Below, piece after piece: positions 1-35,507 of a stretch of 35,507 nt of DNA. Numbering within the stretch: the first letter of the stretch is position 1; every line of letters begins with the position of its first letter. The notes under the pieces are model-generated. The model did not search any database and had not been told where the DNA came from. It saw nothing but the letters and a program-made list of their open reading frames with translations. Source of the stretch: Candidatus Fermentibacterota bacterium. Its GTDB lineage: Bacteria > JAFGKV01. Both the position numbers and the translations under genes were made by a program. Where the stretch lies: positions 1 to 35,507 of the forward strand of contig JAFGKV010000155.1 in NCBI GenBank assembly GCA_016928395.1. The letters run 5' to 3'.

Positions 1-210
1 GAGGGCAGGGGCTTCGGTATCGGTATCGCTATCGCCATCGAGAGGCGTACATCGAGTACGAGTGCGTGGATGTACTCTCAAACGAGTTTTGAGTTCTGAG
101 TTCATGGCTGATTGGCTGCTGTCGACTGGAGACTGGTTCCGGTATCGCCATCGAATCGACGAGCCGGGTATTCGAGTACATGTACGCGTAGGGGAGCCTC
201 ACTTGTCCGC
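1..210. repeat. Intergenic periodic-repeat element, copy A (GGTATC/GCTATC hexamers, ATGTACTCTCAAAC, AATCGACGAGCCG)
   Basis: ATGTACTCTCAAAC at 70-83 equals 12841-12854; AATCGACGAGCCG at 154-166 equals 12794-12806; CGGTATCGGTATCGCTATCG at 16-35. Confidence 0.7.
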
Positions 211-349
211 TCAAACAAGGGTTGGGGCCGGGCCTCCTTCACTTCTTCACCTCACAGAGTCCGCTATTCCGGAGGCCCTGAGCGAAGTCGAGAGGCGTGA
301 CATCCCCGTTTCTGATTTCGGAATTCGTGCGTCGAATCTCCAGCCCCTC

Positions 350-628
350 CTACTCCCTCTCGGGCCACGGCCTTCCTAAAGGGTTCGCCAAGAGACGCTC
401 TTTGCAGGCCGGACAGACCAGGTAACTTCGACGACAGTGAACGTCGGCGACCACAATCTCCTCGGGCAGAGCTCCACGGCAATGGGCTACGTCTGCCATC
501 GCCTGGGCAATACCATCCCAGGGGCCGGCGACGAGTTCGTCATTCACCCGGGCAACCACCCACATCCACACCAGGTAGGCGACGTCATCAGGCCCAATCG
601 CCCGATCGCAGCGGTCACACCTGCTCAT
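350..628 (-). CDS. Small putative zinc-binding protein (92 aa)
   Basis: N-terminal CDRC and C-terminal CPAC pairs; its ATG overlaps the rhomboid stop (ATGA, 625-628). Confidence 0.75.
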   Translation of the reverse strand: MSRCDRCDRAIGPDDVAYLVWMWVVARVNDELVAGPWDGIAQAMADVAHCRGALPEEIVVADVHCRRSYLVCPACKERLLANPLGRPWPERE

Positions 629-1284
629 TCTTTCCTCCTCCAGCGCTCGGCCGCAATGCAGCCGACAATGAATCCGCCCAAGTGCGCGAAGATGGCCACC
701 GCTGTCTCACCGGCCATCAGCGCGGCGACTGCGTGAAACACGACCCATACGCCGATGAACGCACCCGCAGGAACATCGACTGTTGATAGGAAGATGATCA
801 GGACAAGCAATGATCTGATCCGGCCCTTGGGAAACAGGCAGAGGTAGGCACCCAAGACGCCGGCTACGGCGCCGGATGCTCCGATTGCGGGAATCAGGGA
901 GTCCGGGTTGGTGTACGCGTGAGCCACCATGCCGACGACGCCCGAAGCGATGTAGAGGCTCAAGAAACGCCCTCGGCCCAGGCGGTACTCGACGCCGGGG
1001 CCAAAGACCCAGAGGTAGAGCATGTTGCCGGCCAGGTGAATGAGGCCCCCATGGAGGAAGATTGCCGCAATGAGAGTCAGGCCGGGGTGAAGACGCGATG
1101 CTACCTCCAGCGACCGGCCACGGGCGATCTCCCAGGGGATGACGCCTCCTTGCCAGACGCTGCGGTGCATGCCCATTGCCAATTGGACCACGAATGCCCC
1201 GGCATTCATGCCGACTATCATGGCGAGGACCGGCGAACGCGTTCGAGGCTTGTGCACATCACGTATGGGGAGAAGCACAACCAT
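625..1284 (-). CDS. Rhomboid family intramembrane serine protease
   Basis: FLHGGLIHLAGNMLYLWVFG, catalytic GASG and AHLGG motifs; several TM segments. Confidence 0.95.
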   Translation of the reverse strand: MVVLLPIRDVHKPRTRSPVLAMIVGMNAGAFVVQLAMGMHRSVWQGGVIPWEIARGRSLEVASRLHPGLTLIAAIFLHGGLIHLAGNMLYLWVFGPGVEYRLGRGRFLSLYIASGVVGMVAHAYTNPDSLIPAIGASGAVAGVLGAYLCLFPKGRIRSLLVLIIFLSTVDVPAGAFIGVWVVFHAVAALMAGETAVAIFAHLGGFIVGCIAAERWRRKE

Positions 1285-1349
1285 CCCTCTGCTTGACGCG
1301 TGTGGCCGACATGACTATCCTCGATTCCCAGTCAGCCCAAGGAGCCCCT

Positions 1350-2645
1350 GTGAACGCAACAAACGCACTCACGAGCGAAGAGCAACTCGTCCTGGCGGCA
1401 GTCGGCGCCGGTATATCAGCCGAACACCAGGAAACGGTCAACCACACGCTGGAACAGGGTGTGGTATGGCGCGGCGTGCAATTCCTCGCGGAACGAAACA
1501 ATGCCGGTTCGTTTCTGCACCGGGCATTGCGCAATGTACCCGGCGAACTCGTCCCTGAGCAAGTCCAGACGAAGTTCCGCCAGATCTACTTGGCGACGTT
1601 TCAGAGAAACCAGGAGTTTGCCCACGTAATCTCCCATCTCAGTGAGACTTTCGGCCGGGCGGATACCAGGGCGGTCTTTCTTCGAGGGCTGGTACTGGCG
1701 GAACGCGTCTACGGCAACCCCTCGCTCCGCCGATTCGCCGATATCGATGTACTCGTACAGAGAGACGATGTTCCCCGGGCACTCCTGGCCCTGGAGGGCG
1801 CGGGGGGCGTTCCTCGCAGGGGTACGCTGAGCAACGGCTATTACTACCGGAACCACTTCCATCTGGAACGCGTCATGGGCAATGGGCAAGGATCCACGGT
1901 GGAGCTTCACTGGAACCTGGATCACCGCTACACCCTCTTCACCATCGACGTGGCGGGTCTGATCGATCGCTCACTTTCAGCCCAAGTCGGCTCCGCGTGC
2001 GTGCAGGTACTTTCGCCTGTTGACGACATCCTAGGCCTGTGTCTTCATGCGGTGAAGCATTGCCCCGCAATCCGGCACTTCCCGTCCTCTCCGCTTCTGC
2101 CGCGGCGTATCCTCCTGGACGGATGGCTGACCCAGCTTGTCGATGTCGCCATGGCCTTGCGATGGTACACGACGCTGGATTGGGACCTCGTGGTGGCATC
2201 AGCCAGGTCATGGGGCGCGGAAGCTTCGGCGTCTGGGGCATTCACCGCGGTGCAGTCCATTCTGGGCATATCGCCACCAGAACCGGTGCTGCAGCAACTT
2301 CGAATGGCCGCCAAGCCGGCTCGCTTCGGCCGAAGCTTGGTGAGAGCCTTTGTCGATCCGGCCACGACGCTCCAACCTCTGGATCAGCGGAGGCCGCTTA
2401 CCAGGCTCATCCTGACCAGATGGCGGTTTCAGGAAGATGCGGTATTCCACCCGGTTCGATTGCTGGATCTTCTGAACTACTTTGCCCCCAGCCGTCAGGA
2501 CTTGGCTCGATGGTTCGGCAAACCGCGCCTCCGCCCCTTCTGGTGGTGGTGGGCACGACATGCGGCCGTCAGTAGCCTGCGCTTGCTCGCGGGGCTCGTG
2601 GATCTTGTGGCAAGCCGTCTCGCCGTCACGGTCAGGAACCGCTAA
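1350..2645 (+). CDS. Nucleotidyltransferase family protein (NTP_transf_5-like)
   Basis: FLRG..LAERVY...LRRFADIDVLV and VELHW motifs; AAGGAG 5 nt before GTG at 1350 (ATG 1311 is the alternative). Confidence 0.85.
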   Translation: MNATNALTSEEQLVLAAVGAGISAEHQETVNHTLEQGVVWRGVQFLAERNNAGSFLHRALRNVPGELVPEQVQTKFRQIYLATFQRNQEFAHVISHLSETFGRADTRAVFLRGLVLAERVYGNPSLRRFADIDVLVQRDDVPRALLALEGAGGVPRRGTLSNGYYYRNHFHLERVMGNGQGSTVELHWNLDHRYTLFTIDVAGLIDRSLSAQVGSACVQVLSPVDDILGLCLHAVKHCPAIRHFPSSPLLPRRILLDGWLTQLVDVAMALRWYTTLDWDLVVASARSWGAEASASGAFTAVQSILGISPPEPVLQQLRMAAKPARFGRSLVRAFVDPATTLQPLDQRRPLTRLILTRWRFQEDAVFHPVRLLDLLNYFAPSRQDLARWFGKPRLRPFWWWWARHAAVSSLRLLAGLVDLVASRLAVTVRNR

Positions 2646-2896
2646 CGCAAATCTGCCTGCCACGCCGGATGGTTCGAAGGATTCGGGGTCAGGCTTCAAG
2701 CTTCGGCCGGCCTCCGACGGCATGCGTCCTACGGGCTCTCGATGGGGCCAGAGTACGCCGCGGGGCGACGCGTAGGAGCGACGGCCTCCGCGACTGGTTC
2801 ATGTCCCTTTCGTGACAGGAGGTCGGGAGGGACTCGGCCGGACTATGAACGCTGGTACGATGGTAAGGTCTCGAGTCAAGGCAGCCCGCTCGAGCA

Positions 2897-2918
2897 ACTA
2901 TTCTAAATATAGAATAGT
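2897..2918. other. AT-rich palindrome ACTATTCTA-AATA-TAGAATAGT
   Basis: 9-bp perfect arms; core CTATTCTA-N4-TAGAATAG recurs at 29355-29374. Confidence 0.75.
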
Positions 2919-3111
2919 CTAGATCGCACGCCCCTGAGCCACGCGTGAGCGTGCTTCGATGGGGCCGGAGCCCCTATGTGATTAACTCTCTTGTCCAGTA
3001 GCTAGCCATGCAATCAACGCAGAGAGACCGCCGCTGCCGGGGGGCTGTCTGGCCTCGCCACGATTACGGATCGATGCGCAAAGCGCGATCGCCAGCCCAG
3101 CGCCAGCGTCG

Positions 3112-4014
3112 TCACGAAGCGCTGCTCCCCTCCCACGCAGGGCTTCGTGTGTGGAGCGTCAAATAGAATCCCTCGACCTTACGGCGGAGGAGCTTCCCCG
3201 CAGATCGAAGTTGCCACGAGCTGGGGAACTCGATCTCATCCTTGCGGAGGTGCAACGCGCCGGAGCGACCCTTGCCTTTCTTGTTGTACCCCATGGCCAT
3301 CGCATATCGAACGTCATCCAGCCGGAACAGGGCAAGGCTGTTGACCGTCATATCGTCCACCGACCCGCCCAGCAGTCGATCGATGAACGCATCAATGTCG
3401 ATGCCGATCCTCCCCTCATGCACAGCCCAGACATAGCAGTCATCCAGGGCAAAAGACCCCCGACCCCGCTCGGTAATCACCACCCGGCCCACATGCCACT
3501 CCACAAGCTCGATCCTCCGGTGTATCAGGACAGAGCCCGGATGATAGCCCAGAAGTGAATACGGGGCCGGCACCTTGCCGTCGCGGGTCAACCAGAATGA
3601 GACAATCCGCGTGTCCGGCGACGGCCCCTGCCCTCTTCCCATCCTCTCCAACAGCTTCAGAGGGATCAGCGTCGACCGCCTTGATTGTGCCGTCACGCGC
3701 CGTATGTCGTCTCCCTCCAAAGTATCGAGGATGTCGTCGCGCAGAAGACCGACCAAGAACGACAGCACGGGATCACGCACGTCGGCCGCGGGCTCGACAC
3801 GCAGGGCCGGGGCTTCCTCGGTGTCGCAGGCCGTTGACTCCTGCGCGGCGGGCTCGAGAGGAATTTCGTTCGTCGCCCATGCTCCCGAATGCGGCAGGCC
3901 ACCGCCAAGAAGGCTTGTCAGCGCCAGTCCGAGAAGGCAACCCCCACGACAGCATCCGCCCTGCCACGAGAGGCGTCGCCGCACGCCTTGTTCGGATGCG
4001 TTCCGGGTTCTCAC
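3112..4014 (-). CDS. Hypothetical, probably exported protein (300 aa)
   Basis: Long ORF, GAGGAG 9 nt before GTG, hydrophobic N-terminal stretch; no family recognised. Confidence 0.7.
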   Translation of the reverse strand: MRTRNASEQGVRRRLSWQGGCCRGGCLLGLALTSLLGGGLPHSGAWATNEIPLEPAAQESTACDTEEAPALRVEPAADVRDPVLSFLVGLLRDDILDTLEGDDIRRVTAQSRRSTLIPLKLLERMGRGQGPSPDTRIVSFWLTRDGKVPAPYSLLGYHPGSVLIHRRIELVEWHVGRVVITERGRGSFALDDCYVWAVHEGRIGIDIDAFIDRLLGGSVDDMTVNSLALFRLDDVRYAMAMGYNKKGKGRSGALHLRKDEIEFPSSWQLRSAGKLLRRKVEGFYLTLHTRSPAWEGSSAS

Positions 4015-4401
4015 GACGGGATGCTCCTCGTCGGCGGTCGCGCCACAACCTCACGTTCCCTTGCCATGATCACACGCCTCAATCCTGCCGTTGTGCGCCT
4101 GAGGCTCATTAGGATTCCTGTTGCCCGGCACGTTGAAAGACACAGCGAGAATGCTGGGCACCAAGGCACACGACGGGCCCGAATTTGTCAACACGCCGGC
4201 GCAGCGACCGCCATGGTGACCGCGCGCGGAGAGCGCGCTCGAGCGCTGGCGCGGCCCTCTGTTCCGGGGCGACCGGTGTTCCACGTTTGACGATTGACGC
4301 GCTATGTTCGACCTTCTGCCCCAAACAGCAGGCTTTGCCTGCGCGGTTGCCCCAACACACCCAGGCGATGCGTGCGCGCCTCGCCAACACGGGAGGAACG
4401 T

Positions 4402-4929
4402 ATGGATTTCTACGAAGTAGTACGGCGTCGACGAAGTGTCAGGTCATTCCTGCCGCGGGACGTATCAGACGAGAAAGTGCGCCGGATCATCGCAACCGGG
4501 CTCGCGGCCCAGTCGGCGAAGAACCGACAGCCCTGGCGTTTTATCGTGGTACGGGATGCTGCTGCCAAGAAGGCCCTAGCCAAGGCGGCCAAGAACCAGC
4601 ACTTCATCGCCGAGGCGCCCGTGGTGCTTGCCGCCTGCGCAGTAGATACCGACTATGTGATGACCTGCGGGCAGCCCGCCTACACGGTCGATGTGAGCAT
4701 TGCTGTTGACCATATCACCCTGGCTGCCGTAGTGGAAGGCTTGAGTTCTTGCTGGATCGGGGCCTTCCATGAGGATAAGGCCAAGGAGGTGCTGGGTGTT
4801 CCAGACACTGCGCGTATTGTGGCATTGTTGCCCATGGGCTATGCCGCATCCAGCCCTGAGCCGACGTCCCGGGGGTCGTTCGAAGACCGGGTGGCAAAGG
4901 ACACGTGGCCCGAAGCCTGGAATGCGTGA
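4402..4929 (+). CDS. Nitroreductase family protein
   Basis: RRRSVRSF, AQSAKNRQPWRFIVV, GLSSCWIG motifs; GGAGG RBS. Confidence 0.95.
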   Translation: MDFYEVVRRRRSVRSFLPRDVSDEKVRRIIATGLAAQSAKNRQPWRFIVVRDAAAKKALAKAAKNQHFIAEAPVVLAACAVDTDYVMTCGQPAYTVDVSIAVDHITLAAVVEGLSSCWIGAFHEDKAKEVLGVPDTARIVALLPMGYAASSPEPTSRGSFEDRVAKDTWPEAWNA

Positions 4930-4999
4930 CGCTGACACGGCAGCGCCCGGCGGCGTAGCCCGCGTGTGCCGCCGGGCGATCTGACCACCTTGTGAGACC

Positions 5000-7171
5000 A
5001 TGACCACCACCACCGTCAGCGGGACCCAGGGGAATCTCCCACCTGCGGGGGTCACCCGGATCGGCCTGAGGGCCTATCTGTTCGCGGCCGGGCTCGGCGT
5101 CTTCACTTTGGGCACCCAGGTTATCGTGGCGCGGGAGCTCCTTGCCACCTTCTCGGGTACGGAGCTCGTGCTGGCGTTCTTCTACGCGATTTGGCTGGCC
5201 AGCTTTGGCGCTGGCTCGTGGCTGACGCGGCGGCGCGGAGGCTCTGGCACGCTTCTGTTCGCATCGCTAGCCCTGATGGCGCTCCCCCAGTGGTCCATCG
5301 CCGCGCTCCGGCACGCTCCCGGATTGCTGGGCCTCAGCGCCGGCGAAACCCCGCCCCTGTGGGCCGCGTTGGCCAGCCCCCTGATCATAGCGCCCTGGGG
5401 AATCATCGCCGGCATGGTGTTCCCTCTGGGGGCACGGTTTGTCGGCGAACCGCAACGATTAGGCCGTTTCTATGCCGCGGAGGCGCTCGGCGGCCTCGCA
5501 TCAGGCGCGTTCATCTCATTGTGGCTCCTCGAACGGGCAGGCTCGTTCCAGGCCTTGGCGCCCCTCACCGCCTGTTTCGCGCTGGCGGTATGGGCTGTGG
5601 CTCGAGCCGCGTCCCACGGTGGCATCGGCTTCCGGCTGGCCTTCATTGGGATCCTCCTGCACAGCATCGTATGGAGCTGGCAGGGCAACATCCTGGATGC
5701 GGTACGCTGGCACGCGACCGTGGGTGGAGGTTCTCTCGTGTGGAGCGGCGACTCTCGCTACGGCCACCTGACGGTCGGGCAATTCGACGAACGCTTCTCG
5801 TTCTATGTTGACGGCACCCTTGCCTTCTCCTGCCCCGCCGATCCCCTTGAACTCCTGGAAGCAAGAACCTTTCTCCAGTTGCCGGGCGCAATCCGGGCCG
5901 TCGGTGTGGCCAACCATCCCAACCCGCCACTACACGCCGTGCTTCCTCCTACCGCGACCCTCTACGCTGTGCAGGAGGATGCACTCGTGGGTGCGGCGGC
6001 GGCCAGGCTGTGCGACGCCGCGCTCGGCGTCGCTGCCGATCCTCGCGAATGGCTCCGGTCGGTGGAGAACACGCTTGATCTCCTGGTGGTCTATGCGCCC
6101 GAGCCCTTGACGGCCGTGGCGAATCGGTACTCCACGGTAGACTTCTTCCGTGTCGCCGCGAAGGCCCTGGCGCCCGGGGGTGTCCTGGCGCTGTCTGCGC
6201 ATCTTCCCGGGGCGCTGCTCTCGGGCACCCAGGCGACGGTCGCCTCCGGTACTTACCAGGACCTGCGCTCAGCCTTTGCCTCCGTCCTGGCAAGCCCCGG
6301 CCCCGGCGGGTGGTTCTTTGCAGGAGTTGACTCGTCGTTTTCTCTCGCCGAAGTGCGGGGCAGAGCAGCCCTTCGTGACGATGGCGGCCTGTCCGTCGCC
6401 CATGTAGACCTCCTCTTTCCCCCGGCCGAGACCGCGGCCTTGAACGAAGCGTTGTCTTCGTTGCCTGCCCTGCCCTCCAATACCGACCGGCATCCACGAG
6501 CCTACCTGCGACAACTCCAGGTGTGGCTGGAACGATCGGGGATTCCTGCGGCTTCTATCCGGAGGCCCGCCGGCGCGACACCGGCGGTGTGGGTGGTCAT
6601 CATCGCCGGTGCGCTGCTGTGGTCGTGGAGGTCACGAAGGAGTGCGGAATCAGGCGCCACCGGAACCATAGTCACCACAGGGTTTGTGGCATTCGCGGGC
6701 AGCATGCTGGTGCTCTTGGGGTTCCAGCACGCCGTGGGCACGCTCTACGGAAGAATCGCCTTGCTCAACGGGTTGTACATGGCGGGCCTGGCCGTTGGCG
6801 CATGGTCGGGGGCACGGTATGCCATTCGGCTGTGGGTCGGCGATCTCTTTCTGATCGGCGTCTTCTCTGCCTGCGCGGCCGTGCTCCCGTCGATGCATCA
6901 CGCCTTGGCGTACTATGCAGCCTCGATTTCGATTGCCGTCGCGGCCGGATGGCAGTTCGCGGCAGCCGCGGGGGTTGTGGAGCGCCAGGGTCGAGCGCAG
7001 CGGGCAGCAGGGCTGCTGGAAGCGGCAGACCACGCCGGCGCTACCATAGGCAGCATTGCCGGGGGCCTCATCATTCTTCCTCTCTGCGGCTTCGGGGGCG
7101 GCTTCCTCTTGCTGGCGAGTGTCAAGCTGATCTCGGCGGTATCGAGTCTCAGCGCCCGTTCAACCCGCTGA
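5000..7171 (+). CDS. Membrane-fused spermidine-synthase-like protein (TM block, synthase-like domain, TM block)
   Basis: Q.IVARELL..F.G.EL, GMVFPL, YAAEALG, DSRYGHLTV, DLLVV..PEP....NRYSTVDFF, NTDRHP motifs. Confidence 0.8.
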   Translation: MTTTTVSGTQGNLPPAGVTRIGLRAYLFAAGLGVFTLGTQVIVARELLATFSGTELVLAFFYAIWLASFGAGSWLTRRRGGSGTLLFASLALMALPQWSIAALRHAPGLLGLSAGETPPLWAALASPLIIAPWGIIAGMVFPLGARFVGEPQRLGRFYAAEALGGLASGAFISLWLLERAGSFQALAPLTACFALAVWAVARAASHGGIGFRLAFIGILLHSIVWSWQGNILDAVRWHATVGGGSLVWSGDSRYGHLTVGQFDERFSFYVDGTLAFSCPADPLELLEARTFLQLPGAIRAVGVANHPNPPLHAVLPPTATLYAVQEDALVGAAAARLCDAALGVAADPREWLRSVENTLDLLVVYAPEPLTAVANRYSTVDFFRVAAKALAPGGVLALSAHLPGALLSGTQATVASGTYQDLRSAFASVLASPGPGGWFFAGVDSSFSLAEVRGRAALRDDGGLSVAHVDLLFPPAETAALNEALSSLPALPSNTDRHPRAYLRQLQVWLERSGIPAASIRRPAGATPAVWVVIIAGALLWSWRSRRSAESGATGTIVTTGFVAFAGSMLVLLGFQHAVGTLYGRIALLNGLYMAGLAVGAWSGARYAIRLWVGDLFLIGVFSACAAVLPSMHHALAYYAASISIAVAAGWQFAAAAGVVERQGRAQRAAGLLEAADHAGATIGSIAGGLIILPLCGFGGGFLLLASVKLISAVSSLSARSTR

Positions 7172-7278
7172 CCTGTCAGGCGGGCACCTCCCGGCGGAGA
7201 ACCTATCCCCCCGCGGTCGCCCCTGAGTATTCGAGAGAGCGCGGGCAGGTCGTACCCATACTCGGATGGCCGGCGTGG

Positions 7279-7306
7279 CGATTACGACAACGACAACGAT
7301 AGCGAT
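7279..7306 (-). repeat. Periodic-repeat element, copy B
   Basis: Reverse complement ATCGCTATCGTTGTCGTTGTCGTAATCG matches 12771-12792 with one extra TTGTCG unit. Confidence 0.7.
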
Positions 7307-7537
7307 CCAGAGGCGCCGGCGGGCGACCAGGGGCGAGCATGGACAGAGTAGGAGGGCCTTCAGGCCCGACAGGGGTCGCGCACCGCGGCTGAAGCCGGTT
7401 GCCACAGAGAAGCCGTGGCATCGCGCCCGCCCGGCTGCGCGGCAAACTCCCGCCCTCGAAGAATCTGAGTGCGCCCTCGCCGTCAGAGACCCGACTGAAC
7501 CCTGGTGCCCTTTAGTCCCCCTCCCCCCAAGGCCCTG

Positions 7538-8881
7538 TCAGACCTTACGCGGATCGTGTGGTGCATTCCGTTCCGGTGGGTCGAAAGAGAAGACTCCAGA
7601 TGCCTTGCGGTTCATGAAGACCGCCAGAGTGGTGAGGCTGATGAGCGTGGCCAGGGCCGCACCATACGCCCCGAACTGCCGGATCAGGATGATATCAAGG
7701 ACGAGGTTGAGCCCCGCGATGGCGATCCTGGCGCCGAAGACAAAGGAGGGCACACCCGCGGCGTTGATCAGGTTCTGCGCCAGCGCAGTCCAGGGAACCG
7801 TGAGCCCCGTGAGCGACAAAACCGCCAGGAGCGGGCCGGCGGAGGGGTACTTGCCACCGTAGAAAAACCTGACCATGGGGATCGCCACCAGGGCCAGCCC
7901 CACGGCCAACGCCCCGCATGCGGCGGTGGAACCGACAAGCAGCCTTCGGTATACACGCCGGAGTTCCTCCCTCCGCCGCTGCGACCAGAGCCGGCAAAAC
8001 AGTGGGAACAACACCAAAGCCGCCGTGTGGTGGTAGATGTCGAACAACCGCACGAACACCTTGCCGACGCCGTACGCCGCCACTTCGGCAGGCGATCGGA
8101 AGGCGGAGAGGATGACCACATCCACCCGCGTGAACACGACCGCGCTGACACTGGTACCCAACGTATACTTCCCATACTCGTACATGCGCCGGAGCTCACC
8201 TCGCGACACCCTCGGCCCAAAGAACCCCCGTGGTGTCAGGACAGCCGATGCCACGGATGACGAAACCGCGGCCCACACAGTCGCCTGCAGAAGCTGTCCT
8301 GCATGCACCGCACCGGTAGTGAGCGCATGGGCCGCGATGACGCCGATCAAAGTCACATGGTACACGGCATTGATGAGGAATACCTGGCGCGTATGGTGCA
8401 AGGCCTGAAAGATCGCCATTCGAAGCTCGGCCACTGCCCCCAGAAGCACCGCGGCGGCTACGAGCCAGATCAGATCGGGCAGCGGAGGGCACCCCAGAAT
8501 CGCGGCTGCCTGATGCCGGAACCCGATGAGCAGGCCCAACGCAGCCACTTGGAACAGAACCGTCAAGACCGTGCTGCTGCCCACCACGGCGCCCCGCCGC
8601 TCCTCTTCGAAGAAGTGCCGCACCAGAGGCGTGTACCCGAAGTTCCTGGCCAACTGGACGATCATCAGGTAGATGGCCTGCAGCACGAGATAGGCCCCGA
8701 GTTCTCCCTCGGGAGTTGCGCGGAACACCACCAGAATGGCGAAAATGCCGTAGGCGGGAATAAGCAAGCTATTTCCCAGGCCCCAGGCGCCGATCTTCAT
8801 GGTGTCCTGCCGGGCGTTCACCACCGACACTGCTTGTCTCCACCACGAACGGATCGATTTCACGCCAACCTGCCGGTTCAT
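7538..8881 (-). CDS. Oligosaccharide/polysaccharide flippase (Wzx/MOP superfamily)
   Basis: Many TM segments; RVDVVILSAF..AEVAAYG and NLVLDIILIRQFGAYGAALAT motifs; start uncertain. Confidence 0.9.
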   Translation of the reverse strand: MNRQVGVKSIRSWWRQAVSVVNARQDTMKIGAWGLGNSLLIPAYGIFAILVVFRATPEGELGAYLVLQAIYLMIVQLARNFGYTPLVRHFFEEERRGAVVGSSTVLTVLFQVAALGLLIGFRHQAAAILGCPPLPDLIWLVAAAVLLGAVAELRMAIFQALHHTRQVFLINAVYHVTLIGVIAAHALTTGAVHAGQLLQATVWAAVSSSVASAVLTPRGFFGPRVSRGELRRMYEYGKYTLGTSVSAVVFTRVDVVILSAFRSPAEVAAYGVGKVFVRLFDIYHHTAALVLFPLFCRLWSQRRREELRRVYRRLLVGSTAACGALAVGLALVAIPMVRFFYGGKYPSAGPLLAVLSLTGLTVPWTALAQNLINAAGVPSFVFGARIAIAGLNLVLDIILIRQFGAYGAALATLISLTTLAVFMNRKASGVFSFDPPERNAPHDPRKV

Positions 8882-9037
8882 GTTCTCGGGATGCGCTCCA
8901 GCCCTCTCGGGCAAGAGACCTTTGGCGAAGGAAGGTAGCCACCGCTTCGCGGCCCGGCAACGACCCGCATCGGTTGACGCGCCCGGTTTCGCGCCTTGGT
9001 TGACTCCCCCCTGTATGCACAGAGAAAGGCCGTCGTG

Positions 9038-10192
9038 ATGGAAGAGCTAAAATCGGCGATGCACACATGGATCGAGATTGACGCGGAGTCACTCCGCCAC
9101 AACCTCGCCTCGTTTCGAGCACGGCTACCCATGCCAACCCGGCTCTGCCTCGTGGTCAAGGCCAATGCATACGGGCACGGCGTAGAGCCCATCGTCAGCT
9201 GCGCCCTGAAGTCGGGATTGGTGGATTGGTTTGCAGTGCATTCTCTGCCCGAGGCACGTCAAGTGGTGGCGCTGACCGAACTCCCTGTGCTCGTTCTCGG
9301 CTATGTACCGATCGCGGCGATAGACCAGGCGATCCACCCCCAGCTTCGCCTGACGGTATGGAATGCCGCCACGGTTCGCGCCTTGGCTGCCAAGGCTGAG
9401 GCGTGCGGCACAGTGGTCCCTGTGCACATCAAAGTCGAAACCGGCACCAATCGCCACGGCGTACTCCCTGGTGACGTGGTTGACTTCGCCCGGCTGATCA
9501 CGTCGTTGCCCGGCATCACCCTGGAAGGGCTATCTACCCACTACGCCAACATTGAGGATACGACCGACTACTCGTTCGCCGCCCGGCAGACAGAGGTCAT
9601 GGAGGAGGTCCGGCGCCAAGTTTCGCCCTTGGGTGGCGACCTGATCGTGCACACGGCCTGTTCCGCAGCGGCCCTGCTCTTCCCGGCCACCCATCACGAT
9701 CTCATTCGACTGGGCATCGCGGGCTATGGGCTCTGGCCGTCCAGGGAGACGCTGGTGAGTGCATCCTCACTTCCCGAATTCACGCCCCTGTGGCCGGTGC
9801 TGTCGTGGCGGGCGCGCCTCAGCCAGGTGAAGATTGTTGCGGCCGGGCAGTTCATCGGGTACGGCCTTACGTATCGCACGACGCGTACGACGGTGCTGGG
9901 GGTAGTGCCGGTGGGCTATGCCGAAGGCTACCCGCGAAACCTCTCGAACACCGGCCACGCCGTGGTCAGGGGAACTCGCGCACCGATTCGCGGCAGAGTC
10001 TGCATGAACATCATCATGGTGGATCTGACCGACATCCCCGGTGCGACCTTGGAGGATGTCGTCACGTTGATCGGTCGTGATGGCGACGAGGAAATCGGCG
10101 CGGCCACCCTCGCGGCCCAGAGCGGCACGATCCCCTATGAGATTGTCGCCCGGCTGAGCAGTTCCATTCCTCGATGTGTGACGGGAGCGTGA
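9038..10192 (+). CDS. alr: Alanine racemase
   Basis: PLP lysine motif VVKANAYGHG; VHIKVETG, VPVGYAEG, GRVCM, GTIPYEI. Confidence 0.97.
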   Translation: MEELKSAMHTWIEIDAESLRHNLASFRARLPMPTRLCLVVKANAYGHGVEPIVSCALKSGLVDWFAVHSLPEARQVVALTELPVLVLGYVPIAAIDQAIHPQLRLTVWNAATVRALAAKAEACGTVVPVHIKVETGTNRHGVLPGDVVDFARLITSLPGITLEGLSTHYANIEDTTDYSFAARQTEVMEEVRRQVSPLGGDLIVHTACSAAALLFPATHHDLIRLGIAGYGLWPSRETLVSASSLPEFTPLWPVLSWRARLSQVKIVAAGQFIGYGLTYRTTRTTVLGVVPVGYAEGYPRNLSNTGHAVVRGTRAPIRGRVCMNIIMVDLTDIPGATLEDVVTLIGRDGDEEIGAATLAAQSGTIPYEIVARLSSSIPRCVTGA

Positions 10193-10195
10193 ACC

Positions 10196-10747
10196 ATGGG
10201 TACTCTGGATGCCGTGCTGATCGTCATCGCGGCGGTAGCGGCTGTCATCGGCGCCGTCAAGGGTCTGGTCAGGCAAGTCGGAATCGTCGTGGCCGTCGTG
10301 GCAGGCATCGGCCTTTCCCTCCGGTATGGGACGGCGGTGACGGGATGGCTCGGCCGCTGGATCGGCTCTGCTCAGGTGCGCGGCGTGCTGGGCCCGGCGC
10401 TGGTGTTCCTGGCGGTCTATCTGGTCGTCATCCTCTGCGCCTCGCTCCTGCACCGCCTCCTGTGCGCCGCCTCTCTCGGCTGGATGAACCGGCTTGCCGG
10501 CGCAGCCCTGGGCGTGATGACCTCGGTTCTGCTTATCGGCGCCATCTTGCTGGTGCTCACCGCCCATGTCCCCTCCTTCCGGCCCGCTGTGGCCCGGTCA
10601 CCAGTGGCAATCGAGATAATGCGGGGGGCACAGGGCATGGTCTCCCTCGTCCCCCACGAAGTCCGCGAGGCATTCAGCCATGGGTGGGATGAAGTGCAGA
10701 AGCTCATCGCCCGGTATCGGAAGCTCCCTCCTCCGCCCGTCGTCTAG
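10196..10747 (+). CDS. cvpA: CvpA (colicin V production) family membrane protein
   Basis: LDAVL...GAVKGLVRQV and LGWMNRLAGAALG motifs; 3 nt after the alr stop. Confidence 0.9.
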   Translation: MGTLDAVLIVIAAVAAVIGAVKGLVRQVGIVVAVVAGIGLSLRYGTAVTGWLGRWIGSAQVRGVLGPALVFLAVYLVVILCASLLHRLLCAASLGWMNRLAGAALGVMTSVLLIGAILLVLTAHVPSFRPAVARSPVAIEIMRGAQGMVSLVPHEVREAFSHGWDEVQKLIARYRKLPPPPVV

Positions 10748-10971
10748 CCGCCTCGCCACTAGTCTTCGGAGGCGTATTTCGCCCGGGTTTCCCACGCCTC
10801 GTCACTTTGTGATCCCCAAACCGTGAGGTCGCAGTTGTCTGCACGAGGTCTTCCCGATTAGTTACAGTGCAGGTCGTTCTTGATGCAGCCGCGTCCCTCG
10901 CCCCGAGCGTTGTAGTCGTTGTGGCGATGAGAGCCGGCGGCCAGGCTTCACAATGGTAAAGGAGGCATTCC

Positions 10972-11457
10972 GTGCGCGTGGTACGTGTGGCACTACTTCT
11001 CTGTGTGATGCTCGTGGTAATGGCGCCTCAATGCAGTGAGGATGAAACCCGGCAGGCACAGCCGGCCCCTTCCCCCACCCCGACCGAGCCTGTCACCCTG
11101 TATGGTGTTGTTCGCGGTTCACCGCCCAGGGGCATGCCTCCGTCTGAGACTCCAAGCCTCGGATCAACCGTACCGGATGCACTGGTGGCTCTGCACACGT
11201 TCTCGGCCCGCGAAGACGCTGCCGGAGAGGTCGTGGTCTCCACCCGGACCGATAGCGTTGGCGCATATCGGCTCCAGGCACCTCCAGGAACATACTATCT
11301 GGCCGTCAGCCACGCCATGATACCCTATACGTCGTTCACGCAGGGGTACATGGACAAGAGCTTCGCCCCGGAGGACAGCATTCAGACGTTCCGTATCTTG
11401 GAGGTTTCCGCAGATCAAGAAGAGAACATCATCGTCCCGCAACGGTGGCCTCAGTAG
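10972..11457 (+). CDS. Probable lipoprotein with a carboxypeptidase-regulatory-like/prealbumin-like beta-sandwich
   Basis: AAGGAGG RBS; signal peptide ending in Cys; LYGVV...VPDALV..TRTDSVGAYRL.APPGTYYL pattern. Confidence 0.75.
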   Translation: MRVVRVALLLCVMLVVMAPQCSEDETRQAQPAPSPTPTEPVTLYGVVRGSPPRGMPPSETPSLGSTVPDALVALHTFSAREDAAGEVVVSTRTDSVGAYRLQAPPGTYYLAVSHAMIPYTSFTQGYMDKSFAPEDSIQTFRILEVSADQEENIIVPQRWPQ

Positions 11458-11531
11458 CGCGGTGTCGCGGGTGGTGATCCGGAAGCGAGGATGATGGGAG
11501 TTTCCCTCGTGCGCCCGCGCGTGCTCCTGAA

Positions 11532-12539
11532 ATGACGCCGTTCAGTGTTCCTCTTGCTGCGTTTCTGGGGATCTCGACCGTAGCGGGAGTGCCGCCCGTC
11601 GAATGCGCCAGACTGCTGTGCGCCCTTCTCGCACTGATCGTACCTCATAGGGAACTAGTTCTGGCTTTGGTGGGATTGGCTTTGCTGCGGCGTGGGCGCA
11701 ATGGAATGCTCGACGGCCCATCGCTGGGCTGGGGAATGCTCCTGGCGGCTCACGCTGTCAGTACGTGGGCATCTCCTCGTTCACCGGCGGTATTCGTGTT
11801 CCTGGGAATGGCCGCATTCCTCCTGGGAGGAGTGTGGCCATTCTGCGCGTCATGGCTTGCCTCTGACGAGGGATGGGGCAGACGGGTTGGCCGGGGAGTG
11901 TTGTCGATTCACTTCCTGGGGATCGTGCTCCCCTCAGTGAACCCAGTCGCGGTAGAGGCCTGGGCGCCATGGGCTTTGTTCATGCCGGCCCTCGGTCTGG
12001 TTTGGGGAGGCGCCCTGGCCTTGTCTCCCTCGGGCCAGCGTTCCTCCCTGAGCCTGCTGTGGTTCTATGAGCTGCAGCTTATGGCTCTGTTCATCCTGGG
12101 AACCCGGGGAGGCCGTCCCGAGACGGCCGTCCTCCTCCTGTGGGCAATCATCCTGCCCATGGCAGTGCTTGTGGCGACGCAGGCAGGAAGTGGCCGCTCG
12201 GCAACTGGCCATAGAACGGCCCAGTGCGCAGCCGGCTTTGCATTGGCCTCTCTGATGGCTGTTCCCGGTCTGGTAGGGTTTGCCGCTCGGTTCTCCGCCG
12301 TGGCAACCCTTCTCGGCAGCAGCCCTGCAGGGCTGGCCTGCTATGCGGCTGGACTGCTGGTTCTGCCTGCGCTTTTGCGCCCGCTCCGGGATGAGATGCG
12401 TTCTGCCTCGCTCACGCTGAGGACCGCCGCAACAACTGCGGCGGCGACGATAGGCGTCATCCTCTTGGGAGTCCTGCCAGGCCTCTCCTCCGGAACCTGG
12501 CGTGGAGCCGGACTGTGGCGGTTCCTGCTGAAGGGGTAG
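11532..12539 (+). CDS. Integral membrane protein, remote similarity to NuoN/MrpD-type antiporter-like subunits
   Basis: Highly hydrophobic; ALASLMAVPGLVGFAARF resembles the SLAGxPPxxGFxxKF motif. Confidence 0.55.
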   Translation: MTPFSVPLAAFLGISTVAGVPPVECARLLCALLALIVPHRELVLALVGLALLRRGRNGMLDGPSLGWGMLLAAHAVSTWASPRSPAVFVFLGMAAFLLGGVWPFCASWLASDEGWGRRVGRGVLSIHFLGIVLPSVNPVAVEAWAPWALFMPALGLVWGGALALSPSGQRSSLSLLWFYELQLMALFILGTRGGRPETAVLLLWAIILPMAVLVATQAGSGRSATGHRTAQCAAGFALASLMAVPGLVGFAARFSAVATLLGSSPAGLACYAAGLLVLPALLRPLRDEMRSASLTLRTAATTAAATIGVILLGVLPGLSSGTWRGAGLWRFLLKG

Positions 12540-12668
12540 ATTCCCGACAGCGACGCCGAAGCCGGGTGACAGAAGGCACGTAAAGGTAGGAAGGTTCAGG
12601 GTTCGGTCGGGCCTCTGAGGACGCGGGGCGCACTCAGGGTTTTCGGGGATGAGAGAAAGCCGCGCAGC

Positions 12669-12746
12669 GGGCGGGCACAGAGTCCCGCCCCTACAGAGCT
12701 CTGCGAGCAACCGTTGCCTCGTAGGGGCGACCGTCTCTGGTCGCCC
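12669..12746. repeat. Pair of GTAG-type REP-like hairpins in opposite orientation
   Basis: Minus 12694-12669 GTAG-GGGCGGG-N8-CCCGCCC; plus 12721-12746 GTAG-GGGCGACC-N6-GGTCGCCC. Confidence 0.75.
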
Positions 12747-12749
12747 GCC

Positions 12750-12940
12750 GGGGTGGGGTTCGGGGCCGGTATCGCTATCGTTGTCGTAATCGTAATCGAC
12801 GAGCCGAGGCAGCCGAGCACGAGTACGAGCACGGCTTTGCATGTACTCTCAAACAAGGGTTCAGGGTTCAGTCAAGCCTCCGAGAGTGTACGCCAGGCTG
12901 AATTCTGGCTTCTGACTCCTGGATTCTGAATTCTGACTCC
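12750..12940. repeat. Periodic-repeat element, copy C, followed by a degenerate 7-mer tandem array
   Basis: Hexamer runs GGTATC/GCTATC/GTTGTC/GTAATC and GAGCAC/GAGTAC; TTCTGGC-TTCTGAC-TCCTGGA-TTCTGAA-TTCTGAC at 12903-12937. Confidence 0.75.
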
Positions 12941-12982
12941 CCGAGTTGTCGCCTGCGTGCGTCTTCACGTCACAATTCCCAT

Positions 12983-14038
12983 TCATTCCAGGGGAGTCAG
13001 GGGAACCTCTCTCACCTGTAGTTCGCGCGGGTGCTGAATCCTTATACCAGCGCGGCCCAGCAGGGCCTGCACACGCTCCGTCTTCACGCAGTACGTAACG
13101 CCGTAATCATGGCTCTTGAAATCCTCTGCGACGATGGATGAAGGGTCAACTTCGTCAAGGTGTGATCCGGGCAATATTGAATCGTCATATCCCCACACCT
13201 TAACCCTCTGGCCTCCCGTTCCCGTGACGATTCCCACCAGCTCAAATGCACCCGTGGCACGAACCGTGGCCAAGACGATTCCGCCGCTGTAGCCCGGCGG
13301 GGTCGCGGCGGCCACGAGAAAGTTCGCATCGTCATGGGGAGTCGCCACGCCCCAGGTCAACTGGAACAGACCCCTGGGCGAACCGAGAATGTATAGGCCG
13401 TCGCCGGGCCTGATGGCACTGCCCTGTCCAATGCCATAGGGAATTGGCGTAGGCAGGACACTGAGCAGCGAGGCATCGGCCCTGAGTATAGCCAGGTCGT
13501 CCTGTTCGGAGTACGCGACCATCCGGGCCGCGACCTGCCCGTGGCCGGGCCTGCCGATGAGGGTCTGCTGCGCCTTACGCAGCGCCGAACCGATCAGCAG
13601 CCGGCCAGTAGTCGTGAGCGTGGTGGAGATCTCGGTGCGCACCGTTGGTGGGAAGTCCACCACATGGAGACAGGTGAGAATAAGGCACTCACTCCCGTCT
13701 CTTCGGAGGATCACGCCCGCTCCCCGGATGTTCTCGCTTCGCCGCTCCAATGAGGTGCCTCCGGGGGAAGGGAGCAGCCGAAACCCAGTGGGGCTGGTGG
13801 AGTCAGCGGGGATACCCTCAGGGCCAACCTCGTGGCGGTAGTGCGTGACCTCGTATTGGGCATGGGTCATCACCGCCACCATGAAAGGCGGCGGCCACTC
13901 ATCCCATCCGGGGGCGGCGGGCGCGGAAGAGTATCTCCCCGTACCCGCCGCCTTGGGATCGATCAGGAGAGTGGACACCGAGCAGGAGACCAGAAGCACA
14001 AGTGCCAGGCTTCCAAGACTCGCTGCCCGTCTACTCAT
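12983..14038 (-). CDS. Trypsin-like (S1) serine protease, probable lipoprotein
   Basis: LLVSC lipobox; triad motifs ILTCLHVV, DDLAIL, PPGYSGG. Confidence 0.85.
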   Translation of the reverse strand: MSRRAASLGSLALVLLVSCSVSTLLIDPKAAGTGRYSSAPAAPGWDEWPPPFMVAVMTHAQYEVTHYRHEVGPEGIPADSTSPTGFRLLPSPGGTSLERRSENIRGAGVILRRDGSECLILTCLHVVDFPPTVRTEISTTLTTTGRLLIGSALRKAQQTLIGRPGHGQVAARMVAYSEQDDLAILRADASLLSVLPTPIPYGIGQGSAIRPGDGLYILGSPRGLFQLTWGVATPHDDANFLVAAATPPGYSGGIVLATVRATGAFELVGIVTGTGGQRVKVWGYDDSILPGSHLDEVDPSSIVAEDFKSHDYGVTYCVKTERVQALLGRAGIRIQHPRELQVREVPLTPLE

Positions 14039-14047
14039 GGGTCAGCC

Positions 14048-15301
14048 CTATGTCCCTTCCTCGTAGCTGTCGCGGTAGGCGATCTGATCCGGCGTGAGCT
14101 GGTCGAGGTGTGCGCCCATGGTTTCAAGCTTCACTCCTGCGATCTCCTGATCCTGCTCCTCGGACACGGTGTAGACCTCATGGGACAGGGTGGACCCGTG
14201 CTCCCGGAGATAGAGCATGGCCATGAATTGATTGGCGAAGCTCATGTCCATCACCTCACTGGGATGGCCTTCGGCCGCGGCCAAATTGACGAGACGACCC
14301 CGGGCGAGGAGGTAGATACGGCGGCCGTCGGGCAGAACAAACTCCTCGCAGTTGGGCCGGATTTCCATGACTGATGAGGCTTGGGCCTCCAGATCAGGAA
14401 TCCGGAGTTCGCAATCGTAATGGCCTGTATTGCAGACGATGGCGCCATCCTTCATACTCTCGAAGTGGCGGCCCACAATGACATCCTTCATGCCCGTGGC
14501 AGTGATGAAGATGTCGCCCAAGGATGCTGCTTCGTCCATCGGCATAACCCTGTATCCGTCAAGCATCGCCTTGAGTGCCGCGGTCGGCTTGATCTCGGTC
14601 ACGATGACATTGGCGCCCTGGCCCTGGGCCCGGCGCGCACAGCCGCTTCCACAGCGCCCATAGCCGGCGACCACTATGGTCTTGCCCGCGAAGAGAACGC
14701 TGGTGGCACGTAGAATGCCATCAAGAGAAGATTGGCCGGTCCCATACACATTGTCAAAGTCCCATTTCGTCTCCGCATCATTCACGGCGATCACCGGATA
14801 CAGGAGCTTGCCGGCTTTCGCCAAAGCGCGGAGCCGATGCACCCCTGTGGTGGTCTCTTCGGTGCCCCCCAAGATGCCGCCGGCCAGTTCAGGGGCAGTA
14901 CTGTGAACCCGGAAGATGAGATCGCAGCCGTCGTCCAGCGTCAGGGTCGGCTTCAGATCAAGGGTACGGTCAATGGCCCAGTAGAACTCGTCTTTGGACA
15001 TACCGTGCCACGCAAACACGGGAATGCCGTCGGCAGCCAATGCCGCGGCGACATCGTCCTGGGTTGACAGCGGGTTGCATCCGCTCCAGGCCACCTCGGC
15101 TCCGGCGGCCACCAAAGTCTTGACCAGGACCGCAGTCTCCTTGGTCACGTGCAGCGATCCGGAGATCCGCATCCCGGCCAGCGGCTTCGTCCGGCTGTGA
15201 AGTTCCCGCAGGCGCATGAGCACAGGCATCCGTGACTCGGCCCACCTGATTTTCTTGTGGCCCACCTCGGCCAATGACATGTCGGCGACCTTGAAATCCA
15301 T
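14048..15301 (-). CDS. ahcY: Adenosylhomocysteinase
   Basis: CNPLSTQD, GTEETTTG, FDNVYGTGQS, GRLVNLAAAEGHPSEVMDMSFANQ; AAGGAG RBS before ATG at 15301. Confidence 0.98.
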   Translation of the reverse strand: MDFKVADMSLAEVGHKKIRWAESRMPVLMRLRELHSRTKPLAGMRISGSLHVTKETAVLVKTLVAAGAEVAWSGCNPLSTQDDVAAALAADGIPVFAWHGMSKDEFYWAIDRTLDLKPTLTLDDGCDLIFRVHSTAPELAGGILGGTEETTTGVHRLRALAKAGKLLYPVIAVNDAETKWDFDNVYGTGQSSLDGILRATSVLFAGKTIVVAGYGRCGSGCARRAQGQGANVIVTEIKPTAALKAMLDGYRVMPMDEAASLGDIFITATGMKDVIVGRHFESMKDGAIVCNTGHYDCELRIPDLEAQASSVMEIRPNCEEFVLPDGRRIYLLARGRLVNLAAAEGHPSEVMDMSFANQFMAMLYLREHGSTLSHEVYTVSEEQDQEIAGVKLETMGAHLDQLTPDQIAYRDSYEEGT

Positions 15302-15399
15302 GATTTCTCCTTTCAATACTCCTCGCATCCCCACGGGATGCTCTGGTAGTACACACATGGGTGAAACACCCGAATGAATGCTCAGTGGCGCCGCTTCCC

Positions 15400-16323
15400 C
15401 TAGTCCCTCCTGGCCTGCACGGCGATGAGGCCAAGGCCCGCCGGCGGAGTCCGTGTCTCCGCGGAGAGCATGGTAAACCCGCTGGAGGCCACCCATTGGG
15501 CCATCTCAGATTCCGAGAATCCCATCCACAATCCGCCCAGCTCATCCCGGGCGTGTTCATTGTGATGCGCGAGAGGCTCGATCACCGTGAGAGTGCCCCC
15601 CGTCTCGCACACGCGGGCCGCTTCTTCCAAGGCCGCCTGGGGATCGGGCACACTATGGAGCACGAGCCCGATGAACACGGCGTCCACCTCGCGCTCTCTC
15701 AGGGGAAGGTGCTCCAATTCGCCCAACCGGAACTCGCAGCCTGGGATGCCGGCATCCCGGGCCCGCTGGCGTGCCTGGTCCAGGATCTCGGGCGAGTGAT
15801 CAACACCGATGACACGCGACGCGATAGCGGAAAGAGTTGGCAGGAGCCATCCCGAGCCGCAGCCAAGGTCAGCCATCGTGCCCCCGGGGGGAACCAGCGC
15901 CGCGACCGTGGTGCGGTACGCATCCAGATCGATCCAGGCAGCCAGGTTCTCCGGCCAGGTCCGCGCCAGAGTGGCGAAGAAGCCGCGACGTTCGGCCTTG
16001 CGATCCGCCAGAAGCCGGGCCGCCCGCAGCCTGTCGGCGCGAACCGTCGGATCGTCCAGCCGGGCTATTGCCGCGTCTGCCAGCCGGACGGGCTCTCCCC
16101 TGGACTCCCGGGCGTAGTAGGCACGCACGCCTTCCCGGCGAACCCGTACTAGGCCACAGCGCAGGAGTATGGCCAGATGATGGGAGACCCGCGGTTGGCT
16201 CAACTCGAGGCAGGTCACCAGCTCCGAAACAGCGAGGCTCCCCTCGCCCAGCACGGCCAGAAGGCGAAGCCGGGTCGCGTCAGCCAGCGCGCTCAGGGCT
16301 GCTATGGTGGTAATGAGATTCAT
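15400..16323 (-). CDS. sahR: ArsR-family HTH fused to a SAM-binding methyltransferase fold (SahR-like regulator)
   Basis: LADATRLRLL, SQPRVSHHL HTH; DLGCGSG SAM motif; lies directly upstream of ahcY. Confidence 0.88.
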   Translation of the reverse strand: MNLITTIAALSALADATRLRLLAVLGEGSLAVSELVTCLELSQPRVSHHLAILLRCGLVRVRREGVRAYYARESRGEPVRLADAAIARLDDPTVRADRLRAARLLADRKAERRGFFATLARTWPENLAAWIDLDAYRTTVAALVPPGGTMADLGCGSGWLLPTLSAIASRVIGVDHSPEILDQARQRARDAGIPGCEFRLGELEHLPLREREVDAVFIGLVLHSVPDPQAALEEAARVCETGGTLTVIEPLAHHNEHARDELGGLWMGFSESEMAQWVASSGFTMLSAETRTPPAGLGLIAVQARRD

Positions 16324-16327
16324 AACG

Positions 16328-16360
16328 ACATAAAGATAGATAGATATCATGTCCTGTCAA
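16328..16360 (-). promoter_or_regulatory. Sigma70-like promoter with an overlapping candidate SahR operator
   Basis: Minus strand TTGACA (16360-16355), N16, TATCTT; AT-rich imperfect palindrome ACATAAAGATAGATAGATAT at 16328-16347. Confidence 0.6.
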
Positions 16361-16409
16361 CACCGCATGCCCGACCGACTGCGCCGGGAGAGGTTGGCAT
16401 CGCCCATCC

Positions 16410-16500
16410 CATCGGTATCGCTCTCGCGGTTGACGTGGAGGATCCTGGGGCGATACTGATACCGATACCGAACCCCACCCCCAGGGCCGTACTCTCAATC
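16410..16500. repeat. Periodic-repeat element, copy D
   Basis: Reverse complement GGGGTGGGGTTCGGTATCGGTATCAGTATCGC matches copies A and C; GTACTCTCAA at 16489-16498. Confidence 0.65.
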
Positions 16501-16555
16501 CTTGAGAAATCGGACCGAACCCCATGGCCTCGGTGGCCGCACTCAACCCTGAACC

Positions 16556-17233
16556 TCACGACCCCTTCGTACTGCCGGGCTCATTCCTCCGGAGGATGGT
16601 GACGCGGATCTCATCCCTCCAGACGGTGGCAAAGCCAAAGCGCGTGCACATGAAGGCGAAGGAATCGGCGTGGTAGAAGACGACGTGGGTCGGATCGCGT
16701 GGGTAATGCCAGGAACCAAATCGATCAACGCTCACCCACCTTTCGGTCATGATACCCAACAGCCCGCCGGGCTTGAGCAATGGGCGTATCCGACCGATCT
16801 CTCCGGCCGGATCGCAGAAGTGCTCAAAGCATTCGCTCGAAATGACGAAATCGTACGGCGGCCGCGGCGGACTGTCTGCAAAGAACGGATCGTAGTCGTC
16901 GCAAACGATCCCCTGCTGTCGCACCAACAATGACAGCACGGGCACGGGGCCCGAGCCGTAGTCGAGCCCCCGCATCGTTCGGTCGAGGTGCGGGAGCATC
17001 GGGTGGAGCAGGCGATTCAGATGCCGGACGTACCCCGGGTCTTCGATGCTGTTCTTGTGCGTTTCGTAGCGCGCCCGCTCTTCAGCCTGAGGCAGATGAT
17101 GCGGTGGCTCCACGAAAATCACCGAGCAGTTGCCGCAGAGGTGGTAGCGGCGATCGTCCGGGCCGCGTACCGGTGTCGTCTGCCCGGAAATGCGGCATAA
17201 CGGGCAGGAGGCCGGATCTGAAGTGAACTTCAA
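16556..17233 (-). CDS. Class I SAM-dependent methyltransferase with N-terminal Cys pairs
   Basis: CPLC...CGNC; GLDYGSGP; YDFVISSECFEHF; WHYPRDPTHV; TTG start inferred. Confidence 0.88.
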   Translation of the reverse strand: MKFTSDPASCPLCRISGQTTPVRGPDDRRYHLCGNCSVIFVEPPHHLPQAEERARYETHKNSIEDPGYVRHLNRLLHPMLPHLDRTMRGLDYGSGPVPVLSLLVRQQGIVCDDYDPFFADSPPRPPYDFVISSECFEHFCDPAGEIGRIRPLLKPGGLLGIMTERWVSVDRFGSWHYPRDPTHVVFYHADSFAFMCTRFGFATVWRDEIRVTILRRNEPGSTKGS

Positions 17234-17291
17234 AAAATAAAGCTTCTCCGTGAACTCGGCGGCGTTTCTGTCGGTTTTCCCTCTGGCCCCA

Positions 17292-18818
17292 CTAGAACAA
17301 TAGGCCGCCGCCCGCGAAGAGGTGAAGAATGCCGAGAATGATGCAGGCAATGCCCAACGGTACCTGGTGGCGTTCGATCTGATCTATCTGGGCTTCGTGC
17401 GTACGAAGCATCTCCTGAGCCTTGGCGGCGGCCCCGGCTGCCTTCTCCTGGGCTGACGAGGGTTCCTCCCCGGGCACGACCCCCGCGGGCTTCTTCAGCA
17501 GAATCTCCTTGCCGAGGAAAAGACCGCCGACAATGATCGAGAGCTGGGGCAGGATATCGGCAAATGGGGAAAAGAAGAACATGAGGGCCCGCAGGAACGC
17601 GACAATGCCAAGGACCAAAGCGATGACGCCCAAGCTGTTCCGAAGCGGCAGAATCCGCGCATACACCGCGTCAAGCTGGGGAACCTTCGGCTTCAAGTAC
17701 GAGACTGCCAGCAGCAGGCCGACCACGATGTTGGCGATCACCAGCGCCAGACGGAAGAGAACGCCGAACAGGCCGCCGCGTGAGCTCCTCCCTCCTCCCA
17801 TCTTGGGCACATTGGATATGCGCATTCTCATGATGTCGCCGACCCAGACGGTGGTCCACGGGGGCGCCTTGTCGATGCCCGCCTCCTCTTTGGTCAGGAT
17901 TGTCAAAGAGAAGACCCGCGCCACATTCTCCTTCTTCTCGGCCTGATTATGACAGGCGGCCCAGATGGGAAGGCCCCATTGGATGGTCTGGCCCAAAAGA
18001 TTCTTCTTGGCGCTGACCCAATCGCCGCGCACCGCCACCGCGAAGGTATGATCGGGGTCCTTTCCGGTGCGGAACGATTCGTCGTTCTGCAGCCACTCCA
18101 TGGCCGATTTGGCCAGCTTGTCGGGATTGCCGGGCCCGGCGAAGCTCTTGTAGTGCCCGGGCCAGCGCGCCTCATCGATGGCCTTCTGGATGCCCGCCAT
18201 GGCTTTCTTCATGTCCTTATCGACGCGCCCTATCCACTCCTTGGCCTTGGCATTGTCGGGATCGAAGCGCAGGGCCAATGCCAGCTTGTCCTTCAACTCG
18301 ACGAAGTTGGCCTCCGTGACTTGGGATGAGAAGCTCGAGATCCGTTGTTCTACCCCCTCGGCCTCGCGGACCAGTGCCTCCGCCTTGTCCAGCCGGGCCT
18401 GCCGGATATTGGCGATCCACTTCGCCAGTTCCTCGTAGATGGCGCCGGCGGTCTCCGTAGGGTGCTTGCCGCTGCGCCAGTCGAACGTCACGATAGACTT
18501 GAACACATCATCGATCTCAGAACGAGAACTGCCGTACCTCTTTGAGAATGCCTCCAGAGACTTCGTGATCCCGGGGATATCCTTCTTCGTAACGTCGTCG
18601 AGAACCGGCAGGATGCGTTCATACTCATCGCCGATGATGTTCGGCGCATAGCTCGGAACGATGTTCTCCACTTTCTCTTTGAGGCCTTCCCGCAGCGCAT
18701 GCAGATCATTCCAATCCCGAATCGCTTCATCCTCAGTAGGCGCCGCAAAAACTGGGACGGGTTGAGCAAGGAGAAGGGCACACACGACAGTTGAGGCCAC
18801 CCGAAACCAGAAACTCAT
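17292..18818 (-). CDS. Hypothetical exported protein with a helical soluble domain and a C-terminal multi-TM region
   Basis: AGGAG RBS, signal peptide, TPR-like LALALRFDPDNAKAK, about four C-terminal hydrophobic segments. Confidence 0.8.
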   Translation of the reverse strand: MSFWFRVASTVVCALLLAQPVPVFAAPTEDEAIRDWNDLHALREGLKEKVENIVPSYAPNIIGDEYERILPVLDDVTKKDIPGITKSLEAFSKRYGSSRSEIDDVFKSIVTFDWRSGKHPTETAGAIYEELAKWIANIRQARLDKAEALVREAEGVEQRISSFSSQVTEANFVELKDKLALALRFDPDNAKAKEWIGRVDKDMKKAMAGIQKAIDEARWPGHYKSFAGPGNPDKLAKSAMEWLQNDESFRTGKDPDHTFAVAVRGDWVSAKKNLLGQTIQWGLPIWAACHNQAEKKENVARVFSLTILTKEEAGIDKAPPWTTVWVGDIMRMRISNVPKMGGGRSSRGGLFGVLFRLALVIANIVVGLLLAVSYLKPKVPQLDAVYARILPLRNSLGVIALVLGIVAFLRALMFFFSPFADILPQLSIIVGGLFLGKEILLKKPAGVVPGEEPSSAQEKAAGAAAKAQEMLRTHEAQIDQIERHQVPLGIACIILGILHLFAGGGLLF

Positions 18819-18972
18819 GCGATTACTCCTTGACGAGAGAGCAGACCGAAAGACCTTGCACCGAAACAGACGTGACGCCTTGAAGAATAGACCAAGCATT
18901 CGCCCCTGTCAATCAAACCAGCTCTCGAACACCCGGAATCCAGCATCGTGATGAGTCCGGCCCGGCGTACCC

Positions 18973-19773
18973 CTATCGCTGGTGCACTACGACGTGTGGG
19001 AAGGGTATCTCTATACCCTGCGCGTCAAGGGCCTCCTTGATGCGTCGGGTGGTGTCGAACTTCACATCCCAGTAGTCGGCGGTCTTGCACCAAGGACGAA
19101 CCACAAGGTTCACACTGGAGTCGGCCAGGTCAGCCACGGCGATCTGCGGCGCCGGATCACCGAGAATCCGTTCGTCGCTATTCACGACGTCGCGGATGGT
19201 GGTGATGGCCTTCTCGATTGACGCTCCGTAGGCAATGCCGATCAGCAGATCTACCCGCCGGGTATCCTCCGCCGTCACGTTCTTGATGGTGTCACCGAAG
19301 ACCTTTCCGTTGGGCACGATGATACGGATATTGTCCGGAGTCACGATCATCGTCGTGAAGAGATGCATTTCCTTCACGACTCCCGCCACGCCGCCCGCCT
19401 CCACATAGTCACCGATCCGGAAAGGACGAAACAGCAGGAGCATGACTCCTGCCGCGAAGTTTGCCAGCGAACCCTGTAGCGCAAAGCCCACCGCAAAGCT
19501 TGCTGCACCGAGAACAGCGACCAACGATGCCGTTTCAACGCCGAATTTGCCCAAGGCTGCCAATGCCGCCACCGTGAGCACCAAGAAGTAGACAAGGCTC
19601 CCGACGAAACCGGCGACCGCGGGATCGGTCTTGGACTTGGCGAGACCACGCGTGGCACCTGCTCTGGCCCAGTTGGCGAAGATCCGGCCAACAAGGAGAA
19701 TCAGGATCGCGCCGACGATGCGGATTCCGTATGATGTGGCGAACGAGATCAAGGTCTCTGTCACCCGTTCCAT
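18973..19773 (-). CDS. mscS: Small-conductance mechanosensitive channel
   Basis: AVGFALQGSLANFAAG..RPFRIGD, IIVPN, RRVDL, GIEIPFP. Confidence 0.96.
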   Translation of the reverse strand: MERVTETLISFATSYGIRIVGAILILLVGRIFANWARAGATRGLAKSKTDPAVAGFVGSLVYFLVLTVAALAALGKFGVETASLVAVLGAASFAVGFALQGSLANFAAGVMLLLFRPFRIGDYVEAGGVAGVVKEMHLFTTMIVTPDNIRIIVPNGKVFGDTIKNVTAEDTRRVDLLIGIAYGASIEKAITTIRDVVNSDERILGDPAPQIAVADLADSSVNLVVRPWCKTADYWDVKFDTTRRIKEALDAQGIEIPFPHVVVHQR

Positions 19774-19855
19774 GGTGTCCCCTCCTTAGGTCATTCCAAG
19801 ACCCGGATAGTGATGTCGCACTACGGCAAGCGGAGCGTGAGAGGCCACCCGCCTC

Positions 19856-21670
19856 TCAGTCGCCCGCCGGTGGTTGATTGATGTGGTACTCGTCATCCGG
19901 GATATCCAGAATCTCGAGGCGCCGACCCTCGAATCCCCTCTTCTCGGCGACCACGCGATAGTCGAACGAAACAGACGAGGCGCCCCCGTTCAACTCAACT
20001 ACCTCGAACCATGTCGTGCCCTTTTCGACGTACACACCGTTGCAGGGACCGCTCAACTGCACGAACACCTTCATCGGATGGGCCTCATCGCTGCGTACGG
20101 TCTCGAGGAAGAGCGGGTCCAGCGGTACGTGTGCCCGACCGTTCTCAAGACGCCCGGCGCCGAAGTCTTCGACCCAGTTGCCGGCCGCGGTCATGACATC
20201 CAGCGCCGTCGTACCGTGCGACGTGCGGATCATGTTACGCATGAGACCGCTCCCACCGATACCGCCTATATAATAGACGCCATAGCCGCTGGGTGACGAA
20301 CTGATGCCCATGACACCATAGTTGATGTGATCATCCTCACCGTAGACTTGGGCTCTGACGGCGGTGCCGTTGGGTGCCCAGGTGTAGGCGGAAAGCCCAT
20401 TTCCACTGCCCGATGTCGCTGACGCGCTGGCAACCACACCAACACCACCCACGGCCGAAGAAGTGCCACGCACGCCGTTGATTCCCTCGCCATAGACGCC
20501 ATACCCTGCCGTTGAAGTGGCCTTCCCGTAGACACCATAGGTAGTGCCGGACCCGGCCTCCGCGTGCCCGTAGACACCATATCCGGCAGATGAGCTGTTC
20601 ACGGCTCGCACCGCATAGGTGGTCCCGATCGACGATGTCGCGTCGGCGTGAACCGCAAAGCCGGAGGTGCCCGAGATCCTTCCGTAGACGCCGTAGGAGC
20701 CCCAGGTTGTCGTGCTGATGCCCATGACGCCATAGCCGCCGGGATAATCGGTCACGCCGATGACCCCGTTGCGGCCACCAAAGAAGCCTCCCGGCGCATA
20801 GTATGTCCCGAGATCGCTCTCGTCGTAGCCCTCATGCACGCCGATGACGCCAAAGCCATCATCGGAGTCGGTGCGGCCGTACACACCAAAGCTCGTCCCG
20901 GTCGACGCGTCGGCGAAACCATAGACACCCGTGCCGCTGGGGGACTGAGTCTGGAAGTAGCCCGCGTAGTTCGGCCCGGTGGAGTTCAGGGCATAGCCGA
21001 ACACTGCCTGGCCAGTTGATGATGCGCTATACGCATACACGCCGTAGTTGACGCCGGTGCTGGCGGTGCAATACCCGACGACTCCTCTTCCCGCTGTCGA
21101 ACTGCTGACTCCGGTCACGCCAGTGGTAAGTCCTGTGGTGGCCGTTGCCCACCCGTACAGCCCCCTACCCTCCGTCGAACTCACTTGACCGTAGGCGCCG
21201 TAGGTGGTGCCGGTGGTGGCCGTATTGACCGTAGCAAGCACGGCCCCTGAGCCGGTCGTCACCGATCCGGAGATCTGTGTCCCCGGCACCAGCCCGCTGG
21301 CCATATAGGCATAACCCACAGAGGCGAGTCGCGAACGTGGCGACACTGTGGTGCCGGAGAAGGTTACCGAAAGCCAGTAGTCCGTGGTGAAATCCAGTGT
21401 GATGGCCGGCTGCGGGCTCTCGCCGAGCAAGACATTGAAGATGCCTCCGCTGACCGCCACGGTTTGGGCATTGCTGTCCCATCTCAGTGTTCCACCGCTC
21501 TCGGCATCGTAGACCCGGAAACGCATGGAGTAGCTCGCATCAGGCACCGGGTTGCCCGCCGTGTCGGTAACCTTGCCCTGATAGCTGATAACCTGGGGGA
21601 TCTCCGCGTGGGAAGAAAAGACAAGGAAGAGCAAGGTGACAACTGCAGAAAACAGAAGAGTGAGTCGCAT
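19856..21670 (-). CDS. Secreted fibre-like protein 1: signal peptide, ISYQG domain, Gly/Thr GVYG repeats, phage-fibre-type C-terminal module
   Basis: IPQVISYQGKVTD; many G-V-Y-G repeats; WVEDFGAGRLENGRAHVPLDPLF...FDYRVVAEKRG; GGAGG RBS. Confidence 0.8.
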   Translation of the reverse strand: MRLTLLFSAVVTLLFLVFSSHAEIPQVISYQGKVTDTAGNPVPDASYSMRFRVYDAESGGTLRWDSNAQTVAVSGGIFNVLLGESPQPAITLDFTTDYWLSVTFSGTTVSPRSRLASVGYAYMASGLVPGTQISGSVTTGSGAVLATVNTATTGTTYGAYGQVSSTEGRGLYGWATATTGLTTGVTGVSSSTAGRGVVGYCTASTGVNYGVYAYSASSTGQAVFGYALNSTGPNYAGYFQTQSPSGTGVYGFADASTGTSFGVYGRTDSDDGFGVIGVHEGYDESDLGTYYAPGGFFGGRNGVIGVTDYPGGYGVMGISTTTWGSYGVYGRISGTSGFAVHADATSSIGTTYAVRAVNSSSAGYGVYGHAEAGSGTTYGVYGKATSTAGYGVYGEGINGVRGTSSAVGGVGVVASASATSGSGNGLSAYTWAPNGTAVRAQVYGEDDHINYGVMGISSSPSGYGVYYIGGIGGSGLMRNMIRTSHGTTALDVMTAAGNWVEDFGAGRLENGRAHVPLDPLFLETVRSDEAHPMKVFVQLSGPCNGVYVEKGTTWFEVVELNGGASSVSFDYRVVAEKRGFEGRRLEILDIPDDEYHINQPPAGD

Positions 21671-21909
21671 CGGATCCTCCGAGCCTGAGTGAGAGGGACA
21701 TTCAATGCCGGAGCAAATGCCCCGGCCGTCAGATGCGAGAGCCTCCTTTGACCTCGCGCATGACTGCAACATGTCGCGGCGTGAGTCCCATCGCAACCCA
21801 AGGGCGATGGACTTGTCGCATCGAGTGCGCGGCCTCTTCCCTCTCGAGGCAGGAGCCAGCGTCCCTCCCCGTGCGCCACTCGACCCTCATGTGTCTCGGT
21901 CTATGCCGA

Positions 21910-22563
21910 TCAACCCGCCCTGTGCCCTGTACGAAGGGGCTCCATGACAAAGACGCCGCCACACCTCGAAACCTGCGTGTACGTCACATGCAGTCCCGCG
22001 ATCTCGCAGGCCTCGGCCGCCTCATCCGCTGCCCAGTAGTGCTCGTCTTCATCCCATAGGTCCTCCCACTCCCCGTGGGCGCGCTCCCTCTCCACTGTGG
22101 TCGAAAAGGCCACATCACCAATGACAATCATCCCCCCTGGCGATAGATGGCCCTCGGCCAGCCGGCAGAGCAGGTGCACCTGTGTTGCCAGGTCAAACTC
22201 GTGTAGAACATACGCCGACACAATCCGGTCGAAGCGACGCGCAAGCTCGTTGGGCCAAGGGCGTAGAAGGTCGGCCTGCACCAGGACGGCCCGCGGCAGT
22301 CTCTCCCTTGCCTTCGCAAGCATCTCACTGGAGAAGTCCATGCCCCAGAGGTCACACTCCAGAGCCGCGAACCGGGCCGCCAGATTCCCCGTGCCGACCC
22401 CCAGATCAAGAACCGTCATGCCAGTATGCGCGCCCGCGGCTCTGGCGATTTCGTCCAGCACCCTCTCGTATCCGTCGAAGGGAAACTCACCGGCCTTCTT
22501 TACTGACTGATCGTATCCCCTCGCCCACTCATCGAAGAGCCTGACTCGATGTGGTTGCTCCAC
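21910..22563 (-). CDS. Class I SAM-dependent methyltransferase
   Basis: FDEWA.GYD, VLDLGVGTG, FDRIVSAYVLH; GGAGG RBS. Confidence 0.92.
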   Translation of the reverse strand: MEQPHRVRLFDEWARGYDQSVKKAGEFPFDGYERVLDEIARAAGAHTGMTVLDLGVGTGNLAARFAALECDLWGMDFSSEMLAKARERLPRAVLVQADLLRPWPNELARRFDRIVSAYVLHEFDLATQVHLLCRLAEGHLSPGGMIVIGDVAFSTTVERERAHGEWEDLWDEDEHYWAADEAAEACEIAGLHVTYTQVSRCGGVFVMEPLRTGHRAG

Positions 22564-22696
22564 GCTGCCTCACCTCCACGAGCAATCCGCGGAAACGACA
22601 GGATTCAGGGATGCTCCGCCCGCATGGCAGCCGGACTCGCCTCTTTGCCTTGAGAAAGGAACGCCCTCAACTGTGTGGGCCTGGTACGATGCCTCC

Positions 22697-24937
22697 CTAC
22701 CGCAGGAGCACACACGGCTGCTCCGCGGTATAGTCTGCGGTAGCCATGCGGCACACGTAGATCCCCGGAGAGACCCGCTGCCCCTTCATGCCGGTGCCGT
22801 CCCACAGAACCGAATGCGCGCCCTCGGCCGCGCTGCCCCGCACCAATGTCCGGACATGCCTGCCTGTAAGATCGTGGACCGTTACCGTCACCTCCGTTTC
22901 GCCGGCCAGCGAGTAGCGAATCCACACGGCGCCAAGAGAGGGATTCGGGTAGGATCCGTGAAGACGCGTGACGGCGGGAGCGGGGTCATCCTCCGCATCC
23001 ACCGGGGGCACCTCCACGGTGACTGTGTTGGACGGGCCGGATTCGCCACCTTGGTACACGGCGGTCACATGGTAGCCATACGCGCCGTCGGCAAGGCCGC
23101 GATCGTCGTACTCGGTCTCCACCACAGTCGAGGCGGTGATTCGCTGCTGATCGCGGTAGACATAATACCCCAGCAGCCCCCGGGACACACCCGCAGGCTC
23201 TCTCCATGCAAGGTGCACATCATGCCCGTACACCTCAGCATTCAGGCTCTCCGGGCAGGCAAGGCCGCCGGTGATCTCTATACTCAGCAGGTATGCGCCG
23301 ATGAGCTCTCCACCTGCGGGAGGGTCGGCGCAGGCCACTCTCAGGAAGTAGTATCCCTGCTGCGGCGTGGTGTAGCTGATCTCGGGCTGCAAATCGCCGT
23401 GGCTGTTGTCATCCGATGCCACGAATGCCTCGGGATCAACGTCCGACCCGTCCTCAAGGTGCGGCCCGTACAGACGAAACTCCGCGTCTAGTTCGCACCC
23501 GGGAATGGTCTCCGTGAACATGCGGAGCTCGACTCCGCCCTCAGAGTAGAAGCGGAGCCAATCCCTGTCTCCCTCGCGGCAGATGGTCTGCGCCAGGTCC
23601 ACGACCTCCAGCGCGAGCAGGATTGCCGCCGACGGTTCGTCGTTGCCGTCAGGACAGGTCAGATCACTGCCGATATCCAGGATGACTCCCTCGATGACCG
23701 TCAGGTTGTAAGGAAGACCCTGGGGAACGAGATACCACGCATCCGCATAGCCACCCCATCCGAAGTTCAAGTGATAGTACCCGTTGGTGTTATAGCCGTC
23801 GACCACGAGGTTGTGTCCCGCATTCCACTGAGGCGTCACCACGGCCAGGTGAGCGGGCAGCGCGTCGATCATGTTGAGGGCAAGATGCCGGTGGAGCAGG
23901 GGGGCTGCCGGGCCCGCCAGCTCGACCTCATCGTGGCCGAACCGCAGGTAGGCCTGATGCGCCTGGTCTACACTGAAGGTGCCGGAGCCCTGAGAGCTGT
24001 ACACTTGACGGGCGGCAATGCCGCACCCGAAGACGACGGCGGCCTTGTCGGTGTTCGTCATCGCCGTGGCGCTTTCGTAATGGGCGGTGAGCGTATCCAG
24101 GTAGACGTTCAGCTCAGGAAATGAAGGGAAGCCATGGGGTTCATGATCATCATCGATCCAGTACTGGCCCGCATAGTTGTGGAAGTAGTCATCCGCATCG
24201 GAAAAGCGGGTGTCGTTCAATGATCCGTGATAGGTGAGTATCTGGGCCATGGCCACGGCGGGGCAGCCCGCAAGACTCCTCTGGCCCGTGGTCGGATCGA
24301 CCGGGCAGAGGTTGTTGTACGGCGGATCCTGCGTCCACCTGGTGGCGACCCACCCGCCGGTGGAGGTGGTCCCCGGCGGAGGCCATTGATGAAACTCCCT
24401 GCCGAAGACTGAGGCCCCGGCCGCCCGAACACCCGCGTCCCACATCTGGCGGATCTCGGTGCGCGGGGAGTCCCGGAGCCCCTGGCCGTGCGCCAGTCGA
24501 AGCTGTAGATCACTTTCTAGCAGAGCCAACAGCGGATTTTCTCCCTCGACTGGGGCATGGAGGGGGCTGTGCAGGGAATACGCGATCACGGGCGGCAGGG
24601 CATCGTCTGCCGCGATGATGATGAAACCCAAAGGTCTGATCTCGAACCCGTAGGCCAGGGTGTTCCCGGCATCATCCCGCACCGTCTCCGTGGCTGTGGC
24701 TAAGACCCGGCCCCCGCCCGGGGCCAAATCGCCGAGCGCGGCCTCTGCCACCCGCGCGGCGGTGGCCTCATCCACGGGCGCAGCCCGGAGAAACCCTCCC
24801 GGCAGCATGGCCAGGGCCGCCACGGCGATCAGGCCGACCACAGGCCGAGCGTGCGAGAAGGCCGATAACGGCCCCACCCGCCGGCCGGAAGGGGCAAATG
24901 GGAATCCCGCGAACCCAAAGACCTTCGTCGTACTCAC
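22697..24937 (-). CDS. C10 (streptopain-like) cysteine peptidase with propeptide, PPC-like, FN3-like and FlgD-Ig/T9SS-type C-terminal domains
   Basis: WTQDPPYN..CP, AGCPAVAMAQ (Cys), GHNLVVDGY (His), HLNFGWGG; C-terminal YPNP...HDLTGRHVRTL...WDG...GIYVCR; AAGGAG before GTG 24937. Confidence 0.93.
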   Translation of the reverse strand: MSTTKVFGFAGFPFAPSGRRVGPLSAFSHARPVVGLIAVAALAMLPGGFLRAAPVDEATAARVAEAALGDLAPGGGRVLATATETVRDDAGNTLAYGFEIRPLGFIIIAADDALPPVIAYSLHSPLHAPVEGENPLLALLESDLQLRLAHGQGLRDSPRTEIRQMWDAGVRAAGASVFGREFHQWPPPGTTSTGGWVATRWTQDPPYNNLCPVDPTTGQRSLAGCPAVAMAQILTYHGSLNDTRFSDADDYFHNYAGQYWIDDDHEPHGFPSFPELNVYLDTLTAHYESATAMTNTDKAAVVFGCGIAARQVYSSQGSGTFSVDQAHQAYLRFGHDEVELAGPAAPLLHRHLALNMIDALPAHLAVVTPQWNAGHNLVVDGYNTNGYYHLNFGWGGYADAWYLVPQGLPYNLTVIEGVILDIGSDLTCPDGNDEPSAAILLALEVVDLAQTICREGDRDWLRFYSEGGVELRMFTETIPGCELDAEFRLYGPHLEDGSDVDPEAFVASDDNSHGDLQPEISYTTPQQGYYFLRVACADPPAGGELIGAYLLSIEITGGLACPESLNAEVYGHDVHLAWREPAGVSRGLLGYYVYRDQQRITASTVVETEYDDRGLADGAYGYHVTAVYQGGESGPSNTVTVEVPPVDAEDDPAPAVTRLHGSYPNPSLGAVWIRYSLAGETEVTVTVHDLTGRHVRTLVRGSAAEGAHSVLWDGTGMKGQRVSPGIYVCRMATADYTAEQPCVLLR

Positions 24938-25237
24938 ATCTGTCTCCTTCCCTGCTGCCGTGGCAACAACCCCGCGAGAACCGGGGGATCGGCCTTTCGT
25001 GCTCATGTCGCACAGGAAACTCACCGGCGCTGCGGCTCGCAACCTCCGGGTGCGCTGCGGTCTCTTGACGGCGCGGAGGATCCTCGACCAAGGAGGCCGG
25101 GCGGAGAGAACAAATGTCGTCGCCCCCTCGCCGATGCTCCCATACCTTTGGGACTATCGAACAAGGTGGAGTACGTTCACCGGCGCCTGCCAGGACGCCG
25201 CGCGCGCCCGGGACCCTCACCAGAAAGGAGTGCCGCC

Positions 25238-26917
25238 ATGAACTGGTCGCGCACCCCGCTTCTCTCGATAATGGCTCTCCTCGTGGTTCTCGGCGCCGCG
25301 GGCAATGCCGACATTCCGCAGGTGATCAGTTACCAGGGCAAGGTAACCGATACATCCGGGAACCCGGTGGCCAATGGCAGCTACAGTATGCGGTTCCGGA
25401 TCTACAACGCGGCGACAGGCGGGTCGCTGATGTGGGACAGCGGTGCCCAACCAGTGACGATCACCGGGGGCATCTTCAGTGTGCTCCTGGGAGAAAGCCC
25501 GCAGCCTGTCCTTACGGCCTCCTTCAGCTCCGATTACTGGCTACTGGTGACGGTCCAGGGGATTGACCAGAGCCCTCGGCAGCGAATGGCCTCGGTGGGC
25601 TACGCCTACATGGCCAGCGGCCTGGTGCCGGGCACCGAAGTCAGTGGAGCGGTGACCAGCGGAATCTGCGCCACTATCGCGGGCACCAACACGGCCACCA
25701 TCGGCATGGGTGTCTACGGTTCGGCAACCGCCACCACCGGCGCCACCTACGGGGTGTTCGGCCAAAGCTCTTCCTCCTCCGGCATTGGGGTCCAAGGCAC
25801 TGCTCCCTCCGCGACCGGGTCGACCTCCGGTGTTCTAGGCATTAGTTCCTCAAGCGGCGGTTATGGGGTCTGGGGAATCGCCGGTTCTACCACGGGCAAT
25901 GCCCGAGGGGTCTTCGGATATAGTGCCGCCAATTCCGGCCGGGGCGTCTACGGCTTGGCCACAAACGCGAGCGGCATGACCTACGGAGTCTACGGCGAGA
26001 GCGCCTCCACCAGCGGCACCGGAGTCTACGGTTTCGCCAACGCTACCACCGGCACCACCTACGGCGTGCATGGGAGAAGTGATGCCGTCTCCGGCAGGGG
26101 AGTCTACGGCTGGGTCAACTCGACCACAGGCACGAACTACGGGGTCTACGGGACGGTACTGTCTCCCTCCGGTTACGGCGGCTACTTCTCAGGCAGACTC
26201 GCGACCCTGGCAAACATCAACGGCGATGCGACTCCCGCAAACCATGTGGCCCTGATCCAGAACACCTCCTCGGGCACCAGCCCCGACGTGCTGGCCCTCA
26301 AGGTCGGCTACACGGGCAATCCCAGCTCTGCCGTCAACTACATCACCTTCTTCAAGGGCAATGATGCCGCTGTGGGCGCCATCGAGGGCAACGGAGCCGG
26401 CGGCGTGACGCTGCTGTCAGGCGGAGCCGACTTCGCTGAGTACCTGCCGCTCTTGTACGGTGAGAACCTGGAGGCCGGCGACGTGGTGGGGGTGTTCGAT
26501 GGAGGAGTCGCGAAGCGGACGGAGGGCGCCTCCGCGGTCATGGTAGTGAGCACCCGGCCCATCGTGGTGGGCAACAGCCCCAGAGAGGAAAAGTCATCGG
26601 CCCATGCCCGGGTCGCCTTCATCGGGCAGGTGGAGGTAAAGGTGCGCGGCCCGGTGACCGCGGGTGATCTGCTGATACCTTCGGGTTTAGGCGATGGGAT
26701 TGCCGTGGCACGCTCCCGCCAGGAGATCCGGGCCGCGCAGTTCGGCGCGGTGTTCGGCCAGGCGTGGGAGGGCACCGCGGACAACGGAGTGACTCGAGTT
26801 CGGGCCGCGGTGGGCCTGATGCTGCCCGACCCCACGGTGGCGCGTCTCGAATCGGAACTCCGGGCGACCATCGCTGACCTTCAGGCACGGCTGACCGCTC
26901 TGGAGCAAATGCGATAG
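25238..26917 (+). CDS. Secreted fibre-like protein 2: same N-terminal module, GVYG repeats, peptidase-G2/intramolecular-chaperone-like C-terminus and coiled coil
   Basis: IPQVISYQGKVTD; GADFAEYL, AGDVV, VVST.P.VVGN, VAFIGQVEVKV, GDLL; AAGGAG RBS. Confidence 0.82.
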   Translation: MNWSRTPLLSIMALLVVLGAAGNADIPQVISYQGKVTDTSGNPVANGSYSMRFRIYNAATGGSLMWDSGAQPVTITGGIFSVLLGESPQPVLTASFSSDYWLLVTVQGIDQSPRQRMASVGYAYMASGLVPGTEVSGAVTSGICATIAGTNTATIGMGVYGSATATTGATYGVFGQSSSSSGIGVQGTAPSATGSTSGVLGISSSSGGYGVWGIAGSTTGNARGVFGYSAANSGRGVYGLATNASGMTYGVYGESASTSGTGVYGFANATTGTTYGVHGRSDAVSGRGVYGWVNSTTGTNYGVYGTVLSPSGYGGYFSGRLATLANINGDATPANHVALIQNTSSGTSPDVLALKVGYTGNPSSAVNYITFFKGNDAAVGAIEGNGAGGVTLLSGGADFAEYLPLLYGENLEAGDVVGVFDGGVAKRTEGASAVMVVSTRPIVVGNSPREEKSSAHARVAFIGQVEVKVRGPVTAGDLLIPSGLGDGIAVARSRQEIRAAQFGAVFGQAWEGTADNGVTRVRAAVGLMLPDPTVARLESELRATIADLQARLTALEQMR

Positions 26918-27139
26918 CCCCTCTGGGTGAGAACCGGGAGGCTTGGGGGCCTTCGCGTCGCACCTGTCTGCGTGCGGCCGCGCACAGGCAGACGGGAACA
27001 GGTAGTTCATTACTCCTTCACCGTGCGGTTCTTCCATTCGTTTGACCTGGTAGAGTGACCGGCGCCTTCCCAACGTTCCCAAAACCACCCACGTCCCCAT
27101 CCTGGGTGGCCAATGGGACAGAGGCGAGCGACCCCGAGG

Positions 27140-27340
27140 GGAGAAGGGCCGCCAGATCGAACTCACCGACTGGGCGTGACCTGCCCAGCTCGCCCCCCGG
27201 AAATCCACGGTGGTGATCCGGTAGAATACGTTCAAATAAGGGTTTCCGCTGCCTTTGTGGGGCCGCTGAGTGTCGACGCCGCCAAGGCGGAGCGTATCTT
27301 GTCCTGTGGACAAGTAGCAGCAGCGACACCCGGTCATTGC
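27140..27340 (-). pseudogene. Frameshifted relic of a C-terminal domain like the one ending the 34536-35507 protein
   Basis: GSGNPYLNVFYRITTVDF then, after a shift in the G6 run at 27193-27198, GELGRSRPVGEFDL; aligns by eye with GINNPDANWTYLVIARN...QSDRVSEYEF. Confidence 0.5.
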
Positions 27341-27411
27341 CTGGCGGCTGACAGGGCGAACTCCGCATGGCTATCCATTCACTTCCGTTCACTGGGGGCC
27401 ACGGAGGTAAC

Positions 27412-27636
27412 GTGTTGCGGCACAGTCTTACCGCGGTGATCGAGCGAGAGGGAGAGGGGTATGTCGCTCTGTGCCCCGAGTTAGACATCGCCAGCCAGGG
27501 GGACACCGTCGAGGAGGCGCGCGGGAACCTTCAGGGAGCGGTGGAGCTGTTCTTCGAGACCGCGTCGGAGCATGAGATCCGGGAGCGTCTCCGCGCCGAG
27601 GTGTATGTGACCCAGCTGGAGGTTGCGGTTGGGTAG
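27412..27636 (+). CDS. hicB: HicB-family antitoxin (short form)
   Basis: TAVIEREGEGYVALCPELDIASQGDTVEEARGNLQGAVELF; GGAGG RBS. Confidence 0.92.
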   Translation: MLRHSLTAVIEREGEGYVALCPELDIASQGDTVEEARGNLQGAVELFFETASEHEIRERLRAEVYVTQLEVAVG

Positions 27637-27721
27637 GCTCCAGGGCCTTTCAGGCAGGGAGGTCTGTGCGATACTCGCCGGGCATGGGTTTGGCGAGGTT
27701 CGAAGACGCGACAGCCACATC
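27629..27721 (+). pseudogene. hicA: Truncated HicA toxin (N-terminal 31 codons)
   Basis: LGRLQGLSGREVCAILAGHGFGEVRRRDSHI; GSH changed to DSH, and no VPVP.H..GTL..I half follows. Confidence 0.8.
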
Positions 27722-27846
27722 CGCTCCCTGCGTTGGGTGACGGGCGCTTCCGAGAGCGCTAAGGTTGTTGTGGACCCCGCTCCACTCGAATGTGCCAGAG
27801 GCGGATTCCGGTCTCCCGCCCTCCCTACGCAGTCTCGAGTTCCCTG

Positions 27847-28266
27847 CTATCCGCCAAAACGCTCCAGCAGCGGGACAACGGTGGCGATGACCGCCAGCAC
27901 AACCAGCACCGCGACGAACAGCTTGTTGCGCGCACCGTACGCGTCCAGAAGCTGAGGGTCGTAGTAACGATCGATCTCCTGGTCCTTGTATAAGGCGATC
28001 AAGCCTCCCGTGAGCCTCGCCCGGGTGTGCCGGCCCGCGCGAAGAGCCTTGAAGCAGAAGAAGTTGATGAGAATAGTCGCCGCCACCAGCACGGCGAGAA
28101 TCAGATCCTTGGTGGCGTCTGCCTCGGCTCCCTGTGATGCGGCCACACCCCAGTTGATCCCGAGCACGACTAGATTGAAGAGCACGGCAGTGACCACGAA
28201 CACGGTGTCAGTGCGCGAGCTCTGCTGCAGTTCGCTGACCACATGGGTGTGCAGATGACTCAGCAT
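27847..28266 (-). CDS. Hypothetical membrane protein (139 aa, three TM segments)
   Basis: GGAGG RBS before ATG 28266; MLSHLHTHVVSELQQSSRTDTVFVVTAVLFNL... Confidence 0.8.
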   Translation of the reverse strand: MLSHLHTHVVSELQQSSRTDTVFVVTAVLFNLVVLGINWGVAASQGAEADATKDLILAVLVAATILINFFCFKALRAGRHTRARLTGGLIALYKDQEIDRYYDPQLLDAYGARNKLFVAVLVVLAVIATVVPLLERFGG

Positions 28267-28390
28267 CTCAACCTCCAGGTTGGGGCAAGGCGCGGCGAAA
28301 TCCGGCAGCACCTTCCGGTGTGCGGGCACCAAGATAGCGGCGGCGGCGCCAGAATGCCCGGAGATCGTGTGTCCCGCAGTGACGAGGACC

Positions 28391-28650
28391 GGCAAGGGAG
28401 CGTTGGGGCCCGACGAGTTGGTCAAGCGGATAGAGGCCACGGGTCTGCGCACCATCGTTGCGCACCAGACACTCATCCTCCCGCAACTCGGCGCGCCCGG
28501 CGTCGCCGCCCATGAGGTGAAGAACCGAACCGGGTTCAGGATGGTCTACCCCGTGCGCTCTGCGGACCTGCTTCGGTTCCTCGATGCAGACCTGCAGGCA
28601 GACTCATCCATGCGTCGTGTCTCGTTCACGTTGCATGAGCTCCTTGCCGT
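28391..28650 (+). pseudogene. hgcA: Internal fragment of an hgcA-like corrinoid protein gene
   Basis: GKGALGPDELVKRIEATGLRTIVAHQTLILPQLGAPGVAAHEVKNRTGFRMVY-PVRSADL..FL......SSMRRVSFTL; no NVWCA cap helix and no TM region. Confidence 0.8.
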
Positions 28651-28659
28651 GTGCCTGTG

Positions 28660-28849
28660 GTGAATCCCCGGGCCTGCAGCGTCCGGGCGCAGGAGAGACG
28701 GCTCTTCAGCGTGCTGTTGGTCAGGAAGCGCAGCGCCACGCCACGCCCTCGCAGCGCCTCCAGCGTCTGGATGGCGCCATCCGGACGCTGCTTTGGTACA
28801 CCAAGACACCGTCCACATCGAAGATCACGCCTCTGATCGGTCCCGCCAT
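28660..28849 (-). pseudogene. Frameshifted N-terminal fragment of a HAD-IIA hydrolase
   Basis: MAGPIRGVIFDVDGVLVYQ in one frame, PDGAIQTLEALRGRGVALRFLTNSTLKSR in another; GAGGTG RBS. Confidence 0.85.
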
Positions 28850-29063
28850 CTGCCCACCTCATCGTGGTGGTCTGCTACATTCGGAATCGGAGAGAGGTAC
28901 ACAGCACCAAGGCGTGATTCATCCCTCACCCATCCGTCCATCCGTCTCTTCCCCCCTGGAACCCGCCGTACACCCCCGGGTATTATCAAATGCGTCCTCC
29001 ACGCCCGGACACACGACCTCTGATGAGACGAGCCGGGCACGAAGCAACGCCAAACGTGGGAAG

Positions 29064-29089
29064 AGGCACCGTCTGTGCGGTGCCTTTTT
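29064..29089 (+). terminator. Intrinsic terminator-like hairpin 25 nt upstream of the small selenoprotein ORF
   Basis: AGGCACCG-TCTGTG-CGGTGCCT followed by TTTT. Confidence 0.65.
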
Positions 29090-29113
29090 CCTTGGCTTGG
29101 AGACACACACATC

Positions 29114-29290
29114 GTGATCACGAAGCGACTCATTGCCGCCGCGGTCGGCGCGGGGTTAGGCTGGGGATTCAGCTATCTGTCCCGCTGCTCCGGCGGGGTT
29201 TGAGCTCTCACCTCCAACCCCTGGTCAGGGGTTCTGATCGGCGCACTCATCGGATATATGGCGTTCGGCCCACGCCCGCCATCCGACTGA
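29114..29290 (+). CDS. Putative 58-aa membrane selenoprotein, DUF6132-like
   Basis: MITKRLIAAAVGAGLGWGFSYLSRCSGGV-U-ALTSNPWSGVLIGALIGYMAFGPRPPSD; in-frame TGA at 29201-29203; GGAG RBS at 29099-29102. Confidence 0.82.
29216..29233 (+). promoter_or_regulatory. Candidate bacterial SECIS element
   Basis: AACCCCU-GGUC-AGGGGUU, 7-bp perfect stem after a 12-nt spacer from UGA, loop starting with G. Confidence 0.72.
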
Positions 29291-29353
29291 GTTCCCCCAA
29301 TGCGATGGTAGTGCGCCCGCGGCGATTCACCGTCCAGCACCATCCTTGAGAGA

Positions 29354-29375
29354 GCTATTCTAATGTTAGAATAGC
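29354..29375. other. AT-rich palindrome GCTATTCTAA-TG-TTAGAATAGC
   Basis: 10-bp perfect arms; same core as 2897-2918. Confidence 0.75.
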
Positions 29376-29531
29376 CCTCTTCCTGCCATGTCTCCCGGAT
29401 TCAAGGTGCTCCGCCGAACCCATAGGGAGCTTTCCGCTTGCAGGACGACAGCGGAGGCAGTACTATGCAGTCCCCGTCGGCTCAGAGATTCACACTGAGC
29501 ACAACGCGGTCGGCAATGCCGGAGGTTGACG

Positions 29532-31595
29532 ATGCAGCGAAAGCGCCTCAATCGGTCCGACAGCGAGACAGTCGCCGGCGGCACCCAGTCAAGCCCTCCC
29601 TTGGCTGAAGACCTCAGCCTGGCGGCCTCGGACATCCAACACCAGGCACAGATGTACCGAACATTGGTGGAGAACATCAACGATGTCATGTTCTCCTTGG
29701 ACGGCGAAGGGCACATCACCTATGTCAGCCCCGCTATCGACCGTCTAGGAATGTTCACTGTGGCTGAGGCCATGGGCCAGCCCTTCGCACGGTTCATCCA
29801 CCCTGAGGATCTTCAGGGTCTCATGGCGAGTTTCCGACGCACAATTGAAGGCACCCTCGAACCCTACGAGTTCCGGATCATCATAAAGGATGGATCGATT
29901 CGCCATGTGCGCACGTCCAGCCGTCCCTTGTGGGAAGGGCGCAACCTTGTCGGACTCACCGGTCTCTTGACCGATATCACAGAGCAGAAGAAGATCGAAG
30001 AAGAGCTTCAACGTGCCACCGAGGAGCTGGAACGCCGGGTCGAGGAGCGCACCGCAGAACTGCGGGAAGCCAATGAGCGCCTCGTCCGCGAGATCGAAGA
30101 GCGGAGGCGCGCCGATACGACCCTGCGGGAGAGCGAGGACCGGTGGCGGAGGCTGGTGGAGCACAATCCTGCATGCCTTGCGGTTCACCGCGCCGGCAAA
30201 CTGGTGTACGCGAATCCGGCCGGTATCCGGCTGTTGCGCATACCTGATGCGGAGCAGGTCGCAGGAAAGCCGCTCCTGGACTTCGTTCACCCGGACTACC
30301 GGGAACTTGTCCTCCAACGCGTCCGCAGGATGATGGAGGAAGACGTTCCGGCCGAGCCGATGGAGGAGAAGTTCGTGAGGCCCAACGGGGAGGTCATCGA
30401 TGTGGAGGTGACTGCCATTCCCATTACCTATATGGGACAGCGGGCCATCATGACAGTAAGCTGGGACATCACGGAACGGAAGCGTGCGGAGGCGGCACTG
30501 CGGGCCAGCGAGGAGCGCTACCGTCAGTTCTTCGAGATTGATCTGGCCGCGGACTACATCTCGACTCCGGAGGGAATCCTCACCGCATGCAATCCCGCCT
30601 ATGTCCGGATGTTTGGCTTCTCTTCGTACGATGAGGCGATGAGCACCAATGTAGCCCATCTCTATCCATGCCCCGAACAGCGGGTTGAATTCCTGGACCT
30701 CGTCCAATCCCGGCGCACCCTGATGGATCACCGGATGGAACTTCGACGCCTTGACGGTTCGCCGCTCCACGTTGTCGCCAATGTCGCCGGTCGCTTCGAT
30801 GAGGCGGGAAACCTGATCCAGATTCAGGGCTATCTCTTCGATGAGACGCCACGAAAGCTCTTGGAACAACAGTTCCTCCACGCCCAGAAGATGGAAGCCG
30901 TCGGACAGCTCGCGGGCGGAGTGGCCCATGACTTCAACAACATGTTGGGAGTGGTACTGGGTATATCGGATCTGATACTGGAGAAGATGCGGCCGGAGGA
31001 TCCCCTTCTCCAGAAGATCGAGACCATCCGCAATGCCGCCCTACGGTCGGCCGAGGTTGCCCGGCAGCTGCTCGCCTTTGCCCGGAAGCAGACCATCGAA
31101 CCGCGGGTCATCAACCTGAATGAGGTGATCGCGTCGTTTCGTCACATTCTCGAACGGCTCATCGGCGATCGCATTACCTTGAAACTGCGCCTGGCACCGG
31201 ATCTCTGGGATCTCAAGATCGATCCGACCCAGATCGATCAGGTCTTGGCAAACCTGGCCACCAATGCCCGCGACGCCATCGAGGATGCTGGCGAGATCAC
31301 CGTGGAAACCGGGAATATCACGACGGAAGAGGAGTATTGCCGCACCCACATCAATGCACTGCCCGGTGATTTCGTTCAACTGGCCTTCTCTGACAGCGGC
31401 AATGGCATGGACCGCGAGACCATTGGGCGCGTATTCGAGCCGTTCTTCACGACGAAGCCTGTCGGACAGGGAACCGGTCTCGGTCTGTCCACCGTCTATG
31501 GCATCGTGACCCAGAATGGCGGCTTCATCGATGTTTCCTCCGAGCCCGGGCAGGGCACGACCATGGCCCTCTTCTTTCCCCGGTCTGGGAGCTGA
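29532..31595 (+). CDS. Multi-PAS sensor histidine kinase without a receiver domain
   Basis: Three PAS/PAC units; H-box [41 protein letters not shown]. Confidence 0.95.
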
Positions 31596-31808
31596 TCCAG
31601 GTTGACCACGGAGGGACGGGGGCGTCTCGCTCAGTACATCCACCTTCAATCCTTGACCTTCACCGAGGGAAACCCGGCAAAGTCCGGTGGGTGCTCGCCC
31701 CGTGGTCGGTGACCGTGGAGTCGCTGACCCTGGTTGAGAACATGGGTGCGTACGAGGCCCCGATTGAACCCAGAACCACAAACCCTGCTTCCTGAACAGT
31801 CGCGACCC

Positions 31809-32834
31809 GTGGAACGAACAACAGACTACGACTATCCGCTTCCCGAAGAGCTTGTCGCACAGTTCCCATCAGCAACGCGCGGGAATGACCGCCTCTTGGT
31901 TCTCCAGCGCGCAACGGGTGAGATCGCCCATCACCAGTTCGCTGAATTGCCGGACCTCCTGCATCCCAAAGACCTGCTGGTCATCAACGAATCGCGCGTT
32001 CTGAAGGCACGAATTCTCGGAGCCAAAACCACCGGAGGGAGTGTAGAACTGCTCTTGGTCCGGCGCCTTGAAGCGGGGTGGCTCACCATGGTGCAGGCAC
32101 GCCGCGGCGTACGGCCTGGCATGCGAGTTCAGCTGGGGTCGGGCCGGTATGGTGAGCTGGTCAGTCGCCACGACGAGGGCCTGTGGGAGGTACGATTCCA
32201 GGGATTTTCCTCCGACGATGCCGTGCCGGATGAGGCGGGAGTGGTGCCCCTGCCTCCCTACATCAGGCGATCGGCGCAGTCCATCGACGATACGCGCTAC
32301 CAAACCGTATTCGCCCGAGAACCGGGATCGGTGGCGGCGCCCACCGCCGGGCTGCATTTCACCCCCGAGATCTTCGAGCGGTTGGCCGCTCGCGGCATCG
32401 AAGTCGCGTCGATCACGCTCCATGTCGGCCCGGGAACGTTCCGCCCTGTCAGGACGGAGTTGCTGAGAGACCACCGCATCGATCCCGAGCTCTTCTCCAT
32501 CACCGAAGCTGCTGCCCGCGCCATCCGTGCCGCTACAGATGAGGCAAGGCGGGTGGTGGCGGTGGGCACCACCGTGACCCGCGCCCTGGAAACGGCAGCC
32601 CGGAGCCAATGTGGGTTTGCCCAACAGACCTCCTGGACCGACCTATTCATCCACCCGCCCTTCCGGTTCCACGTAGTACGCGCACTCCTCACCAACTTCC
32701 ATTTGCCCCGCTCCTCGCTCATTGCGCTGGTTGCCACCTTCGCGGGCCGGGAGCCCGTACTCGCCGCCTATGCGGAAGCGGTGAAGGAGCACTACCGCTT
32801 CTACTCCTACGGCGACGCGATGCTGATAGTGTAA
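31809..32834 (+). CDS. queA: S-adenosylmethionine:tRNA ribosyltransferase-isomerase
   Basis: DYDYPLPEELVAQ, PLPPYI, RYQTVFA, GSVAAPTAGLHF, LHVGPGTF, TNFHLP, YRFYSYGDAM. Confidence 0.98.
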   Translation: MERTTDYDYPLPEELVAQFPSATRGNDRLLVLQRATGEIAHHQFAELPDLLHPKDLLVINESRVLKARILGAKTTGGSVELLLVRRLEAGWLTMVQARRGVRPGMRVQLGSGRYGELVSRHDEGLWEVRFQGFSSDDAVPDEAGVVPLPPYIRRSAQSIDDTRYQTVFAREPGSVAAPTAGLHFTPEIFERLAARGIEVASITLHVGPGTFRPVRTELLRDHRIDPELFSITEAAARAIRAATDEARRVVAVGTTVTRALETAARSQCGFAQQTSWTDLFIHPPFRFHVVRALLTNFHLPRSSLIALVATFAGREPVLAAYAEAVKEHYRFYSYGDAMLIV

Positions 32835-33142
32835 CAGGCGGAGCAAAGCACGCTGACCATTCACCACGCGCCCCGAGAAATGGCAGGCCAAAAGCAGCGA
32901 GCATTCACAACGTGAAGGGTTGCCGTCTGTACCGGTTCTTGGATTTTTGGTCTCCGGTCCGCCCGCCCGTGGTCCTGAGCGGGGTCCGTTTGACAGACCG
33001 ATCCTGCCCAAGCTGATTGTCGGTTGGTCATCCGTGGGTGCGAACCGCGGCAGGTGCAGGTGCGTCTTGGAGTGCTCACCGCGTGGTGGGCTTTCGGGAA
33101 ACGACGCCAGAACGGGCCCGGCGCCCGCAGAAGGAGGGGTCC

Positions 33143-33883
33143 ATGAGACCGATCATTGCTGTGTGCAGCGTGCTGGCGATCCTCGCCCCAGGTCAGCTCT
33201 GGGGCAAGGACTGGGCGCTTGAGCTGGAGGGATCATGGTGCGTAACTCATCTGGATGATGAGTTCTACGACCTGGAGGCCACCACCGCGGTGGGCCTCAG
33301 CGCGGCTGCCAACCTGTCGTACGGGAGGGCATACTCCCGTGTCGAGTACGCGCTGAGCTGGTCCTGCCATCCCGATGACCAGCACGGCCTGCAAGTCGAT
33401 CGCGGCGATGCCTTCGTCCTTCTCGGGTATCGGGTCCTGAATGCCCCACAGATCCTGCCGTACTTCGGGTTTCGCCACGTGTCGACCGGCGCAGGTCCCG
33501 GCAATCCCGGCGCGAGCACGCGTGACTCTCGGTATCAGGGCTGCGGCATAGGCCTCCGTGTCGAGAACGCCTCTGGCGAGAAAGGGATTGCGGGATTCGC
33601 CGACGGCTTCCTGCTCCCCTGGGGAAGTTGGGAGAGCGAACGGCACAACTCTTCCGTCATGCCAGGCGAGGGGCCGAGCGAATACTGGGAGGACGACTCG
33701 CCGCGTTGCTACGGCGGGAGTGTTGGCGCATCCTACCAGTTACCTCAGAGCAAGGCATCGCTCGTTGCAGACGTTCGGTTCGTAGTCACACGCCACGAAT
33801 CCGAGGAGCCGGGCACCTTTGATACGCAGCGCTTCGAACAGATCTGGCAGGGAGTCACCCTGGGCTTGAGGTACGAGTTCTAG
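33143..33883 (+). CDS. Probable outer-membrane beta-barrel protein
   Basis: AAGGAGG RBS, signal peptide, alternating beta-strand patterns, C-terminal VTLGLRYEF. Confidence 0.8.
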   Translation: MRPIIAVCSVLAILAPGQLWGKDWALELEGSWCVTHLDDEFYDLEATTAVGLSAAANLSYGRAYSRVEYALSWSCHPDDQHGLQVDRGDAFVLLGYRVLNAPQILPYFGFRHVSTGAGPGNPGASTRDSRYQGCGIGLRVENASGEKGIAGFADGFLLPWGSWESERHNSSVMPGEGPSEYWEDDSPRCYGGSVGASYQLPQSKASLVADVRFVVTRHESEEPGTFDTQRFEQIWQGVTLGLRYEF

Positions 33884-33935
33884 ACACAAGCCGACGACGA
33901 GGAGAAGCACTCAGAGCGGTGAACTGAGGAGGCCG

Positions 33936-34180
33936 ATGCGGGGGATCACAAGACGGATGCCGGCCATAATGCGACGGCTCGTGTGTCTCATGCTAGTTGC
34001 GACTACACTGAACGGCTGCGCCGGCCTGCGCAGTTCGCGCACCTGCACCATCGTGAGTAGTAAGGTGACGGCGAATCACGGCCCACTCTGGTGCTGGACA
34101 TCGTCACGGTCATCGTCTGCGGGCTCGTCGGCGTGGTCGGGAGCGCCCGATCCGGATGGGACCTGTATCACGATCGGCCA
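33936..34180 (+). pseudogene. Possible degraded lipoprotein gene
   Basis: GGAGG RBS, LNGC lipobox; a hydrophobic continuation VLDIVTVIVCGLVGVVG lies in another frame from about 34090. Confidence 0.35.
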
Positions 34181-34479
34181 AGGAGACGACGCCTCGCTAA
34201 CGGGCACGACAGCGCACCCGCCATGTCACGCCGTCTGCGGCCAAGACGGAGCATCGAAGATCCGATACTCGGGGATGTCCCACCTTCGCGGACGGCAGGC
34301 AGCCTCGTTGGTGGGACACGTTCCATCGTGTCCGGTGCCCAATCGCGACTGAAGTCGGCGGAAGACTCGCCCCGTAGAGCCCCGCCTCGCATCGCCTGTC
34401 ACGCTCAATCGTCGGGTGCGTCTTCGGATTCCCACGTTGGCACCCGACTCATTCAGTCAGACCACTGATCTTACAGTCA

Positions 34480-34514
34480 AGAAACGCACAGGGCGAGCCG
34501 TGAGGCCCGCCCTG
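34480..34514 (-). terminator. Probable terminator of the Omp28-like gene
   Basis: Minus-strand hairpin CAGGGCGGGCC-UCAC-GGCUCGCCCUG followed by UGCGUUUCUU, 21 nt after the stop. Confidence 0.55.
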
Positions 34515-34535
34515 GCGGACGATGCGGCGTAAACC

Positions 34536-35507
34536 CTACGGAGTTCCCCCGACCAGACCGAACTCATACTCGGAGACACGGTCTGACTGCCACATGCTCT
34601 GATCTTGGGGGTTCCTGGCGATGACCAGGTAGGTCCAGTTGGCGTCGGGATTATTAATGCCCTCGGCCGTTGACCAGGTGGTGGCCGGCGCCTGTACCAC
34701 CGCGACGCGATTGGAAAACGGCGGCCTGACATCCGGCAGGAAGTGCGGGGCATTCGCCACGCCGAACACCCAGTATTCCGTGGCCATGAACACCGGCGCC
34801 CAGGTGAGCAGGATCTCACCGTTGGCGACCTGCTCAGACAGGGAGTTGGTGACGCCATGCAGCAGAGCGCCCTGATGGATCACCCTGGTCTCGGGGTTTT
34901 GGAAGAAGCCCACGATGGTGCAGGACTTGTTCCTCCACCCCGTGCTCAACGTGAACTCCTGATCGATGACCTCGACGGACTCTCCCGGCGCCAGGGCAAA
35001 ACACGTATTCTCACCGAAGTCAACCTGCACTACCGTGTAGTACAGGTGCGTTTGATTCTGCCAAGTATACGCGGTGTCATCGCCCGTGGCATTGAGGTGA
35101 ATGCACCCGGTCACCTCGTTGTCACTAACATTGGTGACCTTCGCTCTGACCGTGCCGACGCCGTTTCGGGGGCTGTATGACTGGAGTTCGATGGACATGG
35201 CCACCGGACTGTCGATCACCTTTCGTGTATTGAAATAGGGCCAGTAGTTGATGGGATTGGTGTGGTTGCCGCCAAGGTGACGAATAGACCCATCAAACCA
35301 GACTTGAGGCGTTCCGCCGCCACCATAGTACTGGTAACGCGCGTCGCAGCCGGGTACCTCAAAGGGATCGGTACCGTAGGTGTGATACGCGATGGGAGCC
35401 AGGGAGTCACCCACGGCCGTGTGAAGATTGCGCAGGCCCATCACGGAGCCTGGACAGTAGTATCACCCGTTCCCGATGAACTCTTCCGCCACCACCACGC
35501 GCTGAAC
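34536..35507 (-). CDS. Omp28-like thioredoxin-fold selenoprotein candidate (5' end outside the window)
   Basis: VQRVVVAEEFIGNG-U-YYCPGS with TGA at 35465-35463; IAYH, YY...GTPQVWFDG, IVGFFQN...VIHQGA; extra C-terminal domain. Confidence 0.85.
35433..35452 (-). promoter_or_regulatory. Candidate bacterial SECIS element
   Basis: CAGGCUC-CGUGAU-GGGCCUG, 7-bp stem (one G-U) after a 10-nt spacer from UGA, G at second loop position. Confidence 0.68.

What the first reader, a model, noticed from the sequence alone, without database searches (positions are those of the whole stretch)
29114..29290. Hidden 58-aa membrane selenoprotein (C-x4-U) absent from the ORF track
Seen: GGAG RBS, GTG start, a hydrophobic helix, RCSGGV, TGA, then ALTSNPW and a second hydrophobic helix (SGVLIGALIGYMAF). 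A perfect hairpin AACCCCU-GGUC-AGGGGUU follows 12 nt after the UGA. Known: DUF6132-type small proteins have C-x-x-G-x-C-P-[LI]-T-S-N-P between two TM helices, and the UGA sits at the second Cys. Bacterial SECIS elements lie just 3' of UGA with a loop G, and the E. coli fdhF element also has GGUC at its apex. Inference: a small membrane redox or metal-binding selenoprotein that gene callers would drop.
Basis: partly seen in the sequence, partly recalled or inferred. Interest (0 to 1): 0.88.

Follow-up and report, generated by a model that had tools for sequence, protein, structure and literature searches.

The report
Small membrane selenoprotein gene, DUF6132 family
This is very probably a real gene for a 58-residue, two-helix membrane protein that carries selenocysteine where its relatives carry a conserved cysteine, and it belongs to a widespread family that published selenoprotein catalogues do not list.

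Summary
Window 29114-29290 (+) reads GTG...UGA(29201)...TGA. With UGA read through it gives a 58-aa protein that passes Pfam DUF6132 across the UGA (33.1 bits, cut-off 23.2).

- **Position of the UGA:** it sits in the family's invariant second-Cys column.
- **Machinery:** the genome has selA, selB, two selD and tRNA-Sec.
- **Hairpin:** the genome's Prx, FdhA-like and SelD genes with in-frame UGA each carry a GGUC-containing hairpin loop, as does the hairpin 12 nt after this UGA.
- **Other genomes:** I found 18 further TGA forms in this column. All 8 copies in one 13-genome phylum are TGA forms, as are 11 of 35 family-bearing genomes in a 401-genome sample.
- **Specificity:** a hairpin at this place occurs in 13 of 18 TGA forms and 1 of 53 Cys forms. 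selA is present in 16 of 16 TGA-form genomes and 11 of 27 Cys-only genomes.
- **Function (inferred):** a Cys-x4-Sec redox pair in the loop of a membrane helical hairpin, linked to thioredoxin. Relatives are fused to thioredoxin and have thioredoxin neighbours.
- **Novelty:** a 2026 catalogue of 119 prokaryotic selenoprotein families lacks DUF6132, and no NCBIfam model matches.

Sec insertion and expression remain untested.

The parts
29100..29103 (+). GGAG ribosome-binding site, 10 nt before the start codon
   Evidence: Read directly from the sequence.
29114..29290 (+). Coding sequence of the 58-aa DUF6132-family selenoprotein: GTG start, in-frame UGA at codon 30, terminal TGA
   Evidence: Translation. 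Pfam PF19628 scores 33.1 bits against a cut-off of 23.2, spanning the UGA. This frame has the best codon score of the six. Alignments A1 and A2 support the start and the frame.
29117..29179 (+). Helix 1 (residues 2-22), glycine-rich and hydrophobic
   Evidence: AlphaFold2 model with helices H2-22 and H36-51. Confidence is low (mean pLDDT 64.1). Hydrophobic sequence seen.
29186..29188 (+). TGC, Cys25, the first residue of the C-x4-U pair
   Evidence: Invariant column C25 in alignments A1 and A2.
29201..29203 (+). UGA read as selenocysteine (residue 30)
   Evidence: It aligns with the invariant second Cys (C30) of 20 Cys forms in A1. TGA occupies the same column in 18 other genes.
29216..29233 (+). 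SECIS-type hairpin: 7-bp stem with GGUC loop (29223-29226), loop starting 19 nt after the UGA
   Evidence: Folding. Same loop motif as this genome's Prx, FdhA-like and SelD UGA genes. Meets the bSECIS criteria quoted. A hairpin at this place is seen in 13 of 18 TGA forms and 1 of 53 Cys forms.
29219..29266 (+). Helix 2 (residues 36-51), which overlaps the hairpin-coding bases
   Evidence: AlphaFold2 model.
29062..29090 (+). Context: stem followed by a U-run, terminator-like, directly upstream of the ribosome-binding site. It may be an attenuator or the end of an upstream transcript.
   Evidence: Sequence. RNAfold gives -18.1 kcal/mol. The consensus scan did not list it.

Best explanation
Window 29114-29290 is a genuine selenoprotein gene.

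The ribosome starts at GTG 29114. At UGA 29201 it is met by SelB carrying Sec-tRNA(Sec), recruited by the in-frame hairpin at 29216-29233 with its GGUC loop. Selenocysteine is inserted and translation continues to TGA 29288.

The product is a 58-residue member of the DUF6132 family. It is a glycine-rich hairpin of two membrane helices, with both ends probably in the cytoplasm. The short connecting loop carries Cys25-x4-Sec30 followed by A-L-T-S-N-P-W.

The gene, the recoding signal, the machinery and the Sec/Cys alternation are shown by comparison. The function is inferred: Cys and Sec form a reversible selenenylsulfide at the membrane surface, acting as a membrane-bound redox site that exchanges electrons with thioredoxin-type partners in oxidative or sulfur stress. 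Selenium makes the site more reactive than the dithiol of the Cys forms.
For: **Family membership across the UGA**
- Pfam DUF6132 scores E = 4.4e-8 over residues 6-49.
- In A1 (23 sequences) the only invariant columns are G12, G16, C25 and C30. C30 is the UGA in 3 rows and Cys in 20.

**Machinery in this genome**
- selA 527 bits, selB 342 bits, selD 395 bits and 370 bits (the latter with one in-frame TGA), and tRNA-Sec 76.8 bits with anticodon TCA.
- TGA is otherwise the commonest stop, ending 944 of 1678 long open frames. This is local recoding, not a changed genetic code.

**A SECIS type shared within the genome**
- The AhpC/Prx gene on C260 has one TGA and an 8-bp stem with a GGUC loop at +17.
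- The FdhA-like gene on C340 has one TGA and a 7-bp stem with a GGUCU loop at +18.
- SelD has a 6-bp stem with a GGUCC loop at +32.
- This gene has a 7-bp stem with a GGUC loop at +19.
- The hairpin meets the published bSECIS criteria: loop of 3-9 nt, stem of 4-16 bp, G in the first two loop positions, spacing of 16-37 nt, MFE of -7.5 kcal/mol or lower.

**TGA is conserved in the same column elsewhere**
- In the phylum of G020, 7 of 13 genomes have the family, and all 8 copies are TGA forms.
- In a 401-genome sample, 10 of 35 places found with A2 have TGA. G258 was found with Pfam.
- Further cases are G436 and a Calditrichota MAG.
- The closest relative, G340, shares U-A-L-T-S-N-P-W and is 49-51% identical.

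**The hairpin is specific to TGA forms**
- A stem of 6 bp or more, with the loop starting 15-22 nt after the codon, occurs in 13 of 18 TGA forms and 1 of 53 Cys forms (Fisher 1.9e-9).
- Among genes of 55% GC or more the counts are 10 of 12 against 0 of 21. Kin are not independent, so these p-values overstate.
- With one fixed pairing register, 74% of cells pair, against 24-50% when the register is slid. Five of 7 pairs change on both sides.

**TGA forms occur only where Sec can be made**
- selA is present in 16 of 16 TGA-form genomes and 11 of 27 genomes with Cys forms only (Fisher 5.6e-5).

**Evidence on function**
- Relatives are fused to thioredoxin. L040 matches PF19628 plus PF00085, and several others carry CPPC or CGPC by eye.
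- Thioredoxin is the commonest neighbour: 6 of 46 ORFs beside TGA forms and 8 of 85 beside Cys forms.
- Other neighbours of Cys forms are pyridine nucleotide-disulfide oxidoreductase (5), rhodanese (5), metallo-beta-lactamase fold (3), OsmC (2) and rubrerythrin (2).
- Lys+Arg per residue is 0.21 and 0.27 in the two tails and 0.017 in the loop, across 146 Cys-form representatives. This supports the proposed topology.
Against: - There is no direct evidence of expression or of selenium in the product. No contig of the four runs I laid bridges the TGA.
- The hairpin's energy is not exceptional for this composition (z = 0.06 for the 40-nt stretch).
- The codon score downstream of the UGA is low for a gene (1.09, about the 10th percentile).
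- The gene was not found in the other two genomes of its phylum. In the same-genus genome the flanking genes are conserved at 83% and 72% identity, but the stretch between them is not. Vertical conservation therefore cannot be shown.
- Rfam gave no SECIS-family match.
- Three of 18 TGA forms (G270, G120, G305) have no hairpin at this place.
- A terminator-like hairpin directly upstream leaves the promoter unclear.
- The window gene has no thioredoxin neighbour. Neighbours of its closest subfamily are not conserved.
- If the loop faces outward, direct electron exchange with a cytoplasmic thioredoxin domain is not obvious.
- The structure model is of low confidence (pLDDT 64).
Confidence: 0.8

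Rival explanations
1. The gene is a real selenoprotein gene, but the Cys/Sec loop binds or passes on a soft metal or metalloid (Hg, Cu, As, Te or Se species) instead of cycling as a redox couple. It would work as the two-helix mercury transporter MerF and the Cys pairs of MerT do.
For: The protein is a small two-helix membrane hairpin with a paired thiol/selenol and glycine-zipper-like helices. One search also gave weak Gly-zipper matches. [quoted passage not shown] Methyltransferase domains are among the neighbours of Cys forms (5 of 85 ORFs). A weak NCBIfam TrgA (tellurite-resistance) match appeared at E = 0.21. In G436 the Sec is the only Cys/Sec residue left in the motif, and the fused thioredoxin domain has lost both Cys.
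Against: No mer, ars or cop family appears among the 25 most frequent neighbour families in either tally. The commonest partners are thioredoxin, disulfide reductase-type flavoproteins, OsmC, rubrerythrin and peroxiredoxin. Fusions are to thioredoxin with an intact CPPC or CGPC in Cys forms. The TrgA match is far below its cut-off (11.7 against 40 bits).
Confidence: 0.22
2. The locus is a dead gene or an assembly error. A Cys-type DUF6132 gene suffered a TGY-to-TGA change, so only a 29-residue stub, or nothing, is made.
For: The gene is absent from the two other genomes of the phylum and from the syntenic flanks of the same-genus genome. The downstream codon score is low. No independent contig covers the TGA. 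G120 may be such a case elsewhere: its selA carries in-frame stops and its TGA form has no hairpin.
Against: The frame stays open, and the family's motif and second helix are intact after the TGA. A hairpin of this genome's own SECIS type sits at the right distance. TGA recurs in the same column in 18 other genes, including all 8 copies in one phylum. TGA forms occur only in selA-positive genomes (16 of 16).
Confidence: 0.05
3. There is no such gene. The real feature is one of the overlapping frames: 28990-29349 (+), 119 aa, or 29173-29343 (-), 56 aa. The DUF6132 likeness would then be chance.
For: Under table 11 the 119-aa frame is the longest ORF across the place.
Against: Neither overlapping frame matches a Pfam family. 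The 119-aa frame has no homologue in the 5.8-billion-protein search. Its frame has negative codon scores (-3.1 and -3.2), and it would run through the terminator-like hairpin. The DUF6132 match is above Pfam's curated cut-off. Profile A2 scores this locus at 71.2 bits, but the window's own sequence is one of the nine rows of A2, so that score is partly circular.
Confidence: 0.03
4. The UGA is read through without selenium, by near-cognate tRNA(Trp) or tRNA(Cys) or by suppression. The product would be an ordinary Cys- or Trp-containing DUF6132 protein.
For: No selenium incorporation has been shown. Low-level UGA read-through is known in bacteria (my general knowledge, not tested by any search).
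Against: That reading explains none of three findings: the position-specific hairpin restricted to TGA forms, its likeness to the hairpins of the genome's other UGA-containing genes, and the restriction of TGA forms to selA-positive genomes.
Confidence: 0.03

Closest known systems
DUF6132 (Pfam PF19628), Cys forms
   Same: Length of 50-90 aa, two glycine-rich hydrophobic helices, and a loop motif G-C-x-[ST]-G-x-C-P-[LI]-T-S-N-P-[WY]. The window protein scores above the Pfam cut-off and shares the invariant G12, G16 and C25. Both spacings occur in Cys forms: 4 residues between the Cys in 117 and 3 in 29 of 146 representatives.
   Different: The second Cys is selenocysteine, and the Pro that usually follows it is Ala. 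The N-terminal helix carries G-L-G-W...S-Y, a signature shared with the TGA-form subfamily of the G020 phylum. I found no paper describing a function for the family: a full-text search for 'DUF6132' returned one unrelated paper.
Catalogued bacterial selenoproteins in which Sec replaces a redox Cys (for example Prx, Trx, Grx, AhpD-like CxxU, SelW-like CxxU), decoded through an in-ORF bSECIS
   Same: Sec alternates with Cys in homologues and sits next to a partner Cys. A stem-loop lies just 3' of the UGA with G in the first loop positions, 16-37 nt from the UGA (PMC13188914, sections 5 and 7).
   Different: The family is not among the 119 families and subfamilies in Table 1 of that 2026 review, and it matches no NCBIfam model. 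It is a minimal membrane hairpin and not a soluble thioredoxin-fold enzyme. The spacing is C-x4-U or C-x3-U, not CxxU.
Membrane selenoproteins already listed: putative mercuric transport protein (PF02411), SO_0444 Cu/Zn efflux transporter, YeeE/YedE, ABC permease SaoP
   Same: Sec lies in or beside membrane helices of bacterial proteins (names taken from PMC13188914 Table 1).
   Different: These are unrelated and much larger families, and none matched here.
E. coli fdhF SECIS (recalled, not tested here)
   Same: A short upper stem capped by a loop containing GGUC, about 11-12 nt after the UGA. PMC13188914 section 5 says only that the E. coli FDH elements are the best characterised.
   Different: The stem sequence differs. 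No bulged U can be seen in the perfect 7-bp stem of the window.
DsbD-beta/CcdA and DsbB (membrane thiol-disulfide relays): works-like comparison only
   Same: Cysteines flanked by Pro at the membrane, functionally tied to thioredoxin-type proteins (the properties of these systems are my recollection).
   Different: No sequence relation was found. This protein has two helices where those systems have four to eight. Electron relay across the membrane is speculation here.

Membership tests
Bacterial selenoprotein gene (SelB/SECIS-dependent UGA recoding) | In-frame UGA aligned with Cys in homologues | tested here: met
   UGA 29201 falls in column C30 of A1, which is Cys in 20 of 23 rows and TGA in 3. 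All 18 representatives I read have Cys there.
Bacterial selenoprotein gene (SelB/SECIS-dependent UGA recoding) | Stem-loop just 3' of the UGA that fits the bSECIS model: loop 3-9 nt, stem 4-16 bp, G in the first two loop positions, 16-37 nt from the UGA, MFE of -7.5 kcal/mol or lower | tested here: met
   Loop GGUC (4 nt), stem 7 bp, loop starting 19 nt after the UGA, -9.3 kcal/mol. Criteria as quoted in PMC13188914 section 5. I did not run bSECISearch or deep-Sep.
Bacterial selenoprotein gene (SelB/SECIS-dependent UGA recoding) | selA, selB, selD and tRNA-Sec in the same genome | tested here: met
   All are over their curated cut-offs. ARAGORN calls tRNA-SeC with anticodon tca.
Bacterial selenoprotein gene (SelB/SECIS-dependent UGA recoding) | The recoding signal resembles that of the genome's other selenoprotein genes | tested here: met
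   The Prx, FdhA-like and SelD UGA genes carry loops of GGUC, GGUCU and GGUCC.
Bacterial selenoprotein gene (SelB/SECIS-dependent UGA recoding) | TGA conserved in orthologues of other genomes, and only where Sec machinery exists | tested here: met
   18 further TGA forms. selA is present in 16 of 16 of their genomes tested, against 11 of 27 Cys-only genomes.
Bacterial selenoprotein gene (SelB/SECIS-dependent UGA recoding) | Selenium actually incorporated at the UGA | not testable with these tools
   This needs 75Se labelling or mass spectrometry. The laid runs did not cover the codon.
DUF6132 (PF19628) | Score over Pfam's gathering cut-off | tested here: met
   33.1 bits against 23.2, with U read as C. 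The genomic six-frame search gave 27.5 bits.
DUF6132 (PF19628) | Two hydrophobic helices flanking the loop motif C-x(3,4)-C...[ST]-x-N-P | tested here: met
   Helices at residues 2-22 and 36-51 (low confidence). The first Cys and T-S-N-P-W are present. The second Cys position holds Sec, and Ala replaces the usual Pro after it.
MerT/MerF-type mercury transporters | Sequence match to the family, with mer genes nearby | tested here: not met
   No MerT or MerF match in Pfam at E up to 1. No mer family appears among the listed neighbour families.
Rfam bacterial SECIS families | Covariance-model match | tested here: not met
   No match at the gathering score in the whole window. No SECIS family among the 9 matches at E up to 10 in 28450-29550.

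The most novel reading that the evidence does not exclude
DUF6132 is an unrecognised and phylogenetically widespread selenoprotein family. It would be a minimal bacterial membrane selenoprotein of about 60 residues and two helices, with Sec in a loop that probably faces away from the cytoplasm.

About a third of the genomes that carry the family use Sec (11 of 35 in a domain-wide sample). Sec forms fall into several sequence types that look independent.

In the thioredoxin-fused forms, use of Sec goes with loss of the thioredoxin CxxC. This is seen in G258 and G436, while the Cys-form relatives G437 and G438 keep CPPC. It suggests that a single membrane selenol can take over the work of a dithiol relay.
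Probability: 0.45. Interest if true: 0.75.

Novelty: new member of a known kind. Interest (0 to 1): 0.64.

Why it matters
- **Hidden from annotation:** small genes split by a Sec-UGA are missed by gene callers. Table 11 leaves only a 42-aa fragment here. The two word-index protein searches returned nothing, and the one profile search returned only Cys forms among the hits I read.
- **Size of the family:** a new Sec/Cys-alternating family with 747 cluster representatives at 50% identity would add to the prokaryotic selenoproteome. The most recent catalogue lists 119 families and has no DUF6132.
- **A clue to function:** Sec marks the catalytic residue of a domain of unknown function. That points experiments at the loop Cys/Sec pair and at thioredoxin as the partner.
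- **Annotation pipelines:** the family is a test case for Sec-aware annotation of very small membrane proteins.
- **SECIS consensus:** it supplies a genome-specific SECIS consensus (GGUC loop) for a phylum known from only three genomes.

Tried and rejected
- **Independent reads.** One DNA run holds the whole stretch but may be the source sample, and none of its laid contigs covered 28836-29700. The three other runs gave short pieces only, and none bridges 29201-29203. This says nothing either way about the TGA or about expression.
- **Word-index protein search.** The read-through protein returned no hits. This is uninformative, since Sec forms are not called as proteins and the query is short.
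- **Degenerate DNA pattern for U-A-L-T-S-N-P-W over genome contigs.** Of 45 matches only 2 are family members: a Calditrichota MAG and the record behind G340. The other 43 look like chance, which is close to the number I expected.
- **Rfam.** No SECIS family matched.
- **Consensus promoter and terminator scan.** Nothing was listed, not even the upstream stem plus U-run that I see by eye.
- **AlphaFold2 with A1.** Mean pLDDT is only 64. I used it for helix limits only and ran no fold search.
- **ESM Atlas.** The read-through protein was not accepted. A Cys-form representative, P0005, returned only DUF6132 clusters with scores of 0.89 or lower and no functional name.
- **Earlier findings tool.** It was closed.
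- **Literature.** A full-text search for 'DUF6132' found one unrelated paper. Searches for new bacterial selenoprotein families and for small membrane selenoproteins found no description of this family. I searched passages of deep-Sep, BSepDB and the Haft preprint, and none mentions it. I could not see the supplementary tables of those papers, and they might list it.
- **Considered and rejected.** A genome-wide TGA reassignment, because TGA ends 944 of 1678 long frames. The start at GTG 29075, because it would run through the terminator-like stem, and homologues begin where 29114 does.
Full report
**1. The observation**

- GGAG lies at 29100-29103 and GTG at 29114.
- Twenty-nine codons end in ...S-R-C-S-G-G-V, followed by TGA at 29201-29203.
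- Then come A-L-T-S-N-P-W-S-G-V-L-I-G-A-L-I-G-Y-M-A-F-G-P-R-P-P-S-D and the terminal TGA at 29288-29290.
- The bases AACCCCU-GGUC-AGGGGUU at 29216-29233 start 12 nt after the UGA. They fold as a perfect 7-bp stem with a 4-nt loop at -9.3 kcal/mol.

Under table 11 this frame gives only a 42-aa fragment, 29075-29203, so an ordinary gene caller would not report the protein.

Two overlapping frames are the alternatives: 28990-29349 (+), 119 aa, and 29173-29343 (-), 56 aa.
- Neither matches a Pfam family.
- The 119-aa frame has no homologue in the large protein index.
- It also has negative codon-usage scores.

A codon model trained on this genome's long ORFs scores the proposed frame best of six on both sides of the UGA. 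The scores are 4.51 upstream and 1.09 downstream. Coding windows of this length average 5.26 (sd 3.5) and wrong frames -12.9. The downstream value is low but within the coding range.

**2. What the protein is**

With U read as C the product matches Pfam DUF6132 (PF19628) at E = 4.4e-8 and 33.1 bits, against a curated cut-off of 23.2. The match runs from residue 6 to residue 49, straight across the UGA. No NCBIfam model matches it or its eight closest relatives.

I aligned it with 22 relatives taken from whole genomes by six-frame search. The only invariant columns are G12, G16, C25 and C30, and C30 is the UGA column. It is Cys in 20 rows and TGA in 3.

The Cys forms read G-C-x-[ST]-G-x-C-P-[LI]-T-S-N-P-[WY] between two glycine-rich hydrophobic helices.

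A profile search of 1.84 billion cluster representatives found 747 relatives at E of 0.001 or lower.
- All 18 that I read have both cysteines.
- Of the 148 listed hits of 120 aa or fewer, 146 have the pair: 117 with four residues between the cysteines and 29 with three.

**3. Can this organism make selenoproteins, and does the signal fit its own?**

The genome is 4.79 Mb in 343 contigs, 94% complete and 62% GC.
- It holds selA (527 bits), selB (342 bits), two selD (395 bits, and 370 bits with one in-frame TGA) and a tRNA-Sec (76.8 bits). ARAGORN calls the tRNA tRNA-SeC with anticodon TCA.
- TGA is the commonest ordinary stop, ending 944 of 1678 open frames of 400 codons or more. The genetic code is therefore not reassigned.

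I scanned the genome for TGA codons with coding signal on both sides and a following hairpin. Three further genes with an in-frame UGA emerged.

| Gene | Evidence for in-frame TGA | Stem | Loop | Loop start after UGA |
|---|---|---|---|---|
| AhpC/Prx, contig C260 | PF00578, 123 bits, 1 TGA | 8 bp | GGUC | +17 |
| Formate-dehydrogenase-alpha-like, C340 | 1 TGA; partial TIGR01553 match, below its full-length cut-off | 7 bp | GGUCU | +18 |
| SelD, C22 | 1 TGA | 6 bp | GGUCC | +32 |
| This gene | | 7 bp | GGUC | +19 |

The window's hairpin fits this set. Hairpins with a GGUC tetraloop and a stem of 7 bp or more number 68 in 9.59 million strand-bases. The chance of one falling in a 28-nt window after a given TGA is therefore about 2e-4, by my arithmetic.

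The hairpin also meets the four criteria of the published bacterial SECIS model, as quoted in section 5 of PMC13188914:
- an apical loop of 3-9 nt and a stem of 4-16 bp;
- G in the first two loop positions;
- 16-37 nt between the UGA and the loop;
- MFE of -7.5 kcal/mol or lower.

Two points count against, or are neutral. The folding energy is not exceptional for this composition (z = 0.06). Rfam has no matching SECIS family.

**4. Is the TGA a one-off?**

No.
- In the phylum of G020, 7 of 13 genomes carry the family, and all 8 copies have TGA in this column. The true stop of all 8 is TAA or TAG.
- With profile A2, built from the window's gene and those 8 copies, 34 of 401 genomes sampled across the domain have a match. 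Ten of the 35 places have TGA in the column.
- The Pfam model adds G258. That makes 11 of 35 family-bearing genomes, after I dropped G309, whose match is a sub-threshold piece inside a 761-aa frame.
- In the phylum of G258, 32 of 79 genomes match, at 34 places. Two have TGA (G258 and G436, same family). The other three genomes of that family have Cys. Five further places list a TAA. In L063, the only one of them I looked at, this is the gene's own stop.
- A degenerate DNA pattern over 185,579 species added a Calditrichota MAG.

The closest relative, in G340, is 49-51% identical and shares U-A-L-T-S-N-P-W.

TGA forms fall into several sequence types:
- the G-L-G-W...G-C-x3-U type of the G020 phylum, to which the window's C-x4-U protein is nearest;
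- thioredoxin-fused K-C-A-G-G-A-U;
- Y-Y-Y-Y-I-G-C-x4-U;
- forms that lack the first Cys but have Cys two or four residues after U.

Cys forms of the C-x3-C type also exist (P0005 and P0006).

**5. Controls**

*Hairpin.* I looked for a hairpin with a stem of 6 bp or more and a loop of 3-5 nt starting 15-22 nt after the codon.
- It is present in 13 of 18 TGA forms and 1 of 53 Cys forms (Fisher 1.9e-9).
- Among genes of 55% GC or more the counts are 10 of 12 against 0 of 21.
- Every one of the 15 TGA-form hairpins with a stem of 5 bp or more has G in the loop.
- Relatives are not independent, so the p-values overstate.
- Three TGA forms (G270, G120, G305) have no hairpin at this place.

*Pairing register.* On an alignment of 15 TGA forms with one fixed pairing register, 74% of cells pair, against 24-50% for slid registers. 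Five of 7 pairs show changes on both sides. Two of 500 shuffles reach the observed covariation score. The window, G359 and G436 use a neighbouring register because their loops have four bases, so they count as mismatches in this test.

*Machinery.* selA is over its cut-off in 16 of 16 genomes with a TGA form, though in G120 it carries in-frame stops. It is over its cut-off in 11 of 27 genomes with Cys forms only (Fisher 5.6e-5).

**6. Where the gene sits**

The window's phylum has only three genomes in the collection. All three have selA, but only this genome has the gene.

In the same-genus genome the left neighbour (83% identity) and the histidine kinase (72% identity) are conserved on two contigs. 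The stretch between them is not, and it contains no relative of the protein. The gene therefore looks like a gain in this genome or a loss in the others.

Local context:
- A 209-aa ORF of unknown function lies upstream on the minus strand.
- About 500 nt have no coding signal.
- A strong stem plus U-run sits at 29062-29090 (-18.1 kcal/mol), only 10 nt before the GGAG.
- The gene follows, then a perfect AT-rich 9-bp inverted repeat at 29354-29375.
- A PAS histidine kinase lies at 29526-31595.

The promoter is unknown. A leader with an attenuator is possible but not shown.

**7. How it probably works**

*Shown by comparison:* the UGA, the hairpin, the machinery and the Sec/Cys alternation.

*Inferred:* the chemistry. 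Several observations support it.
- DUF6132 domains are fused at their C-terminus to thioredoxin. L040 matches PF19628 plus PF00085. By eye, six Cys-form fusions (L071, L074, L078, L080, L083, L085) carry CPPC or CGPC, and one (G439) is fused to a Tpx-like peroxiredoxin.
- Among 46 neighbouring ORFs at 16 TGA-form loci, thioredoxin is the commonest family (6). OsmC (3), rubrerythrin (2) and redoxin (1) follow. The window's own four neighbour ORFs were left out of this tally.
- Among 85 ORFs within 700 nt of 34 Cys-form genes the counts are thioredoxin 8, pyridine nucleotide-disulfide oxidoreductase 5, rhodanese 5, methyltransferase 5, metallo-beta-lactamase fold 3, rubrerythrin 2 and OsmC 2.

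This is a thiol and sulfur redox or oxidative-stress setting. I therefore propose that Cys25 and Sec30 form a reversible selenenylsulfide at the tip of the helical hairpin, serviced by thioredoxin-type proteins.

*Topology.* In 146 Cys-form representatives both tails are rich in Lys and Arg (0.21 and 0.27 per residue), while the loop is not (0.017). By the positive-inside rule both ends lie in the cytoplasm, and the Cys/Sec loop lies at the outer face or within the membrane. The AlphaFold2 model gives helices at residues 2-22 and 36-51, but its confidence is low (pLDDT 64).

*Weak points.*
- The window gene has no redox neighbour.
- Neighbours of its own subfamily are not conserved. Sirohaem synthase appears twice, and the rest vary.
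- An outward loop could not touch a cytoplasmic thioredoxin directly.
- In the two Sec-form fusions (G258, G436) the thioredoxin CxxC is lost, and in G436 the first Cys is lost as well.

These points leave room for the main functional rival, binding or transfer of a soft metal or metalloid in the manner of MerF or MerT.

**8. Comparison with what is known, and novelty**

The mechanism of decoding is the standard bacterial one. The family itself is known only as a domain of unknown function.

Table 1 of the 2026 review PMC13188914 lists 119 prokaryotic selenoprotein families and subfamilies. I read the whole table in parts 1 and 2 of section 7. It contains neither PF19628 nor any entry that fits, and a term search in the paper for the accession and for the motifs found nothing.

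Other checks gave the same answer.
- A full-text search for 'DUF6132' returned one unrelated paper.
- Passages of deep-Sep, BSepDB and Haft's preprint do not mention it.

I rate it a new member of a known kind: one more Sec/Cys-alternating family. It is unusual in being a minimal membrane hairpin, and it appears common.

**9. Verdict**

A real Sec-encoding gene: about 0.85. With the proposed redox mechanism included, I put the whole statement at 0.8 for the gene and its recoding, and roughly 0.55 for thioredoxin-linked redox against 0.22 for metal or metalloid handling.

Not shown: transcription, translation, selenium content, topology and partner.

Noticed in passing
window 29062-29090 (+), with 28550-29060: A strong stem plus U-run (-18.1 kcal/mol) ends 10 nt before the small gene's GGAG. 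The roughly 500 nt upstream have no frame with coding signal and no Rfam match. This may be a leader or attenuator, or the end of an unannotated transcript. The consensus terminator scan did not list it.
   Followed up: partly
window 29354-29375: A perfect 9-bp AT-rich inverted repeat with a 4-nt loop lies between the small gene and the PAS histidine kinase, in otherwise GC-rich DNA. It could be a terminator without a U-run or a protein-binding site.
   Followed up: no
G000 contig C199:54349-55278 (-), locus L011: The second selD copy, which has no in-frame TGA, lies in a 783-aa open frame. It is probably a fusion protein.
   Followed up: no
G000 contig C121, + strand, TGA at about 10133: This TGA is followed at +16 by an 8-bp hairpin with a GGUC loop, like the genome's SECIS type. 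The frame around it does not look like a protein. It could be another hidden selenoprotein gene in a different reading, or chance.
   Followed up: partly
L039 (G126:C8:896600-896716, -): A Cys-form DUF6132 gene keeps a 6-bp hairpin with a GGUC loop at the SECIS position, and its genome has selA. This may be a recent Sec-to-Cys switch.
   Followed up: no
L040/L084 (G258), L121 (G436) against L074 (G437), L080 (G438), L079 (G439): Within one family of genomes the DUF6132-thioredoxin fusion has Sec in two members and Cys in two (G437, G438). The two Sec forms have lost the thioredoxin CxxC, and G436 also has Ser for the first Cys. Those two Cys forms keep CPPC. The third Cys form, G439, is fused to what looks by eye like a Tpx-type peroxiredoxin.
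   Followed up: partly
G120 (L117; selA at C83:7374-8537): selA carries 2 TGA and 1 TAG inside, and this genome's TGA-form DUF6132 has no hairpin. The Sec trait may be decaying there, or the assembly may be poor.
   Followed up: no
G405 contig C73:371-508 and 656-814 (L051, L056): Two tandem TGA-form paralogues lie side by side, each with its own hairpin.
   Followed up: no
whole genome G000 and its phylum: The window's phylum has only three genomes in the 199,900-species collection. All three carry selA.
   Followed up: partly
window 22697-25042 (-), 25148-26917 (+), 31734-32834 (+): A 781-aa peptidase C10 carries an inhibitor I69 prodomain and weak matches to a type IX secretion sorting tail. 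Next to it is a 589-aa ORF with strong coding signal and no Pfam family. QueA lies further downstream.
   Followed up: no

Follow-up and report, generated by a model that had tools for sequence, protein, structure and literature searches.

A predicted exported Omp28-like protein with a probable selenocysteine codon in a thioredoxin-type UxxC motif in Candidatus Fermentibacterota

The window analyzed in this study, i.e., the whole stretch of 35,507 bases from a Candidatus Fermentibacterota bacterium (GCA_016928395.1, JAFGKV010000155.1), is an entire contig, C196 of genome G000. From base 35507, its minus strand reads VQRVVVAEEFIGNG, followed by a TGA and by YYCPGSVMGL..., and the translation then meets no other stop until a TAG codon (Table 1). 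The original prediction had described this frame as open from the window edge through the TGA into a 302-aa ORF, and our re-translation gives the same picture. It had likewise stated that the ORF track starts only past the TGA; the table-11 list indeed lets the 302-aa ORF begin at GTG 35444. Since the window comprises the whole contig, the upstream start of the gene cannot be read from it. No other contig of the genome contains the last 150 bases of the window contig, and the gene upstream of one orthologue (L050, see below) maps inside contig C93, so that synteny offers no link to the missing 5' end. Among the assembled contigs of four sequencing runs, one from a relative of the 87% type extends beyond the window end, and the likely source run yielded only short, unrelated pieces. 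From two metatranscriptome runs, one single 31-base piece with loose ends was obtained in one versus nothing in the other.

The gene faces a series of unrelated plus-strand genes, with which it converges; they code for QueA, a PAS histidine kinase and an exported protein without a name. No operon partner of the gene was seen in the window. Three further features of the window are worth recording in their own right. At 29114-29290 (+), a short ORF contains an in-frame TGA in a C-x4-U context (VITKRL...SRCSGGV-U-ALTSNPW...) and ends at a second TGA; it is the second of the two candidates within 6.5 kb that the original prediction had counted. At 22697-25042 (-), a 781-aa protein is encoded that combines a Peptidase_C10 (streptopain-like) domain and a Spi inhibitor propeptide with FlgD_ig/Por_Secre_tail-like C-terminal domains; it is likely a T9SS-type secreted cysteine protease. 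Finally, a 288-aa ORF at 33017-33883 (+) comprises an internal signal-peptide-like stretch, MRPIIAVCSVLAILAPGQLWG, gave no Pfam match and ends with ...LGLRYEF, which resembles the terminus of an outer-membrane beta-barrel.

Table 1. Positions of the predicted gene, its domains and the associated signals within the window.
Feature	Position	Strand	Remarks
Predicted Omp28-like selenoprotein CDS	34536..35507	minus	323 codons visible, including one in-frame TGA; stop TAG 34538-34536; 5' end cut by contig end
Predicted selenocysteine codon TGA	35463..35465	minus	visible residue 15; position 1 of U-Y-Y-C; Cys in 131/136 relatives
GTG, table-11 ORF start, then ATG 35441-35439	35442..35444	minus	false start that results if the TGA is taken as stop
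SECIS-like hairpin UGU.CAGGCUC [CGUGAU] GGGCCUG.GCA	35429..35456	minus	+10 to +37; 7-bp core 35452-35433
Thioredoxin-like domain	35217..35507	minus	visible residues 1-97; UxxC at N-terminus of helix 1
Ig-like beta-sandwich domain	34842..35210	minus	residues 100-222
C-terminal FN3-like domain	34539..34841 (up to 34862 for the recurring domain)	minus	residues 223-323; ends ...EYEFGLVGGTP
Terminator-like GC-rich hairpin	34489..34514	minus	11 pairs, T-rich tail; 22 nt past the stop codon

At E <= 1e-3, a family profile search returned 4,931 cluster representatives, and 101 of them also passed E <= 1e-30. Of 167 proteins that were aligned, 136 cover the active site, while 31 do not extend to it. 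At the site, C-x-x-C was found in 131 of the 136 proteins, S-x-x-C in two, and G-x-x-C, C-x-x-V and N-x-x-D in one each. The TGA is thus placed opposite a conserved Cys, far beyond what chance would give, and the claim that UGA replaces the attacking Cys of a CxxC motif is in line with the relatives. The N-terminal pattern of Omp28-type proteins that was given in the original prediction matches the usual context of the relatives as well (V-V-x-E-x-F/G-T-G-T-W-C-x-Y-C-P-G-A). Among the 150 listed database representatives, 13 begin 14-48 profile positions past the U site; these were excluded from the Sec count, as they are indistinguishable from fragments without the DNA.

A metagenome scan for orthologues yielded four loci. 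The first (L049, 79% identity) begins with ATG and a signal peptide, MRSARMIMISAAVLVAMGLAPASA, which would be cut before VQR, and then shows the same TGA. The second (L050, 74% identity) is built in the same way, with ATG, the signal peptide MNAARLMAGAAVLVALGLSPALA, a predicted cut before VQR and the same TGA. In both, the N-terminal mature sequence VQR.VVAEEF.G.G directly precedes the TGA, and the frame is conserved on both sides of it. A more distant locus (L052, 52% identity) has Cys at the site. The remaining one (L051, 69% identity) carries GGA (Gly) at 637-639, one base from TGA, within an uninterrupted ORF with a signal peptide; this Gly marks either a redox residue that was lost naturally or an inactive variant, and it shows that the site can be lost. 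The start codon and signal peptide that the original prediction wanted to see upstream of the TGA are thus present in two orthologues, but the 5' end of the window gene itself lies off the contig, and for this gene both elements are predicted from these orthologues. A scan of the genome contigs with the family alignment gave 57 pattern matches, none of which was confirmed.

Of the database proteins, the nearest are P0002-P0004 (73-87% identity), all unnamed and all shortened just past the TGA: P0002 and P0004 start at the Met after it and P0003 seven residues further on. Such public gene calls, with which the table-11 ORF list agrees, would fit a reading in which a short ORF upstream terminates at the TGA and the 302-aa ORF from GTG/ATG 35444/35441 is the genuine gene, encoding a cytoplasmic protein without redox motif. 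However, its product would be left without half of strand 1 and without the first active-site residue of the thioredoxin fold, and it would miss the signal peptide that every full-length relative possesses. Furthermore, the 14 codons upstream of the TGA are conserved as protein in the orthologues, with synonymous differences, and the Gly-form L051 reads across the site as one uninterrupted ORF. We therefore regard the shorter gene as very unlikely.

Within the phylum, which is represented by three species genomes in the GTDB set used, paralogues with and without the TGA occur side by side. In the genome of the window (G000), the TGA is found at the site on contigs C196 (the window), C153 (W-U-GSCP) and C331 (SG-U-SSCP), and Cys on C150 (TGC), C26 (TGT) and C85 (codon not read). 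The congener G001 has TGA on C438 and C160 and Cys on C316 (TGC) and C226 (TGC), and G002, another genome of the family, comprises a Cys form on C89 (TGC) and no TGA form. A signal peptide was detected in every complete TGA-form paralogue.

Downstream of the UGA, the original prediction had noted a 7-bp hairpin that begins at nt 11, and folding located it there. The core stem CAGGCUC/GGGCCUG (7 bp) carries the loop CGUGAU and is prolonged by three extra pairs beyond a bulged C, while the apical loop holds G22 and U23 (numbered from the U of UGA). The hairpin resembles the SECIS element of E. coli fdhF in that it lies inside the ORF right after the UGA, with a bulged pyrimidine under the upper stem and with GU in the apical loop; the fdhF counterparts are numbered G23/U24. 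In contrast to fdhF, its sequence is unrelated and its loop of 6 nt reads CGUGAU, and an Rfam scan of 35200-35507 at E <= 10 revealed no family match; we consider it a candidate SelB site. Its folding energy is -13.8 kcal/mol, versus -9.7 on average after dinucleotide shuffling (z -1.75); among 200 such shuffles, 11 were as stable, and the mononucleotide-shuffle z is 0.54 for 66 nt. By itself, the energy is within chance, and it was not used as evidence; conservation tests were employed instead. A hairpin can form at this place in relatives of the Cys and Gly form too, in the case of the Cys form because the CCN codons for Pro are able to pair with the GGN codons for Gly; a part of the hairpin is thus owed to such codons.

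In these conservation tests, the hairpin was found to be kept in all three TGA orthologues (the window gene, L049 and L050). The stem differs among them at just two pairs, by A-U to G-U and by U-G to U-A, and pairing is preserved at both. Of the conservation and covariation that had been proposed as a check, the former was consequently observed, but the latter was not: none of the stem pairs changed on both sides among the three orthologues. In the other three TGA clades, different hairpins follow the TGA, and their apical loops carry GU at a distance of 24-27 nt, counted from the U of UGA. At the codon level, 199 degenerate residues are conserved among the three TGA orthologues over the whole gene, and at 64 of these the codons are identical. 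Over the 13 codons past the UGA this proportion is 7/10 versus 56/188 elsewhere (one-sided Fisher p 0.013), and the best 13-codon windows, all ten listed, begin at codons 8-19. Comparisons with the Gly-form L051 gave no excess of codon identity (5/11, 6/12, and 3/11), and L051 has four synonymous changes in the hairpin region, which is nearly invariant among the TGA forms. A second clade (C153 compared with G001:C438) shows the same trend, with 9/11 versus 122/237 (p 0.045). Judged from these small samples, synonymous sites are most conserved right after the UGA, and in TGA forms only.

The genes for selenocysteine insertion, which the original prediction had suggested to look for, are all found in the same genome: a tRNA-Sec (anticodon TCA) at C59:4177-4274, selA (527 bits, above the curated cut-off), selB (342 bits versus a cut-off of 242) and selD in two copies (395 and 370 bits, above the curated cut-offs). 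As a side observation, the second selD copy (G000:C22:4999-5931, +) has an in-frame TGA of its own and would be a selenoprotein form of selenophosphate synthetase. TGA is also the commonest ordinary stop codon of this genome, in which 944 of the 1678 open frames with at least 400 codons terminate in TGA. Since it ends most of the long open frames, a reassigned genetic code is excluded. No tRNA with the anticodon TCA other than tRNA-Sec was found in the genome.

The window gene might alternatively be a pseudogene, in which a recent TGC/TGT to TGA nonsense mutation hit a Cys-form Omp28-like gene and left the downstream ORF as a decaying remnant. The TGA is only one base away from the Cys codons of the paralogues, and the energy of the hairpin alone is unremarkable, both of which would fit such a history. 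However, the TGA has been kept in orthologues at 74-79% protein identity, in which about half of the synonymous codons have changed and the frame is intact on both sides, and a TGA stands at the same site in three further paralogue clades from two genomes. The synonymous constraint right after the UGA and the full Sec machinery of the genome speak against decay as well, and we give a pseudogene very little chance.

Least probable of all is a decoding of the TGA as Trp, Gly or Cys by near-cognate or suppressor tRNAs instead of selenocysteine: the Gly codon (GGA) at the site of L051 would suit it, and Sec machinery can insert Cys at UGA when selenium is scarce, but against it stand the use of TGA as the commonest ordinary stop, the tRNA-Sec as sole tRNA with the anticodon TCA, the classic Sec/Cys pair formed with 131 of 136 relatives and the SECIS-like hairpin after the TGA.

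The TGA is thus very probably a selenocysteine codon. The marks by which a bacterial selenoprotein gene is recognized are found together, namely a TGA opposite Cys, conserved flanks, a downstream hairpin that is kept among the orthologues, and tRNA-Sec, SelA, SelB and SelD in the genome. Altogether, we are confident that the locus is a gene, cut at its 5' end, for an exported protein of three domains, and that its TGA is very likely decoded as Sec, which would then take position 1 of a UxxC active site of the thioredoxin type.

An AlphaFold2 model of the visible protein (pLDDT 79, pTM 0.74) consists of three domains, although the pLDDT at the active site (residues 11-20) is just 59. The thioredoxin fold, the Ig-like domain and the extra C-terminal domain that had been proposed from the sequence are all seen in the predicted structure (Table 1). 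In an exhaustive structure comparison, the best match is 5y1a, the 35-kDa hemin-binding protein HBP35 of Porphyromonas gingivalis (Z 21.3, rmsd 2.5 A, 213 residues aligned, model residues 1-222), followed by the DUF1223 protein 2axo (Z 17.9, residues 1-248), the crystallized domain of Omp28, 2r2c (Z 11.2, residues 100-222), the Fn3-like 3mpc (Z 10.1, residues 215-320) and thioredoxin 7q3j (Z 9.7, residues 4-97). In the model, UYYC occupies residues 15-18, directly before the helix 19-35. When the family profile was compared with thioredoxin 1nho (E 0.004), the U column was matched to the leading Cys of CPYC, and the cis-Pro loop was aligned through its V-P; Pro67, which precedes strand 3 and is invariant in the relatives, corresponds to this cis-Pro loop. 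Both hallmarks of a thioredoxin fold, a CxxC-type motif at helix 1 and a cis-Pro loop before strand 3, are accordingly present.

To which known family the protein belongs was assessed with curated profiles. In the accessible text of Zhang and Gladyshev (2008; PMC2398784), a 'hypothetical protein GOS_C' is described that combines a Trx-like fold with a UxxC motif and is accompanied by SECIS-like hairpins. It is represented there by 74 sequences with Sec and 312 with Cys, and the sequences in Dataset S2 read ...VVMVEDFTGLN-U-PYCP... (PMC2398784). A table of a 2026 review, in the portion available, puts GOS_C under NCBIfam NF045500 (PMC13188914). The NCBIfam name of this profile is 'Omp28-related selenoprotein'. 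As far as these sources describe GOS_C/NF045500, the window protein resembles it in having UxxC in a Trx-like fold, a Sec/Cys pair, a hairpin after the TGA and the same strand-plus-motif pattern. It differs in its motif, which is GNG-U-YYCPGS versus the usual TGTW-C/U of the family, in its C-terminal FN3-like domain, and in its origin from a sediment-type lineage and not from marine plankton. The comparison with GOS_C was made via the NF045500 profile. On the window protein, NF045500 scored 25.9 bits (E 5.8e-6), with residues 2-212 aligned to positions 38-262 of the 377 in the profile, and thus stayed below the cut-off of 200. With such a score, NCBI's pipeline would leave the protein unnamed.

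The Omp28 lipoprotein profile NF033782 gave a similar result, with 27.7 bits versus a cut-off of 150 (E 1.4e-6, residues 1-209), again below the cut-off, and a Pfam search with the window protein, PF11551 included, returned no match at E <= 1. In an alignment of 61 proteins (A2), comprising the window protein and 60 relatives, NF045500 matched all 61 (E <= 1e-3), NF033782 matched 59 and PF11551 matched 49. The designation 'Omp28-like' of the original prediction consequently holds at the superfamily level, at which 49 of the 61 proteins match PF11551, but does not hold by the curated cut-offs (26-28 bits versus 150-200). With Omp28 (PF11551/NF033782), the window protein shares the Ig-like domain, which matches the partial structure 2r2c with Z 11.2; in contrast to Omp28, Sec replaces Cys. 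The signal peptides of L049 and L050 end with ...APASA|VQR and ...SPALA|VQR, and no lipobox Cys was seen when they were judged by eye; on the evidence of these orthologues, the window protein is not predicted to be a lipoprotein. From the profile comparisons, we place it as a divergent branch of the GOS_C/Omp28 superfamily, of which it is a member by none of the curated profile tests. In the literature collection that was searched, no paper contains 'Omp28' together with 'selenoprotein'. The kind of protein itself has been catalogued since 2008 (GOS_C/NF045500), and the window gene is an added, mis-annotated member of this kind.

HBP35 is of particular value for the question of function, since it is exported as well and combines Trx-like and Ig-like domains. 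In the accessible part of the published work, recombinant HBP35 reduces insulin in vitro, and its C48S/C51S mutant is inactive (PMC2907840). Because this reduction depends on CxxC, a role as thiol- or selenol-disulfide oxidoreductase may be envisioned for the window protein. However, HBP35 has Cys and not Sec, the two proteins share a sequence identity of 15%, and their C-termini differ, with a T9SS C-terminal domain in HBP35 and the FN3-like domain in the window protein. In alignment A2, the T9SS type A sorting domain TIGR04183 is present in 37 of the 61 proteins; on the window protein, neither Por_Secre_tail (PF18962) nor TIGR04183 gave a match, and its FN3-like domain matched no Pfam or NCBIfam family. 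This domain takes the place of the T9SS tail of the relatives and may be specific to the lineage, serving in anchoring or sorting at the C-terminus.

The following course of events can be proposed. SelB-GTP with Sec-tRNA(Sec) would bind the hairpin at 35456-35429 while the ribosome stands at the UGA, which would lead to the insertion of Sec. The preprotein would then leave the cytoplasm via the Sec translocon, and its signal peptide would be cleaved before VQR. In the periplasm or at the cell surface, the selenolate of Sec15 might attack the disulfide of a substrate (or a sulfenic or peroxide species) and form a Se-S intermediate, which Cys18 could resolve, and a reductant would recycle the resulting Se-S bond. 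Within the envelope, the Ig-like and FN3-like domains might keep the redox domain in place or bring it into position. The redox function as such, the substrate and the recycling partner are suggested by analogy.

If this reading is correct, a recurring mis-annotation of public databases is corrected, as the closest database orthologues are unnamed and shortened just past the TGA. Because the NF045500 model misses this divergent branch, annotation pipelines will go on overlooking such genes. The locus would furthermore be a clear added case for the small set of bacterial selenoproteins that act outside the cytoplasm, and the Sec, Cys and Gly forms side by side represent a natural series on which the benefit of selenium in an exported thioredoxin-fold enzyme could be studied. 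The gain is nevertheless incremental, given that this kind of protein has been known since 2008. One might speculate further that a poorly sampled lineage has expanded its envelope selenoenzymes, with four Omp28-like Sec clades, Cys paralogues beside them and at least one loss to Gly. In such a scenario, the Sec forms would sit on a lineage-specific FN3-like domain, the conserved ...R-x-G-E-x-D/E-F...P-COOH tail of which replaces the T9SS sorting domain, and this domain would be a new surface sorting or anchoring signal on dozens of exported proteins of the phylum. We regard this wider scenario as rather doubtful at present.

Independent of its role, the distribution of the FN3-like C-terminal domain was recorded. 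It recurs 19 times in the genome of the window at E <= 1e-3, on contigs C172, C235, C186, C148, C231, C25, C286, C153, C281, C53, C4, C333 and others of G000. The proteins that carry it are otherwise unrelated and about 230-1600 aa long. In 15 of the 19 copies, the domain ends at most six codons from the stop, typically with ...R-x-G-E-x-D/E-F/Y-x(3-5)-P-stop. Two other genomes of the phylum gave 33 and 15 matches to the whole protein as query, most of them to the C-terminal domain.
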